DNA of 64,000 nt from an uncultured Nitrososphaerota archaeon (lineage in GTDB: Archaea > Thermoproteota > Nitrososphaeria > Nitrososphaerales > Gagatemarchaeaceae), in contig OY969807.1 in assembly GCA_963703285.1 (NCBI GenBank), positions 1,440,001 through 1,504,000 of the forward strand. Direction: 5' to 3'. Positions 1 to 64,000 of this stretch are shown here, piece after piece. Below the pieces are notes generated by a model, which searched no databases, was not told where the DNA came from, and saw only the letters and a program-made list of their open reading frames with translations. Positions within the stretch are counted from its first letter, which is position 1. The number at the start of each line of letters is the position of its first letter. The translations under genes were made by a program, and so were the position numbers.

Positions 1-372
1 CCCGTGAAGGAGCAGGAGGGCATCGTCGGCAGGACGAAGCTAGACGACATCGAGCTGGAGGACTCTGTGAAGCCGAGCTTCGCCCACAACGCGCTGGCGA
101 AGGTGGTGAGGGATGGGGAGCAGGTTGACATACTCCGGGACAACATGGCCTTCGGCCAAGCGGGGTTCGGCGAGTTCGGGACGTACTTCATCGGCTACAG
201 CAGGTCACCTGGCACGACGGAGGAGATGCTCCAGAACATGTTCGTCGGCAAGCCTCCCGGCAACTACGACAGGCTGCTGGACTTCAGCCGAGCCGTCACG
301 GGCAGCCTCTTCTTCGCGCCCTCGGCCACCTTCTTGGAGAGGGCCTCCAAGGTCGAACGTAGGACGGCCTGA
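1..372 (+). CDS. Dyp-type (dye-decolorizing) peroxidase, C-terminal part; 5' end lies outside the window
   Basis: Motifs GRTKLDDIEL, proximal His (AHN), ILRDNMAFG, GTYFIGY, NYDRLLDFS and TGSLFFAPS. Confidence 0.9.
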   Translation, partial: PVKEQEGIVGRTKLDDIELEDSVKPSFAHNALAKVVRDGEQVDILRDNMAFGQAGFGEFGTYFIGYSRSPGTTEEMLQNMFVGKPPGNYDRLLDFSRAVTGSLFFAPSATFLERASKVERRTA

Positions 373-497
373 TTCGCACCGGGGTTTGCCTGACTGTGTC
401 TGCTCGAGCGGGTTCTGTCGCCTGAAATGGTCGATTTGCAATCCAAGGTCACGGGCGTCACGGAAGAATAGCGCGACCGTCTCGCAATCTCGAGCTC

Positions 498-2552
498 TCA
501 GGAGGTCGCCTGCTGGCGTCGGACATTCCTGCGCCCCTTCCTCCTTCTCACTGCCAAGAACCCCGAGACCACCCCGAGACCCGCAATCCCTCCGACCGCC
601 GCGGCCTGAGGGAACGAGGTCGTCAGATGTTCGGCGACGCTCACAACGTCGCTGAGTGGGGCGAGGACTGGTTTCATGTAGCTGTCCACCACGTTGACCG
701 CATCAGAGAGTGGGGCCGTCACAGGAGCGACGTACTGGTCAACGGCTTTGACGACATCGGAGAGCGTCGCCACAGCAGGAGCGACGTACTGGTCAACGGC
801 TTTGACGACATCGGAGAGCGTCGCCACAGCAGGAGCGACGTAGGCGTCGCCTATGCTAACGGAATCTGTCAAGGGTGAGTTCACGGGAGGGGTGACTACA
901 TCTGCCGCAGCCACCGTATCCTGAAGAGTGGCTGTTACCGTCACGCCTTGGGGATAGACCGTGAGCGTAAAGACGCCCGCGCACGGCGAGGATATGTAGG
1001 GGTAGCAGGAGGTCCCGCCGTACAGGAGAGCCTCTCCGACCATTATCGTGTAGACTCCTGGCGACACAGAGGCTGAGGCCGTTATGGCCAGCCCGAACTC
1101 CCCGAGCGGCGGGGCTCCGGACTCCTCGAAGGGGTAGAACGTCAACGAAATCCCTGGCACCGGAGGAGACACCGAGTAGGCATAGACGGCCGTCGCGGGG
1201 GCTTCGCCGATGATCGTCCCGGTGACGAGAACGGGGAAGGAGTTGCCGATTCCGGCGAAGGCGGTCCCTGAATTCGGCGTCAGGGATACCAACTCCACCA
1301 CGTCTGCAACGGGCTCGACGGTGAGCTGGTATGTCGGTCGGACGCAAGAGCCCGAGCAGTCGGTCCCCGCGACAAAGAGCTCGTCATCAACTGTGATAGT
1401 GTAGATTCCAGCTGGAGCCGCTGGAGTAACTGTGATGACCATCGTGAAGATGGTGGAGGGTGGCGATCCAACGTCGTATCCAGGGTTGAAGGAGACGGAG
1501 ACGCCCGCCGGGTCCCCGCTGACGCTGGCCAGGGGAACTTCGCCGTCGACGTAGCCTCCGCTGACCTTGGGAGTCAGTGTCGAGTAGAGTGTGCCGCCGA
1601 TGCCCCCCGTGACCTCGCCCGACGTCGCGCTGAGGGTCAGGCTCGTCACCACGTCGTTGGACTGGAGGACGATTGTGGTCGAGGTTGAGGATGAGGAGGA
1701 TGAGGAGGAAGAGGAGGAAGAGGAGGAAGAGGAGGAAGAGGAGGAAGAGGAGGAAGAGGAGGAAGAGGAGGAAGAGGAGGAAGAGGAGGAAGAGGAGGAA
1801 GAGGACACTCCGGATGGCTCCAGTGCGATTCCTACTTCGGCCCAAGTGACCGATGAATCCATCGGAAGGGTCGCCGGGAATTCCGTGGGATTGGCTGCGC
1901 CACCATTGGAGTACTCCGCTACACCCGACTCTGCGGCGTCGTTCAACGGGGTCGAGAACGTGAACCCGGTCGCCGCGGTCGGACTAGACAATTCTTGCGT
2001 CCCAATCATGCCTAGAAGAAAGGCGCCGCTCTGGAACGATACAAGTCCGGGGTATGTCACAATCGAGGAGCCCGCCCCGATGCCGGTTGCAACCCCGATT
2101 CCCGAAGAGGTAACTCCCGAAATTTCGTAGATATAGAGGGCTGACTGTATGCTTGCGTAGGGGTTACTCCAAGTTATCATGACTTCATCAGAGCCGCCAC
2201 TTGTGAGAGCGGCGTAGTATACGTAGGTGCACACAGGATCGTTGCACGTTGACCCGGCTAGAGAGTATGACGATCCCAAAGTGTCGGTCACGGAGGTAAC
2301 GGAATCACCGTAGGTTGCCACGCCTACCACGACGATGTCTCCGCTGGCCACGCCGTCAGTGAATGTCGCCGACAGAGCGCACGACATCGACTCCCCGCAA
2401 CCGCTACTGGTCTGCTGGACGAGCGACGAATCGGCTCTAACCAGTGGGGCGTTAGCCAGCACCGAGACAAGAAAGATCAAGAAGACGACCAGGACTGCGA
2501 GCGCGGGGAACCTGAATCCTACAGGTTTTCGCGGCTTATTTGACTGGGTCAT
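498..2552 (-). CDS. Secreted, C-terminally anchored cell-surface protein with poly-Ser linker and 18-aa repeats
   Basis: N-terminal signal peptide; beta-rich Ser/Thr domains; ~40-Ser tract; LSDVVKAVDQYVAPAVAT repeats; C-terminal TM helix followed by RRRKGRR. Confidence 0.8.
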   Translation of the reverse strand: MTQSNKPRKPVGFRFPALAVLVVFLIFLVSVLANAPLVRADSSLVQQTSSGCGESMSCALSATFTDGVASGDIVVVGVATYGDSVTSVTDTLGSSYSLAGSTCNDPVCTYVYYAALTSGGSDEVMITWSNPYASIQSALYIYEISGVTSSGIGVATGIGAGSSIVTYPGLVSFQSGAFLLGMIGTQELSSPTAATGFTFSTPLNDAAESGVAEYSNGGAANPTEFPATLPMDSSVTWAEVGIALEPSGVSSSSSSSSSSSSSSSSSSSSSSSSSSSSSSSSSSSSSSSSTSTTIVLQSNDVVTSLTLSATSGEVTGGIGGTLYSTLTPKVSGGYVDGEVPLASVSGDPAGVSVSFNPGYDVGSPPSTIFTMVITVTPAAPAGIYTITVDDELFVAGTDCSGSCVRPTYQLTVEPVADVVELVSLTPNSGTAFAGIGNSFPVLVTGTIIGEAPATAVYAYSVSPPVPGISLTFYPFEESGAPPLGEFGLAITASASVSPGVYTIMVGEALLYGGTSCYPYISSPCAGVFTLTVYPQGVTVTATLQDTVAAADVVTPPVNSPLTDSVSIGDAYVAPAVATLSDVVKAVDQYVAPAVATLSDVVKAVDQYVAPVTAPLSDAVNVVDSYMKPVLAPLSDVVSVAEHLTTSFPQAAAVGGIAGLGVVSGFLAVRRRKGRRNVRRQQATS
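722..842. repeat. 54-bp tandem repeat (two identical copies plus a partial third) encoding 18-aa units
   Basis: caggagcgacgtactggtcaacggctttgacgacatcggagagcgtcgccacag at 722 and 776; partial copy from 830. Confidence 0.9.
1702..1800. repeat. (GAGGAGGAA)x11 in-frame tandem repeat encoding poly-Ser on the minus strand
   Basis: Eleven perfect 9-bp units read directly. Confidence 0.95.
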
Positions 2553-2704
2553 GGTGTCACTTCCGGCCAGCCCAGAGCGACAGGAAACATTATGGCGCCA
2601 TCGGTGGCGAAGGTGAACAGCTCGGCCGCGCAGGCTAAGGCTCGGTCCGTCGCCAGCAAACTAATGCAGGAGACTCCAAGCCAGCCCGTCTCACTCAACT
2701 CATC

Positions 2705-3472
2705 TCAGGATACCGTGAACTGGATCGTGACGAGCATCGAGTCTCCGGCGGCGACCGAGATGGGAGTCGGGACGGTGAGAATGTCGAATGCAGCGTTACC
2801 TATACCATAGCTCGGGTTCGCCATTTGCGAGAGAGGTCCAGCGCCGGCCTCCAGGACCGCACATGGAGTTTGCGATATGTCGTAGATGCAGTTAGTCGCT
2901 GTGAATGTCGTCGGGCCGAATGTCGCCTGGGTTATCCAGCCACTACAGAGGGGTCCCGTGGGGGCCGGGGTGCCAGCGTTCGGGTCACACCCCAGCGGTG
3001 TGAGGATATTCGTTGCCGCAGCGTTAGCCTGACATCCGGTGACGCTGAAACCGTTTTCCGTTTCCGCTCCGGCGTTCTCTGAACAAGTTCCGCCTATGAA
3101 GGGGTAGCTCGCCGGAGCGAAGACAATCGCGACGCCGTTGATGAACGAGGAACAGGAGCCGTTAGCAGGCGTCGAAGCTGGTCCTACGGGGTCGGTGCTG
3201 CCTCCAACAGACCCCGGTATGCACGCAGCGATTGCGTTGACCGCGATGTTGGTCAAGGGGTCCGGACCGGTCCACGTGGATACCACCTTGCCGTCCGGCG
3301 CCACGACCTTGATCGTCTCCGTGCCGCTGAGGTACAGACCGTCAGTCACTTTTCCGCTTGTATTCGTATTGAGAACGTTCGACAACACGGTCGAACCGAG
3401 AAGGACACCGATAGCTAGACTTCCGACAACGACAAGCGAGACCTTCGCCTTGGACGAAAGCTGCAAATGCAA
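2705..3472 (-). CDS. Secreted or membrane-anchored Cys-rich beta protein, hypothetical
   Basis: N-terminal hydrophobic segment, several Cys, terminal beta-strand GDSMLVTIQFTVS; co-oriented upstream of the 684-aa surface protein. Confidence 0.7.
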   Translation of the reverse strand: MHLQLSSKAKVSLVVVGSLAIGVLLGSTVLSNVLNTNTSGKVTDGLYLSGTETIKVVAPDGKVVSTWTGPDPLTNIAVNAIAACIPGSVGGSTDPVGPASTPANGSCSSFINGVAIVFAPASYPFIGGTCSENAGAETENGFSVTGCQANAAATNILTPLGCDPNAGTPAPTGPLCSGWITQATFGPTTFTATNCIYDISQTPCAVLEAGAGPLSQMANPSYGIGNAAFDILTVPTPISVAAGDSMLVTIQFTVS

Positions 3473-3537
3473 CTAAGCGCATATAACTTATGACATAAAA
3501 GTCTTCTGGAACATGAATACGAATGTTTCCTTTCGCT

Positions 3538-3680
3538 GAGGTGTGTCGAATAACTGGAAGTTTAGTCGCACTTGAATTAAATCCGCCAGAAAGAAAGCGC
3601 AGAATTGACACCCTTGTACCAATCGGTCGACCTGAAATAGTCCGAGTTCACGGTAAACGGCGAGTTATTCGACACACCTC
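3538..3680. mobile_element. MITE-like non-autonomous element, 143 bp
   Basis: Perfect 18-bp terminal inverted repeats gaggtgtgtcgaataact (3538-3555) and agttattcgacacacctc (3663-3680); flanking direct repeat tttcgct (3531-3537, 3681-3687). Confidence 0.85.
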
Positions 3681-4022
3681 TTTCGCTGTGAAGAGAAGGC
3701 TTCCGCCAATTCGTAGGTGTGACGGATTCGAACTCGAGAACCCCCTGAAAGTTCCGTTATGTGTCAGGAGATTCTCGCTGGATTCGATTCTTGCTGACCG
3801 CCAATGCTCCTCCACCATCGTGATAGGAGTTCCGAGTTCCATCGAGAACTCGCGTGAGTTGTGAATATTGTAAAGGCTCAAATGTGGTTCAAAGAGCCTC
3901 CTTGGTAACGTACAGGGCGATGAACAAGAACGAGTAGTCTCTAAGCGTCATCGAGCGGTATGGACCGTCCTCGCAACGTTTTTCTAACATATGCCAACCA
4001 CGACGCGACAACCGCCTTGGTA

Positions 4023-4553
4023 ATGGTCTTCCAGGTAGCCGCGCCGGCGGGACTGGCTGACGCTGTCTATGGGGTGGTCGCGGCGCTGCTCATCACGGGC
4101 GCCGTGATTGCCTTGCTCTCATTGAGGGCTGGGAAGGAGAAGAGGGTGAAGCTACTCGTCGTCGGCGTTGTGGTGCTCGTGGCTGGCGGGGGCGTCTTCT
4201 TCGTCTCCAACCCCACCCATCAGGACTCGATAAGAGTCGGATCAGGTTCCGTCCAGGTCTCCACTTCTTTCTTCAACGTCAACGTCACCTCGAACCAGAT
4301 ATCCCGAGCCTTCGTCGTCAACTTCTCCAACTGGAATGTCTCGATAACCTCGAGGACCGACGGGTCGGCGTTCGGCTCGTTTCACTCCGGGTTCTTCTCG
4401 CTTTCCAACGGGGCCAAGGCCGAAGTGCTTACCACCGAAGACACCAACTTGGTAGTGGTGCTCGACAGCGGCACCTATCTCATCCTCGGCCCGTCAGACT
4501 TTCAGTCGTTTCTGAACTCGTTCAGCCAGTCAGTGATGCAGGTCTCCGGTTGA
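4023..4553 (+). CDS. Membrane protein with bacterial PH-like (bPH_5-type) domain
   Basis: Two N-terminal TM helices then RTDGSAFGSFHSGFFSLSNG motif; start uncertain (ORF track gives 3960). Confidence 0.65.
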   Translation: MVFQVAAPAGLADAVYGVVAALLITGAVIALLSLRAGKEKRVKLLVVGVVVLVAGGGVFFVSNPTHQDSIRVGSGSVQVSTSFFNVNVTSNQISRAFVVNFSNWNVSITSRTDGSAFGSFHSGFFSLSNGAKAEVLTTEDTNLVVVLDSGTYLILGPSDFQSFLNSFSQSVMQVSG

Positions 4554-4763
4554 CTCACAGTTCAGCCGTCCCGGCTAGTCTCATCAACCCGAGCTGAAGC
4601 GTGGTGTCCGGACGAATTTTCGTTTGCCACGGATTCCTGCGAGAACCCCAATCGCCACAGCGGTTCTGCAATTCCTGATTCTGCGAATTCCGGTTTCTAG
4701 CCCTTTCAAACGGGGTAAGCATCATGCTCAAACCAGGTGCAAACCGTGACTTGCGAGTTTGTA

Positions 4764-4783
4764 TGGTGCGGGGGGTGGGATTC
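4764..4783 (-). repeat. att-like exact duplication of the tRNA-Leu 3' end (site S1)
   Basis: tggtgcggggggtgggattc is identical to 7621-7640. Confidence 0.9.
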
Positions 4784-4832
4784 CAGCCCTAATTTGCTGG
4801 TAAATAGTAAACCGATAAGAATCGTTTGTAGT

Positions 4833-4875
4833 CTGGTGAGCTCGACCAGTATACTTTCGTCTGATAGATTTGAAT
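4833..4875 (-). repeat. Degenerate att-like site (S5), homologous to the site at 5650-5695
   Basis: ctggtgagc-tcgaccagtatactttcgt versus ctggtgagcttcgaccagtatgctttcgt, each followed by gattt. Confidence 0.75.
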
Positions 4876-4920
4876 CATAATTAGGAATAGACCAGGTTTC
4901 GGGGAGGAGTGTCCACAATC

Positions 4921-5349
4921 CTACCTCAAATCCCCTTTGAAGATCCACTGGACGCCATACTTATCATAGAACTGCCCATACATTCCGAATGGCATTTCGT
5001 GCAACTCCTGGAACCGCGATTTTTCTGCTCTTGCCGCAAGTTTGTCAAAGACTCTTTTCAGCTCCTCGTATGCTCCACCGATAACAAATACAGCGTATGA
5101 ATTCCCCTGTTTCCACTCAAGTGCAGGGGAAGCCATCCAGTCTGTTGCAGAAATTTCTAAATCACCGCTTTTCAATTGAGCATTTATGATTCTGTCGTGC
5201 TTTTCTTTTGGGAACTGGGCTTTCATGGGGGTATCGCCAACCTTCGTGAGCTTCAGGTCTCCGCCAAGACATTCGTGGTAAAATGTCAGGACTTCTGCAC
5301 AATTTCCGTCAAACAGAAGGAATGGCGTGCAACGCAACATGTTGTTCAC
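4921..5349 (-). CDS. VOC family / PhnB-like protein
   Basis: PFLLFDGNC..LTFYHECLGG at the N-terminus and PFGMYGQFYDKYGVQW at the C-terminus; AT-richer than the core genes. Confidence 0.9.
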   Translation of the reverse strand: MNNMLRCTPFLLFDGNCAEVLTFYHECLGGDLKLTKVGDTPMKAQFPKEKHDRIINAQLKSGDLEISATDWMASPALEWKQGNSYAVFVIGGAYEELKRVFDKLAARAEKSRFQELHEMPFGMYGQFYDKYGVQWIFKGDLR

Positions 5350-5403
5350 CTTAGTCCTTTGGCATTGTCCATATTAATGATATCATGTTTTGGACCAAAA
5401 TCA

Positions 5404-5424
5404 GTGGGGCCGGTGAGATTCGAA
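5404..5424 (-). repeat. tRNA 3'-end-like att site (S2)
   Basis: gtggggccggtgagattcgaa is the reverse complement of a T-loop, T-stem and acceptor strand. Confidence 0.7.
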
Positions 5425-5469
5425 AAGTAGCAGGCAGTAATGGGAGTCAAGCAGTGACTTGCTTCGGCT

Positions 5470-5626
5470 TCGTCGTGAACAGCCTCCTCTCCTCGTCGCT
5501 GAGAAAGTTATAGCAAGGATACGAGCACCGACACCGAACGAGGAGTACTTCCTGATGACCTTCTTCGGGTTCCTCGTTATCGGCCTTTATTTCATGGGGA
5601 AAATCACCAAGCGAACTCGGACCTAA
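5470..5626 (+). pseudogene. Possible decayed 3' fragment of a membrane protein gene
   Basis: Frame PNEEYFLMTFFGFLVIGLYFMGKITKRTRT* with host-like codons and no clear start. Confidence 0.35.
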
Positions 5627-5640
5627 AGGAAGTCGAAAAG

Positions 5641-5695
5641 TCGGCGGGGCTGGTGAGCTTCGACCAGTATGCTTTCGTTTTTTGGATTTGGATTA
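5641..5695 (-). repeat. tRNA 3'-end-like att site (S3) with arm motif
   Basis: ggcggggctggtgagcttcga followed by ccagtatgctttcgt, shared with S5. Confidence 0.7.
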
Positions 5696-5975
5696 ACCCT
5701 CAGACGAGGCTAAAACTTGCGTGACAAAATGGATGAGCCCATGAGCAATCAGCTTTGATGTAGTGGTTAACCGCTCCTTATACTTCGATACCTGAGTAAA
5801 GGTATAACGAACCCAATCTGTAAAGTACCTCATCTGTATTCTGCCCGTTCGAAATGGAGTGAGGGAAAGAAAACAATTGGGCCATTCCGAGGAAAAGGGA
5901 TTGCTTTGGAGATTTAGTCTATCGAGGGGTTTAATAGATATCCAAAAGATCAGGATAGATACTCGACGAGATGGG

Positions 5976-7199
5976 CTACCTGGTCAGGGGTTTATTCCTC
6001 TTTCTTCCCAGAGGTGAGCGCGCCACCGCAAGAATCACTCCGATCTGGACGAGCACTAGCACTATGTAGGAGACCGGGAGTGATGTGCTAGAAGCTGCGC
6101 TTGTTGTAGTAGACGTAGCAGAGGTGACCTCAGTGGCCGTCGAGGAGGCAACTGAGCCGGAGACCACAAAGACCTTGCTGGAGCCATCACTCACGAACAG
6201 CTCGCCCTTGCCCGAGTCGTAAGCCACGCCATCCGCACCGCCCGTACCGTATACGCCGCCTAGGGTCAGGTTCCCTACGACCGCGTTTGTAGAGTCGGAT
6301 ATCATGTAGACGACGGCGCCTACGCCAGTGGTCGCGAGGACATCTCCGCTGGCAGGGTCGTATGCCATGTTGTAGAGAGCAGGCCCCAAGACCAGGTTAG
6401 CCACCACTGTGTTCGTGGCGTCCGAAATCACTGTGACGTTGTTTGGAGCGGCACCGCCGTAGTTTGTGCCGACAAACATCTCGTCTCTAGCCGCGTCATA
6501 CGCCACGGTTGAAGGCCATTCCCCTACAGTCACGTTCGCAACGACCTTATTGTCGCTGTCAGAGATTACCGATACCGTATTGGACGATATCGGGCAATAA
6601 CCTGTGCAGGAGTCGGAATCGGCTACGTACAACTCTCCCTTGGTTGGATCGTACGCGATACCGTTAGGCCCGCTTCCCCCTGTCCCACTGCTCGCTATCG
6701 TAACGTTTGTGACTACGGTGTTCGTGCTATCCGAGATCACGGACACGGTGTTTGAGCCGTGGTTGGATACGAAGATCTCGCCCTTGGCTGAGTCATACGC
6801 TAGACCGGCAGGCCCGCTCCCCACCTTAACGGTTGCGACTACAGCGTTGGTACTGTCCGAAATCACGGACACGGTGTTTGAGCCGTAGTTTGATGCGAAG
6901 ACCTCGCCCTTGCTCGAATCATACGCCACCTGGACGGGGTCGCTCCCCGCGCTCACGTTCGCCACCACTGAGTTGGTGGCGTCGGATATTACGGCTACAG
7001 AGTTCGCGCCATATGCAGAGTCGGCGACGAAGACCTCGCCCTTCGCTGAATCGTATGCTAGGCCTCCGGGCCCGCCATGGACCGTCACGCTCGCAACCAC
7101 AGTCATGCTCGCTGCACTGGCCAACGGGACCTCAGCCGAAGCAAAGACCAGAAGTAGGAGGACTGTCAGGACGACCGCTGCGCGACCTGCGAAACGCAC
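5976..7199 (-). CDS. YVTN/YncE-type beta-propeller surface protein
   Basis: Signal peptide; repeated P.GLAYDSAKGE.FV.N.GSNTVSVISDSTN blades; Ser/Thr linker; C-terminal TM helix and basic tail. Confidence 0.9.
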   Translation of the reverse strand: MRFAGRAAVVLTVLLLLVFASAEVPLASAASMTVVASVTVHGGPGGLAYDSAKGEVFVADSAYGANSVAVISDATNSVVANVSAGSDPVQVAYDSSKGEVFASNYGSNTVSVISDSTNAVVATVKVGSGPAGLAYDSAKGEIFVSNHGSNTVSVISDSTNTVVTNVTIASSGTGGSGPNGIAYDPTKGELYVADSDSCTGYCPISSNTVSVISDSDNKVVANVTVGEWPSTVAYDAARDEMFVGTNYGGAAPNNVTVISDATNTVVANLVLGPALYNMAYDPASGDVLATTGVGAVVYMISDSTNAVVGNLTLGGVYGTGGADGVAYDSGKGELFVSDGSSKVFVVSGSVASSTATEVTSATSTTTSAASSTSLPVSYIVLVLVQIGVILAVARSPLGRKRNKPLTR

Positions 7200-7532
7200 C
7201 TACCGTCGTGCCAGACCCGAGTTATTATCGTTTTAGGGTACTTGCCGCTGCCGCCGAATTTGACCTCGTTGCTTCCTTCTTTAGCGCGGATGCCCCCTAT
7301 CAATTCCGCAGGGCCAGAGCTCTCAGTTTTTTGGTGCGTTAGAGAAACCCCACGGGCTAGAAGCCCGTGGTCCGCAAGCTTGTCACGTGATTCTTCCAAG
7401 GTTTCCGCGGGGCCCTCACTGGCCCTCTGTGCGCACAGGAGGGGTTGGTTCTGCCGTCGCTTGGGCCTGGCTCAATAGGCCGATGGGATTGCGTGTTTGG
7501 CCTAATAAAGACGCGGATTTGAATAGTATACT

Positions 7533-7573
7533 TGGTGCGGCCGGTGAGATTTGAGCCACAATTTACTAGTAAA
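7533..7573 (-). repeat. tRNA 3'-end-like att site (S4) with palindromic arm
   Basis: tggtgcggccggtgagatttgagcc (includes ACCA end on the minus strand) followed by the palindrome tttactagtaaa. Confidence 0.75.
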
Positions 7574-7620
7574 GTCGGGTGGAAATAAATCCACATTATC
7601 GAGCAATGAGACGCGAATTT

Positions 7621-7708
7621 TGGTGCGGGGGGTGGGATTCGAACCCACGAACCCCTAAGGGATTGGAGCCTCAGTCCAACGCCGTTGGCCATGCTGGGCG
7701 ACCCCCGC
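7621..7708 (-). tRNA. tRNA-Leu(GAG), CCA encoded
   Basis: Acceptor GCGGGGG/CCCCCGC; anticodon arm TTGGA-CT GAG GC-TCCAA; long variable arm; GTGGG TTCGAAT CCCAC. Confidence 0.95.
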
Positions 7709-7768
7709 GCGCTTGCCGCCTTGATTCCTGCGAATCTAAAACTCTTCCGAGTTACGGTCAGCGTCTAG

Positions 7769-7778
7769 ATTTTAAAAG
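7769..7778 (+). promoter_or_regulatory. TATA box upstream of tRNA-Thr
   Basis: attttaaaag about 26-35 nt upstream of the tRNA 5' end. Confidence 0.6.
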
Positions 7779-7803
7779 CGCGCCGGAGGGGGCGATGGGA
7801 CGT

Positions 7804-7899
7804 GCCGGCGTAGCTCAGTTGGTAGAGCGTGCGCCTCGTAAGCGCAAGGTCGAGGGATCGACACGGCTGGGAGCCGCGATAAACCCTCCGCCGGCTCCA
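7804..7899 (+). tRNA. tRNA-Thr(CGT) with a 20-nt non-canonical intron at position 59/60 (7863-7882), CCA encoded
   Basis: Acceptor GCCGGCG/CGCCGGC; anticodon arm TGCGC-CT CGT AA-GCGCA; T-arm interrupted by a strict BHB: GAGGG ATCG ACA CGGCT GGG AGCCG CGAT AAA CCCTC. Confidence 0.93.
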
Positions 7900-7928
7900 T
7901 ATTCACAGCGCATGAATGACTATCCAGT

Positions 7929-9281
7929 CTAGGGTCTAGGTACCTCGAGCAGGAGAGTTCTAATCACTTCGTCGTAGTCTACAAAAGAGAGAATTGCGTA
8001 GCCGCGAGCCATCCAAGGATTGTACTTGAAATCCTGTCGCAGCTTTCGGGTGAGTTTAAGGAGTTCTTCCTGAATGCAGAGTCCAAAGTCACGTCTTCTC
8101 CTAGTTGATATCATCCTCGTTTGAATTGCGACTTGAGCGTCTGTCGAGTAGAGGTCCTTACCACCCCTTGAAGGTTCTTCGATGACCAACTTTCGCAGGC
8201 CTAGATACTTCGCCCCGCACAGGTACGCTATCTCGGAACCTATTCGACCTTGGTCATAGACAGAACCTTCACGGAGCATCGTGCCTTCTAACTCTCTGTG
8301 CAGAATGACCGAGTCAACAATCATCGCATACGAACACTTTCCCTGAACCAAGTTGAGGTGCCTTCCCGAGTAACTGCGAGGCTGGACCAACCCGTAGAGT
8401 TCCTCAGAAGGAGGTTTGGCATAGCAGGTTGATACCGCGCTTTGCCGGCCATAATGAACCCTCAACCTGAATCCATCGAAGGAGAGCAGACTAACCGATT
8501 CACATCCAGCTCCACGATCGATTTGAATCTGTGGTGGATTCAATCCATCGTGTCGAATTCTCATCTTCCACACCCTCCCGATGTAATCGGCGAGTTTGAA
8601 CTGTAGGTAAACTCCTCCGTGTTGGTTGCTAACTCCTGGATATGCGTCGATAATGCCAGTCATTGTGAAGTAAGATAGGTTAGCTAGTGGATGGTCCTGA
8701 ACGACTTCTATCCGAATCTTATCATCAGCTATTGCGAATGATTCGAGTACGACCCGGTCCGCCGCCCATCTCACATTGCGGCGGTTCTCAAGCTCGAAGC
8801 TTGGGATGCCTGAGACAAACGATTCCCTCGACAACTGTTCGAGGGAGATTATGACGTCTTCTCCTGGAGCCGATCGGTCTCTCGGAAGCACAGGTCTGAA
8901 CTCGTTTCCTCCTTTGTACGTGTGATAGCTGAAGAACGAGCCTCCAGAATCGTGTACCTCAATCTTGACTGCGATTTGGTCATGATTGGACGAGGTGGAG
9001 GTTTCACGTACAATTCTCGAGTTTGACATACTGTCAAGCCGGCGTGCAGAGATGAATATCCTACCGTCACGCCCGATTTTGAAAGAATGAATTGTGTGAT
9101 TTGTCTGTTCTCTGAGTTGAGCTGAATCGGGTCGGAGATTCGGAAGCGTACGAAGGTACTCGCCCCAGAAATAAAAGCACCCATACGCTGCGTATAGAGC
9201 AGCAATCCTGCCTGTTCGGACAAAACTATTAATCACAAAAATCCTGAATTCCGCCCGTGAAGTAGGTGGAATTTTCGGCAA
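7929..9281 (-). CDS. Hypothetical protein with a possible C-terminal PD-(D/E)xK-like domain
   Basis: Long ORF of lower GC next to tRNA-Thr; GRIGSEIA...GGKDLY...IQTR pattern; true start may be ATG at 9029. Confidence 0.55.
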   Translation of the reverse strand: MPKIPPTSRAEFRIFVINSFVRTGRIAALYAAYGCFYFWGEYLRTLPNLRPDSAQLREQTNHTIHSFKIGRDGRIFISARRLDSMSNSRIVRETSTSSNHDQIAVKIEVHDSGGSFFSYHTYKGGNEFRPVLPRDRSAPGEDVIISLEQLSRESFVSGIPSFELENRRNVRWAADRVVLESFAIADDKIRIEVVQDHPLANLSYFTMTGIIDAYPGVSNQHGGVYLQFKLADYIGRVWKMRIRHDGLNPPQIQIDRGAGCESVSLLSFDGFRLRVHYGRQSAVSTCYAKPPSEELYGLVQPRSYSGRHLNLVQGKCSYAMIVDSVILHRELEGTMLREGSVYDQGRIGSEIAYLCGAKYLGLRKLVIEEPSRGGKDLYSTDAQVAIQTRMISTRRRRDFGLCIQEELLKLTRKLRQDFKYNPWMARGYAILSFVDYDEVIRTLLLEVPRP

Positions 9282-9363
9282 AAAGCCCTGAGCTTGGCGA
9301 CACGGAGGATTCTATCCAAGGGGATTTCGGGTCGATTCCGCTAGTCGAGAACGAACATACCCC

Positions 9364-10863
9364 ATGACGGAATCGATCCTGCGGCGCATCCCCCGACCGG
9401 AGGTCACGGCCGGGCTGGCTGTCTTCGCGTCGGCGTTCCTGATCTATCTGTTCACGGTGAACTCCGTCTGGGCGACCGACCACGCCACGAGCTTCCTCCA
9501 GCTCGACTGGGCGATATGGGTCCACCACTCCTTCGCGCTGGGCAGCGCCGGCAGCTTCCAGCCCAACTCCGTCGACGACTTCGTCTTCAAGGGGAACTAC
9601 TACAGCGCCCTCGCCCCGGGGACGGCGATACTCGCCCTCCCATTCGTGGGGGTGGGCTTCGCCCTGGACGGGCACTTCACCGTCTTCGGGTACGCGCTGA
9701 TGTCGTCCGAGGTCTTCGTCGCCCTGGTCAACTCCATAGCCGCCTACCTCGTCTACGCGCTCGCGAGGCTTTACTTCAGCAAGAAGACCGCGGTCTTCCT
9801 GGCGTTCGCCTACGCCTTCTCGACGGTCAGCTGGCCGTTCGCGGTCTACTTCTTCCAGAGCGACGTCACGGCCATGTTCGACCTTCTCGCGGTCTACTTC
9901 ACCATCAGGGTCACCCGCGACACAGTCGGCAACCACTCCCGCTACATACTCGTCGCGGGCATCTCAGCAGCCGCCGCCCTCACCACGGACTACGTCAGCG
10001 CGATACTGATACCGATAATAGCGGGGTACCTGGTCTTCTCGTTCCGCCGGAGACCGCGGGTTCTCGCAGGGCTCCTCACCGCCTTCCTCCTCTACTCGAT
10101 CGTTGGGATCGTGCTCATAGGGCTGTACAACGAGGCCGTCTTCGGCACCGCCTTCCACACTACCGAGCAGGTCTACCTCAGCAGCTCCACGCCGTTCGGG
10201 GAGTTCTCGACGCCGATCTACGAGGGCCTCTACCTAAACCTGTTCTCCCCGCTGAGGGGGCTGTTCGTCTACTCCATCTTCCTCGTCCTCGGGGTCTTCG
10301 GGCTGGCCGGGATGCTGAGGGAGAGGCTGCACAGGGAGGAGGCGGCCCTCATGCTGGCGTGCTTCCTAGGGATCCTCCTCCCCTATTCGGCGTGGTACGA
10401 CCCCGTGGGAGGGGCCGCGTTCGGCCCGCGCTTCCTCGTCGCGGCGGTCCCGTTCCTGCTCGTTCCGGCGGGGCTGGTCATTGAGGAAGGAACCCGAAAC
10501 ACCCGCATGGTCGCGTTCATCCTCTACGCGGTCGGGGTCGTCATCAGCGGAATCGCAGGTGTGACGGAGGGGATCGCGCCGACGATCAACTGGGGGCTGT
10601 CGCCCCTGCTCAGCTTCACGCTCCCCAACTTCTTGCGAGGAGAGCTCGACGACTGGTGGGTGAAGTTCGTCGGGCAGTACTGGCCCATCCCAGCCGCGCT
10701 TCTGATAGCCACGGCGGTCGCGCTTCCCATAGTCTCGAATCGTCTCCTGTCGAGGGATGAGAAGGAGGGCGACGTCGCTGGACCTCCGCAGGCCGGAGAA
10801 TCCGGAGGCGCGTCACCTAGTAGCCTATCTCCGAGCTCGGTCGGAGGTGACGCATCGACTTGA
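9364..10863 (+). CDS. Multi-pass membrane GT-C-like glycosyltransferase (PMT/ArnT-like)
   Basis: About 11 TM helices; YYSALAPG, SPLRGLFVYS and GGAAFGPRFL motifs. Confidence 0.7.
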   Translation: MTESILRRIPRPEVTAGLAVFASAFLIYLFTVNSVWATDHATSFLQLDWAIWVHHSFALGSAGSFQPNSVDDFVFKGNYYSALAPGTAILALPFVGVGFALDGHFTVFGYALMSSEVFVALVNSIAAYLVYALARLYFSKKTAVFLAFAYAFSTVSWPFAVYFFQSDVTAMFDLLAVYFTIRVTRDTVGNHSRYILVAGISAAAALTTDYVSAILIPIIAGYLVFSFRRRPRVLAGLLTAFLLYSIVGIVLIGLYNEAVFGTAFHTTEQVYLSSSTPFGEFSTPIYEGLYLNLFSPLRGLFVYSIFLVLGVFGLAGMLRERLHREEAALMLACFLGILLPYSAWYDPVGGAAFGPRFLVAAVPFLLVPAGLVIEEGTRNTRMVAFILYAVGVVISGIAGVTEGIAPTINWGLSPLLSFTLPNFLRGELDDWWVKFVGQYWPIPAALLIATAVALPIVSNRLLSRDEKEGDVAGPPQAGESGGASPSSLSPSSVGGDAST

Positions 10864-10984
10864 CGCGGCCGCACCTCTTGCACTTGTACTCGCCCCTTCC
10901 CCGCGGGTTGTACCTCCTTGTGTCCACTACGAGCTCGTGCTCCGTCCTCATCATGCACTTCTCGCAGTACCTGTACTCGACCAA
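10817..10984 (-). CDS. Small zinc-ribbon protein (55 aa), not in the ORF track
   Basis: TTG start; MVEYRYCEKCMMRTEHELVVDTRRYNPRGRGEYKCKRCGRVKSMRHLRPSSEIGY has two CxxC; tttaaata about 30 nt upstream. Confidence 0.75.
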   Translation of the reverse strand: MVEYRYCEKCMMRTEHELVVDTRRYNPRGRGEYKCKRCGRVKSMRHLRPSSEIGY

Positions 10985-11047
10985 CTCGGACTTCCCGCAA
11001 AGTGCTCTTCATCGTATTTAAAGCACCTCTCGTCTGGAATCGTCGCG

Positions 11048-11320
11048 ATGTCGGACCTGGGGCTCCTGGGTGTCGGTGTCTTCTTGGCCGGGGTGCTTGT
11101 CCTCATTCTGGCGACGGTCCTCTCGTCGCGCCCGAGGGAGAGGAGCGAGCGCGCGGGTGAAGGAGACGGGGAGAAGACCGGGGTGAAGGGGGGCAGCGTC
11201 GTCATGATAGGTCCGATACCGATCATCTTCGGGACGGATGCGAAGTGGACCGTGATAGCGATACTGCTCGCGATCGTACTCATCGTCCTGAGCATACTCC
11301 TCTCTGGTGGACTGAGATGA
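11048..11320 (+). CDS. DUF131 (TIGR00304) family membrane protein
   Basis: KGGSVVMIGPIPIIFGTD signature between TM helices. Confidence 0.88.
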   Translation: MSDLGLLGVGVFLAGVLVLILATVLSSRPRERSERAGEGDGEKTGVKGGSVVMIGPIPIIFGTDAKWTVIAILLAIVLIVLSILLSGGLR

Positions 11321-11574
11321 TGAACCCCTCGAGGCTTTACGCCCTCGGTCTTTTGCTTGTCTTCGCCGGGATAGCGCTGGTGGCTCTGGGGGGCCTCGGC
11401 ACGGGCTCGGCCTCCTTTGGCGGGGTGGTCTTTATCGGGCCCTTTCCAATCGTCTTCGGGAGCGGTCCCGGTTCCGGGCTGCTGGCGCTCACCACCCTGG
11501 TGATTGGCGCGGTCATGGTGGTCACGTTCTACCTGTTCGTCCTGCTCAGACGGAGACCAAGTGGGGAGCCCTAG
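11317..11574 (+). CDS. DUF131 (TIGR00304) family membrane protein, second copy
   Basis: GGVVFIGPFPIVFGSG; ATGA overlap with the preceding gene. Confidence 0.85.
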   Translation: MMNPSRLYALGLLLVFAGIALVALGGLGTGSASFGGVVFIGPFPIVFGSGPGSGLLALTTLVIGAVMVVTFYLFVLLRRRPSGEP

Positions 11575-11675
11575 GAGACCCCTCCTGTGCCCTGCGGTAT
11601 CCTAGAGCCTGCGACGGAACCGGCAGAACAATTTCAAATAAGACATAAATACCAAGTCCGGATTCCTTACCGTCT

Positions 11676-12023
11676 ATGCAGAAAGTAGTACCGATTGTGC
11701 AGTTCAGCGCTCCCGCGAGAGAGAAGCTGATGGAGGCTCTCAAGGGGGAGACCGGGGCCAACGCATTCCTGAGAATCGACGTTTACGCTTCGGGCGGCTG
11801 CGCCTGCAGCGGAGGTTACAAGTACGGAATGGGCCTGGAAGAGAAGGCAAGGCCCGATGACATCGTAGAGGAGATAGAGGACATCAAGGTCGTGACGGAC
11901 AAGAACAACGTTGACATCCTGAGGGGCTCCAAGATCGACTACAGCGAGACAGTCCAGCGGAGGGGCTTCAAGATAATCAACCCCAACGTCCAGGCGGGCG
12001 GCTGCGGCTGCGGCGGGCACTGA
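11676..12023 (+). CDS. HesB/IscA/SufA family Fe-S cluster assembly accessory protein
   Basis: GGCACSGGYKY, GSKIDY and F.I.NPN..GCGCG motifs. Confidence 0.92.
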   Translation: MQKVVPIVQFSAPAREKLMEALKGETGANAFLRIDVYASGGCACSGGYKYGMGLEEKARPDDIVEEIEDIKVVTDKNNVDILRGSKIDYSETVQRRGFKIINPNVQAGGCGCGGH

Positions 12024-12056
12024 AACGACGCGCTAGCTCCACCGAAGGCGGCCTAC

Positions 12057-13376
12057 TCAGCGGTCCTTTGACCTAGGGCCGACCATCTTCCTCAAGTCCA
12101 GGATGCGGTTGATCTCCCTCTGGGTGTAGCCCATCTCCTTGAGGGCGTCCCTTATCGAGTGGCCGCGCGATAGTTTCTTTCCAAGGGCGGACGCCTTGTC
12201 GTAGCCTATCGTCGGTGACAGAATCGTCACGAGGGACGGGCTGCTCTCGGCAAAGGCCCTCAGCCGCGCCTTGTCGGCCACTACGTGGTCCAAGACAAGC
12301 GAGGAGACCTTCCTGAGGGCCTCGGACAGCAGCTTGAGCTGGAGGTTTACGTTGTAGCCGATGAGGGGGACCCCCATGCTTAGCTCGAACTCGCCGAGAG
12401 TGCCCGCGACCTGGTTCGCCTGGTCGAAGCCGAAGATCTGGGAGGAGACGAGGAGTGCGGCCTCGACCGTCACGGGGTTGGTCTTCCCAGGCATCATGCT
12501 GCTCCCCGCGACCTCGGCCTGCCTCGGGAGGTCAATCTCACCCAAGCCCGTCAGGGGCCCGGAGAACATGAGCCGGAGGTCCTGGCAGAGCCTGAAGAGG
12601 TCGAGCGCGGTGACCTTGAGCGCGGAGCTCAGCGCGACCAGGTCGGAGACGAGCCTCATCGCCCGGAACCTGTCGCCCGCCTCTGAGAACCTGAGCCCCG
12701 TGGCCCTGTTGAGCCCCCCGACGATGATGCGCCCGAAGTCGGCGCTCGTGTTGATCCCCGTCCCCACCGCCGTCCCGCCGATGGGGAGCTCCCTGACGTA
12801 CCTCAGGGCGTCGAAGACGAGGCGCCTGTCGTGGGCGAACGCGTCGGAGTAGGCGCCGAACTCCTGCCCCATGGTCACGGGCAGCGCATCACGTAGGTGT
12901 GTCCTTCCGGACTTGTACACCGAGGACGTCCTCGCGGCGAGGCTCCCAAGGCTCTTCGAGGTCTCCGCCAGGCTCGGAAGCAGCACCCTGCTCGCGAGGA
13001 GTGCTGCCGCGACTCGAATCGCGGTCGGCACGACGTCGTTGGAGGACTGGCCCATGTTGACTTGGTCGTTGGCGTGGACCTTCCTCCCCGAGATCTCCGA
13101 CGCCCTCTCGGCGATGACCTCGTTGACGTTCATGTTGATCCCTGTCCCGGACCCCGTCTGGAAGACGTCGACCGTTATTCTGCCGTCGTGCTTTCCCTCC
13201 ATCACCTCGCCTGAGGCCGAGACTATCGCGCGGTAGGTCTCTGTGTCGAGCTTGCCGAGGGAGTGGTTCGCGCCGGCGGAGAGCTGCTTGATCAGGGCCA
13301 CCGACCAGATTATCTCTTTGGGGAATGTCGTGCCCGTGCTCATGAAGAGCTTGTTGGCGCCCTCCACGTACTTCAT
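12057..13376 (-). CDS. fumC: Class II fumarate hydratase
   Basis: DVFQTGSGTGINMNVNEV, GQSSNDVVP, KSGRTHLRDA and GSSMMPGKTNP. Confidence 0.9.
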   Translation of the reverse strand: MKYVEGANKLFMSTGTTFPKEIIWSVALIKQLSAGANHSLGKLDTETYRAIVSASGEVMEGKHDGRITVDVFQTGSGTGINMNVNEVIAERASEISGRKVHANDQVNMGQSSNDVVPTAIRVAAALLASRVLLPSLAETSKSLGSLAARTSSVYKSGRTHLRDALPVTMGQEFGAYSDAFAHDRRLVFDALRYVRELPIGGTAVGTGINTSADFGRIIVGGLNRATGLRFSEAGDRFRAMRLVSDLVALSSALKVTALDLFRLCQDLRLMFSGPLTGLGEIDLPRQAEVAGSSMMPGKTNPVTVEAALLVSSQIFGFDQANQVAGTLGEFELSMGVPLIGYNVNLQLKLLSEALRKVSSLVLDHVVADKARLRAFAESSPSLVTILSPTIGYDKASALGKKLSRGHSIRDALKEMGYTQREINRILDLRKMVGPRSKDR

Positions 13377-13422
13377 GCCGGCGTCGGCGGGGCGGGCCTT
13401 TCTTAAGGCTTGGGAGGCCGGG

Positions 13423-13965
13423 TCAGCGCCTCTGTCTGACGCCTATCTTCTCGATGAGGCGCCCCAGCTCCGAGTCGTCGACGGCGTCGACGCGAAGGTA
13501 CTTGAGAATCTCGTCCTCGCTCATCTGGAGCCTCTTTGCTTCGTCTATGGTGTAGCGGTAGGCCTCTATCTCAGTCGGCCTGTCCACGTACTCGAAGGTC
13601 TGGTCGTAAAGGTCCCGGCCGTCGAGGAACTGCTTAACGTGGACGAGGACGTGAATCACGTCGAGGTACAGGCAGTTTATCCTGGCCGAGGTGAGGTACT
13701 TGCAGCCGATGCAGACGGATCCGGTGTTGTGGTCGAGCCAGATCCCCCAGTCCGAGTCTACGACGGCCAGCTTGAGGTGGTGGATTATCTTCAGCATCCC
13801 CCGCGGCGAACCGAAGAGCCTAAGAAGGGTTGGCGAGTTCTCGACGCCGATGAATATCTGGGTGAACTTGTACTCTCCCAGACCGACGTTTCTCTTCGCC
13901 TTGAACACTTTGGGGGGCAACCTAATGGAAGAGGCCCCGTTCGCAATCAAAAGACAGGAACTCAA
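13423..13965 (-). CDS. Conserved hypothetical zincin-like protein with HVLVH in place of HExxH
   Basis: LYLDVIHVLVHVKQ...YVDRPTEIEAY pattern. Confidence 0.6.
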   Translation of the reverse strand: MSSCLLIANGASSIRLPPKVFKAKRNVGLGEYKFTQIFIGVENSPTLLRLFGSPRGMLKIIHHLKLAVVDSDWGIWLDHNTGSVCIGCKYLTSARINCLYLDVIHVLVHVKQFLDGRDLYDQTFEYVDRPTEIEAYRYTIDEAKRLQMSEDEILKYLRVDAVDDSELGRLIEKIGVRQRR

Positions 13966-14012
13966 AACCTCTTCACTCCTTGCCGGCGAAATAATGACAG
14001 GGTGCTCGACGA

Positions 14013-15314
14013 GTGACAGTGGCGACCATTAGCGGGATACGCGGGATCTTCAACGTGGACCTCGAGCCCGCGGACGTCGTCTCCTACGCGCAGGGCTTCG
14101 CGTCGGTGGCGGCTTCGCCGGAGGTCCTGGTCGGGAGGGACACTCGCCACACCGGCGAGCTGGTGGAGAGGCTCGTCAAGAGCGCCCTTCTCGACGCGGG
14201 GAGGGAGGTCGTCGACTACGGCGTGATCTCGACGCCCGCGCTCTTCCGCGAGAGCAGGACGAAGGAGAGGCCGGCCGTGATGGTCACCGCCTCGCACAAC
14301 GAGCCCGAGTGGAACGGGCTCAAGTTCGTCCTCAGCGGGAGGGGGCCGGACCAGGCGGAGTTCGACAGCGTCCTCAAGGCACGCAGGAAGGCGCCACGCG
14401 CCGGACTGGGCGGACAGGCGCGACCGGGACCGAGGCCGTCCTACGTCCGGGAGCTGGTGGCCATGGCGGGCGAGGGGTCGTGCGAAGGCGTTAGGGTCGC
14501 CGCCGACCTCAACGGGGGCGCCGCCGTCGCCCACGCGCCAGCGATCTTCCAGGGGCTGGGGTGCGAGCTGACCGTAATTGGGGGGACGCCGGGCGTCTTC
14601 AGCAGGACCATCGACCCGACCAACGACGCCCTGGAGCTCCTGACCAAGACGGTGAAGGAGAAGGGCTGTGACGTCGGGTTCGCGTTCGACTGCGATGGCG
14701 ACAGGCTCGTCGTCGTCGACCCGGCGGGCAGGAGCAGGTCGGGAGACTTTATGCTGACCATGGTGATGAAGGAGATCCTCCCCTCGCTCACGGACCGGTC
14801 GGTGGTCGTCTCCGTCGATACGACCCAGGCGATTGACGATGTGGTCTCGGAGCTGGGCGGACGGGTCCACAGGTCGAAGGTGGGCGAGGCGAACGTCATC
14901 GCAGAGATGCTCCGGGACCACGTCGACATCGGGGGCGAGGGGAGCAGCGGGGGTCTGATCGACGGCCGGTACAACCTCTGCAGGGACTCGATGCTCGCCG
15001 CGATAACGATCGTGAAGGCGATAAAGAAGAAGGGGACGAAGGTCTTCGACCAGGTCCCATCCTACCACCAGGTGAGGCTGAGGCTCCCGCTCGAGAGGAA
15101 GAAGGCGCTCTCGGCCATCGGGAGGCTCGAGAAGCAGAACCCCGGCGCCGAGACGCTTGACGGGATCAAAATCAACGCCTCGAAAAGGTCGTGGGTCCTG
15201 GTCAGGCCCTCGGGGACGGAGGACATCGTGAGGGTGTCGAGCGAGTCCACCTCCGCGAAGGACGCCCGCGAGCTCGCAGAGACCTACATGGAGAGGCTGA
15301 GGAGGCCCTCCTAG
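14013..15314 (+). CDS. Phosphoglucomutase/phosphomannomutase family protein
   Basis: SGIRG, TASHN, DCDGDR, GGEGS and RPSGTE motifs. Confidence 0.92.
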   Translation: MTVATISGIRGIFNVDLEPADVVSYAQGFASVAASPEVLVGRDTRHTGELVERLVKSALLDAGREVVDYGVISTPALFRESRTKERPAVMVTASHNEPEWNGLKFVLSGRGPDQAEFDSVLKARRKAPRAGLGGQARPGPRPSYVRELVAMAGEGSCEGVRVAADLNGGAAVAHAPAIFQGLGCELTVIGGTPGVFSRTIDPTNDALELLTKTVKEKGCDVGFAFDCDGDRLVVVDPAGRSRSGDFMLTMVMKEILPSLTDRSVVVSVDTTQAIDDVVSELGGRVHRSKVGEANVIAEMLRDHVDIGGEGSSGGLIDGRYNLCRDSMLAAITIVKAIKKKGTKVFDQVPSYHQVRLRLPLERKKALSAIGRLEKQNPGAETLDGIKINASKRSWVLVRPSGTEDIVRVSSESTSAKDARELAETYMERLRRPS

Positions 15315-15315
15315 G

Positions 15316-16260
15316 TTGAACGAGTACGACATCATAGAGCTTCTCACGAGGATGGCGGGAAGGCTTCCTGAGGGATACTCTCCGCTGGGCGACGACGTCG
15401 CGACCCTGCCGAGCCCGCCCGGCCGGCTGGTGCTCAAGTCGGACATGCTGGTCGGGAGGACCGACGTGCCGCCGGGCATGACCTGGAGGCAGGCCGGGAG
15501 GAAGGCCGTGGCGATGTGCGTCAGCGACTTCGCCGCCAAGGGCGTCTCCCCCCGGGTCATGCTGGTCTCGCTCGGGATCCCCCGCAGCCTGGATGACGCC
15601 GGCATACGCGCGCTCGCAAAGGGCCTCCGCGACGGGATGGACGAGTGGGGGCCCCGCCTTCTCGGGGGGGACACGAACGAGGCTGGTGACGTGGTGATTG
15701 ACTGCATCCTCGCGGGCTTCACGGACCGAGTCGTCGGAAGGGCCGGAGCGGGAGCTGGCCAGCTCGTCGTCGTCACGGGCGAGTTCGGAACGACCTCCGC
15801 GGGGCTGAAGATTCTCCTCGAGGGAGCGCGCGCACCACCCGGCTTCAGGAGGGTGGCGGTGGAGAACGTCTACATGCCCTCCCCGAGGCTGAAGGCCGGA
15901 CTCGCGCTCCGTGGGTACCTCTCGTCGGCCATGGACTCGAGCGACGGCCTCGCCATCTGCCTCCACGAGCTAGCAGAGGCGAGCGGCGTGGGGATGCGAA
16001 TCGACCTCCTGCCGCACGACCGGTCCCTCGAGGGGTTCGCCGAGAGGAACCGATACCAGCTGAAGGACCTCGTCCTGTACGGGGGCGAGGAGTACGAGAT
16101 AGTAGGGACCGTCTCAAAGAAGAAGCTCGCAGGGGCGGTCGCCGCAGCCAGGGCCGCGGGGTCCGACCTCATCGTGATAGGCGAGACGACGAGGCACGGG
16201 GGGATTATCTCGGCGGACGGCTCGGCGATAGAGAAGAGGGGCTGGATTCAGCTCAGCTAG
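15316..16260 (+). CDS. thiL: Thiamine-monophosphate kinase
   Basis: GDD, SDFAAKG, GGDTN, DSSDGL and GGEEYE motifs. Confidence 0.92.
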   Translation: MNEYDIIELLTRMAGRLPEGYSPLGDDVATLPSPPGRLVLKSDMLVGRTDVPPGMTWRQAGRKAVAMCVSDFAAKGVSPRVMLVSLGIPRSLDDAGIRALAKGLRDGMDEWGPRLLGGDTNEAGDVVIDCILAGFTDRVVGRAGAGAGQLVVVTGEFGTTSAGLKILLEGARAPPGFRRVAVENVYMPSPRLKAGLALRGYLSSAMDSSDGLAICLHELAEASGVGMRIDLLPHDRSLEGFAERNRYQLKDLVLYGGEEYEIVGTVSKKKLAGAVAAARAAGSDLIVIGETTRHGGIISADGSAIEKRGWIQLS

Positions 16261-17623
16261 CCTGGGCGGACTTCACCAGTTTGAGGAACTTCTTGAAGGC
16301 CGAGTTCAGCTTCTCCTCGGTGTCGGACTCGGCGAAGACCCTTATGATCGGCTCCGTCCCGCTCGGCCTGACCAGGACCCAGGTCCTGTCGTCGGTCCAT
16401 ATCTTCAGGCCGTCGACCTTCTCGACGCGGTCGCCCCCCTGGCGCTCGACCCTCCGCATGGTCTCCTTCACATCCTCGTGGTCGAGGCGGACCTTCGTCT
16501 TCGCCTGGAAGAGGCGCGGGAGCGCGTTGGCCACCGCCTTCGAGAAGGGGAGGCCGCGGGCCGCGAGGCATTCGAGCATGAGCGCCGTGGCCATGCCCCC
16601 GTCCCTGACGGCGATGTGCGCGGGATAGATGCACCCCCCGTTCTCCTCGAAGCCGAACAAGGCGCCACGCTCGATCATCGTCCTCGAGACGTCCACGCTG
16701 CCCACTCTCGTGCGGATCACCTTCCCCCTTCGCCTGGCGGCGACGGCCTCGATGGCCTGTGAGGAACTTATCGGCGTGACGACGGTGCCTCCGGGGGCCC
16801 TCTCGAGGAGGTAGTCGGCGAGTAGCGAACCGGTCTGGTCGCCCCAGAACACTCTGCCCGTCTCGTCGCAGAAGATGGCCCTGTCCCCATCCCCGTCGTA
16901 GCCCACGCCGAGGTCGGCTCCCACTGCCCTCACTGCCGCGCTGAGGTCGCCCAGCGTCTCGGGCGTCGGCTCGGGTCCCCTCCCGGGGAAGCGGCCGTCC
17001 ACTATCGAGTGTATCGTGACGATCTTGCATCCCAGCGCGTCGAGGAGGTTCGGCGCCGCGAGGCACTGGGCTCCGTTGCCGGGGTCGACGACGATCGAGA
17101 ACTTCCTCGCGGATATCAGCCTCGTGTTGACTTTCGAGAGGATTCCGCTCAGGTAGGTCCGGATGACCGAGGGCTCGGACCTCGCGGTCCCGACCTCCCT
17201 CCAGTCCGCCCTCCTGAACGAACCGTCTCGGAAGATCTTCTCGACCTTCTGCTCGTCGAGCCTGTTGATCTCGACGCCGTCGGGCCCGACGACCTTGAGG
17301 CCGTTGTACTCCGGCGGATTGTGCGAGGCGGTCGCCATCACGCCACCCCTGTATCCCAGGGCCCTCGTCGCGTACTGCAGCGCGGGCGTCGGGACGAGGC
17401 CGGCCTCGGCCACCGGCCTTCCGGAGCTCATCAGGCCGGAGGTGGTCGCGAGCAGCATGGCTTCGCCTGAGAGCCTCCCATCCCTCCCGACCAGGACCTC
17501 GCCCTCGGAGAAGTAGGTGCCGACGCACTCGGAGAACTTGATGACGAACTCGAGGTCGGCGGTAACGCCCGGGATGAAGCGCACCCCGTTGGTCCCGAAG
17601 AGCCTTCCATGGGGGGAGACCAT
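16253..17623 (-). CDS. glmM: Phosphoglucosamine mutase / phosphohexomutase
   Basis: LFGTNGVR, TASHNP, DGDGDR, GFEENGG and RPSGTEP motifs. Confidence 0.85.
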   Translation of the reverse strand: MVSPHGRLFGTNGVRFIPGVTADLEFVIKFSECVGTYFSEGEVLVGRDGRLSGEAMLLATTSGLMSSGRPVAEAGLVPTPALQYATRALGYRGGVMATASHNPPEYNGLKVVGPDGVEINRLDEQKVEKIFRDGSFRRADWREVGTARSEPSVIRTYLSGILSKVNTRLISARKFSIVVDPGNGAQCLAAPNLLDALGCKIVTIHSIVDGRFPGRGPEPTPETLGDLSAAVRAVGADLGVGYDGDGDRAIFCDETGRVFWGDQTGSLLADYLLERAPGGTVVTPISSSQAIEAVAARRRGKVIRTRVGSVDVSRTMIERGALFGFEENGGCIYPAHIAVRDGGMATALMLECLAARGLPFSKAVANALPRLFQAKTKVRLDHEDVKETMRRVERQGGDRVEKVDGLKIWTDDRTWVLVRPSGTEPIIRVFAESDTEEKLNSAFKKFLKLVKSAQAS

Positions 17624-17746
17624 GGGGGTATGTCCGCTCGCTCGCATTAAAAAGCTTCAAACGGGGAGCTGGCTGGTCTCGGGTCTGCCGGCGGGGCGGG
17701 CCGCGGTCCAAACGCTTAATTCGAGAGGGAAGGGGCGTTCGTCGAA

Positions 17747-17840
17747 GGGCCCGTAGCTCAGTACGGATAGAGCGCTAGCCTTCTAACCCCGCAAGGGCAA
17801 AGTCAGCTAGAAGTCGTGGGTTCAAATCCTGCCGGGCCCG
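17747..17840 (+). tRNA. tRNA-Arg(TCT) with a 19-nt canonical (37/38) intron at 17786-17804
   Basis: Acceptor GGGCCCG/CGGGCCC; CTAGC-CT TCT A[intron]A-GCTAG; GTGGG TTCAAAT CCTGC; CCA not encoded. Confidence 0.92.
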
Positions 17841-17906
17841 CTGACGTCTCCGGGCCCTGGGAACGAACTCCGAAGATCAGGTTCAACGCAACTCATTTAA
17901 CCCTCC

Positions 17907-18545
17907 GTGCAAACAATTGCAAAGCAGTGTAGACCCGTGGTCGCGAGAGGCAGGACGTCAAAGAGGCAGGGTGGAAACGACTTTGTAAACAAGACCTTCA
18001 GGCTGAAGAACGAACAGGTCAGGAAGCTGGAGGCAGACGCCATCCGGGCGGGCATCTCCACGAACGGGCTAATCACGTCGATAATCCAGCGTTTCATCGA
18101 GTGGGACAGGTACGCGAACGAGGTCAACTTCATCAGCCTCCCCCCGAGCATGCTCTCCGGCATCCTTTCGGAGGTGAGCGAGGAGACGATGGCAAAGGCA
18201 GGAACGTACGTCGCCGAGAAGTCGTGCTTCAAGGACATCTGCATCCATTTCTTCCAGGGATACGACCTCGCACTCTTCACGAAGGTCATCCTCCTGTTCG
18301 ACAGATACGCGAACAACTACAAGGTGCAGGGCGAGAGGGACAAAGACGGGAACGGGGGGACTGTCATCTCCTTCTATCACGACCTGGGAAGGAAGTGGTC
18401 CGTCTTCATCGCCAACCTGCTTCACGGGGAGCTGCTGAGGCTTGGCGTCGAGGACCACACCTTCGAGGTGAGCGAGAACGCTGTCGTCTTCTCCTTCCCG
18501 AAGGTTCTCCCCCTTCCCTCGGACCACCTCCTCGAGAAGAGCTAG
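17907..18545 (+). CDS. Hypothetical protein with an N-terminal ribbon-helix-helix-like region
   Basis: KTFRL...KLEADA...GISTNGLITSIIQRFIEWD; C-terminal HDLGRKWS motif. Confidence 0.7.
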   Translation: MQTIAKQCRPVVARGRTSKRQGGNDFVNKTFRLKNEQVRKLEADAIRAGISTNGLITSIIQRFIEWDRYANEVNFISLPPSMLSGILSEVSEETMAKAGTYVAEKSCFKDICIHFFQGYDLALFTKVILLFDRYANNYKVQGERDKDGNGGTVISFYHDLGRKWSVFIANLLHGELLRLGVEDHTFEVSENAVVFSFPKVLPLPSDHLLEKS

Positions 18546-18608
18546 GCCGGCTCGGGAGCGGGTCGCCTCAGAATCCAGTGGACATTTAAGCAGTGGAAAG
18601 CCGGTGAG

Positions 18609-18908
18609 ATGAGCATGCAGGAGGGGGAAGGAGAACTGCTCATCCAGCGGCTCGGCGAGGTCAGCGGCCCGGAGAACGTGATGATTGCTGGCCCTGCCAT
18701 GGAGGACTATGGTCACGATATGGCCGACTTCGAGGCCGCCCCTGCTGTCGTGGTCAGACCGAGGTCCGAGCACGAGGTGGTCGAGATCATCAACCTGGCG
18801 AGGGAGGCCCACATGCCGATCCTGCCGAGGGGGGCAGGCAGCAGCCTGACCGGGGCGGCGGTCCTGAAGGGGGCCATCGTGCTCGACATGCGTGGGATGG
18901 ACCGCGTC
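18609..18908 (+). pseudogene. N-terminal fragment of an FAD-linked oxidase (GlcD-like)
   Basis: PAVVVRP.S..EV..I...PRGAGSSLTGAA...IVLDMRGMDR, after which similarity stops abruptly. Confidence 0.8.
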
Positions 18909-19113
18909 CGCCCCATACCCAGACCCGGAGGAGGGCGGGAGGTGGTCGGTGGTCGATGTCGAGCCGGTCAGGAAGCTCGGGCGGCCCGTCGCGCTCGCAG
19001 AGATGAGGGGGAACGCCCGCTTCGAAGGGTTCGACCTGCTGAGGATCCCGAGGCTGTCGGTGATGCCCGTTCCGGAGGCAGTCTGGGACGAGATAATGAG
19101 GCTGGGAAGCTGA
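18907..19113 (+). pseudogene. C-terminal half of an EVE-domain protein
   Basis: PYPDP...W.VVDVEPVRKL.RPVAL.EM...DLLR.PRLSVMPV...W..I; N-terminal half missing. Confidence 0.8.
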
Positions 19114-19116
19114 GGG

Positions 19117-20289
19117 TCAGAGACCCTTCCGCATCCTGCGTACGGCCTCCTCGAGGGTCGCCTCCTTCTTCGTGAACGTGAAGCGGACCCTGGACCGCCC
19201 GGCGCCCCTCCTGGCGTAGAAGCTCGAGGCGGGGACGGCGGCTACGCCCACCTCGCGCGCGAGGTGTTCCGCGAACGCAAAGTCGTCTAGCCTGCTTATC
19301 CCCGAGAAATCTGCGAAGATGTAGAAGGCGCCTTCGGGCCTGAGGCAGGAAAATCCTAGTTCCTGAAGTGACTTCATCAAGAAGAGCCTCTTCTTGTCGT
19401 ACGTCGCCGCGAGGCCGCGGTAGTAGGAGTCGGGGAGGGCGAGCGCGACCACCGCGGCTCGCTGCAGCGGCGTCGGCGCGCAGACCGTGAGATAGTCGTG
19501 GACCGTCCTGAGAGCCCTGGTGAGGCGCTTCTCGGCAACGGCGTAACCTAGCCGCCAGCCCGTTATGCTGAACGTCTTCGAGAACCCCGAGACGGTGACG
19601 GTCCTCTCGTACATGTCGCCCATCGACGCCAGGCTCACGTGACGGTTGCCGTCGTAGACCAGGTGCTCGTAGATCTCGTCCGTGATCGCCACGACGTCGT
19701 GGTCTTCGCAAAGGTCCGCGACGACCTTGAGCTCCCTGGTCGTGAAGACCCTTCCCGTCGGGTTGTTGGGTGTGTTCAGTAGGATGGCCTTCGGCCCCCT
19801 GCTGAAGGCCACCTTGAGTGCCTCCTCAGGGAGAGCGAAACCCGGCTCGCTGAGCCTAAAGTGGATAGCTCTCGCTCCGGAGATGATTGTGGCCGGGATG
19901 TAGCTCTCGTAGAAGGGTTCGGGCACGACCACGCGGTCCCCCGGACCGGTGAGGGAGATCATCGCCGCTGTGATCGCCTCGGTGGAGCCGCAGGTCACGG
20001 TGACCTCGTCGTCGGGGTCGGGGCTGATTCCGTTGAACCTCTCCATCTTCGCGGCTATCGCCTCCCTTAGCTGCTGGGAGCCCATCGTCAGCTCGTACTG
20101 GTTGCGGTCTTCCCTCACCGCCGCCGACGCCGCGCGCTTGACGGGGGCGGGAGCGGGAAAGTCTGGCGACCCCTGTGCGAGGTTTACTGCGCCGACCTTC
20201 TCGGCGAGCATCGACATGTCACGGATGGCTGACTCGGTGAAGAGCGCCATCCTGCGAGAGGCGAACTCGGGCTTCTGTTTTCCCTTCAA
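19117..20289 (-). CDS. PLP-dependent aminotransferase, class I/II
   Basis: NLAQGSPD, NTPNNPTG, DEIYE and SKTFSITGWRLG; TTG start chosen from the TATA position. Confidence 0.93.
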   Translation of the reverse strand: MKGKQKPEFASRRMALFTESAIRDMSMLAEKVGAVNLAQGSPDFPAPAPVKRAASAAVREDRNQYELTMGSQQLREAIAAKMERFNGISPDPDDEVTVTCGSTEAITAAMISLTGPGDRVVVPEPFYESYIPATIISGARAIHFRLSEPGFALPEEALKVAFSRGPKAILLNTPNNPTGRVFTTRELKVVADLCEDHDVVAITDEIYEHLVYDGNRHVSLASMGDMYERTVTVSGFSKTFSITGWRLGYAVAEKRLTRALRTVHDYLTVCAPTPLQRAAVVALALPDSYYRGLAATYDKKRLFLMKSLQELGFSCLRPEGAFYIFADFSGISRLDDFAFAEHLAREVGVAAVPASSFYARRGAGRSRVRFTFTKKEATLEEAVRRMRKGL

Positions 20290-20364
20290 GAGACCCCGGC
20301 GTAGCCGCGGCCGCTTATTTAACGTGGGAGACGGGCGTGTTCTAATTGATAAGCTCCGGCTTGG

Positions 20365-21498
20365 ATGGAGTGGGTGCGCTTGCAAGCCGGCTTCGCGACT
20401 GTCGAGGGGACGACCGCGTACAGAGATGGCGCCGTCGAGAAGGGAATCGTGCCCGCCCATTTCCGGTCCGTCCTTTCGCTATCCCTCTCGTCGCTCGGGA
20501 TCGGGACCTACCTCGGGGACACAGACTCGCTGACCGACGGGTTAGTCGAGGATGCCATCTACGAATCGGTGGCCTCGGGCGCGGTCAACGTCATCGACAC
20601 CGCGATAAACTACAGGATGCAGAAGGCCGAGCGGTCGGTCGGGAGGGCCCTGGAGCGCCTCAGGACCGAAGGAGCGACGGGCAGGGACCACCTCTTCGTT
20701 GCCACCAAGAACGGCTACCTGGCCTCGGACGGGGACGTCACCAAGGACTTCTGGAGGTACGTCCAGGAGGAGTACATCAGGCCGGGGAAGCTGAAGGTGG
20801 ACGAGATAGCCGGCGAGGTCCACTCGATGTCTCCGAAGTTCCTCCTCGACCAGCTAGGAAGGTCCCTGAAGAACCTCGGGCTGGGATGTGTCGACCTGGT
20901 CTACCTCCACAACGCGGCAGAGTCCTGGCTGCAGGAGATAGGGTACAGGAGGTTCCTTGAGCGCGTCGCCGACGTCTTCTCGCTCTACGAGAGGGAGAGG
21001 CAGGCGGGGAGGCTCAGGTACTATGGCCTCGCGTCGTGGAACTGCTTCAGGGTCCCGCGGGGTGACCCGGAGTACGCGAGCCTCGACGACCTGGTCGAGG
21101 TCGCCAAGAACGCGGGCGGGGACGATCACGGTTTCAGGTTCGTGCAGCTGCCCTTCAACCCCGGGATGAGCGAGGCGCTCTCGGCCAAGAACCAGAGGAT
21201 CGCCGACGAGCCGCTCACGACCTTCGAGGCCGCCCAGAAGCTCGGGCTTGGCGTCTTCACCAGCGCTCCCCTCGCCGAGGGGAGGCTGCTGAGCCACAAG
21301 AGGGTGCCCGAGCTCGAGGGATCGAGGGCCCTCTCGCTCCTCCAGTTCGCGCGGTCGGCGCATCCCGCGGTCGTGGCTCCCCTCGTGGGGCAGAAGGACC
21401 CCGCCCACGTCCGCGAGAACCTCAGAATCGGTAGGGTCCCACCCCTCGACGAGAGAGAGTTCGCCGAGAGGTACGGAGCCCTCCTCGAAAAACACTAA
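20365..21498 (+). CDS. Aldo/keto reductase
   Basis: GIGTYLG, DTAINY, ATKNGY, DLVYLHN and QLPFN motifs. Confidence 0.9.
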   Translation: MEWVRLQAGFATVEGTTAYRDGAVEKGIVPAHFRSVLSLSLSSLGIGTYLGDTDSLTDGLVEDAIYESVASGAVNVIDTAINYRMQKAERSVGRALERLRTEGATGRDHLFVATKNGYLASDGDVTKDFWRYVQEEYIRPGKLKVDEIAGEVHSMSPKFLLDQLGRSLKNLGLGCVDLVYLHNAAESWLQEIGYRRFLERVADVFSLYERERQAGRLRYYGLASWNCFRVPRGDPEYASLDDLVEVAKNAGGDDHGFRFVQLPFNPGMSEALSAKNQRIADEPLTTFEAAQKLGLGVFTSAPLAEGRLLSHKRVPELEGSRALSLLQFARSAHPAVVAPLVGQKDPAHVRENLRIGRVPPLDEREFAERYGALLEKH

Positions 21499-21524
21499 AT
21501 CGGTCCGCATCGTGCTTCGAGGGG

Positions 21525-21734
21525 TTGAAGCCTGTACCAGTCCTCCTGATTGTCCTTGGCGTGGTCCTCGCCCTCGCTGGCGTCGTCTTCTCGCTGCAGG
21601 GAATGGGGACGGTCGGCCCCAGCAGCTCGTTCATGTACCAGAACCCGTCCTGGACGTTTCAGGGCGCCATCGTCGCCGTGATAGGAATCGCGACTCTCGC
21701 CGGGGGGCTCTGGATCTCACGGAGGGGCGGGTAG
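21525..21734 (+). CDS. Small two-TM membrane protein
   Basis: TM-LQGMG..SSFMY.NPSW-TM; host-like codon usage. Confidence 0.7.
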   Translation: MKPVPVLLIVLGVVLALAGVVFSLQGMGTVGPSSSFMYQNPSWTFQGAIVAVIGIATLAGGLWISRRGG

Positions 21735-21795
21735 CGCTTTCCGCCCTGATGAACGGGGTGTTAGAAAGAACCGATGGTGAGGCCCGGGGTGGGTC

Positions 21796-22758
21796 TCACC
21801 TTCGCCTCGCGAGCAGCGGCGCGGGCGTCTCGGCTAGGCGTAGGTCAGCGTCGTAGGTCGAGCCCGTCCTGACGAAGCTCACGGTCACGCGGTCTCCGAT
21901 GCCGAACTTCGAGAGAGCCGTGACGAGCGCCTTCATGTGCTCGACCTTGTTCCCGCCTATGCTCACGATGATGTCCCCCTCGCGGAGCCCGGCCGTGTGC
22001 GCGGGGCCGTCCCTAAGGACCTCTGCGAGCAGGACACCCGACTCGACCGAGAGTCCGTAGCGCCTCGCTATCGAGGGGTTGACGTCCATCCCGGAGATTC
22101 CCAGCCACGGCCTCACAACCCTCCCGTGTTTGGAGATCTGCTCGATGGTCCTCTTGATGGTGTCCGATGGGATTGCGAAGCCGACGCCCTGGGCGAACGG
22201 AATCATCGCGGTGTTGAGCCCGATGACCCTGCCTTCGAGGTCGGCCAGCGGACCCCCGCTGTTGCCCGGGTTGATCGCTGCGTCCGTCTGCACGAGCCCC
22301 TCGAGGACGAAGTCGGTACCAGGGAGCGGTCGGCCGATGGCGCTTATGACGCCCATGGAGACGGTCGGGGCGCCCGGCAGGCCGAGGGCGTTGCCTATCG
22401 CCAAAACGAACTGGCCCACCTTGAGGGAATCGGAGTCGCCGAGGCTGGCGGAGGGGAGGTTCTCGGCGTTGACCTTGATGAGCGCGACGTCGGTCGCCGG
22501 GTCAGACCCGACCACCTCGCCGACCAGCGACCTCCCGTCCTTCAGGTGGACGAGGACCTTGGAGGCGTCGTCGATCACGTGGTGGTTCGTGACTATCGTG
22601 CCCTGGGGGTCGATGATTACCCCGGACCCCTGCCCTTCGATGGGCACGAGCCCGTACCTATAGTCGCGAGTGAGCTTCGTGCTGTCAATCCCCACGACGC
22701 TCTCGCTGAGCTTCTCGATAGCCCCGGTAATCTGCGACTCTAGAGCTGTCAGCGGCAT
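21796..22758 (-). CDS. HtrA/DegP-family serine protease with PDZ domain
   Basis: GSGVII, TNHHVI, DVAL, TDAAINPGNSGGPL; C-terminal PDZ. Confidence 0.93.
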   Translation of the reverse strand: MPLTALESQITGAIEKLSESVVGIDSTKLTRDYRYGLVPIEGQGSGVIIDPQGTIVTNHHVIDDASKVLVHLKDGRSLVGEVVGSDPATDVALIKVNAENLPSASLGDSDSLKVGQFVLAIGNALGLPGAPTVSMGVISAIGRPLPGTDFVLEGLVQTDAAINPGNSGGPLADLEGRVIGLNTAMIPFAQGVGFAIPSDTIKRTIEQISKHGRVVRPWLGISGMDVNPSIARRYGLSVESGVLLAEVLRDGPAHTAGLREGDIIVSIGGNKVEHMKALVTALSKFGIGDRVTVSFVRTGSTYDADLRLAETPAPLLARRR

Positions 22759-22841
22759 CTTCTCACCATGGGGGCCGCACTGGCGGTCCTGGTTCGGGAA
22801 TCGACGGGCCGGGGCCCGGAGGGCCTCTCGGATCGTCCATC

Positions 22842-23762
22842 CTACTCGCTCTCCGGCGCAGCCCCCGGCGTTACCGAGAGCTCCTCGACCTTCCCTGCGC
22901 GCAGGACCTTCGCCTTGAGGGTCTTCCCGATTTTTTCCTCGGTCAGGACCCGCGTCAGGTCGCGGAACCCGCTGACCTGGTTCCCGTCGAGGGCCAGGAG
23001 GACATCGCCGAACGCGATCCCCGCGGCCTTCGCCGCGCTCCCTGGCTCGACCGAGAGCACGATGAGGCCCTGGTCCTGGCCGACCGACTGGCTCTTGGCC
23101 AGGTCGTCGGGCAGCGGGATCGGGTTGGTGATTATCCCCAGATAGGCGCGCCCGACCGTCTTGCCCGAGGCGAGCCTCTCCACCGAAGCCGAGACCTTCT
23201 GGATTGGGACGGCGATTCCCCTGGACGACATGTAGGCGACGTTCATGGCCACCATCCTCCCGGAGGCGTCCACGAGCGGTCCTCCAGAGTAGCCGGGGTT
23301 CAGCCGTGCGTCGGTGACGACCGCGTCCTCGATGCCCACGCCCCACCAGCCACCGATGCTGCGCTTCACGCTGGTGACTATACCGGACGTGGCGCTCGCC
23401 TTCGTCGCGTAGGGGTTCGCGAGGGCGAGGACGAACTGTCCCACCCTCAGGGACTCTGAGTCGCCCCTTGCTATGGGCTTCAGCCCTGGCTCCACCTTCA
23501 GCAGGGCGATGTCAGAGGTCTTGTCCCGTCCCAGGACCTTCGCCGTGAAGGTCTGTCCCGAGTTCGTGCCGACCTCCACCTCCTCGAGGCCGTGGACCAC
23601 GTGGTACGCGGTCACGACGTGCCCCTGGTCGTCCCAGACGACCCCCGTACCGTTCCTCCCGTCGGAGCTGACGCTCACGACGGAAGGGCTTACTCTCTCG
23701 GCGACCTCTTCGATGGCGCTGGAGAACGTCTCTAGTATTCCGACCGTGCTTGTATTGCTCAT
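22842..23762 (-). CDS. Second HtrA-family serine protease with PDZ domain
   Basis: TAYHVV, DIALL, TDARLNPGYSGGPL; C-terminal PDZ. Confidence 0.92.
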   Translation of the reverse strand: MSNTSTVGILETFSSAIEEVAERVSPSVVSVSSDGRNGTGVVWDDQGHVVTAYHVVHGLEEVEVGTNSGQTFTAKVLGRDKTSDIALLKVEPGLKPIARGDSESLRVGQFVLALANPYATKASATSGIVTSVKRSIGGWWGVGIEDAVVTDARLNPGYSGGPLVDASGRMVAMNVAYMSSRGIAVPIQKVSASVERLASGKTVGRAYLGIITNPIPLPDDLAKSQSVGQDQGLIVLSVEPGSAAKAAGIAFGDVLLALDGNQVSGFRDLTRVLTEEKIGKTLKAKVLRAGKVEELSVTPGAAPESE

Positions 23763-23832
23763 TTTTCGAGTCACTGGAGGTACAGAGAATGGGCGTGTAC
23801 TTGTTGACTGGGATTGACGGAACCCGGTCACA

Positions 23833-24444
23833 CTAGTTGGAGAACGTGGATCCGCCCACGGTGTAGTAGGCGAACCTCCTGTTAGGGGTCGCCGGATAGA
23901 CCTTGGAGATGTACCCGACGAGCTGGTGGGAGGCCTTTATCGCGTCCGTGAGATCCTTTCCCTCCTTGATGCGCCCCTCGATCGTCAGCTCTCCGCCGGA
24001 GAAGATGGCGTCCACCTGGATGCTGCCGTCTTCGGTAATCCACTTCATGTTGGTCCCCCTCTCATCCTCGGAGAACCCCAGCCATCTGAGCGGTCCGAAC
24101 CAGCGGCCCCTCAGGTTGGAGACCGCCTCGGTGGGGTTGTCGACGCGGGGTAGCAGCGTCCGCAGCAGAGTCAGCCTCGGCTCCGAGGCAGAGAGCTGCC
24201 GGAGGCTCGTCACCTCGCGCCCCCTCTCGGTCACCTGGTATCCCTGTCCCGTCTTCTCCAGGATCCTCTGCTCCTCCAGGCGGTCGAGTATCCTCGAGAG
24301 GGTCTCGGAGTGGGCACCGAGCCTCCTCTTCAAACCTTCAAAGGTGAAACCCATCAGCCCCTCTTCGCCTATGAAGCGGAGGACCTCCATGTCCCTGGGA
24401 CCGATGTCCAGATCCTGAAGGCTCTCCCGCTGGGCTCCTCGCAT
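23833..24444 (-). CDS. Winged-helix DNA-binding domain protein
   Basis: FTFEGLKRRLGAHSETLSRILDRL...GYQVTERG. Confidence 0.75.
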   Translation of the reverse strand: MRGAQRESLQDLDIGPRDMEVLRFIGEEGLMGFTFEGLKRRLGAHSETLSRILDRLEEQRILEKTGQGYQVTERGREVTSLRQLSASEPRLTLLRTLLPRVDNPTEAVSNLRGRWFGPLRWLGFSEDERGTNMKWITEDGSIQVDAIFSGGELTIEGRIKEGKDLTDAIKASHQLVGYISKVYPATPNRRFAYYTVGGSTFSN

Positions 24445-24522
24445 CTGGGTCACAGTCTTGAGAAGGGCGTAGTCGTATTTATATATGTAGTAGTCATTGG
24501 AATGTAAGTAGGTAATCCTGAC

Positions 24523-24879
24523 TTGAGCAAGTCCGTCCAGATAGACCAGGAGGTCCTCGACTCGTGCAAAGTGATCCACGCGTCGTGGAACGAGCTGACC
24601 AAGGTGTGGACACTGCCCGTGATCCACGCGCTGGGGCTGCAGGAACCGGCCAGGTTCAACGAGCTGAAGCGTAGGATAGAGGGGATAAGCGCCACCAGCC
24701 TCGCGGAGAGGCTGGGCACGCTCGAGAAGCAGGGGGTCGTCGCGCGAAAGGTCTTCCCCGAGAGCCCTCCTCGGGTGGAGTACACGCTGACCGCCAAGGG
24801 GCTCGAGCTGAAGGAGATACTGAGGCAGCTTGGCGACTGGGCCATCAAGTGGTCGAAGGAAAAGGCCGCGACCCAATGA
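24523..24879 (+). CDS. HxlR family transcriptional regulator
   Basis: WTLPVI..RFNELKR.I.GIS...L..RL..LE..G...PPRVEYTLT.KG. Confidence 0.92.
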   Translation: MSKSVQIDQEVLDSCKVIHASWNELTKVWTLPVIHALGLQEPARFNELKRRIEGISATSLAERLGTLEKQGVVARKVFPESPPRVEYTLTAKGLELKEILRQLGDWAIKWSKEKAATQ

Positions 24880-24935
24880 GAGCGGGTCGCCTGGTTCCGA
24901 AACGTTTGTAAGAGAATAGCGCTAACTCGCGCTCC

Positions 24936-25454
24936 ATGGGAAGCGCGGGCAACGGGGCGAAGGCGGGCCTTGTGGCCGGCATCGTCTACGGGGTGATCCT
25001 CGCCATCGTGTCCTACTTCACGCTCGTCGCGGACAAGAGCACGATCATCGCAGACATCACGAAGAGCATGCCCGCGAGCGAGACGACCTTCACCCCGGAC
25101 CAGATCTACAGCATCGCGCTTGTCGCAGCCCCGATCGTCGTGGTGGTCCTGGGAGTCCTTGGCGGACTCGTATTGGGCGCTATCTACGGTAAGGTCTTCG
25201 AGAGGGTTCCCGGAATGACGTCCCTGGTCAAGGGGATCATCTTCGGCGTGGTCCTCTGGCTGCTCATCAGCGTCCTGGGAGACCTCGGCGACTACGGCAC
25301 CTATGGGGCGCTGTACTACCTCTCGGAGGTCGGCACCGGACTGGTCGGAGCGCTGATCTTCGGCGCGGTGCTCGGTTACTTCTACAGCAGGTTCAACAGG
25401 ACCAAAGAAACCTACCAGCTGAAGGAGGACGTCGGCGCTCTGAAGGTCAGCTGA
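24936..25454 (+). CDS. Multi-pass membrane protein, hypothetical
   Basis: Four hydrophobic helices, host-like codons. Confidence 0.75.
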   Translation: MGSAGNGAKAGLVAGIVYGVILAIVSYFTLVADKSTIIADITKSMPASETTFTPDQIYSIALVAAPIVVVVLGVLGGLVLGAIYGKVFERVPGMTSLVKGIIFGVVLWLLISVLGDLGDYGTYGALYYLSEVGTGLVGALIFGAVLGYFYSRFNRTKETYQLKEDVGALKVS

Positions 25455-25476
25455 GATAGCGGCCGGTGTCCCTGCG

Positions 25477-25869
25477 CTAGTCCGGCTCGCGGGGAGATTT
25501 GGCCAGCAGCCGTTCCGCCACCCTCCGGTAGGCCTGGATGAAGTCGAGGGCGAACCTGTCGGCGTACTTCTCGGTGCCCCTGTGCTCGCCGGCGAAGTAG
25601 CGGAGGTGATGGTAGAACTCGTGGAGTATGGTGAAGGGGTCGTAGAGGTATTCGCGCTTCGCCGCCAGGATCTCCTTCCTCTTGGCGGTGTAGACGGCGA
25701 GGACGCCCTTCGACCGCCCGCTGACGACACCCACGCCCAGCTTGGGCCTCTCCACCCTGTAGTGCTCGCAGAGCAGGTCGAGCGCCCGCTCAGGGTTCGT
25801 GTCGAGTATCGTCGCGACGACGAGGGCCTTGAATTCGTCCTCGGAGCGGTTGGGTTCCGGCGTCGTCTC
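25477..25869 (-). CDS. Small metallopeptidase-like protein (HEFYH); start unresolved
   Basis: ILHEFYHH...GTEKYADRFA; the coding-like frame extends to a stop at 25870-25872 without an in-frame ATG. Confidence 0.6.
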   Translation of the reverse strand, partial: ETTPEPNRSEDEFKALVVATILDTNPERALDLLCEHYRVERPKLGVGVVSGRSKGVLAVYTAKRKEILAAKREYLYDPFTILHEFYHHLRYFAGEHRGTEKYADRFALDFIQAYRRVAERLLAKSPREPD

Positions 25870-25879
25870 TCATCAGCCG

Positions 25880-26158
25880 TCAGGCTTCGTCCATCGTGAA
25901 GGTGAAGCGCGCGCCCGCGAACTCCCCCGTGCCCGTCTTCTCCCACGCGACCCTGTAGGTCTTGGTCAGCTGCTTGCCGATGACGCTGACCTGCGTGGGG
26001 AGCTGGGCGAAGAGGCCCTCGACCTTCGCCGGGTCCTTCGTGGAGAGGAGGCTCCTCCGCCTCTTCATCAGGTACTTGACGGCGACGTTCTTGTGCTCGT
26101 GTCCCTCCACCTCGATCTTCTCACTGCCCGTGTCAATCGTGAAGGCCCGCTTGGTCAA
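25880..26158 (-). CDS. Conserved hypothetical protein
   Basis: KRAFTIDTG...HKNVAVKYLMKRRRSLL...GEFAGARFTF; TTG start with an AT-rich box upstream. Confidence 0.7.
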   Translation of the reverse strand: MTKRAFTIDTGSEKIEVEGHEHKNVAVKYLMKRRRSLLSTKDPAKVEGLFAQLPTQVSVIGKQLTKTYRVAWEKTGTGEFAGARFTFTMDEA

Positions 26159-26241
26159 TGGGGCCGACCGACGCGGTCTTCGATTAATGGGTTTTGCTGC
26201 GCTCGAAGCGTTTTTGGATGGACAGGAGAGGGAGGAGGCCA

Positions 26242-27231
26242 TTGAAGGCGAAGCTTCTGCTGGGCTCCGACTTCCCTGAGGAGGCGTTAGGAGATGTCCC
26301 GCGCTACGCTGAGGTCTACCGCCTCGGCGAGCTCGGGGAGAGTGAGCTGGACGCGGTCCTGCCCTCGATGGACTGCCTGCTCGTCGCCTTCTGGCCGGAG
26401 AGGCTGGGTCGGGAGAGGCTGTCAAGGATGGCGAGGCTCTCGATGGTCCAGTCGGTGCTCGCGGGCGTCAACCAGGTGCCGTTCGGGGACCTCCCGCCGA
26501 AGGCCGTCGTCTGCAGCAACGCCGGCGGCTACTCCGTCGAGGTGGGCGAGTTCGCGTGGGGGTTGCTGCTATCGGCCGCGAAGAGGATCGTGAAGCTCGA
26601 CTACGAGGTGAGGAAGCCGGGTTACACCCCTCCCCGGCCGCTGGAGCTGGGAAGGGAGATCGTGGTCCTCAGGGGGAAGGTACTGGGGATACTTGGATAC
26701 GGCGGGATAGGCAGGGTGGTGGCGGAGTTCGGGAAGGCGTTCGGGATGGAAGTCGAGGCCTTCTCCCGGAGGGACGTGAAGGACGAGGGCGTGGCCTCGA
26801 TCCAGGGGAGGGCCGGCCTTGAGGCGGTGCTCCGGACGTCGGACGCGCTGGTGGTGGCGCTGCCGTACTCCAGGTCGACGGAGAAGATGATCGGAAGGGC
26901 GGAGCTCTCCATGATGAAGCGGGACGCCATCCTCGTGAACGTCTCGAGGGCGGAGGTAGTCGACCAGGACGCCATCTACGAGCACCTCACGAGAAACAGG
27001 TCCTTCGTCTACGCCACGGACGTCTGGTGGACGGAGGGCGGCCGGGAGTCGTACTCTCCGCGCCTGCCCCTCCTGAAGCTCGAGAACTTCATCGGGACGC
27101 CCCACGCGTCGGGTCCGAGCGCCTCGGTTGGGGGAGCGCCTCTGAGGAGGGCGGTGGCGAACCTGCTACGATTCCTCAAGGGAGAGGAGCCCCTGAACGT
27201 GGTGGATAGGAGAGAGTACGAGCCGCCCTAG
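26242..27231 (+). CDS. D-isomer-specific 2-hydroxyacid dehydrogenase
   Basis: GILGYGGIG, VNVSR, DVWW.E and TPH motifs. Confidence 0.92.
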   Translation: MKAKLLLGSDFPEEALGDVPRYAEVYRLGELGESELDAVLPSMDCLLVAFWPERLGRERLSRMARLSMVQSVLAGVNQVPFGDLPPKAVVCSNAGGYSVEVGEFAWGLLLSAAKRIVKLDYEVRKPGYTPPRPLELGREIVVLRGKVLGILGYGGIGRVVAEFGKAFGMEVEAFSRRDVKDEGVASIQGRAGLEAVLRTSDALVVALPYSRSTEKMIGRAELSMMKRDAILVNVSRAEVVDQDAIYEHLTRNRSFVYATDVWWTEGGRESYSPRLPLLKLENFIGTPHASGPSASVGGAPLRRAVANLLRFLKGEEPLNVVDRREYEPP

Positions 27232-27255
27232 GTGGATGCCTTCCCGCGCCGCAGG

Positions 27256-27411
27256 TCAGAGGCCCACGGCCGCCCAGACGTCGTCGTCGCTGTCGAGCTG
27301 GGTGTAGCCGCACCTCTCGCACTTCCTGCCGATCAGCGTGGTCTCCTTCGGGCCCGACCCTACCTTCCTCTCGTACTCGATCATCTGACCGGCGTGGCAG
27401 CGCTCGCACAT
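27256..27411 (-). CDS. Small zinc-ribbon protein (51 aa), not in the ORF track
   Basis: MCERCHAGQMIEYERKVGSGPKETTLIGRKCERCGYTQLDSDDDVWAAVGL has two CxxC. Confidence 0.75.
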   Translation of the reverse strand: MCERCHAGQMIEYERKVGSGPKETTLIGRKCERCGYTQLDSDDDVWAAVGL

Positions 27412-27503
27412 CAAGGGCGTTCGCCGCGGTAGGGAGACCGCATTTGAACGTTTAAGTTAGAGAAGGTGGAGCTCGCCCAAGGGCACGTGGAGAACGGAAG
27501 AGC

Positions 27504-28601
27504 TTGGGCATACCTGAGAAGATCAAGAAGATAGAGGATGACCTGCACAGGACGCAGGTCAACAAGAAGACCGAGCACCACGTGGGACTTCTCAGGGGAA
27601 AGCTCGCGAAGCTGAGGAAGGAGCAGGAGGAGCAGCAGTCCAGGCGCTCTGGCTCTGCTATAGGCTTCGACGTGAAGAAGTCCGGGGACGGGACGGTCGT
27701 TCTCGTCGGGCTCCCCAGCGTCGGGAAATCGACGTTGCTCAACGGGCTTACCAACGCCAAGTCGAAGGTGGCGGCCTACGCGTTCACGACGCTCGATGTC
27801 GTCCCGGGGGTGATGGACTACAAGGGGGCCAGGATACAGATCCTCGACCTCCCGGGGATAATCCAGGGCGCGTCATCGGGGAGGGGGCTGGGGAAGAGGG
27901 TCCTCGCCGTGGCGAGGAACGCCGACCTCGTCCTCTTCATCGTCGACGTCTTCCAGCCCGAGGCGAGGGGCCTCCTCGAGAAGGAGCTCAAGAACACGGG
28001 CGTCAGGGTCGACACGCAGCCGCCCAACGTCGTGATTGAGCCCACCACGACCGGAGGCATCTCCGTCACGGCCACGGTGAAGCTGACCAAGATCAGCGAG
28101 CAGCTTGTCAAGGAGATGCTCAGGGTCTACGAGTACAACAGCGCGAGGGTCGTGATCAGGGAGGACATAAGCGACGAGCAGCTGATCGACGTCCTCCTCG
28201 GCAACAGGATCTACGTACCGTCGCTGACCGTCATGAACAAGATAGACCTGGTCAACGCGGGCTTCACGAACGAGCTGGCGTCGAAGCTGCAGTACGACTT
28301 CGTCCCCGTCTCCGCCGAGGGTGGGGTCAACATAGCGGCGCTGAAGGAGGAGATATACAAGAAGCTGGACTTCGTCAGGATCTACATGCGCAGGAGGTCG
28401 GGGGAGACCGACTACAAGGAGCCCATGATCGTAAGGAACGGGTCGAGCGTCCTGGAGGTCTGCAACAAGGTCCACAGGAACATAAAGGACGAGTTCCGCT
28501 ACGCGCTGATCTGGGGCAAGTCCGTCAAGTTCGGCGGCCAGAGGGTGGGGATAAACCACAGGCTCATGGACGAGGACGTCCTCACCCTCGTCACGAAGTG
28601 A
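27504..28601 (+). CDS. DRG-family (OBG) GTPase with TGS domain
   Basis: GLPSVGKS, YAFTT, DLPGII, NKID and WGKSVKF.GQRVG motifs. Confidence 0.95.
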   Translation: MGIPEKIKKIEDDLHRTQVNKKTEHHVGLLRGKLAKLRKEQEEQQSRRSGSAIGFDVKKSGDGTVVLVGLPSVGKSTLLNGLTNAKSKVAAYAFTTLDVVPGVMDYKGARIQILDLPGIIQGASSGRGLGKRVLAVARNADLVLFIVDVFQPEARGLLEKELKNTGVRVDTQPPNVVIEPTTTGGISVTATVKLTKISEQLVKEMLRVYEYNSARVVIREDISDEQLIDVLLGNRIYVPSLTVMNKIDLVNAGFTNELASKLQYDFVPVSAEGGVNIAALKEEIYKKLDFVRIYMRRRSGETDYKEPMIVRNGSSVLEVCNKVHRNIKDEFRYALIWGKSVKFGGQRVGINHRLMDEDVLTLVTK

Positions 28602-28642
28602 CGGGATAGAGATATAATCGGAGCCGTCTCCTCCGGGGCACG

Positions 28643-29077
28643 ATGACAGTCGCCACAATCTCTCCCGACGAGGTGATGAGAACGCGCAGCGTCATAGCGG
28701 TCGTCGGAGCCTCGAAGAGCCCCAAGAAGGAGGCGCACAGGGTGCCCCTCTACCTCAGGGAGCACGGCTACCGGGTCATCCCGATCAACCCTTCGGCGGA
28801 CCAGATATTCGGGGAGAGGGCGTATCCCTCCCTAGAATCGATGCCCGAGGAGGTGGCGAGGGAGGTCGAGGTGGTGGAGGTCTTCAGGCCGAGCGAGGAG
28901 CTCCCCCAGGTGGCGCGGCAGGTGGTCGAGCTCTCGAGGAAGCACGCCAGACCCTACGTCTTCTGGGCACAGCTCGGGCTGCAGAGCGAGGAGGCGAAGG
29001 AGATTCTTACCAAGGGCGGGCTCCCCTTCGTCATGGACTCGTGCATGCGCGTGGTCCACGCTTCGATGAAGGCTTGA
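28643..29077 (+). CDS. CoA-binding protein (YccU-like)
   Basis: IAVVGAS, VIPINP, VFRP and WAQLG motifs. Confidence 0.92.
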   Translation: MTVATISPDEVMRTRSVIAVVGASKSPKKEAHRVPLYLREHGYRVIPINPSADQIFGERAYPSLESMPEEVAREVEVVEVFRPSEELPQVARQVVELSRKHARPYVFWAQLGLQSEEAKEILTKGGLPFVMDSCMRVVHASMKA

Positions 29078-29088
29078 CGATAGGGGGC

Positions 29089-29673
29089 CTAGGCCATGGT
29101 CGGAGGGTCGGCCAAGACTTCTCTCCCCTTCTCGATTCCCACGTACCTCTGGTAGAGCCGGACGTTCCTGCCCGTAAGCAGTCCCGAGCCGAACGCGAGC
29201 AGCGCGTCGGTCGCAATCTCTGCCGCGATAGCGGTGGGCCCGAGCGACAGCGACGTGAAGCTGAACGAGAGCGCGGAAGGGACATAGATGAAGTCGATGG
29301 CCAGCCTTACGACCAGCCCCAACACGTAGATCATGTAGATGATCGTGCCGCCCTTGGCCCAGATTGAGCCGTCGGCTCCCCTCCAGAAGACGAGCCTGCT
29401 GTCGATCGCTCTGTGGGCTGCGAACAAGGCAGCGACGTAGATGGCCGCGTCGATACCGGCATAGTAAACCGAGACGCCGGTCAGGAAGGAACTGGAGATG
29501 AGCAGTCCGGCGAACACCACATACCAGACCGAGTAGACGAGTGATCGCAGTTTGCTTATCCTTGTGCCGTAGATTATCCTTCTGATGCGGATTGCGATGA
29601 GTATGAAGATGATCGCATAGACGTCCCCGAACGATACTCCAGAACCGCCAGAGCCAGACACCGACCTTCCCAT
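29089..29673 (-). CDS. Membrane protein, possibly DUF1453/CcdC-like
   Basis: About six TM helices; FWRGADGSIWAKG loop. Confidence 0.65.
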   Translation of the reverse strand: MGRSVSGSGGSGVSFGDVYAIIFILIAIRIRRIIYGTRISKLRSLVYSVWYVVFAGLLISSSFLTGVSVYYAGIDAAIYVAALFAAHRAIDSRLVFWRGADGSIWAKGGTIIYMIYVLGLVVRLAIDFIYVPSALSFSFTSLSLGPTAIAAEIATDALLAFGSGLLTGRNVRLYQRYVGIEKGREVLADPPTMA

Positions 29674-29760
29674 CGACGATTCCTTCTTTAAGGCTTAGGG
29701 CTGCAGGTGGATTGTAGCACGACTCGATTCACGGACAGCGTCTCGCTGGACCTGGGAGCT

Positions 29761-29919
29761 TCACTGCTTGAGCATTTCGTAGAGCCTGTACCGCGCTTCC
29801 TCGCCGGGCGTGAGCGTGTAGCCGCACGTGACGCACGACACGCTCTGGTCCCGCCTCTTGAGGCCGTACCTCTTGCAGCCGGGACAGTGCATCTCCGAGT
29901 CCTTCTTCTCGTAGGACAT
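29761..29919 (-). CDS. Small zinc-ribbon protein (52 aa), not in the ORF track
   Basis: MSYEKKDSEMHCPGCKRYGLKRRDQSVSCVTCGYTLTPGEEARYRLYEMLKQ has two CxxC. Confidence 0.75.
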   Translation of the reverse strand: MSYEKKDSEMHCPGCKRYGLKRRDQSVSCVTCGYTLTPGEEARYRLYEMLKQ

Positions 29920-29956
29920 TGGCAGCTATTTATCGCTGGGGTTCTTATCTTCTAGG

Positions 29957-30223
29957 GTGGGCCGCTCGTGGGAGGTTTACATCGTCAGGTGCAGGACGGG
30001 TGAGATGTACACCGGCTGCACCACCGACCTGAAACGCAGAGTGGAGCAGCACAACAGCGGCTCGGGCTCCAAGTTCACTAGGAGCCGCAGGCCGGTCGTC
30101 CTGGTCTACCACGAAACGTGCGCGGACAGGTCCTCGGCCCTGAAGAGGGAGAACCAGATAAAGCGGCTCTCCCGCGCGGAGAAATCGCGCCTGGCTCACA
30201 CGGCCTCGGCGACGAGCGCGTAG
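29957..30223 (+). CDS. GIY-YIG nuclease family protein (UPF0213-like)
   Basis: VYIVRC...YTG.TTDL.RR..QHN.G.G.KFTR...A.KRE..IK. Confidence 0.92.
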   Translation: MGRSWEVYIVRCRTGEMYTGCTTDLKRRVEQHNSGSGSKFTRSRRPVVLVYHETCADRSSALKRENQIKRLSRAEKSRLAHTASATSA

Positions 30224-30972
30224 CTCGGATTCTCCGCGCTGAAGGGACCGCGGGTCAGGAGGGAGTCGTAGAGGCCGCTGAGGCTCCAGCCCGTCCTCGT
30301 GAGCATCGAGACGACCTCGTGAGGCGAGTAGACCCTGATGTCCGTGGGGAACTCCCCGGCGTACTTCATGGCCCTCCCGACCCTGAGGAAGAACCGCCAG
30401 GACCCCTTCTCGCGCGACGTAACCAGATCGAAGGTGTAGCGGTCGAGCACCAGCAGCCTCTCGCTCTCCTCGAAGACGTTCTGGGCCCCGTGCCTGACGA
30501 TGTAGTCCCTGTTCCTGAGCCCCGAGATCACGAACAGACCCCCGGTCCTCACCACGGACCTCAGCTGCCCGAAGAAGGCCTCGTCGTCCTCCTCGGTGCC
30601 GTACCCGATGCTGGTGAAGACGTTGATGGTGGAGTCGAAGGAGCCCTTCGCGAAGGAGCCGAGGTCCGACATCGACCCCGTGACGAAGGACGCGCTCCCG
30701 GTAAGGCCGAACCTCCTCGCCTTGGCGACCGCGACAGAGACTAGGTGGGGAGAGAAGTCGACCCCCGTAATCCTGTACCCTAGCTGGGCGAGGGGTATGC
30801 CCACTCTCCCGATCCCGCAGGGCACGTCGAGGACGCTGCACCCGCCCATCCCCCTCTCCTGGAGGAGGCTGGATATGGCGAGGGCGTCCTCCTCTCCGCG
30901 CTTCCACATCCCCTCCAGCACGAGCTCGTACAGCTTCGCGTTCCTAATGAAGACGTTCTTCGCCCAGTTCAC
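30196..30972 (-). CDS. Class I SAM-dependent methyltransferase
   Basis: VLDVPCGIGR, GVDFS and NVFTSIGY motifs. Confidence 0.9.
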   Translation of the reverse strand: MNWAKNVFIRNAKLYELVLEGMWKRGEEDALAISSLLQERGMGGCSVLDVPCGIGRVGIPLAQLGYRITGVDFSPHLVSVAVAKARRFGLTGSASFVTGSMSDLGSFAKGSFDSTINVFTSIGYGTEEDDEAFFGQLRSVVRTGGLFVISGLRNRDYIVRHGAQNVFEESERLLVLDRYTFDLVTSREKGSWRFFLRVGRAMKYAGEFPTDIRVYSPHEVVSMLTRTGWSLSGLYDSLLTRGPFSAENPSYALVAEAV

Positions 30973-31063
30973 GCACGCGACGCGGCGTCCCGGGTAGAAA
31001 AGCTTGGACGGGTGGGGGCGAGCGAATATATACGAACAACCCGGTTCGCCCTGCGAAGAGCCG

Positions 31064-31726
31064 ATGGCCGCGGATGCCGCTGAGGTCAGGAGGCTGACGG
31101 ACGAGTTCAAGGGTTCTCTCGGGTTCAGGGTTCACGGCGAGATGAACAACAACAGGAGGAGCCTGAGGATCCTCTCGAGGAACGAGGACGAGCTCATCCA
31201 GGCCGTGGCCGCCGTCAGGCGGGCGGCCGGCGAAAGCGAATCTCCCTCGGAGGCTCTCGCCAGGGAGGAGCTTGCGCGCAGGCTCGAGAACTTCCTCTCC
31301 TCGGCGTTCGACCTCATCGACCACACGAGGAGGTACTGCCGCGGGCAGTACGAGAAGACCGACTATGCGAGGGAGATACAGTCGGAGATTGATAGGCGGT
31401 TCATCTTCGAGCGCGACTTCAAGCTGGCCCAGGGACTCCGGTCCATATCAGCCCACGTCGATTCGCTGGCGAAGGACAGGCTGCAGGTCAAGCAGCTGCT
31501 GGCGTGGGACGAATGGAACGACAACCAGAGGGCGATCCTCGGAGCGATGAAGGTCGACATCGAAGTGCAGGAGTTCTCGGAGGCTTACCTCGCGAGGATA
31601 CAGGACTTCTACTCGTGGCTCTGGAAGAGGCAGAGCGAAATCCACTCCAAGGACCTCGCAGAGGCCGAGCAGATGAGGGTGCGCGCGAAGGAGGCCTACG
31701 ACAGAATGTTCCCACCGTCCGCCTAG
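31064..31726 (+). CDS. All-helical hypothetical protein, possibly HEPN-like
   Basis: RRLENFLSSAFDLIDHTRR followed by GLRSISAH (Rx4H). Confidence 0.6.
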   Translation: MAADAAEVRRLTDEFKGSLGFRVHGEMNNNRRSLRILSRNEDELIQAVAAVRRAAGESESPSEALAREELARRLENFLSSAFDLIDHTRRYCRGQYEKTDYAREIQSEIDRRFIFERDFKLAQGLRSISAHVDSLAKDRLQVKQLLAWDEWNDNQRAILGAMKVDIEVQEFSEAYLARIQDFYSWLWKRQSEIHSKDLAEAEQMRVRAKEAYDRMFPPSA

Positions 31727-31821
31727 GCGGCGGGGCCTTCGGCGTGTTCGGATGCTGTCGCCGGTGATGAGGGTTGGGGCGGCCCGCCACGATTTTATCC
31801 TACGCTGAGGGCCAGAGCGAT

Positions 31822-32782
31822 ATGCCGGGTTCGAGCGGCTGCAGGCTCGGTGTTTCCTTCGGCGAGGAGTCGGAGCTCTACTCGTTCCCGTACCCGCATC
31901 CCATGAACAGGTCGAGGATCGAGCTCTTTGGCGAGTGGCTGAGGTCGGCCGAAGGGTTCGAGGTCTTCAAGCCGGTCAGGGCGGCGCGGGATGGCCTCCT
32001 CCTCTTCCACACGCCAGAATACGTTGACTTCGTCAGGGACTCGTCCCTCCTCGGCGAAGGCTTCCTGGACTACGCAGACACCCCGTCCTTCAAGGGGGTC
32101 TACGAGGCGTCGCTCTACCCAGTGGGCGACACCCTCAACGGGCTGGAGCTCGTGCTCGACGGGAAGCTCGACCACTTCTTCAATCCGGTCGGAGGGCTCC
32201 ACCACGCGAGGGAGGGAAACGCCGGGGGGTTCTGCGTCTTCAACGACGCGGCCATAGCGATGCGGAGGGCGCTCTCGTCTCCGGGGTTCAAGACGGTCGC
32301 CTACGTCGATATCGACGCGCATCACGGTGACGGCGTCTTCTACGGTTTCGAGTCGGACCCGCGCGATCATAGGGGACATCCACGAGGACGGGCACTTCCT
32401 CTATCCCGGCACGGGGAGCGCGTCGGAGACGGGGGAGGGCGTCGCCAGGGGGACCAAGCTGAACGTCCCGCTCCCTCCGGGGGCCGGCGACGATGAGTTC
32501 GTCGAGGCGTTCCGCAGGGTCGAGGAGTTCGTGCGGAGCTTCGAGCCCGACCTCATCCTGCTTCAGTGCGGGGCAGACGGCCTGGGCGGAGACCCGCTCA
32601 CCCACCTCCAGTACACTTCGAGAGCGCACGCCCTCGCGTCGTCGAGGCTCCACTCCCTGGCGCACGAGGTCTGCGGGGGAAGGATGGTCGCGATGGGAGG
32701 CGGAGGTTACAACCCAACCAACGTGCGCGACGCCTGGTCGGCGGTCGTCAGGGAGCTTTCGGGCCGGGGAGGACCGCCTTGA
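31822..32782 (+). pseudogene. Histone deacetylase family / AcuC-like protein, frameshifted near 32365
   Basis: HPMN, GGLHHA, GFCVFND and DIDAHHGDG in one frame; DIHEDG..LYPGTG, GADGL.GDPL and GGGGY in another. Confidence 0.85.
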
Positions 32783-32843
32783 ACCGCGTCTATCGGGTCG
32801 CAGAGTCGCAAAGTATTTTGTCTGCCGCGTCGCGAGGCCGTCC

Positions 32844-33533
32844 ATGACGCAGGAGGTGCGACAGGGAGTCCATCAGGTCCCCGACATGGGGTTCTCGAAC
32901 GCGTACCTCGTCGAGATGGAGGGGCAGAGCCTGGCGCTCATCGACACGGGGACGCCCGGCAAGGCGCCGAAGGTGCTCGCGTGTCTCGGGAGCATGGGGA
33001 GGAAGCCGGGGGATATCTCGTACATCGTCCTGACCCACGCTGACGGCGACCACTCCGGGAGCGCGGCGGAGCTGAGGAGGCTCACCGGCGCCAAGCTCGC
33101 GATCGGGGAGGTCGACGCACCTAGGCTCTCCGGCGAGAAGAAGCTCAAGGAGGCGAGCGGCTTCGGGGGCCTCATGATCGGCCTCTTCGGGGCGTTCATG
33201 AAGGTCGAGAGGGTCAAGCCCGACATAACGTTCAAGGAGGGGTCGGCGGTCGGTCCGCTCTCCATCATCGACACGCCCGGCCACACCGACGGGAGCATCT
33301 CGGTCTACAAGCCCAACGAGGCGATCTTCGTGGGCGACCTCCTCAGGACGGACGGTTCGGGGAGGCTGAAGCTCTCCTCGGCAAGCATGAGCAGGGACGT
33401 GGCCGAGATGAAGCGCTCCGCCGAGAAGATATCGAAGCTGGAGTTCGAGATGCTGCTCCCCGGACACGGGAGCCCCATCATGGACGGGGCTTCGAAGAAG
33501 CTGAGGGAGTTCGTCGACGGCGGTTTCAGGTGA
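32844..33533 (+). CDS. MBL-fold metallo-hydrolase
   Basis: IDTG, THADGDHSG, TPGHT.G, GD and PGHG motifs. Confidence 0.92.
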   Translation: MTQEVRQGVHQVPDMGFSNAYLVEMEGQSLALIDTGTPGKAPKVLACLGSMGRKPGDISYIVLTHADGDHSGSAAELRRLTGAKLAIGEVDAPRLSGEKKLKEASGFGGLMIGLFGAFMKVERVKPDITFKEGSAVGPLSIIDTPGHTDGSISVYKPNEAIFVGDLLRTDGSGRLKLSSASMSRDVAEMKRSAEKISKLEFEMLLPGHGSPIMDGASKKLREFVDGGFR

Positions 33534-33580
33534 GCCACGGGCAACCCAAATAACGGTCCCCTTCCCCGCGGGAAGCTGCG

Positions 33581-33799
33581 TTGAGCCCCTCCAGGACGGT
33601 CGTCATCTATGCGACGGGCATCGTCCTTGCCTTCTCGTGGGGGCTCTACTACGTCGTCGTCTCCGCCCTCGGTTTCCAGACTACCCTGACCATCGAGATG
33701 CTCGCCGTCACGGCCATCGCTGCGGCCGGGCTGGTCGGGATGGAGCTATACTACAGGCGCAAGCGAAGTTCCTCCGCAGAGATCCGGCCCCGGGCTTAG
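33581..33799 (+). CDS. Small two-TM membrane protein
   Basis: Two hydrophobic helices and a basic tail; resembles the ORF at 63809. Confidence 0.65.
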   Translation: MSPSRTVVIYATGIVLAFSWGLYYVVVSALGFQTTLTIEMLAVTAIAAAGLVGMELYYRRKRSSSAEIRPRA

Positions 33800-33839
33800 G
33801 ACGCTTCCGCCTCGCAGGATGGGTTGACGGGGAGACCCG

Positions 33840-34679
33840 CTACAGTGCCTGCCCGCAGTTGTTGCAGTACTTCGAGCCCGGCTGGACGGGTGACCCGCAG
33901 TGCCTGCAGAAGCCTCCGACCGCAGCCGGACCCAGGGCAGCGTCAGGCTGGGAGTATGGCGGTTGCATCGGACCCGGAGGTATTCCGTAGGCCGACGCGT
34001 CCGGCGGCGTCGGGGTGGCAGACGGTCCGTAGGTGATGTAGGCGTAGGTGATGATGACGGAGACCCAAGCCTCGAGCGGGACAGAGAGGAGCGACTCGAC
34101 GACCTTCCCTCCCAGGGGCGAGGCGAAGGAGACTGCGGCGTCTATTATCCCGACGACGATCGCGACGACGATGATGACCACGAATATGGCGAAGGTGGAC
34201 CACTTCTTGTCGCGGCCGAAGGCCTTGCTCGCCGACATGCCCGCCAGGGCCCCCTTGTTCTCGAGCATTATCGCCGGAACGGTGTAGGCGTACCAGGTCA
34301 CAAATATGATTCCCGGGACGATCAGGGCGATGGTGCCGAGGAGGACTATCAGGCCCACCAAGATCCCCGCGATGAGCAACGTGAAGAACCTCCCGAAGGC
34401 CTGCCTGAGGGAATTGGGGATGTCGAGCTCACGGCCGCTGAGGGACTCCTGGACCAGCGAGGGGTACGCCCCTGCGACGATTATGGAGACGATCAGGCTG
34501 ATGAAGACAAGGATCAGCTCCAGCACGCTCAGGGTCGCCACGTTGGCCAGGTCCTCGAGCAGGGACAGCACCAGAACTATCACCTGCGGGATCAGGAGCG
34601 CCGGCGTCTTCATTATCAGGTTCGCGGATTTCGAGAGGACCTCCCCGACGACGATCGGCTTGCCGACCCTCACGCCCAT
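33840..34679 (-). CDS. Membrane protein with a C-terminal zinc ribbon
   Basis: TM bundle (LIVPGII), Pro-rich linker and FCRHCG...YCNNCG. Confidence 0.85.
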   Translation of the reverse strand: MGVRVGKPIVVGEVLSKSANLIMKTPALLIPQVIVLVLSLLEDLANVATLSVLELILVFISLIVSIIVAGAYPSLVQESLSGRELDIPNSLRQAFGRFFTLLIAGILVGLIVLLGTIALIVPGIIFVTWYAYTVPAIMLENKGALAGMSASKAFGRDKKWSTFAIFVVIIVVAIVVGIIDAAVSFASPLGGKVVESLLSVPLEAWVSVIITYAYITYGPSATPTPPDASAYGIPPGPMQPPYSQPDAALGPAAVGGFCRHCGSPVQPGSKYCNNCGQAL

Positions 34680-34793
34680 GGTGGTGGCAGCGTCTTGTCT
34701 GATATTTATTCTCACGGGAGTTAGGGGCGCCCATTCGCGGACGATGGGTCCGTCCGGAGCGACGGAGGAGCGTCCAACCCCCCCCCGGCGCTC

Positions 34794-36629
34794 CTACCGC
34801 CTGCCGCGACGGTGGTGCTTCCTCGGAGGGTTCATCGCGACGATGTCGAAGAGGATGCGTCTGTAGTTTATCGTCAGGGACCTCGCGAAGAACGGACCCT
34901 CTATCAGCATGTCGTGCAGGTTGTGCTCGTTCTTCTCGTAGAGCTCGAACCTCTCGAAGGATAGGCAGTCTTCGAGGTACGGCCTGAGCCTGGAGACAGG
35001 AAGGTCCGACGTCACCTCCTCGGGGACGGGTTCGCTCTTCGACGTGGTCAGCAGGTCGTTGAGCGCATCCCGCGCCGCCTGGAAGTTCTTCCAGGCCTCC
35101 TCCGCAAAACCCGGGAAGATCCCGTTGGCGACGAGCCTGGCCGAGAACGAGCCGTCCTCGTCCTGGGAGTAGGCCCTGAGGAGGCTGGCCTTGACGTTCA
35201 GCTCGTTCGACCTGTCGTAGGCGTAGAGGAACTGGCGCGCGACCCCCTCGAGCTCCGCCCTGTACGCGTGGTTGAGGGAATCGCCGAACGAGCCGCTCGC
35301 CAGGAGGAACCGGGCGGCGTCATATTCTCCGGAGATCAGCGCGCTCGATATCATGTGGGCGAAGTCCGGGTCATAGGGAATCTCGCTCATCAGGGTCCCC
35401 TTCCAAGTAATCTTGCGGGTGCGCCCGTCTATGGCTCCTATCTCGACGAGCCAGTCCTCGGCGAAGGCGACCTCGCGTGGGTCCACCTTGGACATGAAAT
35501 CGAGGTCTGAAAGCTTGAGGCCGTACTTCGACATGAGGAGGACCAGGTCGAAGGGGGTCTCCGTCTCGAGGGACTTGCGGACCGGCGTGGGCTCGATCTT
35601 CTTCGGGACCGGGGTGTCGGAGATTATGACCGCCCTGCCGGGCTTGAACCGTCCGATCCTCCCGATCATCTGCAGGAGAGAGTTGTTGTCTATCTTCTTG
35701 TACTGCAGGGACTTCTGTCCGAGTCTGTCCTTGCCGTCGATGACCTCGTTGAATATCAGGACGTTGTCGACGTAGATGTTCACCGAGGAAGCGATGACGT
35801 TCGTCGCGAAGATCCTCAGGTTCTTCTCTGTCTCTGCCCTCCTCTGGATCGTGTTGACCTCGGAGCCCACGAGGCCTCCGTGGATGAAGACGCCTCTGTA
35901 GCTCCCGGCGTAGTTCTCAACCAGACGCCTGGTCGGGAGGAAGACGAGCCATGACTCGTTCGGGGGCTGCTGGTAGAGATAGAGGGAGAGGACCCTGAAC
36001 ATCTCCTCGAAGTCCTTCGCCAGCTCGACCTCGATCCTCACGGGGAACCTCCGCCCGCTCAGCGAGTACAGCTTCGATATCCCCAAGAAGGAGAGGAACT
36101 CCCTCGGGTCTATCGTCGCGCTCATGACGCGGAAGAGGTTCCTGGCCGACGCCTCCTCCTTCTTGGCGAGCGACATGCAGAGCTCGAGCTGGGAGGACAT
36201 CTGGTGGCTCTCGTCGAAGTAGATCGAGGACTCCGAGACCGAGTCCTCCGCGAGCATCCTGAGCAGGACGCCGTCGGTGACCACCTTTATCATGCCGCCG
36301 ACGTTGATCTTCGTGTCCTTCGTGATGACGGCCAGCTCGTCGCTTATCTCGGGATGGAGCGCCTGGAGGGAGTAGTATAGCGCGTTGCAGGCTGCCCTGG
36401 AGGGTTCGCGGATGAGAATCTGGCGCTTCTTGTCGTAGACCTCGAACTCGCGGACCGGCGTCACGGTGCTCTTTCCCGTCCCGACGTCACCGACTATCAC
36501 GAAGTGCCTGGTGAAGTCTATCGAGTTGAGGACGGAGAAGATGGGGAGCGGGGGCCGTCCCGTGAGCGCCGCATCCGCGATCGGGCGCGCCGGCCCCCGG
36601 TCGTCTCCGCCGGATTCGGTGCCAGCCAA
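34794..36629 (-). CDS. DEAH/RHA-family (HrpA/HrpB-like) SF2 helicase
   Basis: GDVGTGKST, EPSRAA, TDGVLLR, DESH, MSAT, GRRFPV, LVFLP, ATNVIASSVNI and QMIGRIGR; HA2-like region (G.LMSEIP.DP). Confidence 0.85.
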   Translation of the reverse strand: MAGTESGGDDRGPARPIADAALTGRPPLPIFSVLNSIDFTRHFVIVGDVGTGKSTVTPVREFEVYDKKRQILIREPSRAACNALYYSLQALHPEISDELAVITKDTKINVGGMIKVVTDGVLLRMLAEDSVSESSIYFDESHQMSSQLELCMSLAKKEEASARNLFRVMSATIDPREFLSFLGISKLYSLSGRRFPVRIEVELAKDFEEMFRVLSLYLYQQPPNESWLVFLPTRRLVENYAGSYRGVFIHGGLVGSEVNTIQRRAETEKNLRIFATNVIASSVNIYVDNVLIFNEVIDGKDRLGQKSLQYKKIDNNSLLQMIGRIGRFKPGRAVIISDTPVPKKIEPTPVRKSLETETPFDLVLLMSKYGLKLSDLDFMSKVDPREVAFAEDWLVEIGAIDGRTRKITWKGTLMSEIPYDPDFAHMISSALISGEYDAARFLLASGSFGDSLNHAYRAELEGVARQFLYAYDRSNELNVKASLLRAYSQDEDGSFSARLVANGIFPGFAEEAWKNFQAARDALNDLLTTSKSEPVPEEVTSDLPVSRLRPYLEDCLSFERFELYEKNEHNLHDMLIEGPFFARSLTINYRRILFDIVAMNPPRKHHRRGRR

Positions 36630-36768
36630 GCGATGGGTCTGCCTCTCCGAAAAAACACCGCCCCGGGGAGGGAGATAAACCAGCCTACGCGTCTCCTGGC
36701 CCGATGATGGGCCGAGTCCCCCGAGACGTCCCGGGGAGCGGGTGGGGTCCTCAGGTGGGAGCCGGCGG

Positions 36769-38379
36769 TCAGTCCGACGCTGGCGCGGCCGCGCTGAGCG
36801 TGTCCCTTAGCTCGGTGGAGAGCTCGGACTGGGACTTGTCCAGCGACCTCACGACCTCCTTCGCGAGGGCCATCTCCCAGGTGGAGTCCAGCTGTCTGAG
36901 CTTGTCTCCTATGTCTATCTTGCTGGGCCGGACCTTTCCGCTCTGGACGTCCTGGACCAGCTTGTTCACGTTCAGGTTGAGCGAGTAGCGGCTGCTTATC
37001 GCCTGAAGCGCCTCCCTCAGGGTGTCGATCGGATAGTAGCTCTCGATCGAGCCCGCCTTCCAGGAGTGCACCATCTCCCTGGGGACGACCTTCTTCTCGA
37101 CGAGCTGCGCTGCCTCGCCGCTGTCTTCGGCGTCCAGAATCACGAACGTCGGGACGACCCTCTCGAACATGGCGACGACCGAGTCCAGGGCCCTTGCGGG
37201 GTCGCCCTTCCGCTTGATCGGGACGATCACCGCGTCGGCCAGGTCGATGCCCAGCTTCTGTGCGAAGGCCTGGAGGACTATCTTCTCGGCCTTCCTCTCA
37301 ACTAGGATGACCCGGTCGCTGAACAGGACGTCGCTCGGCTTGATCCCCATCTCCTTGAGGAGGCCTACCAAGTCGTCTGCCCGCGCTACCTTGGTCTGGC
37401 CCTCATCGAACCCGACGACCCAGAAGGCAGCCTTCCCGACCGCGTCGACGACGACTGGGGAGTGGGTGGCGATGAAAATCTGCCTCCCCTGGGAGATTTT
37501 CTCGATCTCGTCGGTGAGCCTCCGTTGCAGCCCCGGATGCCCGTGGCTCCCTGGCTCCTCGATGCCCAGTATCGTGGCGCCGTCCGTCTCGAGGAGCGCC
37601 GTGAAGAGGAGGTTTGCGGTTCCCTGCACTCCCCCGCCCTCCAGGGAGAGAGGGAAGCGCCTGTTCCCCTTCTTGACCATCAGCCGGGCCTGGGCCGGAT
37701 CCAGGCGGAATGAAGTTATGCCCGAGAAGGCCGCCTCGAATTCGCCGTACATCTCTTCGTCCCGGGGCGAGGTGCTCTGCTGCAGGTTCCACAGGCGGCT
37801 CTGCGCGCCCTCGTCGAGCGATGTGACCCTGAACCTGTCGCCCCCCCTGGCGTCCCTAGACGTCCCGACGAGCCTGAACCTGTTCCTGACTATCGCGGCG
37901 AGTATCATGAGGAGCCTGTCCAGAGAGGGGGAGTCGATGTTGAGGTCGGGAGAGAGCTGAGGCACATCGTCCTTGACCAAGCTTATCGTCCCCCACTCGA
38001 TGCTGTCCGTCCTCCAGACACCCTGGGGGCTGACCAGCGAGCGCGTTATCCTGAGCGTCGTCGAAGACGAACTCCCCAGGAGGGAGTTCAGGAAGGCCTG
38101 GTCTTCCCCCGAGAGCCCGGGCATCCCCTCCCCGATGAAGTCGAGGGCGAGCTCGAAGACGATTGGTTCGGTCGACCCCTTGGACCATACGTACTCATCC
38201 AGACCGGCGGTCGTTCCCTTGGCCGGCTCGAACTCAGAGAAGAAAAGCCTCATCGCCTCCAGGATGTTGGATTTCCCCGAGCTGTTCCTGCCTACCAGGA
38301 CGTTGAGGTTGCCAAGGTTCTCCAGCGAGACGCGTCTCAGGCTCCGGTAGTTGTCGACCTTGAAGGAAGTGATTTTCAA
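36769..38379 (-). CDS. OLD-family ABC ATPase fused to a divergent TOPRIM-like domain
   Basis: NYRSL, GRNSSGKS, EGGG, IEEPGSHGHP, ATHSP; then ILVERKAE and LDAED. Confidence 0.8.
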   Translation of the reverse strand: MKITSFKVDNYRSLRRVSLENLGNLNVLVGRNSSGKSNILEAMRLFFSEFEPAKGTTAGLDEYVWSKGSTEPIVFELALDFIGEGMPGLSGEDQAFLNSLLGSSSSTTLRITRSLVSPQGVWRTDSIEWGTISLVKDDVPQLSPDLNIDSPSLDRLLMILAAIVRNRFRLVGTSRDARGGDRFRVTSLDEGAQSRLWNLQQSTSPRDEEMYGEFEAAFSGITSFRLDPAQARLMVKKGNRRFPLSLEGGGVQGTANLLFTALLETDGATILGIEEPGSHGHPGLQRRLTDEIEKISQGRQIFIATHSPVVVDAVGKAAFWVVGFDEGQTKVARADDLVGLLKEMGIKPSDVLFSDRVILVERKAEKIVLQAFAQKLGIDLADAVIVPIKRKGDPARALDSVVAMFERVVPTFVILDAEDSGEAAQLVEKKVVPREMVHSWKAGSIESYYPIDTLREALQAISSRYSLNLNVNKLVQDVQSGKVRPSKIDIGDKLRQLDSTWEMALAKEVVRSLDKSQSELSTELRDTLSAAAPASD

Positions 38380-38601
38380 AGGCCCGGATGCCGCTGACGT
38401 TTAGTTATATAACATTGTTCTACATTGAAACACTTGTCAAAGTCTAACCAATTTATCGTCTGCAACATGCCAATTACACGTGTTCCTATCAGGATTTCCC
38501 AAAGTCTCCACAATATTTGCTGGGGGGACGGACCTCGCGTCTCCTCCGGCGAAGGGAGACGCGTGTCATCCTTAAAGGGGACGGGAAAGCGTCCGCGGTC
38601 C

Positions 38602-39159
38602 ATGGCTACGAAGGTGCTCGTCGCCTACTCCAGCAGGTATCAAGCGACCAGCGGGATTGCGAGTTTCATCGCGGACCGTCTTCGGGGGTACGGGATCGAC
38701 GTGGACCTGGAGGACATAAAAGCGGTCCACAACCCCGAGGACTACGATGCCTACGTGATCGGGAGCGCCATCTACACGTTCCACTGGTTGAAGGAGGCGA
38801 GGGAGTTCGTGCTGCGAAACCGTAGGATACTTGCGAGGAAGCCGGTGTGGCTCTTCAGCAGCGGGCCCCTGGGGACCCAGACCAGGAACGCGCAGGGAAG
38901 AGACCTCCGCGATGTCTCAGGACCGCAGGAACTGGGGGAGCTCAGGGAGGCGGTCAACCCCCGGAGCCATCGCGTCTTCTTTGGTGCGCTTGACGAAAGC
39001 AAACTCGGGTTCGCGCACAGGATGCTCCGCAAGATGCCGGCAGCGCGCGAGGGGCTCCCCGAGGGTGACTTTCGTGACTGGACGGAGATAGGCGAGTGGG
39101 CCAGCGAGATTTCCAAGCAACTCGGGCTGCCGCTCCCAGCCCACCTTCCCGCAGAGTGA
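38602..39159 (+). CDS. Flavodoxin-domain protein (HemG-like)
   Basis: VAYSSRYQAT..IA, GSAIY, WLFSSGP and GDFRDW motifs. Confidence 0.9.
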   Translation: MATKVLVAYSSRYQATSGIASFIADRLRGYGIDVDLEDIKAVHNPEDYDAYVIGSAIYTFHWLKEAREFVLRNRRILARKPVWLFSSGPLGTQTRNAQGRDLRDVSGPQELGELREAVNPRSHRVFFGALDESKLGFAHRMLRKMPAAREGLPEGDFRDWTEIGEWASEISKQLGLPLPAHLPAE

Positions 39160-39187
39160 CGGGCGGGTCCCCTCCCCGACGGGGCGA

Positions 39188-39787
39188 CTACTGAAGGCCC
39201 CTCGATGAGACCCAGAGCCGTATCGTCCCGATGTTTGTCTCCTGCCTGTTCACCGAGTACCCGTACCCCCTGACGATGGCCATGAGGAACTCGCGGGCGC
39301 ACTCGGTGGACTCGATCTTCCTGCCTGCGCCGATGACGTCGATCTCGTAGGTTCCCTTCGATTGCTCCTTGATTGTCAGCTGCTTTATGGGCAGGAGGCC
39401 CCTGAAGTCCTTCTCGACCGTCGAAAGCTCCGACAGGTCCCCTGCGAAGATCTTCAGCAGGCTAACGAGCCTGCTTCCGAGGTCCCGGAACTTCTTCAGC
39501 GTCCCCTCCTTGTCCGTGGCGTATAGCTCGGCCGTCACCTCGTCGACGAAGTCGGCGGGGAGCGTGATGACGTCGACCTGCTTGAGCAGGGCGAAGGAGC
39601 GCCAGATTGCGTACAAGTCGGAGGGACTGCCGCCCTCTCCCGCTATCTTCGTCACGAGCGAGAGTGACTCGTTGGCGAAGGCGAATAACGTCTTGTTCTG
39701 CCTTTCGGCTTCGGCTGAGAACGCCTCGAAGACGTTCTGGTCCACCGAGATGTTCGTGCGGGCCATCCGTGTACTACTCGGGGTCAT
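39188..39787 (-). CDS. Hypothetical protein with an N-terminal RHH-like region
   Basis: RTNISVDQNVFEAFSAEAERQNKTLFAFANE; host-like codons. Confidence 0.7.
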   Translation of the reverse strand: MTPSSTRMARTNISVDQNVFEAFSAEAERQNKTLFAFANESLSLVTKIAGEGGSPSDLYAIWRSFALLKQVDVITLPADFVDEVTAELYATDKEGTLKKFRDLGSRLVSLLKIFAGDLSELSTVEKDFRGLLPIKQLTIKEQSKGTYEIDVIGAGRKIESTECAREFLMAIVRGYGYSVNRQETNIGTIRLWVSSRGLQ

Positions 39788-39893
39788 CCTCAGGCTATTT
39801 ATTCACGTTTGCACTCATTTGCGGTCAACTTTTCGGGCGCCCTGATTTCCCCTGGCTCACCAGTGAGTCACAAGAGTAATGAAATGACGACCT

Positions 39894-40352
39894 TCAGGTT
39901 CTGCCCCGCCTGCCGAAGACCCTCTCAACTACAGATTCCTTGTATCCGTGCTGCTGCAGACCGGTCTCCATCGTCCGCCGGTAGCGCTCCGAGGGCTCCC
40001 CCGGGGGGCTCGCGGACTTCCAGACGAACGTCTTCGCGTGGGCGATGTCGTTCCCGTCCTCCAGCTCCACCCTTATGTCCACAGGGGCGACCCCTTCGTG
40101 CCTGCCCAGCTTCAGGAACTGGTCCTCGGCGAGGAGGTAGACCACGCCGTAGACTATGTCCTCGAACCCGTCCGTCGGCACCAGGTTGGCTGCGTTTCCC
40201 TCCCACCTCGTGGAGCGGACGTTGAAGATCAGCTTGTAGCTCCTGGCTATCGCCCTCTTGGAGAGGTGCCACTCACCGACCAGGCCGTTCATCTGGTCGA
40301 CGTTCAGGTTGGAGCCGTAGGCGAAGTACCAGACCCTGTTCGAGAGCGACAT
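39894..40352 (-). CDS. Gamma-glutamylcyclotransferase (AIG2-like)
   Basis: YFAYGSNL, VYGVVY, EG and PS.RY motifs. Confidence 0.9.
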   Translation of the reverse strand: MSLSNRVWYFAYGSNLNVDQMNGLVGEWHLSKRAIARSYKLIFNVRSTRWEGNAANLVPTDGFEDIVYGVVYLLAEDQFLKLGRHEGVAPVDIRVELEDGNDIAHAKTFVWKSASPPGEPSERYRRTMETGLQQHGYKESVVERVFGRRGRT

Positions 40353-40431
40353 CCTGAGGCGACCGAGCACACCCTAGGCGGGCTTTAGATAAGACCCTTT
40401 GTCTTCAGGCGCCGGTCTCTGGGGGGCGGAA

Positions 40432-40878
40432 CTATCGCTGCCGCTTCTTCGAGCGGTACTCCTTCTCCAGAGCCCGTGCGTACTTGTCCCAGACCTCGCT
40501 CGTCTGCCTGGCCTGCTCCTCCAGCGAAGGGGGGTTCGCTATCTTCCACTTCTCCTTGAAGACCATATCGAGCCTCGTCTTGTCCTGGCCCAGGGACTTG
40601 AGGCGGTAGTCGCCGGTCTCGTCGTCCTCCTCCCCGAAGTAATCCAGGTGCCACGCGTCCGGAGGGTTCAAGGTGACCACGTCGACGGCGATCTTCTGGG
40701 TGCCGTCTGCCCCGCGGTATATCTGGGCGTAGACGACTCGCCTCCTGGTCTTCGTCAGGATCCTCCTCTGGCTCTTTGACCCGGTTATCAGAGGGTCGTC
40801 GTTGCGGAAGTCGGTGCACCACTCATATACGTACCGCTGGGGCGCGTCGATGGTCTTGGAAACCCTTGTGACGTCCAT
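40432..40878 (-). CDS. SRPBCC/START-like protein
   Basis: VSKTIDAP...VYEWCTDF; C-terminal amphipathic helix. Confidence 0.65.
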   Translation of the reverse strand: MDVTRVSKTIDAPQRYVYEWCTDFRNDDPLITGSKSQRRILTKTRRRVVYAQIYRGADGTQKIAVDVVTLNPPDAWHLDYFGEEDDETGDYRLKSLGQDKTRLDMVFKEKWKIANPPSLEEQARQTSEVWDKYARALEKEYRSKKRQR

Positions 40879-40906
40879 GCTCTCGAGGTTGGCGATGCTC
40901 CGATAA

Positions 40907-41428
40907 TTAATCTTGCCTGGACGCACGGGCCTGGTCGCGGTCTTTGAGCTCGAGGAGAGCGTCTCCCAGCTTGGTGAACTGCTGGTTCAGACCCATGGCC
41001 GACATCCTCGTCCACTGGGGGTCGTGCATCGCATCCTGGGTAAGCCTCATCCTGACACCATCTCCCTCGCTCCGAAATTCGACCACGGTCGCGACCTCAT
41101 AGGGGGAGACGCCCGGAGCGATGTCGGCAAGCGTCTTGTACGCGATCCGCTGGGGCTGGACGACCTCGGTGTAGGTCCCGTGGGCGACGTTGGTGAGGGG
41201 GAGGCCCGCTCCCTTCAGCGCCTCGACCTGAAACGTGTCGGTGGCCGTTATCTCGTACTCGAACTCTCCGCCGGGCCGGACATCCAGCTTCCTTACCTTG
41301 GCGACGAACCCGTCCGGCCCCCACCACGATTCCAGGCCCGGCCTCGTCGTCCAGAGGTCCCAGATGCTGTTCAGGCTCGTCTGGTAGACCCGCTCGATCA
41401 CAATCCCTGGTTTTCCCCCGCTGGTCAT
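40907..41428 (-). CDS. SRPBCC (AHSA1-like) domain protein
   Basis: IERVY...IWDLWT...WWGP.GF...DVRPGG; the ORF can extend to 41524. Confidence 0.88.
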   Translation of the reverse strand: MTSGGKPGIVIERVYQTSLNSIWDLWTTRPGLESWWGPDGFVAKVRKLDVRPGGEFEYEITATDTFQVEALKGAGLPLTNVAHGTYTEVVQPQRIAYKTLADIAPGVSPYEVATVVEFRSEGDGVRMRLTQDAMHDPQWTRMSAMGLNQQFTKLGDALLELKDRDQARASRQD

Positions 41429-41550
41429 GCCGCTCGCGCCACAATCATTCCACGGCGGCACATAAAATAGACCTAGTACGGCGGCGATGCCCCAGAAGAC
41501 GATGAGCGCCCAGAAGGGCGACAACCCTTCGGGCTGATTGTGGAGTCTCG

Positions 41551-42159
41551 CTAGAGGATGTCGCCCGACTCGTCCTGCTCTATCACGGTGAACCTGGCTC
41601 CCGGGAAGGCCGAGGAGATGTGATAGGAGAGGTCGCTGACCAGCTCCCTTCCCTTCTCGTCGACCTCCTTCTCGAACCTGGCGACCTCCGCAGGGTCGCT
41701 CCTAAGTTTCGTCGTCCTGTCGGCGTACTGCTCGAAGGTCTCGCTTGGCATCGCGTGGAGCGCCACGGGCCGGGCTCCGATGGCCACGGAGAAGGCCGCC
41801 TCGTGCGGGCTGTGCAGGGGCCTGTATGTCAGGACCATCTCCAGGAAGAAGTAGTCGCTCCGTCCGAACACCTTCAGGTCTATCTGACGGACCGAGCCCT
41901 TGTGGGAGTCGAAGTAGGAGTTCGCGTTGTCCACGACCGAACGCAGGTCCGAGTCGGCCCCGTCCTTGAAGACGTAGACGTGTGCCCCGTCGACCTCGAG
42001 GGACGCGACGTGCACGACGCCGATGGAGGTCAGAAAGTCGGCCGCCTTCTGGATGAAGTCCCTCGGGTCGAAGGGCTCGTGTACGGGCCGGATAACCCGG
42101 CTGAGCCTGTCGCCCAGGCGTTCGGGCGTGGGCTTGTGTTCCACCTGCTCCGGTTCCAT
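41551..42159 (-). CDS. Hypothetical protein
   Basis: Host-like codon usage from MEPEQ onward; no family recognised. Confidence 0.6.
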   Translation of the reverse strand: MEPEQVEHKPTPERLGDRLSRVIRPVHEPFDPRDFIQKAADFLTSIGVVHVASLEVDGAHVYVFKDGADSDLRSVVDNANSYFDSHKGSVRQIDLKVFGRSDYFFLEMVLTYRPLHSPHEAAFSVAIGARPVALHAMPSETFEQYADRTTKLRSDPAEVARFEKEVDEKGRELVSDLSYHISSAFPGARFTVIEQDESGDIL

Positions 42160-42494
42160 GGTCTCGACCGCCTGCCCCTGTTTCTGACCCCAGTCCCTGA
42201 GAGTAATCGTGCGGACGTAGACCGGATCGGGGGAAGTCTGACTCTTGGCGTTGAGGAAACCCGGCAACGCGGCGTACATCGGGGCGAGGACCGAGGTACC
42301 GAAGGTATAGTTCGCGTAGCCACCGACGAAGCTCTCCTCTGGCGAGTCTTCAGAACAGTGGGCACCCTCGGTGCAGCTCGACATGAGGTGTTCGGCGCTC
42401 CGCCCCCTAATTAAGGGAATCAGACGGGCGTGCGTCACGGCGACCTGCCCCGACGGCTCTGCGGTCCTAAAATACCGCGGCGAGATTTGTCCGC

Positions 42495-42956
42495 GTGGAG
42501 GAGTACTACAGGAAGAAGGCGCGCGAGTATGAGGAACTCTACCGCCGTACCGACCTCGGACGAAAGGAGGAGCTGGAGAGGATCTCCCGAGCGCTCCGGA
42601 AGAAGCTGAGGGGAAGGGACGTCCTAGCCGACTTCTACACCAAGGTCATCGGGATGAAGACGGTCGGGAAGGGGACGATGCCGCACGGAGGGAAGTACGT
42701 CCACCTGCGCGGAAAGGGGTCGAAGCAGACGCTCGAACTCAACTGGTACCCGCAGGGCTCCAGGTTCTTCTCGGAGTACAGGCAGGGGGAGGAGCTGGAC
42801 CACCTGGCGTTCGTGGTGAAGGACGTGAAGAAGGCGTACAAGGAGCTCCTAGGCAAGGGGGCCGAGCCTGCGGTCACCCCCAGGGAGTCAAAGGGTACCG
42901 AGGTCTACGTCAAAGACCCCGACGGGATCTGGATCGAGCTCCTGTCGTCCAGTTAG
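42495..42956 (+). CDS. Chimeric ORF: methyltransferase N-terminus fused in frame to a VOC/glyoxalase lacking its first strand
   Basis: YYRKKAREYEELY...GRDVL stops before the SAM motif; then DFYTKVIGM...LELNWY...LDHLAF...DPDGIWIEL. Confidence 0.75.
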   Translation: MEEYYRKKAREYEELYRRTDLGRKEELERISRALRKKLRGRDVLADFYTKVIGMKTVGKGTMPHGGKYVHLRGKGSKQTLELNWYPQGSRFFSEYRQGEELDHLAFVVKDVKKAYKELLGKGAEPAVTPRESKGTEVYVKDPDGIWIELLSSS

Positions 42957-43024
42957 GGACGCCGAATCGGATGAAGCTCGCGAGGCCTCCGCGTGGATAA
43001 ATACGACTCCCTCCAAGACTCCTC

Positions 43025-43486
43025 GTGCCTCCGGGATGGAAGGTAACCACACCGCGAGATGACTCTGAGTATTTCGAGCGTATGTCGAAGGCGCTCTTCT
43101 CGGCCGGCCTGAACTGGAAGATGATAGACAAGAAGTGGCCCAACTTCAGAACGGCCTTCGCGGACTTCTCTCCAGGCGTGGTGGCGAAAATCTCCGAGAG
43201 CCAGGTGAGGGAGCTGATGAAGGACACCGGCATAGTCAGGAATGAGAAGAAGATACGCGCGACGGTCCGCAACGCAAGGACAATCCTCGAGATCGAGAAG
43301 GAGCACGGCTCCTTCAAGAAGTACCTGAACTCGTTCGGGAAGCACGAGGAGAGGCTGCAGACGGACCTGCAGGAACGTTTCCAGCACCTCGGTCCCTCTT
43401 CATCAAGGATGTTCCTGTGGTCTGTGGGATATCCCCTGGCCCCGAACAAGGAAGAAAAGGAGTGGCTGGCGAGCCACAAATCCTAG
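43025..43486 (+). CDS. DNA-3-methyladenine glycosylase I family protein
   Basis: FSAGLNW..I..K...F..AF..F and GIVRN..KI.A...NA motifs. Confidence 0.88.
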   Translation: MPPGWKVTTPRDDSEYFERMSKALFSAGLNWKMIDKKWPNFRTAFADFSPGVVAKISESQVRELMKDTGIVRNEKKIRATVRNARTILEIEKEHGSFKKYLNSFGKHEERLQTDLQERFQHLGPSSSRMFLWSVGYPLAPNKEEKEWLASHKS

Positions 43487-43492
43487 CGGGAT

Positions 43493-44059
43493 CTACTCCA
43501 GGTCCATTGTCATTACGATGGCGTCGATGACCTTAGGTCCACGGCGTACCTTTCCCTTTAGGAGACCTGCCCGCTTGAAGCCGACCTTCCGATACAGCGC
43601 CTGGGCCCGCGGGTTCGTGGAGAACACCTCGAGTTGCAGCGTCTTCAGCCCAGCGTCCCTGCTGAGCTCGATGAGTGACCTGAGCATCTCCGTGCCCATG
43701 CCGATCCCTCTGTAGCCTTTGGCCAGGGCGATGCCCAGCCTGCCGTTCGCGCTGATGTCGTCAACTTCTCCCCGGATGACCTCGGAGTTCCCGACTACCC
43801 TCCCGTCGACCTCGGCGACCACGCTGATCTCCTTCCCCTGCTCGATTCTGACCAGCTTCTTCGCGAGCCAGCCCGCTTGCTCGTCCCTTGTCACGGGCTT
43901 GCTCAGCGTCACTCCAAAGTCGCTGTTCTCCTCGTGCTCCGCGACCAGGCCATTGGCGAACTCCACCAGGTTGTCAAGGTCTTCCCACCTTGCGGCGCGG
44001 AGCGTGACTCTCCTCCCCTCTTTGGTAAGGAAGCTCCTGTACACCCGACCCGCTTTCAC
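43493..44059 (-). CDS. GNAT family N-acetyltransferase
   Basis: YRGIGMG and LEVFSTN..A..LY.KVGF motifs. Confidence 0.9.
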   Translation of the reverse strand: MKAGRVYRSFLTKEGRRVTLRAARWEDLDNLVEFANGLVAEHEENSDFGVTLSKPVTRDEQAGWLAKKLVRIEQGKEISVVAEVDGRVVGNSEVIRGEVDDISANGRLGIALAKGYRGIGMGTEMLRSLIELSRDAGLKTLQLEVFSTNPRAQALYRKVGFKRAGLLKGKVRRGPKVIDAIVMTMDLE

Positions 44060-44119
44060 TGGCAAGGGACCCCGCTGAGGTTGGCAGGATTGAAATCTGT
44101 TTTGTAAACCCTGTCCAAC

Positions 44120-45160
44120 TCTGTTATCCTGAAATTGGTTCACCCCCTTGCCATCAAGATTAGAGCGAGGTGGGTATGGAACAGGGGAAGACGCTTCTAC
44201 GTCTACATGAAGCTCGATCCCATCAAAGTAGCGTGGATCGTCAGGCAGAAGGAGGACGGGATGAGGAACTCCGCGATAGCGAGCTCGATGGGGGTCTCGG
44301 TGAGGAGGGTCCAGGAGCTCTACGCGTCCTATCGCACGACAGGTGCGATACCAGAGCTGAAGAGGCCGGGAAGGAAGCGCGTCGAGGCGACTGAACAAGA
44401 GTCGAAGGTCGTCGCAGAGGCCTACGCAAGGCACAGGGCGGGAGCGGTCGTCCTCGAGCGCGTCATCGAGGTTAACTACGCGACGCACATACCTCACAAC
44501 CGCATCCACAGGGTGATGAGGTCGATGGGACTCGCGAGGGACGAACCGAGGAAGCAGAGGAGGAGGAAGTGGGTACGATACGAGAGGAAGTACTCGAACT
44601 CGCTCTGGCACACGGACTGGACCCTCATCGAGGGTATGGGATGGCTCATCGCATACCTTGACGATGCCTCAAGGTTCATCGTCGGGTACGGGTTGTTCCC
44701 CGAGGCGACGTCGGAGCACGCCGTGGAGGTGCTGAAGGAAGCCATCAAGAAGCACGGGAAGCCCGCCTCGATCCTCACGGACAGGGGAATACAGTTCTAC
44801 GCCGTGGAGGCTGGCGACAGGCTGAGGGGGCTGACGGCGTTCGAGAAGTACCTCATCGAGAGCGAGATCAGGCAGGTCCTATCGAGGGTGTCACACCCGC
44901 AGACCAACGGGAAGGTGGAACGTTTCTTCAGGACGGTCAAGGACAAGCGCCGATTCTTCGGCAGCATCGACGAGCTGATGGAGTGGTACAACGTGACGAG
45001 ACCGCACATGTCGCTGAACCTGGACGTCATCGAGACCCCTTACCAGGCATACCTGAGGAAGATGCCCGACAAGGAAGGGATGGTGACGGACGAGGAATCG
45101 GGAGAGACATACCATGCCCAGAAGAGCTAGAAAGGGGCGAACTCATTTCGGGATAGCACA
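44120..45160 (+). mobile_element. IS481-family-like insertion sequence, 1041 bp, with a 15-bp target duplication
   Basis: Imperfect TIRs tctgttatcctgaaattggttcacccc and reverse-complement tgtgctatcccgaaatgagttcgcccc (21/27); direct repeat taaaccctgtccaac at 44105-44119 and 45161-45175. Confidence 0.9.
44207..45130 (+). CDS. DDE transposase (integrase core, IS481-like)
   Basis: N-terminal HTH; LWHTDW, LDDASRF, LTDRG.QF, PQTNGKVERF and YN..RPH.SL. Confidence 0.93.
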   Translation: MKLDPIKVAWIVRQKEDGMRNSAIASSMGVSVRRVQELYASYRTTGAIPELKRPGRKRVEATEQESKVVAEAYARHRAGAVVLERVIEVNYATHIPHNRIHRVMRSMGLARDEPRKQRRRKWVRYERKYSNSLWHTDWTLIEGMGWLIAYLDDASRFIVGYGLFPEATSEHAVEVLKEAIKKHGKPASILTDRGIQFYAVEAGDRLRGLTAFEKYLIESEIRQVLSRVSHPQTNGKVERFFRTVKDKRRFFGSIDELMEWYNVTRPHMSLNLDVIETPYQAYLRKMPDKEGMVTDEESGETYHAQKS

Positions 45161-45232
45161 TAAACCCTGTCCAACGGCTACCGCCCATACCCTAATCCTG
45201 GTGGAAATCACGAGAACCGTTAAAACCTGCGT

Positions 45233-45784
45233 TTGGACGTGCTCGGACACTTGCTTCCCCTTGGAAAGCCTGCCCCCAACTTCGAGAATCTTCTCTCGAC
45301 CGACGGGAAGCGATACTCGTTGGAGTCGTTCAGCGACAAGCGCGTGCTCGTGGTCATCTTCTCGTGCAACCACTGCCCGTACCTCAAGGACTACGAGGGA
45401 AGGATGGTCGAGATACAGCGGGACTACTCTCCAAAGGGTGTCCAGCTGGTCGCGATAAACGCGAACGACGACAAGACCTACCCCGAGGACAGCTACCCGG
45501 AGATGGTCAAGAGGGCGAAGCAGAGGGGATTCAACTTCGTCTATCTGAGAGACGACGGTCAGCAAATCATCGACGACTACGGCGCCGCCTGCACGCCGCA
45601 CGTCTTCCTCTTCGACCAGTCGAGACTCCTCCGTTACAGGGGTCGGATTGATGATTCGAGGGACGCGTCCAAGGTGAGGAGCCCGGACCTTCGGAACGCG
45701 ATTGAGGACGTCCTCAGCGGAGTCCCGGTGCGTGTTCCCGACACGAGACCCTTCGGATGCAGCATCAAGTTCTACCAGGAGTAG
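45233..45784 (+). CDS. Thioredoxin/AhpC-TSA family protein
   Basis: CNHCPY, AINAND, YGAACTP, YRGRIDD and GCSIK motifs. Confidence 0.92.
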   Translation: MDVLGHLLPLGKPAPNFENLLSTDGKRYSLESFSDKRVLVVIFSCNHCPYLKDYEGRMVEIQRDYSPKGVQLVAINANDDKTYPEDSYPEMVKRAKQRGFNFVYLRDDGQQIIDDYGAACTPHVFLFDQSRLLRYRGRIDDSRDASKVRSPDLRNAIEDVLSGVPVRVPDTRPFGCSIKFYQE

Positions 45785-45859
45785 CTCGGGAAAGCCGCTC
45801 CCTACTGGTCCTTTCCCTACAACGCTTAAATCGATTCGGGGTCATGAAGGGCTCGAAGA

Positions 45860-47050
45860 ATGTCGGACCAGCTCCAGCAGCTGCAGACCGAGGACTGGGC
45901 GCTCTTCCTGAGCACCGTTCTCGGCTCCGCCGGCATGGTCGCGACGAGCAACCCGAACTACATGCTCTATGGCCTGACGGTGGGCGCGGCGAGCAAGGCG
46001 CTGATGTCCCTCGGGACGAACTGGAGGAGCGCGGAGGACTGGATACTCTTCGGGGCCACTTTCTCCGGCGCGCTCGGAGCATCCCTCAGCAGCAACATGG
46101 ACTACATGACCTACGGCCTCGTCCTCGCTTCGGTTGGAAAGGCGCTTCCATCCCTGGCGCAGCGGCACGGAAGCGTGGAAGACTGGCTGCTCCTCGTGAT
46201 TCCGGCGGGCACCTTCGCGATATCGCTGTTCGTGGCGAACCTCGGGCCGGCGAACCTCGGCCTGTTCTTCGGGATGCTCGGCAAGTCCTTGACGAGCACG
46301 AACCCGGTGTCGTCCACGCCGTCACAGCCGCCCGCAGTCAGCGGGCCTCCTTCAGGGCTGGCCGGCAACCGCAACTACATACTCTGGGACAACTGCAGCC
46401 CCCTGGTCAACCCGTCGGTCACGTTCACGGCGGGCTCCGACCTGAATGCGAACGGCAACTGGGACCTCCAGGTCAACGCCTATGCGCCCTCGGGCACCGA
46501 CGCCTACATGCAGTTCGTGATCGCGGTGACGACCTCCGGCGAGGTCCAGTGGTCGATCGAGAACTGGCCCATCTCCGGCAACAACTTGTTCAACACCTGC
46601 GACCAGCACCTGTTTCAGCTCCCGTCCGGCTTCCTGCCCAAGGGGTACGGCATCGGCCTGAAGATGAACACCGACCCCGCGACGAACAACGTCACCTCCC
46701 TCGTGTTCAGCGTCAGCGACTCGAGCGGGTCTCTCGCCGCGAGCAAGAGCGTCCCGCTGGATTCCACGCTCCCAATCTGCAGTGGGAGCTGGAAGAGCTC
46801 CTACCTGTCACAGGTCATCGGTTTCGAGCCCAACATCGTGGGGTACAATGGCGGCGTTGCGGTGACGTTCCCGTCCGGGTGCACCGGCACGCTCCAGTGC
46901 TCCGCGGGGGCCATCTCAGCCACCTCCTCGATCCCGTCGTGCGCCGAGACCAAGGCGGGGACGGTGGAGAACTCGAACATGGGCTACTCCGCGGCGGTCC
47001 AGACTTCCCCCTCCCTGGTCAAGATAGCTGCAACCGCTTACCAGACTTGA
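45860..47050 (+). CDS. Hypothetical protein: triplicated membrane hairpin plus a beta-rich Cys-containing domain
   Basis: Three EDW...GL....(G/S)K(A/S)L.S repeats, a Pro/Ser linker, then NYILWDNC...LQVNAY. Confidence 0.7.
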   Translation: MSDQLQQLQTEDWALFLSTVLGSAGMVATSNPNYMLYGLTVGAASKALMSLGTNWRSAEDWILFGATFSGALGASLSSNMDYMTYGLVLASVGKALPSLAQRHGSVEDWLLLVIPAGTFAISLFVANLGPANLGLFFGMLGKSLTSTNPVSSTPSQPPAVSGPPSGLAGNRNYILWDNCSPLVNPSVTFTAGSDLNANGNWDLQVNAYAPSGTDAYMQFVIAVTTSGEVQWSIENWPISGNNLFNTCDQHLFQLPSGFLPKGYGIGLKMNTDPATNNVTSLVFSVSDSSGSLAASKSVPLDSTLPICSGSWKSSYLSQVIGFEPNIVGYNGGVAVTFPSGCTGTLQCSAGAISATSSIPSCAETKAGTVENSNMGYSAAVQTSPSLVKIAATAYQT

Positions 47051-47141
47051 GGCGCGAGCGGACTAGCTTCAAGCCGGGCATCGTCGATCAGCCACAATCC
47101 CACGAGAACGTTTGAATAGGCTCTGACCCCGTATCGCAGCG

Positions 47142-47975
47142 TTGCCTCTGGTCTATGCCTGCATCGCCCCGCACGGCGACGAGATAGTCCCGGAACTCGT
47201 CGGAAGAAAGGGGACCTTCGCCGCGAAGACCAACGAAGGCATGAAGAAACTCGCCGGCGAGATGAAGCAGACCAGGCCTGAGACCATAGTGGTGGCCACC
47301 CCTCACAACCTGAGGCTGCAGGGGAGAATTGGCGTCGTCACCGCCGAGAACTCGTCCGGCAAGGTGGGTACAGGCGAACGGTCGATATCCCTGACGGCGC
47401 GCTGCGACGTCGAGATGGCTTCGGGGATCATCTCGTCTGCGGAGGAGGCGAAGATCCCCGTCGTCGGCGCGAACTACGGCACCTCGTCCGGTCCCCTCTC
47501 GAATCTGGCGATGGACTGGGGGACGCTCATCCCGCTCTGGTTCTTCCTCAAACTGAACCGGCTCAGGAGCAAGATCGTAATCGTTACGCCGTCCCGCGAG
47601 ATACCGCTGAGGCAGAACTACAAGTTCGGGGCCGAGGTGGCGGAGTATGCCGAGAGAAGCGAGAGGCGCGTCGCCTTCGTCGCGAGCTCAGACCAGGCCC
47701 ACGCGCACTCAAGGAGCGGGCCGTACGGGTACTCCCGCGACGCGGCCGTGTATGACAGGAAGGTCGTGAAGGCGGTCGAGGAGAACAGGCTTGCGGACAT
47801 ACTCAGGTTCGACCCTTCGCTCGTGGACAACGCCAAGCCCGACAGCCTCTGGCAGATGACGATGCTCGCCGGCGCGCTGGAGAGGGTCGAGATGGCCGGG
47901 AACCTGTACTCCTACGAGGTCCCCACGTACTTCGGTATGCTGTGCGCAGGTTACACCAGGGCACGCTCAGGGTGA
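47142..47975 (+). CDS. LigB-like extradiol dioxygenase family protein
   Basis: APHG, ATPH, DWGTLIPL, ASSDQAH and YEVPTYFG motifs. Confidence 0.85.
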   Translation: MPLVYACIAPHGDEIVPELVGRKGTFAAKTNEGMKKLAGEMKQTRPETIVVATPHNLRLQGRIGVVTAENSSGKVGTGERSISLTARCDVEMASGIISSAEEAKIPVVGANYGTSSGPLSNLAMDWGTLIPLWFFLKLNRLRSKIVIVTPSREIPLRQNYKFGAEVAEYAERSERRVAFVASSDQAHAHSRSGPYGYSRDAAVYDRKVVKAVEENRLADILRFDPSLVDNAKPDSLWQMTMLAGALERVEMAGNLYSYEVPTYFGMLCAGYTRARSG

Positions 47976-48041
47976 GGACTTCGGCGGGAGACGGTGGACG
48001 ACCCGTAAGACCTGTAAAGTCCTCCGACCTCGGCTTTTCTC

Positions 48042-48275
48042 GTGGACTCGAAGGCGCCCGGCGAGGAGTTCATCGAACTGGGTCTGCTGTTCATCGTCAC
48101 CGGCATCGCCGCCGTCCTCTTCATCGCGATCGTGATGTTTCTCTTGCTGAGAGAGTCGTGGGTCCAGTCCAGCTGGATAATCGCAGTCGTCACCGGGTCT
48201 ATCCTCTCAGCCCTCGGGGTTCTCGTCTTCAGGCTTGCTCGGAGACTTCGCTGGTTCCTCGCTCACCTGGAGTGA
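48042..48275 (+). CDS. Small two-TM membrane protein
   Basis: Two hydrophobic helices and a basic C-terminus. Confidence 0.6.
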   Translation: MDSKAPGEEFIELGLLFIVTGIAAVLFIAIVMFLLLRESWVQSSWIIAVVTGSILSALGVLVFRLARRLRWFLAHLE

Positions 48276-48309
48276 GGAGCGCGTCGTCCTTCGTGAGGGC
48301 ACCGGGCTA

Positions 48310-49194
48310 TCATTTCATCCAGTCGCCCAGCCTCCGTGCGATCTCAAGCTTGTAGTCCTCCTCACCCGCCACGTAGGGATAGAGGACAGGGGAGTCCACG
48401 CCGCCTTCCCTGAAACGTCCCAGCAACTCGAGCAGGCTCTCCCGGTCGGGGTTGGCAATCGAGATCTGCGAGACTTCGCCAACATCGCGCTTGGAGACTT
48501 CGCCCCTGTTGCTGAGACGAGCGAGTGTCTGAGACAATCCCATAGCGCCGAACATGGCGTGATATTGAGGGATCGAGTTGTAGTTGGCAAACTCGTCGGC
48601 TAGCATCCGGCTCGCTTCGTCGTCGTCGTGCGCGAAGAAGAGCTTCACATAGCACGCGATCTGGAAGCCCTCCTTCTTCCTCCCTGCCCGCGATACGACG
48701 CTGGACGCGTAGCTCGGGGAGCAGAAGTTCAGGAGAACTCCGTCGGCGTTCTCAAACGCGGCCTCCACCATCCTTGGACCGAGCGCCGCGAAGTAGAGCG
48801 GAGTCGGCCGGGCGTTCGGATAACCCGCCCTCAGTTTCCTGGTGAGGCCGACAAGCTGGCTCAGAGCCTCGCGACCCCGCAGGTGGCCTGTGCCCACCCC
48901 GAGGATGAACCTGTTCCGTGAGCCCTGGTCGAGCGTCTCGATGCGGCCTGCGAGCTGTTCGAGGTTGTACTCGGCCAGCCTTATAACGCCGGTCCCTGCC
49001 TTCAGTCGTGTGGAGGCGCCCAGTGAGAGGGCGCACATCTCGACGGAATCGAACCGCCCGCCGACCGACGGGAACCACACGGCGGAGAAGCTGGAATCCA
49101 GCTCGGGGACGAGGCTAGGTATCAGGCTCGGCGGGAAGACCGTCGAGCGGAGCGCGATGCCGACGTCGGCTTTCAAGAGGGTGTGTTGCTCCAA
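48310..49194 (-). CDS. LLM-class flavin-dependent oxidoreductase
   Basis: RFILGVGTG and AALGPRM..A...ADGVLLN motifs. Confidence 0.85.
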   Translation of the reverse strand: MEQHTLLKADVGIALRSTVFPPSLIPSLVPELDSSFSAVWFPSVGGRFDSVEMCALSLGASTRLKAGTGVIRLAEYNLEQLAGRIETLDQGSRNRFILGVGTGHLRGREALSQLVGLTRKLRAGYPNARPTPLYFAALGPRMVEAAFENADGVLLNFCSPSYASSVVSRAGRKKEGFQIACYVKLFFAHDDDEASRMLADEFANYNSIPQYHAMFGAMGLSQTLARLSNRGEVSKRDVGEVSQISIANPDRESLLELLGRFREGGVDSPVLYPYVAGEEDYKLEIARRLGDWMK

Positions 49195-49336
49195 GGCCGG
49201 CTTTAACTCTTGAGAGGCCGCACATTGCTAGTATGCACCGTTCCTAGATCATGCACGAGAGCTCTCCGAGCCGCTGAGCGATTTACGTCTGCAGAGACGA
49301 AAGCATTTAACGCCGGGCTGATGTCCAAGCCAGTCG

Positions 49337-49567
49337 ATGAGAAAGGCATTCGTCCTGTTAAATGCCAACATGGGTTCGGAGCCTGAGCTGGAGTCCGAGT
49401 TGAGGAAGGTCGAGGGCGTAATCGGGGTCTATCAGGTCTATGGCGTATACGACTTGGTGATCGAGGTCGAAGCCGCCTCTGACCAGGATCTCAAGAGCAT
49501 CATCTTCTCGAAGATCCGCACCCTCAAGAACGTACGGTCCACCCTCACGCTCAACACGGTCGCCTGA
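49337..49567 (+). CDS. Stand-alone Lrp/AsnC ligand-binding (RAM) domain protein
   Basis: AFVLLN...VYGVYDL...KIR....VRSTLTL. Confidence 0.9.
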   Translation: MRKAFVLLNANMGSEPELESELRKVEGVIGVYQVYGVYDLVIEVEAASDQDLKSIIFSKIRTLKNVRSTLTLNTVA

Positions 49568-49603
49568 CTGGACGCCAGGGGCAGGACGGAGGATCCCGGT
49601 CCG

Positions 49604-49900
49604 TCAGCGGCCCAGAGACTCTTCGCCCATCTCCTTGAGGAAGCCCTTCATCCTGAAGTATGTGTCGAGGAACTCTAGCCCCCTGGGCGTGGCCACGTAG
49701 AACACGTCCTCCTCGTCCATCGACCTGCGGGCCAGGCCGTAGGACGAGAGCCTCTCGACCAGCAGCTTCAGCCTGTCGACGGGCACGCCGACCCCGTAGG
49801 AGAGCCTCGTTATCCTGATGCCCTCGGGGTAGTGGGTGATCACCTCGAGTATCTGGGCGTACAGCTCCATCTTCGAGCGTTTGGAGTTCCTGCGCCCCAT
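49604..49900 (-). CDS. Archaeal winged-helix transcriptional regulator
   Basis: KRSKMELYAQIL...ITRLSY...Y..TPRG.EFL. Confidence 0.85.
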   Translation of the reverse strand: MGRRNSKRSKMELYAQILEVITHYPEGIRITRLSYGVGVPVDRLKLLVERLSSYGLARRSMDEEDVFYVATPRGLEFLDTYFRMKGFLKEMGEESLGR

Positions 49901-49912
49901 CAGGTGACCATC

Positions 49913-51163
49913 CTAGAGGGGCGGCTCCGGCAGCCTGTCCGCTTTTACCGGCGGGTCGTGCAGGTATTGCTTGCTCGCCATATTGAGGACCTTGGTGTAT
50001 GTGACTTGGTAGACCGTGCTGCCCTCCTTCAGCTCGACGACTTCGCCGAAGACGCGCCTTGCGCTCGAGTTCTGTCCAATCCTGACCGTCCCCCCGTGCA
50101 CATCTTCGACGGTGGTCATCCTCCCGACGGCGCTCCTCCACCACGGTAACCCCCACATGCTCCCGAAGTCCGTCTCTCTTCCGACCTCTATCTCGCCTCC
50201 GACGAGCGGGCCGGTTACCTTCGAGCCCCTGCCGATCAGCACTGACTGTGCCTTCAGCCCCGCCTGGGTGTTCACCTCGCCGGCGATGTCCGCGTGCCCG
50301 CCGGCGGAGACGCGTTCAGCGACGAGCTTGCCGAGGACCCCCAGGGTCTCGCACTCGACCGGTCCACGGGAATCCATCGTGCCATAGACCCTGAGCCTCT
50401 TGGAGACCTTGAGGGACCCGGAGACGTCGAGCTTCCCCTTCACCTCGATGTTGTCCGCCGTGCAATCGCCCCTGATTCGGGCCGTCCCGCTCACGTCGAG
50501 CTCCTTGCAGGACGCGTCGCCCTTGAACTCCACCGTCCCTAGCGCCGAGAGCCGCTGTCCACCGCTGCCGGCGGGGAGCGTCAGGCTGCCGAAGACCTCG
50601 ACCTCTCCGAAGGTGAGCCTCTTCGAGGTCCTCAGGTGGCCCCTCACCTTGACCTCACCCGAGATGGTTCCTCCCTCAATCTCGGCGTGTCCTCCCACCC
50701 GCAGGTTGACAAGGTCGACCCCGCCCCGGACCCTCATGTGCCCACCGACGTCGGCCGACTCCGCCTTCAGGGCGCCCTCGACCGTCATGTGACCCCCGAC
50801 CCTGACCCTCTTCGAGGTCAGGGAGCGCGATTGGAAGTGACCGCTCACGTCAAGGTCCTCCGACTCTACCTCTCCGTCGACCCTAGCCGTCGCGTTGATG
50901 TCGGCCCGGCCGTGGACCGTCAGCTTGCCCCTGATTGTGACGTTCCCTCCTGGGCCGTAGCCGCGCCCCTCCACCCTCATGGTCTGGCACTCGAAGTCGC
51001 AGTCGATGGTCACGGCACCATCGAAGGTCGCCCCTCCTGTAACGACCACCTTCCCCCCGGACTCGGCCTTGATCGTGGCGCCGCGGCCTGCCCTCAGCTC
51101 CCCTTCGACTCTGCCGAGCTTGGCCGTCGCGCCCACGCTGACTTCGCTCTCGGCCATGGTCAC
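49913..51163 (-). CDS. Bactofilin-like polymer-forming beta-helix protein with multiple repeats
   Basis: Extensive V.V.G...V.G repeats throughout. Confidence 0.75.
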   Translation of the reverse strand: MTMAESEVSVGATAKLGRVEGELRAGRGATIKAESGGKVVVTGGATFDGAVTIDCDFECQTMRVEGRGYGPGGNVTIRGKLTVHGRADINATARVDGEVESEDLDVSGHFQSRSLTSKRVRVGGHMTVEGALKAESADVGGHMRVRGGVDLVNLRVGGHAEIEGGTISGEVKVRGHLRTSKRLTFGEVEVFGSLTLPAGSGGQRLSALGTVEFKGDASCKELDVSGTARIRGDCTADNIEVKGKLDVSGSLKVSKRLRVYGTMDSRGPVECETLGVLGKLVAERVSAGGHADIAGEVNTQAGLKAQSVLIGRGSKVTGPLVGGEIEVGRETDFGSMWGLPWWRSAVGRMTTVEDVHGGTVRIGQNSSARRVFGEVVELKEGSTVYQVTYTKVLNMASKQYLHDPPVKADRLPEPPL

Positions 51164-51252
51164 TCGCTGCCTCCCGGGACGTAAAAGGTTGGCTCACTTG
51201 TTGTTACCGGACGCCCCACCGCCGATGGTCGTTTCATCGTCTCCATCTCCCC

Positions 51253-52089
51253 CTATCTGGGCCGCAGGGCCCGCCTCGCCATTAGAATCCCGACCACCGT
51301 GAAGGAGACGCCGTAGAGGACGAGGCCCGCGATGTCCCCGGTGAACGCCGTAGTCCGGGACGAGGAGAGCGGCCCGTTCACTATCAGGAGCCTCGCAGCG
51401 TTGCTGGCGAGGGAGACGGGGTTCGCTTGGGCGAAGGGCTTCATCCAGCTCGGGAAGAAGCTTATCGGGAAGAGGGCCGTGCTGGTGAACATTATCGGGA
51501 AGGTGAGGAAGTTGACGACCGCGAAGAAGCTGTCGACGCTCTTGACCGAGATGGCTATCCCGGTGAAGATACCGGAGAAGACCGCGGCCAGGAGCGCGAA
51601 GACCGCCAGGACACCGAGGAGGTCGAGGATGCCGAAGCCGCCGGCCAGCCTCAGGCCGTTGGGGACGACCAGCGCGAGGACGAAGGTGATCACCGCCGTC
51701 GCCATCGCCTTCGCCATGTTCTGGAGGACGGCCCCGAAGTAGATGGACGTGCGGGGGATCGGATAGGTGCTGAGCGTGTCCAGGTAGCCGCTCATCCTGT
51801 CCATGACGACGTCGACGCCCATGAAGCTCATCGTGGTGAGCGAGACGATTCCTATGACGCCGGGCGTGAGGAAGGTGATGTAGTTGACGGCTCCCCCGAA
51901 GGTCTGCTGGAAGAGCCCCAGGGAGCCCCCGCCGAGGGGCGAGGAGGAGAGCGCGTTCGCCGGGTTGAAGGAGTTGCCGAAGAGCACAAGCCAGAATATC
52001 GCCTGGATGAGCGCCGCGACGACCGCGAACGGGTTCCGCAGCCACTTCGCGATGGCCCGCTGGCCCAGGGCGAGGCTCTCCGAGATCAT
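51253..52089 (-). CDS. ABC-2 type transporter permease
   Basis: YITFLTPG, DRMSG, F.STALFP and NPVS motifs. Confidence 0.9.
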   Translation of the reverse strand: MISESLALGQRAIAKWLRNPFAVVAALIQAIFWLVLFGNSFNPANALSSSPLGGGSLGLFQQTFGGAVNYITFLTPGVIGIVSLTTMSFMGVDVVMDRMSGYLDTLSTYPIPRTSIYFGAVLQNMAKAMATAVITFVLALVVPNGLRLAGGFGILDLLGVLAVFALLAAVFSGIFTGIAISVKSVDSFFAVVNFLTFPIMFTSTALFPISFFPSWMKPFAQANPVSLASNAARLLIVNGPLSSSRTTAFTGDIAGLVLYGVSFTVVGILMARRALRPR

Positions 52090-53102
52090 GCTGACACCGC
52101 CTCCTTGGCGACGGGCGCGTGTGCAGAGAGGCCGTTGGACCCGGGCTCCTCGGCGTCCCTCATCGACCTGCCGGTCACCTCTAGGAAGACCTGGTCCATG
52201 GTGGGCTTGGTGAACGAGGTCTCCCTGATTTTCAGGCCTCTGGCCGTTATGCTCGCTATGATGTTCGGGAGCGCCGTCTCGACCCTCGGCAGTTTCAGCC
52301 TGTATGAGTCTCCGACGCGGGTCACTTGGGAGATCCCGTCCATCCCCTCCAGGAAGCCGGTGTAGTCGCCGCCTCCGTCGGAGAGCTCGATGGTGAGGAT
52401 GTCTCCGTGAAGGCTCTCCTTCAGCCGCGGCGGGGAGCCCGAGACCATGATCCTGCCGTGGTCCATTATAGCGACCCTGTGGGAGAGAAGGTCAGCCTCC
52501 TCCAGGTAGTGGGTCGTCATGAATATGGTCAGTCCTTCCCTGTTGAGCCGCTGGAGGTAGTCCCAGATCTTCGTCCTCGTCTGGATGTCGAGACCGACCG
52601 TGGGCTCGTCGAGGAACACGATCTTCGGCCTGTGAATCAGCGCGGTCGTTAGCTGGAGCCTTCTCTTCATCCCACCCGAGTAGGTGCGCACCCTCATGTC
52701 CCCCGCGTTCTCGAGCTCGACCAACGAGAGGAGTTCCCGGGCCCGCTCCTTCGCGACTTCCTTCGGGATGTGGTGGAGCTTCGCGGAGAGCAGGAGGTTC
52801 TCGATCCCCTTCAGTTCGCTGTCGAGCGTCATCTCCTGTGGAACCACGCCGATGATGGACCGGACCGCGGCCGGCTCCTTGCTCACGTCATGGCCGCCGA
52901 CCATCGCCCTGCCCTCCGTAATCGAGGCGAGCGTGGCCAGGATCCTCATTATGGTGGTCTTCCCGGCCCCGTTGGGACCGAGGAGCCCGAAGATCTCGCC
53001 TTCGTCGACGGAGAAGGTGACACCGTCAACGGCCCTCGCCGAGGGAGGGTAGACCTTCGTCAGGCCCTCGACCAGGATCGCCTTCTCCCGCCTTGCGTTC
53101 AT
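52086..53102 (-). CDS. ABC transporter ATP-binding protein (DrrA-like)
   Basis: GPNGAGKT, YSGGM, FLDEPT and TTHYLEEA motifs. Confidence 0.95.
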   Translation of the reverse strand: MNARREKAILVEGLTKVYPPSARAVDGVTFSVDEGEIFGLLGPNGAGKTTIMRILATLASITEGRAMVGGHDVSKEPAAVRSIIGVVPQEMTLDSELKGIENLLLSAKLHHIPKEVAKERARELLSLVELENAGDMRVRTYSGGMKRRLQLTTALIHRPKIVFLDEPTVGLDIQTRTKIWDYLQRLNREGLTIFMTTHYLEEADLLSHRVAIMDHGRIMVSGSPPRLKESLHGDILTIELSDGGGDYTGFLEGMDGISQVTRVGDSYRLKLPRVETALPNIIASITARGLKIRETSFTKPTMDQVFLEVTGRSMRDAEEPGSNGLSAHAPVAKEAVSA

Positions 53103-53194
53103 TGCACCGGTTTTCCGGGCTTGCGAATTAATAGTCAGTGCACTTGCGATGGTCACTGGAAGTTAGTTGGCGGCCGTCCTCCCCCCGAGATGCT

Positions 53195-54268
53195 TCAGGG
53201 CTTGTACGCGACCAGCAGTTGGGACGCGGAGGTCCCTTTGAAGAGGCCTAGGTCGGATTCGGGCACGCCCGACTTCTTGGCGTACTCGAGAAGCGCGGGA
53301 TGGTCGACGCGAACCCGGGTGAAGCCCGCCTGCGTCGCCAGCTCCTCGAGCTCGTCGCTTTCGTAGAAGCGGATGCGGCTCGCCATCGGTTCCGGAGCCG
53401 CAGGCGTGCCCCTGATCTCCTTCGAAGCAGTGAAGGCAACGAACCGCCCTCCGGGCCGGAGCACCCTGAAGACCTCCCTGAAGGCGGCGGGGGGGTCGGG
53501 GAGGAATCCGAGCACCCCCGTCATCACCGCGCACGAGAACGTGTTGTCTGGATAGGGCAGCGAGTCCGCCTCCGACCTGGCGAGGTATAGCCGACGGGTT
53601 TCGACGGCCTCCTGGTTTGCCTCGGCCGCGACTCCGACCATGTCAGAGCTGTGGTCGACCCCGGCCGCGCGACAGCCGCTCTTCAGCGCTTCGTGAAGGA
53701 AAGCGCCGCCGCCGAAACCGACATCAAGAAGGTAATCGTCGGGGCCCAGAGAGAGGACGTCGAGTATCGCGAAGAAGTTGGGCCAGTGGTATGTCGGGTC
53801 GCGGTAGACGCCCCTGGAGCGCGCTCCAGATGGTCGGCGGGCATGCCTGTCTGTGAGCCAGTCTCCGAGCCTGCCCGGAAGCGAGGCCGAAATCAGCGGG
53901 GCGACGGCCTCGCCTGCGAACCATCCCAGCAGCTCCTCCTTCTCGTCACCGAGGACACGGCCCCAGCCCTGGCTCTCGACGGTCACACGGGTGGCCGCAG
54001 TGCCCCCGGGGGCGAAGGTAATCGTCAAGGTGCTCGGGGCGTCGGTCTCCCAGCTCTTTGAACGACAGTTAAGGGAGATCCGCTCGCCCGGTACCCATTC
54101 TTCGACGCTCCCGACCGCGACACCGCCCTCCCTGATGGTTCCTCCCATGTGGGGATCGAACTCCACGTCCCTCTCCTCAAGGGCGAGCTTGAGTTCATCG
54201 ACGAGGGTGACGAACGCGTGGGCCGGGACCAGCTCGAGGTCCGCGCTCACGACTATGCTCGAAGCCAC
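53195..54268 (-). CDS. SRPBCC-like domain fused to a class I SAM methyltransferase
   Basis: N-terminal G.VEEWVPGERI...TRVTVE..GW; C-terminal LLDVGFGGG and RVLRPGG. Confidence 0.8.
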   Translation of the reverse strand: MASSIVVSADLELVPAHAFVTLVDELKLALEERDVEFDPHMGGTIREGGVAVGSVEEWVPGERISLNCRSKSWETDAPSTLTITFAPGGTAATRVTVESQGWGRVLGDEKEELLGWFAGEAVAPLISASLPGRLGDWLTDRHARRPSGARSRGVYRDPTYHWPNFFAILDVLSLGPDDYLLDVGFGGGAFLHEALKSGCRAAGVDHSSDMVGVAAEANQEAVETRRLYLARSEADSLPYPDNTFSCAVMTGVLGFLPDPPAAFREVFRVLRPGGRFVAFTASKEIRGTPAAPEPMASRIRFYESDELEELATQAGFTRVRVDHPALLEYAKKSGVPESDLGLFKGTSASQLLVAYKP

Positions 54269-54316
54269 GGCCGTCTGACGTGCTTCGTGGTTTTAACCTT
54301 GGCTCCTAATGTGATG

Positions 54317-55039
54317 CTAGCTGTCGGCCTTCGCCCTCTCCAGTACCTCGACGAGCATCTTCTCGCTCAGCTTGCCGGTATACGTGTTCCTCGGGCTCGG
54401 GTGATAGGAGCCGTAGAGCCGGGGAAGACCCTCGATCTCGACACGAACCCCGTGGGCGAACTTGACGCCTCTCAGGACACGGCCCCTTCTCCTCGCCAGG
54501 TCTAGGTACGCCCTGAAGGCGAGCTGGCCTAGTGCCACCACGGCGCGGAGGTTCGTGAGCAGCTCTAACTCGCGGTCCAGGTAACGGCTGCAGTTCCCGA
54601 ACTCCTTGGGCGTGGGCCTGTTGTCGGGAGGCACGCACCTCACGGCGGCAGTTATGTAGCACCCGCTCAGGAGCAGCCCGTCGTCCCTCGAGAGGGAGGT
54701 AGGCTGGTTCGCGAGACCTGTCCTGTACAGGGCCCGCATGAGGAACCTCGCCGATTCGTCGCCGGTGAACAGCCTGCCCGTCCTGTTCCCGCCGTGGGCG
54801 GCGGGCGCGAGGCCCATCACCATCAGCCAGGCGCGGGGGTCGCCGAAACTGGGAACCGGCCGCCTCCAGTACTCCTGGGACCTGAACGAAGCTCTCGCGG
54901 GCACGCTCTCCCTGAAGCTCGCCAGCCGGGGACACAGCCTGCAGGCAACGACGGCGTCTTCGAGCCGTCTGAGGCCGTTGTTTCGGTCAGGGCGTGCGCG
55001 CGTCAGCCCCTGCGGAGGGGTCGCTGGCGCGTTGGTCAC
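54317..55039 (-). CDS. Uracil-DNA glycosylase family 5 (UdgB-like, Fe-S)
   Basis: CRLCPRL, GLAPAAHGGNRTGR.FTGD.S, RC.PP.N.P and YHPSPRN motifs. Confidence 0.93.
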   Translation of the reverse strand: MTNAPATPPQGLTRARPDRNNGLRRLEDAVVACRLCPRLASFRESVPARASFRSQEYWRRPVPSFGDPRAWLMVMGLAPAAHGGNRTGRLFTGDESARFLMRALYRTGLANQPTSLSRDDGLLLSGCYITAAVRCVPPDNRPTPKEFGNCSRYLDRELELLTNLRAVVALGQLAFRAYLDLARRRGRVLRGVKFAHGVRVEIEGLPRLYGSYHPSPRNTYTGKLSEKMLVEVLERAKADS

Positions 55040-55476
55040 TCCAACTCTCGCTCCAGGAAGCTCTCTCCGATGTCTCCAATAGTCTGCTTGAACCCGCGCC
55101 TTTCATAGAAGCGCCTTGCCTCGCTCTGCGTCGTGGATGTCTCGATTGAGACGGCACCCATCCCTCTGGCGTGCGAAATCATGCTCTCGAGCAGGGATGC
55201 GCCCACTCCAGCGCGTCTGTGTGATGGTCTGACGTAGAAGGCGGTGATGAAGGCGTTTGGCGCGCCGTCAATGATATCGTTGTGCATCACGTAGTGGATT
55301 AGACCCACGACATTGGAGGAAGCTACGGCAACGAGAATCTCTTGGTTCGCCACTGCGCTTGCGATTGACTCACGCCTGCCGCGTGGCGGAGGGGAACCAA
55401 GCCATTCCACCAATAGCTCCCTAATTTGTTCGACGTCGTCCACGTCCGCCTTCCTCACGGTGCACGGTTGGTTCAA
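55036..55476 (-). CDS. GNAT family N-acetyltransferase
   Basis: YVRPSHRRAGVG and ARRFYERRGF motifs. Confidence 0.88.
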   Translation of the reverse strand: MNQPCTVRKADVDDVEQIRELLVEWLGSPPPRGRRESIASAVANQEILVAVASSNVVGLIHYVMHNDIIDGAPNAFITAFYVRPSHRRAGVGASLLESMISHARGMGAVSIETSTTQSEARRFYERRGFKQTIGDIGESFLERELE

Positions 55477-55555
55477 TCCTCAGTCGAGCCCCCTCCTGAC
55501 AAGTTGGAGAGGGTAGTGGCGTAAGAAGATTTCCATCGGAAAGCGTTCTCGCGGC

Positions 55556-56335
55556 TCACTCGAAGGAGACATCAGTCCGCATGTAGGCCCTGACCGCGAG
55601 GAAGAGCATCACGACCGTCTCCCCGCAGAGAAGGAGCATCTGGTACCCGTCGATGGCGGTCAGGGTGCCGGAGTAGGCGCCCCTGACTGCGTCCGCCACG
55701 TAGGTGAGGGGATTGGCCACGAAGAGGGCCTTGATCTCCACGGGGAGGCTGCTGCTGAGGGGGTAGAAGACCGTGCTCGCGAAGTTGACGACGAATATGA
55801 CGAGTATCTGGATGCTGTTGTAAGCGTTGTTCGACTTCACCAGCGCCGAGATGAAGAGCATGAGGGAACCGAAGAATATCGAGCCGACGAGTATGGAGCC
55901 GAACATGATTGCGCCCCCGAGGAGCGTCACCGGCAGCGAACCCAGGAGCAGGAAGGCCCCGCCGAGCATCACCAGGGCTCCCCCGAGCGCGAAGACGACA
56001 GAGGTGAACATTATGCTCAGGAGGTACTGCAACCTCGTGAAGGGCCCCACGAGGAGCTGGGCCAGCATGCCCCACCGCCTGTCTGCCCAGAGGGCGCTGC
56101 CCCCCACCGTCCCCGCCATTACGCACTGGAACGACATTATTCCGGGAGTCAAGAAGGAGAGGTAGCCCGAAGGGGAGGACGAGGAAGAGAGGGAGGACGA
56201 GGCGAAGGAGCCGAAGCCGAAGCCGAAGAAGACCAGGTACATTGCGGGGAGGCCTATCAGGATGATGAGGCTGCCAGGGTCGGTGTTGACGACGATGTTC
56301 CTGTACATCAGCCTGAGGATGTTGGGTACTGGCAA
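55556..56335 (-). CDS. ABC-2 type transporter permease
   Basis: YLSFLTPG, DRRWG, STVFYP and NPLTY motifs. Confidence 0.9.
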   Translation of the reverse strand: MPVPNILRLMYRNIVVNTDPGSLIILIGLPAMYLVFFGFGFGSFASSSLSSSSSPSGYLSFLTPGIMSFQCVMAGTVGGSALWADRRWGMLAQLLVGPFTRLQYLLSIMFTSVVFALGGALVMLGGAFLLLGSLPVTLLGGAIMFGSILVGSIFFGSLMLFISALVKSNNAYNSIQILVIFVVNFASTVFYPLSSSLPVEIKALFVANPLTYVADAVRGAYSGTLTAIDGYQMLLLCGETVVMLFLAVRAYMRTDVSFE

Positions 56336-56338
56336 GCC

Positions 56339-57322
56339 TCAACCCTCCTCCTTGGTGACGGAGTCGATGAAAACGTCCTCGAGCGTGTTCTTCCTGACGT
56401 TGAGCCACTCAATCTGGACCCCCTTGACCTGAGAGAGGTCGATTATCCTCCGGAGGGCCTCCTTGGGTTCCCCCACTAGTATCACCGCGGAGTTCCCCGA
56501 GGACTTGACGCTCGATTCAGGTCCGAGCTCCTCCACCAAGTCCGCGAAGAAACCGGAGACGTCGCCTCCCGCCAGGGTCAGCTCGACCGTCTTCCTCCCC
56601 CCGTAGAGTTGCTTCAGGTTCTCCACACTGTCCATGGCAATTATCTTCCCGGATTCTATGACGGCTATCCTGTCGCAGAGGTAGTCAGCCTCCTCGAGGT
56701 TGTGCGTTGTGAAGAGGACCGTGAGACCCTTGGTGACCTGCTCCCTGATGGAGTCGAGGAGCTCCCTCCTCATGATGACGTCCAGCCCCACCGTGGGCTC
56801 ATCGAGGAAGAGCACGTCCATGTCGTGGATCATCTCCCTCGCGACCTGGACTCTGCGCTTCTGCCCTCCTGAGAGGTCGAAGGACCTCTGCTTCCGGATG
56901 CCCTCGAGCCCGAACATCTTGATGAGCTCCTCCCGGCGCCTTATCCTCTCTGCCTTCGGGATGCCCCAGAGGATGCCGTAGATGTCGAAGTTTCCCTGGA
57001 CCGTCGTGAAGTCGAACGACTCGCCCTGCTGGACGACTCCTATCCTGGACCTGATCTTCATCCCGTCGCGCTCGGGGTCCAACCCGAGTATGCTGACCTT
57101 GCCTGAGGAGGGCCGGAGGAGCGTCGTGAGGACCTTGATTAGGGTGGACTTGCCCGCGCCGTTCTTGCCGAGCAGGCCGAAGACCTCGCCCCTCCTGACA
57201 GTAAGGCTCACCCCGTCGAGGGCGTACCTCTTGCCGTCGTAGGTGTGCCGCAGGTCCTCCACACTTATGGCGGGGTCAGGTACCAAATCTCTCCGTGGGG
57301 TGCCTGGCGAGGTGGCTTGCAA
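56339..57322 (-). CDS. ABC transporter ATP-binding protein
   Basis: GKNGAGKS, LSGGQ, FLDEPT and TTHNLEEA motifs. Confidence 0.95.
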   Translation of the reverse strand: MQATSPGTPRRDLVPDPAISVEDLRHTYDGKRYALDGVSLTVRRGEVFGLLGKNGAGKSTLIKVLTTLLRPSSGKVSILGLDPERDGMKIRSRIGVVQQGESFDFTTVQGNFDIYGILWGIPKAERIRRREELIKMFGLEGIRKQRSFDLSGGQKRRVQVAREMIHDMDVLFLDEPTVGLDVIMRRELLDSIREQVTKGLTVLFTTHNLEEADYLCDRIAVIESGKIIAMDSVENLKQLYGGRKTVELTLAGGDVSGFFADLVEELGPESSVKSSGNSAVILVGEPKEALRRIIDLSQVKGVQIEWLNVRKNTLEDVFIDSVTKEEG

Positions 57323-57513
57323 AGCAGAGACCTAGGGCTCCTGAATCCAAGCGATTTGAGGTTATCTCAGGGGCGAGGTACACAGCGGGACGCGGCGCGG
57401 AGGGATTGACAAAGGTCGCGCCTAGGGAGATACCTGCGATTTCCCAGCCCTGAGAGTCATGGCGCTGCTTTAAGTGGTGGCATGCGCCCTGACGAGAAGA
57501 GCGGCGAACCCTG

Positions 57514-58032
57514 ATGTACAAGCCAGCACGAGCTCCGGGGCGAGCTTCCTTCCCGCACCGAATGGCCTTCGGGCGTCTTGAGAAGGGGCACGCGGTCTTT
57601 CGGGCTGCAAGGTTCGCGGTCGCAACCGGCGTTGGCTTTCTGGTCTACGAGGCCGCCGTGATCGTGGGGGTGGCGACCCTTTACCATTCGATCCAGGTCC
57701 CGAGCTTCGCCAGCTCCTCGCTCACGATACTGGAGTTGGATGTAGTCGCGCTCGCCATCGGGAACACCGTCGCTTTTGAACTCAACGAGCGCGTCACGGT
57801 CAAGGGTCTGGTAGGGGGAGGGAGGAAGGGACCGCTCGGCTGGTCGGTGAGATGGGGCAAGTATCAGCTGTCTTCGCTGGTCGGAAGCGTGATAATCGTG
57901 GTGGTTCAGCTCTCGCTCCTCGCGACAATCTCGCTCTCCCCCGTCTTCGGGAACATTGTGGGTGCCATCGTCTCGTTCCCGGTGACGTACGCCATCTCGA
58001 TGCACTTCGTGTGGCGGGTCCGCCCGTTCTGA
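57514..58032 (+). CDS. GtrA family membrane protein
   Basis: RFAVATGVGFLV...F.LNER.T and C-terminal FVW; four TM helices. Confidence 0.8.
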   Translation: MYKPARAPGRASFPHRMAFGRLEKGHAVFRAARFAVATGVGFLVYEAAVIVGVATLYHSIQVPSFASSSLTILELDVVALAIGNTVAFELNERVTVKGLVGGGRKGPLGWSVRWGKYQLSSLVGSVIIVVVQLSLLATISLSPVFGNIVGAIVSFPVTYAISMHFVWRVRPF

Positions 58033-58165
58033 GGAAAGGTCCAGGCGAGCCGCCTTCATTTCTCTTCGGGCCGGGGCCTTCTCGATGCGTCTTAGGCCAG
58101 TCGCCATTCGCCCGGCACGCTCAATCAAGCTTTTCTGGATGTCTCATAAGACACCGGTGCTCGCC

Positions 58166-58957
58166 ATGTTCCCACGAAGGGCGGCTGTCGACAAGGAAGG
58201 CGCACGGGGAGACCAAGAGGGCGGCAGGTCCTCAGTCCCCGTTGCACTAATCCTGGTCTTGGTCGTCGTCTTTCCTCTCGTCGTTGTGATAGCATACTTT
58301 GCGTCCCGGACCGTTCTTCCCGAGCTCTCCGGGCTCGTGTTCAGCTCGCCGCAGGGAGGCATTTTGGACGAATCCCTCACCTCCGTTCGGACACTGAACA
58401 GCTCCAGCATCCAGCAGCAGGTGACGGGTCAGCTGTTCTCGCCTCCGTCGATGGCGTTCCTCTCGCCCATCCTGAAACCGCTGCAGGTGAACTTCGTCGG
58501 GATCGTCCTGGTAGTCGCGGCGGCCATGGTCGGTCTCGTCGCCTGGAGGGGTCTCAGAACCAGGAGGAGACCGACGCCTGCCTTCGACGAGGAGGGTCTC
58601 GTCGCAGAGAGGAGACGGAAGGTCTCTGAGATCCTCGATGACGCCGCGGCGAGGTTGAACTCAGGTTCATCCTACAGGGAGACGGTGCTTCGCTGCTACA
58701 AGATGATCAGCGGACTCTTGGAGGAGAGGACAGACGTGGACGGCAGAACCCTCACGGCGCGCGAGTTCGAGGCGAGAGTCTCCGAGAAGCTGAGAATCGA
58801 GACGCCCGACCTCATCCAGGTCACGGACCTCTTCGAGCTCGCAAGGTACAGCGAGAGGGACATCACCAAGGAGCAGGCGCGGGCGGCGGCGGCCTGCCTG
58901 TCCAACCTCAGCGATTCGCTGAAGGAAATTGCTGTCTCAGTAAGCGATATTAAATGA
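58166..58957 (+). CDS. DUF4129-domain membrane protein
   Basis: R..V..CY..., T.REF and T.LFELARYS motifs; start uncertain. Confidence 0.85.
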   Translation: MFPRRAAVDKEGARGDQEGGRSSVPVALILVLVVVFPLVVVIAYFASRTVLPELSGLVFSSPQGGILDESLTSVRTLNSSSIQQQVTGQLFSPPSMAFLSPILKPLQVNFVGIVLVVAAAMVGLVAWRGLRTRRRPTPAFDEEGLVAERRRKVSEILDDAAARLNSGSSYRETVLRCYKMISGLLEERTDVDGRTLTAREFEARVSEKLRIETPDLIQVTDLFELARYSERDITKEQARAAAACLSNLSDSLKEIAVSVSDIK

Positions 58958-58984
58958 CCGTCCTTCCAAGGTCGAGGTCTTCTC

Positions 58985-59615
58985 ATGGACCAGGATAGAA
59001 CCGGCCGCCGCGAGGGTGCCGGTGGGAGGGCGCGGCCGAGCAGGCGCTCAATCGAGCTCTGGGCCGCGCTTGCCATGCCCGTAGTCGTTCTCGTCTTCGC
59101 AGGCAGTCTCCTGGTAATCCCCCTGATCTACATCATCGTCATCTTGGACGGAATCGGCATTGCGTACGCTGTGGCCAGGAGCGGCGGGCCGTTCGGCGGC
59201 GGCACCATCACGAGCGACGAGGGAGGTGGTCCTGTCGGGAGCCCGGGCCGCCGAAGACCCGATAGGGCCGAGAGTCTGGCGTCGTATATCAAGCGGGCGA
59301 AGGGTTCCGAGTTTTCCCGAAGGGAGATAGCGCGGTCGGTGGCGCGAATAATGGGGCAGTCCAGTGCCCTGTCACCGGGAAGCGCGACCGCTGACCGGGA
59401 CCTCTCGGACGCCGTCAGGACGGTGGTCTATCCCTACCGGGACGACCCCGTGGTGAAAGCAGGGATGGGCCCGCTGGAAGAGAGGTTCTTCGGCGGGGAG
59501 AACGCCTCGGCCCTCCCGGAAAGGTCTCCGAGTCAGAGCAGGTACGTAGCGAGCCTCGAGGTGATAGTCTCTAGGCTCGATAGGGCAAGGACATCTCAGG
59601 GGGCGTGGCAGACAA

Positions 59616-59632
<17 letters not shown>
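58985..59632 (+). CDS. Membrane protein of the MoxR gene cluster
   Basis: Two TM helices; lies between the DUF4129 and MoxR genes. Confidence 0.65.
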
Positions 59633-60608
<976 letters not shown>

Positions 60609-60623
60609 GCTGGAGGGGCTGCG

Positions 60624-62000
60624 ATGTCGGAGCGCGCCAGCACCGGGACGAGCTGGGAGGGGCTGAGGACCAGCCCAAGAGGGTACGCGCTCTTCGTCCT
60701 AGGTGTCGTGTCGTTCGTCGTCGGGCTCTTCGCCTCACGGCCGCTGGCGTTCGTCTCCATCCCCCTGATCATGCTGCTCGGATTCACTGCGCTCCGGTCG
60801 CGCGACCCCCGCGTCGACGTCGAGGTTACGAGGACGACCGAGAAGGTCCGGATTCGCCAGGGTGAGTCAACGCGGGTGAGGCTGAGGGTGAGCAACCTCG
60901 CCAGGACGCCCGTCTCGATGCTTCAGGTTGCAGACCACGTTCCCGCGGAGCTTCGGGGAAAGAGAACGATCAGCGGGTTTTCGCTCGCCCTCGGGCCGGA
61001 GGAGACCAGGGACCTGTACTACGAGGTGAGCGCGGGCGCGTTCGGGGTGCACAAGCTCGGTCCGATCCGCCTCTCCGTTCAGGACGCAACCGGGCTCTTC
61101 GAGTCCCAGACAAAGCTGGGTTCCTACACGAAGATGACCGTCTTCCCCGAGAGCACGGAGAGGCTTCGGCACTTCGCCATAAGGCCCCGCAGGACCAAGT
61201 CCTGGCCGGGGGAGATAGTGGCGAGGCGGACGGGCGCGGGCCTGGACTACTACAACATCAGGCAGTTCATGCCGGGTGACTCCGCGAAGCGGATCAACTG
61301 GAGGGCCTCCGCGAGGCACGATGCGGGGCCCGGCGAGTTCCTGGTCAACGAGTACATGGCCGAAGTCGGCGCAGAGGTCCTCATCATCGTCGATGCGGGA
61401 CGGGAGCAGTGGACCCCGCCGGGCAGGGAGTCGATCACAGTCCACTCGGCGAAGGCCGCCATCTCCATAGCCGAGAGGCTCCTGCACGACAGAAACCGTG
61501 TCGGTCTCCTCACCACGGGAGCGAACCCGAGCAGGATAGCGGCCGGCTACGGGAGGCGGCAGTTCGACAGGATTGCGCTCTCCCTCCTGCAGCTGAGGCC
61601 CGGCGCGTACGACGCCCCCGACATCCGCTGGCGGGTGGAGGCGAGCCTCCACACGTTCTTCCCCAACGTCGCCCAGGTGGTCTTCGTCTCCCCCCTCGCT
61701 GACGAGAACGCCATCGCCGCCGCTGCGGACGTCGCCCGTGGAGGCTGGCGCGACCTGATCGTCGTCTCGCCGAACCCGCTGGACTTGGGTGGGCCGGCGT
61801 CCAGGAGCCTCAGGTCCAGGGAGGGGAGGATCGCCAGAAGGCTCACCCAGATGGAGCGGGAGGCGGACATGGAGGGCCTCAGGGAGGCCAACGCGCTGGT
61901 CGTGGACTGGACCACCTCCGCCTCTCTCGAGGAGGTCATGGAGGTCCAGAGGAGGGCGCTGGCGAGGCACGCCGCGGTCTCGGCGAGGAGCGGGCGATAG
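60624..62000 (+). CDS. DUF58 domain protein
   Basis: G.DYYNIRQF.PGD..KRINW.ASAR; follows the MoxR gene. Confidence 0.92.
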   Translation: MSERASTGTSWEGLRTSPRGYALFVLGVVSFVVGLFASRPLAFVSIPLIMLLGFTALRSRDPRVDVEVTRTTEKVRIRQGESTRVRLRVSNLARTPVSMLQVADHVPAELRGKRTISGFSLALGPEETRDLYYEVSAGAFGVHKLGPIRLSVQDATGLFESQTKLGSYTKMTVFPESTERLRHFAIRPRRTKSWPGEIVARRTGAGLDYYNIRQFMPGDSAKRINWRASARHDAGPGEFLVNEYMAEVGAEVLIIVDAGREQWTPPGRESITVHSAKAAISIAERLLHDRNRVGLLTTGANPSRIAAGYGRRQFDRIALSLLQLRPGAYDAPDIRWRVEASLHTFFPNVAQVVFVSPLADENAIAAAADVARGGWRDLIVVSPNPLDLGGPASRSLRSREGRIARRLTQMEREADMEGLREANALVVDWTTSASLEEVMEVQRRALARHAAVSARSGR

Positions 62001-62002
62001 GG

Positions 62003-62569
62003 GTGCAGCCTGTGAGTTCAGGCGGAGGGAGGGGTCCTGCGAGAAGGGTGCTCGCGTTGCCGCCCGAGGTCCTCTCCTTCCTGCTGTTCTGCGCCCTGTC
62101 GCTCTCGGCGATCGCCCTCTTCCCCGGGTCCTATCTCTTCTTCATAGGGCTCGTGGCCGCCGATGGGTTCGCGACGCTCGCGAACGGTGATACCGCCGTC
62201 GCCGTGGTGAGGTCGGCCTTCTTCCTGGCGCTGCTGGACCTGTCTGTCTTGGCCGGCCCGCACAGCATCCTCTTCATCTTCCTGGTGATGATCCTGGCGA
62301 TCGCCGTTCTCGACGTCTCTTTCCTGCTCAGGAGGCTCCGGGGCACCCTGGTCGATGCGTCCGTGATCACGGGCAGGCTGAGGTCCTACGCCTACACCCT
62401 CCTCCCTGCGTTCCTGCTCTCGTACGTGCTGACCTACGCGTACTCGCTCGCGCTCGGGTTCGTCTCGGCGGAACCGGTCGTTCTGCTCGCCGTGTCGTCC
62501 ACCGTCGCGTTGTTGGTTGTGTATGCCGTCTCCCGCCACCTCTCGCCCCGCGTCGCCCCCCGGCGATAG
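62003..62569 (+). CDS. Multi-pass membrane protein
   Basis: About six TM helices; last gene of the MoxR cluster. Confidence 0.7.
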   Translation: MQPVSSGGGRGPARRVLALPPEVLSFLLFCALSLSAIALFPGSYLFFIGLVAADGFATLANGDTAVAVVRSAFFLALLDLSVLAGPHSILFIFLVMILAIAVLDVSFLLRRLRGTLVDASVITGRLRSYAYTLLPAFLLSYVLTYAYSLALGFVSAEPVVLLAVSSTVALLVVYAVSRHLSPRVAPRR

Positions 62570-62590
62570 GTCCGTCGGGGGCTAACCGAC

Positions 62591-63592
62591 TCACTTGCTG
62601 ATGGTTGCCTTGTTCTCGAAGACTTCCTTGGGAATCAGGCCAAAGACGTCGGGATGCTTCTTCCGCAGGGACTCTTCGGAGGGAGGAAAGAGCCCCGCCC
62701 TGATGGCCCGCCTGACGTTTGATTTCACAAACTGCTTGTACCTTGTGTCGCCGATGTACGAGAGCACGGCGTCCGTCGCCGCGGTCTCGTCCAGCCCCTT
62801 GATCGTAGTGAAGTAGGGGGCGAGGATGAGCCAGATCACCCTGTGCCTCCCGTCGGTTATCGGATGGGCGAGCAGCCTCTGGATGTAGTCGTACTGCTTC
62901 CCTCGCGGGACCGAGGGGCGGGGGATCTGGCTCCTGAACTCGTCGACCAGCGAGTGGATGAACGGCTGGACGGATGCGGTCTTCAGCGCCCTCATGCCCG
63001 AAATCATCAGCCCTTCGACGAGCGCCGCGAAGAAGTCCTGGATGTCGTTCAGGGAGAAGTAGACCAGACCCGAATGCACCCGCATGTTGACCAGGCTCCA
63101 CCTGGGATCGCGGGTGAGCTCGTAGTTCGTTGAGACTGACAGGTACTCCATCACAGGACAGACGAACCTCTGGTCCCTGCCCCTGGTCAGCTGTAGGCCG
63201 ACCGCCTCGCGCAGGATGGAGACCATCTCCTCTGGGCTCTCCTTCAGGAAGAACTTCTTCGCGCGGAACGATTCCGTCTTCGAGAGGGCCGCTCTGAGAA
63301 ACGGCTCGCTCTTGGCTGCTAGCATCGCGACGAAGAAGCTGTAGAACTCGACCAGCTCCTCGCGGGCCGTGAGGTCGTTCGTCCGCCTCCTGTAGGTCTG
63401 GTAGTCGAAGACGCGCACGTTCTGTATGTCTATCTCGGGGTTCTTCAGAGCGAGCCAGATGCGATAGCGTGCCTGGTCCAGTATCGGTTCGTGGAGAGCC
63501 TTGAACACTTCGTCGTTCAGGGGATAGTCGGAGAGGAAGTCCCTCGAGGCCTTCAGGAAGGGATACTTCACGATCTTCTCTTCGATGGACAA
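62591..63592 (-). CDS. Primase large-subunit N-terminal domain fused to a PriX-like domain
   Basis: KYPFL and W.LVN..V..G.VY (PriL N-terminal domain); YDYIQRLLAHPITDGRHRVIWLILAPY...KGL (PriX-like); TTG start preceded by ggaggg. Confidence 0.75.
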   Translation of the reverse strand: MSIEEKIVKYPFLKASRDFLSDYPLNDEVFKALHEPILDQARYRIWLALKNPEIDIQNVRVFDYQTYRRRTNDLTAREELVEFYSFFVAMLAAKSEPFLRAALSKTESFRAKKFFLKESPEEMVSILREAVGLQLTRGRDQRFVCPVMEYLSVSTNYELTRDPRWSLVNMRVHSGLVYFSLNDIQDFFAALVEGLMISGMRALKTASVQPFIHSLVDEFRSQIPRPSVPRGKQYDYIQRLLAHPITDGRHRVIWLILAPYFTTIKGLDETAATDAVLSYIGDTRYKQFVKSNVRRAIRAGLFPPSEESLRKKHPDVFGLIPKEVFENKATISK

Positions 63593-63808
63593 GGCTACCC
63601 TCCGTCCATCCAGAAGATTGATGGCCAGTGATATCCTTTCTCCGGTCATTCGAAGGCCGAATCGTGAACACCTTATTGAGCGTAACCGGTCAGGCACAGA
63701 CCCATGGGCGGGAGAGGCCTGAAAGTGACCGCGCGCCCCCGCCATCCCGGCATGACCGCAGCGGTACCTCGCCAATCTTAATAGTTGGTCAGGCTTCGCT
63801 TGTAGGTC

Positions 63809-64000
63809 ATGGCCGACAGGCGATTCGTCGTGATGACGACGACGACCACAATCGTCCTGGTGTTCTCCTGGACCCTGTTCGCCTACGTTGCCTCGGCCGT
63901 CGGCTTCGACGTGCAGGTGTTCGTCGAGCTTTCGGCCCTGTCAGTCATCCTGGTGGCCGGTGACATCGGCCTCTGGGTGCTGGTCCGCCGCCTGCGGTCT
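63809..64000 (+). CDS. Small membrane protein, running off the window end
   Basis: MADRRFVVMTTTTTIVLVFSWTLFAYVASAVGFDVQVFVELSALSVILVAGDIGLWVLVRRLRS; cttaata about 30 nt upstream. Confidence 0.65.
   Translation, partial: MADRRFVVMTTTTTIVLVFSWTLFAYVASAVGFDVQVFVELSALSVILVAGDIGLWVLVRRLRS

What the first reader, a model, noticed from the sequence alone, without database searches (positions are those of the whole stretch)
4764..7708. Integron-like array of small cassettes delimited by tRNA-3'-end-like sites downstream of tRNA-Leu
Seen: five tRNA-3'-like sites, all oriented like tRNA-Leu. S1 4764 is a 20/20 match to the tRNA 3' end; the others are S5 ~4833, S2 5404, S3 5641 and S4 7533. They share the core GGTG(G/A)G(A/C)TT(C/T)GA, with S1 and S5 deviating at its right end, and diverge from the tRNA around the T-loop. 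They split the DNA into a ~50-bp empty unit, one VOC gene, a ~215-bp unit with a gene remnant, one beta-propeller gene and a ~63-bp empty unit. S2-S4 have acceptor strands (GGCCGG/GGCTGG) that differ from the resident Leu tRNA. No integrase is in the window. Established: tyrosine integrases recombine at tRNA T-loops and islands can accumulate in tandem. Inference: single-gene, integrase-less cassettes using tRNA-mimic att sites and mobilised in trans, an integron analogue anchored on a tRNA.
Basis: partly seen in the sequence, partly recalled or inferred. Interest (0 to 1): 0.8.

Follow-up and report, generated by a model that had tools for sequence, protein, structure and literature searches.

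The report
tRNA-anchored array of integrase-less gene cassettes
Next to a leucine tRNA gene of a soil archaeon lies a short stack of small gene packets, each bounded by a copy of a tRNA tail but with no recombination enzyme of its own, and relatives carry stacks of up to a dozen such packets, which points to an integron-like way of collecting accessory genes.

Summary
S1 is an exact 20-bp copy of the tRNA-Leu(GAG) 3' end. The core motif occurs 4 times in the window against 0.09 expected. Two relatives have the site empty, so window 4764-7620 is an insertion. It contains no integrase; the 2.25-Mb genome has a single tyrosine recombinase, 180 kb away.

The inner sites S2-S4 copy the 3' end of tRNA-Pro(GGG), not tRNA-Leu. 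S3 and S5 belong to a conserved ~65-nt site found in 17 of 23 genomes of the genus. In one relative it forms same-orientation runs of 12 and 14 sites, 0.7-2.7 kb apart. These separate unrelated accessory genes, with no integrase or integrase remnant. The VOC cassette recurs at 88% identity in another array, with homology ending at the cores. A unit with the same outer arms but different cargo sits at another tRNA-Leu in a relative.

Against a pure cassette model:
- the S2-S3 unit is the truncated end of an ATPase-bearing element;
- the NHL gene's homology limits do not match S3/S4;
- no matching recombinase was found.

Best reading: serial site-specific accretion of cargo-only modules, probably moved in trans. 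This is a new archaeal variant of tandem accretion/tRNA islands with integron-like traits. Mobility is inferred, not shown.

The parts
3714..3782 (+). Class F site. It is a tRNA-Leu-like 3' fragment (GGATTCGAACTCGAGAACCCC...AAAGTTCC) with a degenerate acceptor part, in the same orientation as S1-S5. It probably marks an older layer of the island.
   Evidence: 1 mismatch to the class F arm that recurs three times after a tRNA at genome 597 kb; a 79% match in G005:C39, 4.5 kb from that genome's tRNA-Leu flank.
3960..4553 (+). bPH_5-domain gene lying between the class F site and the conserved flank. It is variable among relatives.
   Evidence: Pfam. It is present at contig ends in G010 and G002 (87% and 83%). 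It is absent from the G005 locus, which has 4.5 kb of other DNA there.
4588..4732 (.). Native flank of the tRNA-Leu(GAG) locus. In relatives it lies directly beside the tRNA.
   Evidence: G005:C39 (77% over 121 nt) and G010:C1 (83% over 64 nt) have this flank 37-116 nt from the tRNA 3' end.
4764..4832 (+). S1. It is the distal att junction: a 20-bp exact copy of the tRNA-Leu 3' end (4764-4783) followed by 'arm A' and the rest of the ~49-bp empty unit.
   Evidence: 20 of 20 for the core, and arm A is also present at S4; core plus arm A is 92% identical to G005:C80 4120-4156.
4833..4891 (+). S5. It is a class B site with a truncated core and marks the start of the VOC cassette.
   Evidence: Model R1 gives 46.4 bits, E 3.6e-12.
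4921..5349 (-). VOC/glyoxalase-fold (PhnB-like) cargo gene.
   Evidence: Pfam PF06983 and PF00903. There is an 88% DNA homolog in the G021:C6 array. A contig of run X5 covers 4845-5520 with 12 differences.
5404..5423 (+). S2 core. It matches the tRNA-Pro(GGG) 3' end at 18 of 19 bases and marks the end of the VOC cassette.
   Evidence: Homology with G021 stops at window 5403.
5424..5629 (.). Class C arm, the decayed end of a larger element. Window 5447-5512(-) holds the last 21 codons plus the stop codon of an FtsK/HerA/TraG-like ATPase gene. Window 5555-5626(+) is a conserved 23-codon hydrophobic ORF.
   Evidence: Searches give the translation ...YNFLSDEERRLFTTKPKQVTA*. The gene is intact, at 649 aa, at L040 8078-10027. 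This piece has many copies in the genus.
5630..5707 (+). S3, a full class B site (core plus the arm CCAGTATGCTTTCGT...GGATTTGGAT).
   Evidence: Model R1 gives 65.4 bits, E 4.2e-18.
5976..7199 (-). NHL-repeat beta-propeller cargo gene. A hydrophobic segment at each end was seen by eye and not tested.
   Evidence: Pfam PF01436. Homologs of 96%, 91% and 89% occur in G003, G014 and G005, with homology limits inside the unit.
7448..7557 (+). S4, a hybrid junction. The left arm L1 (7448-7532, ...GGATTTGAATAGTATACT) is of the type that adjoins class B sites and tRNA-Pro. The core (7533-7554) is chimeric, Leu-like TGGTGCGG followed by Pro-like CCGGTGAGATTTGA. Arm A starts at 7555.
   Evidence: 75% to this genome's tRNA-Pro 3' end plus flank. 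81-84% to G021:C6 and G002:C83 sites. Arm A is shown.
7558..7620 (+). The 63-bp tRNA-proximal arm. It is conserved next to other tRNA-Leu genes in relatives.
   Evidence: 81% over window 7562-7710 to G005:C80 (tRNA-Leu(TAG)). 77% over 7547-7662 to G015:C19.
7621..7708 (-). tRNA-Leu(GAG), the anchor. Its 3' end faces the array.
   Evidence: ARAGORN. Rfam RF00005, 49.8 bits.

Best explanation
Window 4764-7620 is a composite, integrase-less insertion at the 3' end of tRNA-Leu(GAG). It was built by site-specific recombination at short tRNA-tail cores.

Anatomy:
- The outer unit ('class A') is bounded by S1 and by the tRNA plus its 63-bp arm and inner site S4.
- It carries as cargo three smaller modules: the VOC cassette (S5 to S2), the stub of an ATPase-bearing element (S2 to S3) and the NHL cassette (S3 to S4).
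- The inner modules come from a lineage-specific family of modules whose ends are built around the last ~18 nt of tRNA-Pro(GGG).
- Each junction is left arm, core, right arm. Arms of different classes are joined at the same core position, as expected if circular modules with one att site recombine with a resident site.

Shown:
- the insertion and its direct repeat;
- the common core and the mixing of arms;
- long same-orientation arrays in relatives;
- the absence of integrases or their remnants in those arrays;
- reuse of one cassette and of one pair of outer arms in other contexts.

Inferred:
- the recombinase is a tyrosine integrase supplied in trans;
- the most likely candidate is the family of ~7-kb elements that occupy tRNA-Leu genes in this genus, including this same tRNA in G014;
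- strand exchange lies between the mid T-loop and the acceptor end;
- the modules moved while already lacking an integrase;
- toxin-antitoxin modules help to keep such arrays.
For: 1. Insertion. G005:C39 and G010:C1 have the flank (window 4588-4732) directly beside tRNA-Leu(GAG). S1 is a 20 of 20 direct repeat. GC is about 0.42-0.47 over window 4800-5400 (200-bp windows) against 0.606 for the genome, and the 1-kb bins around the tRNAs are also low.

2. Hot spot. In G014:C8 the same tRNA, with the same ...AGTTTGTATGGTGCGGGGGG distal flank, holds a 6.7-kb element with an integrase.

3. Site family. Model R1 of the class B site finds 105 matches at E<=0.01 in 17 of 23 genomes of the genus. Of these, 58 have E<1e-8, in 12 genomes. 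G021:C6 has 12 of 12 and G021:C3 has 14 of 14 on one strand. Neighbouring sites are mostly 0.7-2.7 kb apart.

4. Content. The cassettes examined in the G021 arrays encode unrelated accessory functions: oxidoreductase+DsrE, hydrolases, CDF, LCM, TetR+SDR, NHL, RibD_C, HTH and zinc ribbons. None is a recombinase.

5. No integrase.
- Only 1 of the 105 sites lies within 10 kb of a PF00589 match on the same contig. That one belongs to an element with its own, different att.
- tblastn of two integrases against 225,123 bases of array loci gives nothing better than E 0.044.

6. Arms mix at one point. Left arm L1 is joined to right arm B (at least 4 sites in G021), to arm A (S4), and to a tRNA-Pro T-arm pseudo-fragment (G021:C3 116654); L1-like sequence also adjoins tRNA-Pro itself. 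Arm B is joined to at least 6 different left arms. All classes diverge right after GGTGAGMTTYGA.

7. Moved as small units.
- The VOC cassette is 88% identical in G021:C6, from the S5-type core to window 5403. The flanks on both sides are unrelated.
- A contig from another study covers 4845-5520 with 12 differences and diverges inside S5.

8. Same arms, other cargo. G005:C80 has tRNA-Leu(TAG), a proximal arm like the window's (81% over window 7562-7710, tRNA included), 3.8 kb of unrelated cargo without an integrase, then arm A plus core (92%).

9. Not a syntenic block. Homologs of the G021:C6 array genes (64-79%) are scattered over other contigs and positions in relatives that lack the sites.

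10. A second array in this genome. Three class F sites after a tRNA at 597 kb separate PIN, Fic/DOC, YafQ-like and PIN modules.
Against: - No recombinase with tRNA-Pro specificity was found. No PF00589 match lies next to tRNA-Pro(GGG) in any of the 15 of 23 genomes that have a match to that gene.
- The arms of the integrase-bearing elements do not resemble arms A or B beyond a loose CTTTCG..TCGA motif.
- The S2-S3 unit is a truncated element end.
- One metagenome contig has an 87-aa integrase stub 1.1 kb from a class B site. Decay therefore does occur.
- The NHL gene's homology with G003 and G014 ends at 5954/5768 and 7278/7331, not at S3/S4. In G014 the gene is inverted relative to the nearest sites.
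- S5 has a truncated core and S4 a chimeric one, so several sites may be dead.
- Most relatives are fragmented metagenome-assembled genomes.
Confidence: 0.55

Rival explanations
1. Fossil island. Each unit is what is left of a normal integrase-bearing element that integrated at a tRNA and then lost its integrase and replication genes by deletion. The arrays are graveyards inherited vertically, and nothing here moves any more.
For: - The S2-S3 unit is the last 21 codons plus the stop codon of an ATPase gene that is intact in G001:C73.
- An integrase stub lies near a class B site in L070.
- Cores are truncated or chimeric at S5 and S4.
- The NHL limits do not match the sites.
- A review states that integrase-less integrated archaeal elements presumably result from loss of the integrase gene (PMC8371274, passage read).
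- Tycheposon islands also hold degenerate elements and scattered partial tRNAs (bioRxiv 10.1101/2020.12.28.424599, passages read).
Against: - No integrase fragment turned up in 225 kb of arrays.
- No class B unit with an integrase was found among 105 sites in the genus or 27 in metagenome and genome contigs.
- Arms stay conserved right up to the core on both sides in many units. Repeated independent deletions would rarely leave that.
- The small VOC unit, already lacking an integrase, appears in at least two different neighbourhoods with limits at the cores.
- Two class A units share arms but not cargo.
Confidence: 0.3
2. The conserved ~65-nt sites are merely substrates for homologous recombination, or short repeated elements (MITE-like or regulatory) that spread into intergenic spaces. 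The 'cassettes' are ordinary genes that happen to lie between them.
For: - The sites sit in intergenic spaces.
- Array genes have 64-79% homologs elsewhere in the genus.
- 65-150 nt of similarity could support occasional homologous exchange.
Against: - Orientation is uniform (12 of 12 and 14 of 14), whatever the direction of the genes.
- The site core is a tRNA 3' end, and S1 plus the tRNA form a classic integration repeat with empty sites in relatives.
- No terminal inverted repeats are visible in the site alignments (by eye), and no consensus fold was found.
- Homologs of the array genes are dispersed in genomes without sites, so the arrays are not invaded syntenic blocks.
Confidence: 0.08
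3. Assembly artefact. Repeats near tRNA genes were mis-joined in a metagenome-derived genome.
For: The relatives' contigs often break near these loci. The listed contigs of runs X1 and X2 do not bridge S1/S5 or S4/tRNA.
Against: - The genome is a single 2.25-Mb contig.
- Independent contigs bridge S2 and S3 with 0 differences.
- The same architecture recurs in other genomes and in metagenome contigs.
Confidence: 0.02

Closest known systems
Tandem accretion and cis-mobilizable elements (CIMEs) at tRNA genes in Firmicutes (ICESt1 family)
   Same: Units keep att sites on both sides but have no integration or transfer genes. They sit in tandem at the 3' end of a tRNA gene, and an integrase-bearing relative can use the same site (PMC5704250, passages read). 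G014 shows such an element at this very tRNA.
   Different: CIMEs are described as decayed ICEs or IMEs, usually one or two per site. Here up to 12-14 sites lie in a row, the units hold one to three genes, the ~65-nt site is conserved across species, and no integrase remnants are seen. The host is an archaeon with no known conjugation genes in the units.
Tycheposon-built genomic islands of Prochlorococcus
   Same: Flexible-gene islands beside tRNA genes grow by repeated integration at the tRNA, which pushes older material outward. Partial tRNAs are scattered through the island (bioRxiv 10.1101/2020.12.28.424599, passages read).
   Different: The tycheposons counted there carry their own recombinase and replication module, and partial tRNAs are irregular leftovers. 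Here the partial tRNAs come with conserved arms and regularly bound small cargo-only units. Whether the integrases are related was not tested.
Integrons, including those reported in archaeal MAGs
   Same: Arrays of short, unrelated accessory-gene units are separated by a conserved recombination-type site. Toxin-antitoxin units occur among them.
   Different: There is no IntI next to the array and no folded attC-like site. Gene orientation is mixed. The site derives from a tRNA tail. The archaeal integron paper defines its integrons by IntI and attC, and the word tRNA does not occur in its main text (PMC9668308).
Integrated mobile elements of Thaumarchaeota (cryptic integrated elements)
   Same: The phylum is the same. 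Integration is into tRNA 3' ends with short att sites (median 17 bp), and reuse of a site is known (PMC6563490, passages and section 7 read). The ~7-kb integrase elements seen here fit this class.
   Different: Those elements are complex, multigene units. In the parts I read I saw no arrays of 1-2 kb integrase-less units with conserved arms. The paper's supplementary tables were closed and could bear on this.

Membership tests
Integron | An IntI-type tyrosine recombinase gene lies next to the array (attI platform). | tested here: not met
   No PF00589 match lies in the window and the genome has only one, 180 kb away. Only 1 of 105 class B sites in the genus is within 10 kb of any PF00589 match.
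Integron | attC sites are imperfect palindromes recognised as folded single strands. | tested here: not met
   RNAalifold on 14 aligned class B sites predicts 0 pairs. Only the strand as aligned was folded.
Integron | Arrays consist of short cassettes, mostly one gene each, in one orientation. | tested here: inconclusive
   Spacing of 0.7-2.7 kb and one to three ORFs per unit fit. Gene direction relative to the site is mixed.
tRNA-targeting integrative element (pNOB8-type / thaumarchaeal integrated element) | The insertion is bounded by a direct repeat of the tRNA 3' end, and relatives have an empty site. | tested here: met
   S1 is a 20 of 20 repeat. Sites are empty in G005 and G010.
tRNA-targeting integrative element (pNOB8-type / thaumarchaeal integrated element) | The element encodes its own integrase. 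| tested here: not met
   tblastn of two integrases on window 1-12000 gives a best E of 1.5.
CIME / tandem accretion | att sites are kept on both sides, with no integration or transfer genes. | tested here: met
   The units S1...tRNA, S5...S2 and S3...S4.
CIME / tandem accretion | The unit is derived from an autonomous element by decay. | tested here: inconclusive
   The S2-S3 unit is so derived. No remnant was found for the other units.
CIME / tandem accretion | The unit is excised or moved by the integrase of a related element. | not testable with these tools
   Only contigs, not raw reads, were available, and no clean joints were seen.
Tycheposon-type tRNA island | An island beside a tRNA has scattered partial tRNA copies. 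| tested here: met
   Six tRNA-tail sites lie within 3.9 kb of the tRNA. The island has low GC.
Tycheposon-type tRNA island | The elements carry the tycheposon-specific recombinase and replication module. | not tested
   No comparison with tycheposon proteins was made.
MITE / short dispersed repeat | Terminal inverted repeats, target-site duplication, and insertion in either orientation. | tested here: not met
   Orientation is uniform in the arrays. No inverted termini are visible in the alignments (by eye).

The most novel reading that the evidence does not exclude
A family of soil and peat Nitrososphaerales has evolved its own gene-collecting platform, independent of integrons. Duplex att sites derived from the tails of tRNA-Pro and tRNA-Leu, with conserved arms, let cargo-only circles of one to three genes dock in series behind tRNA genes, or behind a conserved 63-bp+arm A docking site next to tRNA-Leu genes. 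A tyrosine integrase encoded elsewhere, on ~7-kb elements or on extrachromosomal helpers, shuffles them. Ordinary chromosomal genes of the lineage are recruited as cassettes.
Probability: 0.3. Interest if true: 0.85.

Novelty: new variant of a known kind. Interest (0 to 1): 0.62.

Why it matters
If the units really move without their own recombinase, this would be an integron-like gene-collecting system in archaea that does not rest on IntI or attC. It would also be a concrete mechanism for the flexible genome of abundant soil and peat Nitrososphaerales.

It offers defined, testable substrates: an 18-nt core, ~65-nt sites and one resident integrase.

It also bears on the old question of how cassettes are born, because the array genes have plain chromosomal homologs at 64-79% identity in sister genomes.

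For annotation, it shows that partial tRNA copies with conserved arms can mark the borders of small islands that integrase-seeded searches miss.

Tried and rejected
Read-level test for circles or deletions:
- Only Logan contigs were available.
- The few joints listed (for example 5424 to 5757 and 5694 to 5757) have short sides of 22-32 letters and come from other organisms' class B sites.
- I draw nothing from them.

Other negative or unhelpful results:
- SSV-type split integrase: PF16795 has no match in the genome.
- Folded attC-like site: no consensus structure. Only the aligned strand was folded.
- Integrase next to tRNA-Pro(GGG): none in the 15 genomes with a match to that tRNA.
- The first unit after tRNA-Pro in G021:C3 holds TrkA, CLC and P-type ATPase genes and no recombinase.
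- Other recombinases in this genome: one serine recombinase at 685876-686262, far from any array, and no Y1 transposase.
- The unknown ORFs of the island (7929-9281, 498-2552, 2705-3472, 3523-3864) have no Pfam or PHROG match.
- A direct repeat of the tRNA-Thr 3' end downstream of 7900: none found.
- The 324-aa ORF of the integrase element matches a PHROG named 'DNA topoisomerase'. It has no Pfam hit and no PDB sequence match below E 0.89. I left it open.
- Arrays as invaded syntenic blocks: rejected.
- G021:C6 array anchored on a tRNA: none was found in 160-200 kb. The nearest tRNA is at about 142.4 kb on the other strand.

- Supplementary tables of PMC6563490 were closed. They list att sites and could show whether small units were seen before.

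Full report
WHAT IS THERE

The window is G000:C1:1440001-1504000 of a single-contig 2.25-Mb genome with 60.6% GC. Sources name the closest homologs of its integrase Nitrososphaerota or Thaumarchaeota archaeon. tRNA-Leu(GAG) lies at 7621-7708 on the minus strand, so its 3' end faces lower coordinates.

- S1 (4764-4783) equals the tRNA's last 20 bases including CCA.
- The shared core GGTGRGMTTYGA occurs 4 times in the window. All four are on the + strand, against 0.09 expected by chance.
- The two ORFs are a VOC-fold protein and an NHL beta-propeller.
- No tyrosine recombinase lies in the window. The genome has exactly one PF00589 match, at 1627840-1628340, and no SSV-type integrase.

IT IS AN INSERTION AT A USED INTEGRATION SITE

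- In G005:C39 and G010:C1 the flank (window 4588-4732) lies 37-116 nt from tRNA-Leu(GAG), with nothing like 4764-7620 between them.
- In G014:C8 the same tRNA holds a 6.7-kb element. Its integrase gene starts 8 nt after the tRNA. Its distal repeat is followed by the same ...AGTTTGTA flank as S1.
- Similar ~7-8-kb elements sit at tRNA-Leu(CAG) in this genome and at tRNA-Leu genes in G021 and G001. Each has an integrase of about 412 aa. For the copy in this genome I also found an FtsK/HerA-like ATPase.
- GC falls to about 0.42-0.47 over window 4800-5400 (200-bp windows), and 1-kb bins from about 2500 to 9300 around the diverging tRNA-Leu and tRNA-Thr genes are low.

THE INNER SITES ARE NOT LEU-TYPE

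- S2 matches the 3' end of this genome's tRNA-Pro(GGG) (genome 1923378-1923471) at 18 of 19 bases. S3 and S4 are also Pro-like.
- S4 plus about 85 nt to its left is 75% identical to the tRNA-Pro 3' end plus its downstream flank.
- The sites fall into classes by their arms:
  - S1 and S4 share 'arm A'.
  - S3 and S5 share 'arm B'.
  - S2 has 'arm C'.
  - A further Leu-like 'class F' site lies at 3714-3782.
- All classes diverge from each other, and from the tRNA, directly after ...GGTGAGMTTYGA on one side and at the acceptor end on the other.
- The common core is therefore about 18 nt, from the mid T-loop to the discriminator. That is close to the median att length of 17 bp reported for thaumarchaeal elements (PMC6563490, passage read).

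THE CLASS B SITE IS A LINEAGE-WIDE ARRAY SITE

A sequence-only model of 14 class B sites (A2, R1) gave these results:
- 105 matches at E<=0.01 in 17 of 23 genomes of the genus. By my count of the listing, 58 have E<1e-8, in 12 genomes.
- In G021 the matches form runs: 12 of 12 on one strand on contig C6 (171-195 kb) and 14 of 14 on one strand on C3. Neighbouring sites are mostly 0.7-2.7 kb apart.
- Pairs 0.8-2.1 kb apart also occur in unrelated metagenome contigs.
- Across the order the model hit only this family: this genome plus 1 of 14 others. It hit 0 of 106 genomes in 19 other families.
- An exact-pattern scan of species genomes found 7 stretches, all in Nitrososphaerales or Nitrososphaerota/Thaumarchaeota MAGs.

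The site reads, in consensus: [GGATTYGAAT AGTATACT nnnn] GGGGCCGGTGAGCTTCGACC AGTATACT TTCGTTnnnn GGATTTGAAT TnTTCATTTGGAATAA. It holds three GAnnTYGA motifs about 30 nt apart (read by eye). It has no predicted consensus fold.

WHAT LIES BETWEEN THE SITES

- In the G021 arrays each interval holds one to three ORFs, in either direction.
- The products are unrelated: pyridine-nucleotide oxidoreductase with DsrE, alpha/beta hydrolases, a cation-efflux protein, an LCM methyltransferase, zinc-ribbon proteins, TetR with an SDR, an NHL protein, RibD_C, HTH proteins and a DNA-alkylation repair protein. None is a recombinase.
- The C3 sites lie downstream of tRNA-Pro(GGG) and in its orientation. The first 6.2-kb unit there encodes TrkA, a CLC channel and a P-type ATPase.
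- G001:C109 shows the same relation of sites to tRNA-Pro.
- The C6 array has no tRNA within the 40 kb examined around it. The nearest is at about 142.4 kb, on the other strand.
- Only 1 of 105 sites has a PF00589 match within 10 kb on its contig. That integrase belongs to an element with its own att at another tRNA, with the class B site 30 nt beyond its end.
- tblastn with two integrases over 225,123 bases of array loci found nothing better than E 0.044.
- Among the 29 contigs found by pattern, one has an 87-aa integrase C-terminal stub 1.1 kb from a site.

EVIDENCE THAT SMALL UNITS ARE THE THINGS THAT MOVE OR RECOMBINE

(a) The VOC cassette.
- It is 88% identical between the window and G021:C6, from the S5-type site through the gene to window 5403, the base before S2.
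- Beyond these points the two genomes are unrelated. The next site is class C here, and a degenerate other class in G021.
- A contig of a run from another study covers 4845-5520 with 12 differences and departs inside S5.

(b) The outer unit.
- G005:C80 has tRNA-Leu(TAG) followed by an arm like window 7562-7620 (81% over window 7562-7710, tRNA included).
- It then has an inner arm A-like site and 3.8 kb of unrelated cargo (326-aa and 631-aa low-complexity proteins, no integrase).
- It ends with arm A plus core, 92% identical to S1.
- G015:C19 has the proximal arm and arm A next to a third tRNA-Leu gene.

(c) Arms assort.
- Left arm L1 is found with arm B, with arm A (S4), and with a tRNA-Pro T-arm pseudo-fragment; L1-like sequence also adjoins tRNA-Pro itself.
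- Arm B is found with at least six different left arms.

(d) The arrays are not invaded syntenic blocks. Homologs of the G021:C6 array genes (64-79%) are scattered in sister genomes that lack sites.

(e) A second array in this genome.
- It lies after a tRNA at 597 kb. Three class F sites about 820-860 bp apart separate four units.
- The four units are an AbrB/MraZ-like+PIN pair, a Fic/DOC unit, a YafQ-like unit and a PIN unit.
- The first two have no match at E<=1e-10 in the other 22 genomes. The third is present in G002, G003 and G021.

EVIDENCE FOR DECAY

- Arm C is the 3' end of a 649-aa FtsK/HerA/TraG-like ATPase gene that is intact in G001:C73. The window keeps only its last 21 codons plus the stop codon (5447-5512, minus strand).
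- The homology of the NHL gene with G003, G014 and G005 ends inside the S3-S4 unit. In G014 the gene is inverted relative to the nearest sites.
- S5 lacks the acceptor part of the core. S4's core is a Leu/Pro chimera.

HOW IT MOST LIKELY CAME ABOUT

S1 is a perfect Leu-type repeat, while the inner sites are Pro-type. The inner modules therefore cannot have entered one by one through the tRNA-Leu core.

The simplest history is as follows (inference).
- A class A unit first docked at tRNA-Leu(GAG). It consisted of the proximal 63-bp arm, an inner arm A site and the outer arm A site.
- A block of Pro-type modules was then joined into its inner site.
- This fits S4 (L1, chimeric core, arm A) on one side and S5 (class A sequence, truncated core, arm B) on the other.

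The enzyme is unknown. The one resident tyrosine integrase targets the same Leu core and is the obvious candidate for S1/tRNA. Nothing with Pro specificity was found.

COMPARISON WITH KNOWN SYSTEMS

- The closest bacterial parallels are tandem accretion with cis-mobilizable elements (PMC5704250) and tycheposon-built tRNA islands (bioRxiv 10.1101/2020.12.28.424599).
- Integrase-bearing integrated elements at tRNA genes are well described in this phylum (PMC6563490). Loss of integrase genes after integration is noted for archaea (PMC8371274).
- Partial tRNA genes as integration scars are known (PMC9897764).
- Archaeal integrons as published rest on IntI and attC (PMC9668308).
- What I did not find in print is regular arrays of one-to-three-gene, integrase-less units separated by a conserved ~65-nt tRNA-tail site in archaea. 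This rests on searches and on the passages read. Supplements were closed.

VERDICT

The finding is a new archaeal variant of tRNA-anchored serial integration with integron-like features. Mobility of the units is inferred from comparative anatomy and has not been observed.

Noticed in passing
window 7804-7900 (+): A tRNA-Thr(CGU) that ARAGORN missed and Rfam scores just under threshold (28.9 against 29 bits). It appears to carry an extra ~20 nt inside the T-loop. The G005 ortholog has its insert elsewhere.
   Followed up: partly
window 7929-9281 (-): A 450-aa ORF with no Pfam or PHROG match fills a ~1.3-kb low-GC stretch just downstream of tRNA-Thr. The stretch is absent from G005 and G010, and G014 has a 68% match. 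No direct repeat of the tRNA-Thr end was found.
   Followed up: partly
genome 597234-600900 (L002): A second small array in this genome. An intron-bearing Leu-like tRNA is followed by three class F sites about 820-860 bp apart. They separate putative toxin-antitoxin units (PIN, Fic/DOC, YafQ-like, PIN).
   Followed up: partly
genome 2145816-2148880: The last 25 nt of a tRNA with CCA (GGTTCAAATCCTGCCGGGCCCGCCA) recur exactly 2.9 kb downstream on the same strand. They enclose three ORFs (269, 283 and 378 aa) and no integrase. A further partial copy lies at 2166073.
   Followed up: no
genome 1627356-1635071 (L001): A 7.7-kb integrated element at tRNA-Leu(CAG). It carries the genome's only tyrosine recombinase (412 aa with a C-terminal zinc ribbon), a 642-aa FtsK/HerA-like ATPase, and a 324-aa ORF. 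The 324-aa ORF matches a PHROG named 'DNA topoisomerase' at E 5.7e-74 but has no Pfam or PDB sequence match.
   Followed up: partly
whole genome G000: There is only one PF00589 match in a 96%-complete single-contig genome, so no separate XerA-like chromosome resolvase is detectable with this model. 5 of 23 genomes of the genus have no match at all.
   Followed up: no
window 5555-5626 (+); L040 about 4870-4941: A 23-codon hydrophobic ORF with a basic tail (MTFFGF...KRTR.) is conserved between two truncated class C units, with several synonymous changes. It could be a small membrane peptide. Only two copies were compared.
   Followed up: partly
genome 1952144-1952221 (-), L003: A third strong class B site in this genome (61 bits) lies about 2.3 kb from NHL-repeat genes related at 64-75% to the window's propeller. 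It is about 29 kb from tRNA-Pro(GGG) and in the opposite orientation.
   Followed up: no

Follow-up and report, generated by a model that had tools for sequence, protein, structure and literature searches.

The PriL-X gene, located in the window (the whole 64,000-nucleotide stretch of DNA that was analysed), encodes the main and only large primase subunit of its organism, an uncultured archaeon of the Gagatemarchaeaceae. In a single open reading frame (ORF), a PriL-type N-terminal domain that would dock onto the catalytic subunit PriS is followed by a PriX-type domain, and the Fe-S domain of canonical large subunits is missing. PriL-X very probably functions as a single non-catalytic, naturally Fe-S-free large subunit in the manner outlined in the last section.

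Domain architecture of PriL-X

The ORF list and the translation place the gene on the minus strand, with position 62591 as its end when the stop codon is counted (Table 1). This frame and its end had been correctly given in the first-pass annotation, but the start had not: the protein was begun at a TTG codon, yielding 333 residues, and a database entry of the same length (P0002) takes the same codon as its start. The TTG is probably internal and the 333-residue form too short. The upstream ATG is preferred as the true start because a homologue with 88% identity (P0003) has 352 residues and covers the 352-residue form completely (100%), and because the N-terminus is conserved among the closest relatives, in whose alignment the residues upstream of the TTG are similar. 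In the AlphaFold model of the whole protein (pLDDT 90, pTM 0.72), residues 5-23, in the region upstream of the TTG, form a beta-hairpin (block pLDDT 72-82). AT-rich stretches are seen upstream of the ATG. A promoter and terminator scan at the locus returned no sites, the scan modelling sigma-70-type signals that are ill-suited to archaea.

Table 1. Features of the PriL-X gene, in coordinates of the window
Feature	Position	Strand	Basis or remark
PriL-X large primase subunit, whole CDS	62591..63649	-	352 aa + stop, ATG at 63649
In-frame TTG, start in the earlier 333-aa form; probably internal	63590..63592	-	L20 of the 352-aa form
PriL-type N-terminal domain, residues 1-241	62927..63649	-	NCBIfam PriL models, VIA, Foldseek
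Predicted PriS-contact subdomain, residues 161-205	63035..63169	-	Predicted-complex interface; holds C164 and WSLVNMRVHSGLVY
Linker, residues 242-249, P-rich	62903..62926	-	No DSSP helix between 241 and 250
PriX-type helical bundle, residues 250-341 (fold to ~346)	62627..62902	-	Pfam, NCBIfam, VIA, hhalign
D266-G-R268-H-R270	62840..62854	-	Aligned with the NTP-binding loop D70-S-R72-K-R74 of S. solfataricus PriX

The fold of a PriL N-terminal domain, a helical scaffold with a small alpha/beta subdomain, spans residues ~24-237. The NCBIfam PriL models match only with their first half; NF002591 aligns residues 25-218 with its profile positions 9-185 of 351 (E=1.4e-9), and all of these models stay far below their equivalog cut-offs, this best one reaching 37.6 bits where 479 are required. 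VIA superimposes 187 residues of the model on S. solfataricus PriL (1zt2_B; Z 14.8, rmsd 2.9 A), and further matches are found to 5ofn_B (Z 13.2), P. horikoshii 2dla_C (Z 10.9) and human 4bpw_D (Z 10.6); Foldseek gives TMt values of 0.72-0.74.

In the subdomain that is predicted to contact PriS, L186 and G194 are invariant columns of the PriL-X family alignment. Modelling with PriS, which the first-pass annotation had proposed, was favourable in its outcome and ambiguous in its meaning: the predicted complex scores 0.87, with 0.00 for the best of three controls, on a scale whose mark is reached by 58 of 80 solved complexes and by 2 of 110 mismatched pairs, yet like complexes have been solved (1ZT2, 5OF3), so that the pass may reflect likeness rather than binding. 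At least 89% of the contacts agree between the prediction runs, and the pLDDT of the partner is at least 83. We infer from this model that PriL-X would bind PriS via its N-terminal domain.

A linker region of lower model confidence (residues 241-250, block pLDDT 72) leads into the C-terminal domain. Pfam PriX (PF18689) matches residues 253-341 with E=1.6e-9 and 38.3 bits, above its cut-off of 25; the NCBIfam PriX model NF033412 gives 49.2 bits, just below its cut-off of 50, and relatives outscore the PriL-X of this genome, with 64.5 bits for the one from Gagatemarchaeum. Against the PriX structure 4wyh, VIA superimposes 95 of 99 residues (Z 13.3, rmsd 2.3 A), and Foldseek yields a TMt of 0.80 to the same fold. 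Three homologues have a precomputed match to Pfam PF26466, which was absent when two of them were rescanned. A chance match is excluded for both halves of the protein.

The short DGRHR motif (Table 1), whose residues were mapped by HMMER alignment to 5of3_C/4wyh, is invariant in all 42 alignment rows and in all 69 fused homologues from named genomes. In Sulfolobus PriX, according to the accessible text of Holzer et al. 2017, replacing D70, R72 or R74 by alanine abolishes priming on poly(dT), and ATP binding is lost in R72A. The residues that support R72 and R74 in the Sulfolobus protein, Y103 and D140, align with the non-identical residues I299 and H332 of PriL-X; the nearby Y298 and D334 may substitute for Y103 and D140.

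PriL-X gives no match to PF04104, the family of the [4Fe-4S] domain, at E values up to 10, and the four-cysteine set is absent: C164, in the N-terminal half, is the sole cysteine of the 352-residue protein, and the PriX part has none. The first-pass annotation had described these features from the letters of the 333-residue form, and most of what it said holds for the longer one. Its count of one cysteine is exact, the three motifs that it quoted (KYPFL, WSLVNMRVHSGLVY and YDYIQRLLAHPITDGRHRVIWLILAPY) are all present in the translation, and a four-cysteine [4Fe-4S] domain is lacking, as it had claimed. The PriL-like N-terminus is borne out by the first-half matches of the NCBIfam models and the fold match to 1zt2_B, the PriX-like C-terminus by PF18689, the free-PriX profile and the 4wyh fold; the structure comparison that it had suggested assigns a PriL fold to one half and a PriX fold to the other.

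Origin of the PriX-type domain

A profile of the fused C-terminal domains aligns with the free PriX proteins of Thermoprotei over 100 columns at 99.7% probability (E=5e-27), and against the canonical PriL C-terminal domains of its own class it shows no detectable similarity (0.3% probability). Because of this latter value in particular, the sequences fit better with a replacement of the Fe-S domain than with its decay in place. According to the second possibility, the domain would be the lineage's own PriL C-terminal domain, which lost its cysteines and shrank where it stood, and its likeness to PriX would be due to common ancestry. [quoted passage not shown] It is nevertheless improbable. In addition to the profile comparison, the same DGRHR-type domain is carried by unrelated Prim-Pol-like proteins of the class, and the trees of the two domains disagree. 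Carriers of the fusion in the class are Gagatemarchaeum-like archaea, Conexivisphaerales and Geothermarchaeota; in the Geothermarchaeota protein, the N-terminal domain nests with canonical PriLs (99/96), whereas the C-terminal domain groups with Prim-Pol-PriX and Bathyarchaeota proteins (90/83). This discordance indicates domain exchange, not gradual decay. When all fused N-terminal domains are forced into one clade, the tree is rejected (AU p=4.7e-6), and the trees indicate that the fusion probably arose at least twice. A 100/100 branch of the domain tree separates the PriX domains of thaumarchaeal proteins from the free PriX of Thermoprotei.

PriL-X in its genome and among relatives

The genome is a single contig of 2.25 Mb and is 96% complete. 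It contains one PF18689 match and one match to the PriL N-terminal domain, both of which are the PriL-X gene, and one ordinary PriS, at 1706094-1707167 of the contig. A PF04104 search of this genome returned no matches and, with PF18689 matching PriL-X only, a free priX gene is likewise absent from it. When six canonical PriLs of the class were compared with the genome by tblastn, the N-terminal half of PriL-X alone was matched, and no C-terminal domain was found. PF04104 can miss divergent PriL C-terminal domains, as it did in 2 of 5 complete Thermoprotei genomes; therefore, the absence call is based mainly on the C-terminus of PriL-X itself, the tblastn result and the single-contig assembly. 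The first-pass annotation had left open whether the fusion was the main large subunit or an alternative one, and had suggested a search for a canonical priL and a free priX. Neither is present in the genome, which settles the matter in favour of the main subunit: the two domains, in one ORF, are the sole PriL-like and the sole PriX-like gene of the organism, and the reading as a PriL-X fusion is upheld.

Across the class, 201 genomes were scanned, of which 187 have PF04104 and 14 do not. A full-length fused homologue occurs in 11 genomes, all among those 14: the genome described here, a second genome of its family (G147), eight of family f6, and one further genome (G003). The fusion and a canonical Fe-S PriL were never found together in any of the 201 genomes. 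G147 is also one contig and is 100% complete, again without PF04104. The C-terminal region of all 20 canonical PriLs examined has four to six cysteines; after the N-terminal domain of the 69 fused proteins there is none in 62 and one in seven. More distant fused forms carry the labels Marsarchaeota, Micrarchaeota and Desulfurococcales and are named "PriX" at NCBI, and the free PriX forms of Thermoprotei have 140-213 residues. All three canonical-PriL genomes that were tested contain amoA, and the gene was absent from the present genome and from both of two further genomes of the fused type; the control panel held no ammonia oxidiser, and the blank of the present genome is read against those three positive genomes.

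It is highly unlikely that PriL-X is an accessory or alternative subunit, derived from a mobile element or specialised in repair, and that a canonical Fe-S PriL which escaped detection carries out replication. Apart from the known misses of PF04104, what speaks for such a role is that PriX-type domains do occur in the class on additional non-PriL proteins next to a canonical PriL: Prim-Pol-like single chains with a C-terminal PriX domain accompany it in 9 of 16 f4 genomes, with up to six matches in one of them, and in 5 of 127 f2 genomes. The N-termini of these mobile-type proteins, however, do not match that of PriL-X, which is a true PriL N-terminal domain. Also in favour of an accessory role, the neighbourhood of PriL-X is not conserved, no ORF within ~6 kb being common to its locus and 16 related loci (blastp, E<=1e-8); gene order is therefore uninformative on in-place replacement versus transfer. 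Against an accessory role stand the two single-contig genomes without PF04104, the tblastn result, the mutual exclusion of the fused gene and PF04104, and a local GC content (0.62) that is ordinary for the genome (0.61).

That the fusion is an artefact of assembly or gene calling, which joined two neighbouring genes, is a negligible concern: the assembly is of metagenome type and short-read contigs over the region are fragmented, but one unbroken frame spans both domains, the same single ORF is found in 69 of 73 related loci of named assemblies and in 57 of the 150 top-ranking cluster representatives, and contigs from other runs show no differences at 62883-63033 and 62612-62904, although those over the junction come from four DNA runs of one soil study, possibly the source of the assembly, and may not be independent. 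The sequencing runs listed for the gene included none of RNA. Absence of the junction from relatives, which the first-pass annotation had named as evidence against a fusion, is contradicted by these 69 loci.

Known systems, proposed mechanism and implications

The archaeal and eukaryotic large subunits PriL and p58 share with PriL-X the N-terminal fold, the predicted mode of PriS binding and a presumed role in initiation; they differ in possessing a PF04104 [4Fe-4S] domain. PriX of Saccharolobus (Sulfolobus) solfataricus (4WYH, 5OF3 chain C) has the same helical-bundle fold, family assignment (PF18689) and D-x-R-x-R loop, and also lacks Fe-S cysteines. It is, however, a free protein of ~150 residues, the third subunit of PriSLX, and is attached through its N-terminal tail to the Fe-S domain of a PriL encoded separately, whereas the corresponding domain of PriL-X is without that tail and is covalently joined to the PriL N-terminal domain. 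A covalently attached helper domain is also found in the NEQ395-type PriS-PriL(CTD) fusions of DPANN and in Prim-Pol of mobile elements with PriCT or PriX-like domains (PMC5862659), but there it is fused to the catalytic domain; in PriL-X it is fused to the PriL scaffold, PriS being a separate gene. PriX, PriCT-1/2 and the N-terminal part of the PriL Fe-S domain are held to be related in the available portions of Kazlauskas et al. 2018 (PMC5862659).

The best match to a solved structure by sequence is an engineered PriL-X chimera (5ofn_B; E=3.7e-10), which aligns with residues 165-338 and hence across the junction. PriL-X is the natural version of this chimera built in the laboratory. Both have the same domain order and omit the same part, the PriL Fe-S domain; the chimera was made from two Sulfolobus genes, whereas PriL-X is natural, conserved in mesophilic soil lineages and ~20% identical to the Sulfolobus parts. 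The S. solfataricus construct PriL(1-211)-PriX(42-154) (5OFN) is reported, in the accessible text of Holzer et al. 2017, to be fully active with wild-type priming in vitro. In S. islandicus, a strain with only a PriLn-Xc fusion (CHI-deltaX) is viable and is more sensitive to DNA damage, as far as PMC12019639 is available. By analogy, doing without the PriL C-terminal domain may be costly, and the natural carriers may offset this somehow.

PriL-X could support primer synthesis in the following manner: Its PriL-type N-terminal domain would dock onto PriS, which is encoded elsewhere in the genome. The PriX-type six-helix bundle, tethered by the short linker, would provide the initiating-nucleotide site via D266, R268, H269 and R270, enabling PriS to make the first dinucleotide. 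As Sulfolobus PriX has been shown to do, the bundle may then retain the 5'-triphosphate end while the primer grows. A [4Fe-4S] cluster would presumably take no part, because there is one cysteine in the protein and no PriL Fe-S domain in the genome. The binding of NTP, the initiation of primers and the lack of a metal cluster in the real protein are expected from the aligned loop residues and the cysteine count.

On balance, we lean towards a wider reading, in which free-living archaea have repeatedly come to use replicative primases that are free of Fe-S: at least twice, the PriL Fe-S domain would have given way to a PriX-type cassette that serves the initiating nucleotide and is shared with the Prim-Pol of mobile elements. 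The resulting fusion would now be the sole form of the large subunit in several lineages, namely the non-ammonia-oxidising Nitrososphaeria sampled and probably Marsarchaeota, Micrarchaeota and some Desulfurococcales. The free PriX of Sulfolobales may be a relative of such fusions that split off.

The literature, in its accessible parts, describes PriX as restricted to Sulfolobales or Crenarchaeota and mentions only an engineered PriL-X fusion; the PriX and archaeal primase literature searched, which excluded the discovery paper (Liu et al. 2015, Nat Commun 6:7300) and supplements, contains in these parts no mention of a natural PriL-PriX fusion. PriL-X corrects the statement of a Sulfolobales-specific or otherwise restricted distribution, and database 'PriX' entries of 306-352 residues are really complete large subunits. 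What the primase [4Fe-4S] cluster does is debated, the proposals being a redox switch, a structural element and a function in repair, and the available text of PMC10250227 regards the question as unsettled; the case for its dispensability is based, as far as the accessible parts of Holzer et al. 2017 and PMC12019639 go, on one engineered Sulfolobus chimera. Whole archaeal lineages from soil, peat and hot springs in which the fused PriL-PriX form stands alone would be natural knock-outs of the cluster. Such natural carriers bear on (i) priming without the cluster, (ii) primer length with a tethered 'caliper' domain, and (iii) what substitutes for the role in double-strand-break repair that has been assigned to the Fe-S domain of Sulfolobus PriL. 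If recurrent replacement is the true reading, cells in nature, and not just reactions in the test tube, would be able to do without the cluster in DNA replication.

Domain composition, start codon and putative initiation loop

The two halves of PriL-X are recognised by different profiles. The sole Pfam match, to PriX (PF18689), covers residues 253-341 with E=1.6e-9 and 38.3 bits (cut-off 25), and the NCBIfam PriX model reaches 49.2 bits (cut-off 50). Several NCBIfam PriL equivalog models match with the first half alone, the best of them (E=1.4e-9) aligning residues 25-218 with profile positions 9-185 of 351. Among the sequences of solved structures, the top match is the engineered PriL-PriX fusion of S. 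solfataricus (5ofn_B, E=3.7e-10); the alignment crosses the junction between the N-terminal domain (NTD) and the PriX domain (query 165-338). An AlphaFold model built from 42 family members (mean pLDDT 90, pTM 0.72) was compared with known folds, with Foldseek also run: residues 24-237 superpose on S. solfataricus PriL (1zt2_B; Z 14.8, rmsd 2.9 A, 187 residues) and residues 252-346 on PriX (4wyh; Z 13.3, rmsd 2.3 A, 95 residues). In profile-profile comparison, the C-terminal domain matches the free PriX of Thermoprotei with 99.7% probability (E=5e-27, 100 columns). With 17 canonical PriLs of this class, whose C-terminal domains served as the other comparison, the probability is 0.3%. Judged by these profile probabilities, the C-terminal domain is a PriX-family module; as a worn-down local Fe-S domain, the other candidate tried, it is not recognisable. 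The PriL-like and PriX-like halves proposed in the first-pass annotation are thus confirmed by Pfam, NCBIfam, profile-profile and fold alignments, the last being the comparison with PriL and PriX structures that it suggested.

The motifs KYPFL, WSLVNMRVHSGLVY and YDYIQRLLAHPITDGRHRVIWLILAPY, quoted in that annotation, are all found in the translation, and its single cysteine is C164, in the numbering of the 352-residue form used throughout. The annotated 3' end was borne out, whereas the 333-residue form starting at TTG is not favoured: the upstream ATG is preferred, because a 352-residue homologue (88% identical) spans the entire query, the residues 5' of the TTG are similar in the closest relatives, and a beta-hairpin is predicted there in the structure model.

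In Sulfolobus, PriX holds the triphosphate of the initiating nucleotide by D70, via a metal ion, and by 72-RKR-74; as described by Holzer et al., poly(dT) is no longer primed when alanine replaces D70, R72 or R74, and ATP binding is lost in R72A. In the HMMER alignment, D266, R268, H269 and R270 of PriL-X correspond to D70, R72, K73 and R74. The resulting DGRHR loop is invariant in the aligned family (42/42) and occurs in all 69 fused proteins from named genomes. In this alignment, the buttressing Y103 and D140 of PriX face non-identical residues of PriL-X, I299 and H332.

Coordinates of the features discussed (L numbers, loci or sequences from genome scans; G numbers, scanned genomes, G000 being that of the window)
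Feature	Location	Strand	Details
PriL-X ORF	window, stop end 62591, ATG 63649	-	352 aa from ATG
In-frame TTG	window 63592	-	gives the 333-aa form
DGRHR loop	window 62840-62854	-	translation and HMMER alignment to PriX
MoxR-type AAA ATPase, then DUF58 protein, then 188-aa hydrophobic ORF	window 59616-62569	+	ATPase: AAA_3, E=4e-62
priS	G000:C1:1706094-1707167		357 aa
priS / Gins51-like pair	L002 (G000:C1:1705032-1708463), ORFs 1063-2136 and 2133-2702
PriX proteins, ammonia-oxidiser families	L135-L150, L153, L154		G107, G143, G181, G032, G166, G103, G142, G178, G139, G121, G154, G180
Further PriX proteins listed with these	L007, L012		G042, G055
Distant fused entries	MDE1857282.1; MCL5117422.1; MDT7889363.1		Candidatus Micrarchaeota; Candidatus Marsarchaeota; Desulfurococcales archaeon (metagenome-bin taxon labels, possibly wrong)

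The large subunit of the genome and its predicted PriS partner

The window's own genome (a single contig of 2,252,123 bases, with an estimated completeness of 96%) was searched for further large subunits. PF18689 matches the PriL-X gene alone, the PriL model matches the N-terminal half of this gene alone, and PF04104, the PriL Fe-S domain, has no match at E<=1. Six canonical PriLs of the same class find by tblastn only the NTD of PriL-X (E down to 1.5e-6); their C-terminal domains have no match in this genome. Neither a canonical priL nor a free priX, for which the first-pass annotation had suggested a search, was thus found by profiles or tblastn, and its choice between a main and an alternative large subunit is settled by these searches in favour of the sole one.

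PF01896 identifies one PriS, a small subunit that is ordinary and well conserved. The next gene, Gins51-like (PF22090, E=4e-15), overlaps it by 4 bases, and the pair lies ~200 kb away from the PriL-X gene. Modelling with PriS, also suggested earlier, gave a predicted complex with a score of 0.87 (best of three controls 0.00), which reflects likeness to solved complexes rather than binding of this pair, since PriS-PriL complexes have already been solved; at the mark applied, 58 of 80 solved complexes pass, as do 2 of 110 mismatched pairs. Contact agreement between runs is at least 89% and partner pLDDT at least 83; the predicted interface comprises PriL-X residues 161-205, among which L186 and G194 are invariant, and on the PriS side residues 164-229.

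On the opposite strand, an ordinary MoxR-DUF58 module converges on the 3' end of the PriL-X gene. Its last, hydrophobic ORF has no Pfam match, and the adjacency to the PriL-X gene is not kept in relatives.

Distribution of the fusion and of other PriX domains

PF04104 is present in 187 of the 201 class genomes scanned (each at least 80% complete, with G000 counted), a tally that includes G115 (flagged unpublished), on which no conclusion depends. The 14 genomes lacking it are G000 and G147 of the window's own family (f1), all eight of family f6, G003 (f8), G055 (f11), G069 (f14) and G141 (f4). Full-length PriL-X matches covering both halves (E<=2e-24) occur in exactly 11 genomes, namely G000, G147, the eight of f6 and G003, all of them among these 14; fusion and PF04104 were found together in 0 of 201. 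In G055, G069 and G141 (84-97% complete), neither was found, which may reflect assembly gaps or a further arrangement; G055 carries just a protein of the Prim-Pol-PriX type (L012). Pfam blanks are weak when taken alone and call for a second test, since PF04104 (E<=0.001) missed PriL in two of five complete Thermoprotei genomes with free PriX (G274, G320): the model is insufficiently sensitive for some divergent PriLs.

With one genome taken per species, a pattern scan gave 73 loci, at 69 of which NTD and PriX domain share a single ORF, so that the junction recurs in relatives. After the NTD, 62 of the 69 fused proteins have no cysteine and seven have one; 20 canonical PriLs have 4-6. Record titles include Candidatus Gagatemarchaeum stordalenia, Conexivisphaerales and Candidatus Geothermarchaeota, and many further loci come from soil or peat assemblies titled 'Nitrososphaerales' or 'Thaumarchaeota'. 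In one assembly (L070), the fused gene consists of two overlapping ORFs in different frames (6019-6963 and 6528-7025), split inside the PriX part, possibly by a frameshift or sequencing error. amoA (PF12942) is present in all three canonical-PriL genomes tested (f2, f3, f4) versus none of three of the fused type (G000, G147, G001); the fusion thus marks the sampled non-ammonia-oxidising lineages.

PriX domains also occur C-terminally on proteins of 283-415 residues, often in ammonia-oxidiser genomes with a canonical PriL (9 of 16 f4 genomes, with a maximum of six matches per genome, and 5 of 127 f2 genomes). The PriL NTD profile finds nothing in their N-terminal parts; two of ten scanned (L007 and L012) show weak, sub-threshold primase, Prim-Pol or PriS matches there. 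These proteins look like, and probably are, single-chain Prim-Pol-PriX proteins, possibly originating from mobile elements. Elsewhere, the PriX domain is N-terminal (residues 17-119 of a 351-aa ORF on a Candidatus Bathyarchaeota contig, L132, identical to L152) or lies mid-protein (577-aa ORF, L133); where scanned, the rest of these proteins has no Pfam match. In a phylum-wide scan (401 genomes), free PriX, encoded by an ORF of 140-213 aa, was found in 16/16 genomes of family f31, 12/13 of f25 and one each of f16 and f70.

When 1.84 billion cluster representatives were searched with a profile, 1377 matched at E<=1e-3 (479 at E<=1e-10, 52 at E<=1e-30). The best 150 of these comprise 57 with both domains, 42 with PriX alone and 51 with the NTD alone, the last mostly canonical PriLs (four Cys after the NTD) or fragments. 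A distant fused group (306-348 aa), some entries of which carry the NCBI name 'DNA primase noncatalytic subunit PriX', retains a D-x-R-H-R or D-x-R-K-R loop.

Origin of the fusion and relation to known primases

In the NTD tree (45 rows, 214 columns), all but one of the 25 fused proteins cluster together (support 90/85), and inside this cluster the window's own family forms a clade (100/99). Canonical PriLs of ammonia oxidisers, which belong to the order of the window's genome, join those of other orders (98/96), and a Geothermarchaeota fused protein (L127, contig ORF 2610-3632) is nested in canonical PriLs (99/96). A single clade of all fused NTDs is rejected (AU p=4.7e-6); forcing the own family's NTDs together with canonical NTDs of the same order gives p=0.005, a hint at most, since this grouping was chosen post hoc with the tree known. 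In the PriX-domain tree (60 rows, 114 columns), a 100/100 branch divides the free PriX of Thermoprotei from all thaumarchaeal PriX domains, the main fused group appears again (91/80), and the L127 domain joins PriX domains of non-PriL proteins (90/83). Taken together, the two trees are read to mean that a PriX module became attached to a PriL scaffold on two or more occasions, or was exchanged through recombination, and L127 suggests a second, independent joining or recombination event. The main fused gene is common as a whole to Conexivisphaerales-like and Gagatemarchaeum-like lineages. An ancestor may have carried both forms, with one or the other later lost by lineage, or one form may have been acquired through transfer.

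In the parts of the literature consulted, PriX is described as Sulfolobales-specific (PMC9258230), as 'Sulfolobus-specific' (PMC12680538), as present in some crenarchaea (PMC12770985) or several Crenarchaeota orders (PMC10250227), and as phyletically restricted (PMC6042085). The only PriL-PriX fusions in these papers are the engineered chimera (PMC5700102) and an S. islandicus strain derived from it, which shows normal growth and heightened sensitivity to MMS, NQO and radiation (PMC12019639). No mention of a natural PriL-PriX fusion was found in the text searched, though one may have been described elsewhere.

PriL-X differs from both known components: it is not a canonical PriL, because the Fe-S domain is absent, and it is not PriX in the Sulfolobus sense, because its PriX part is no free third subunit. 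The Fe-S-independent fusion proposed at first is supported, and the most fitting name for the protein is natural PriL-X, in which a PriX-type initiation module follows a PriL scaffold; it is predicted to lack an Fe-S cluster and to act as the sole large subunit. By homology, conservation and laboratory precedent, on which the proposed mechanism is based, PriL-X would very probably work like the PriL NTD and PriX part of PriSLX, the three-subunit primase of Sulfolobus.
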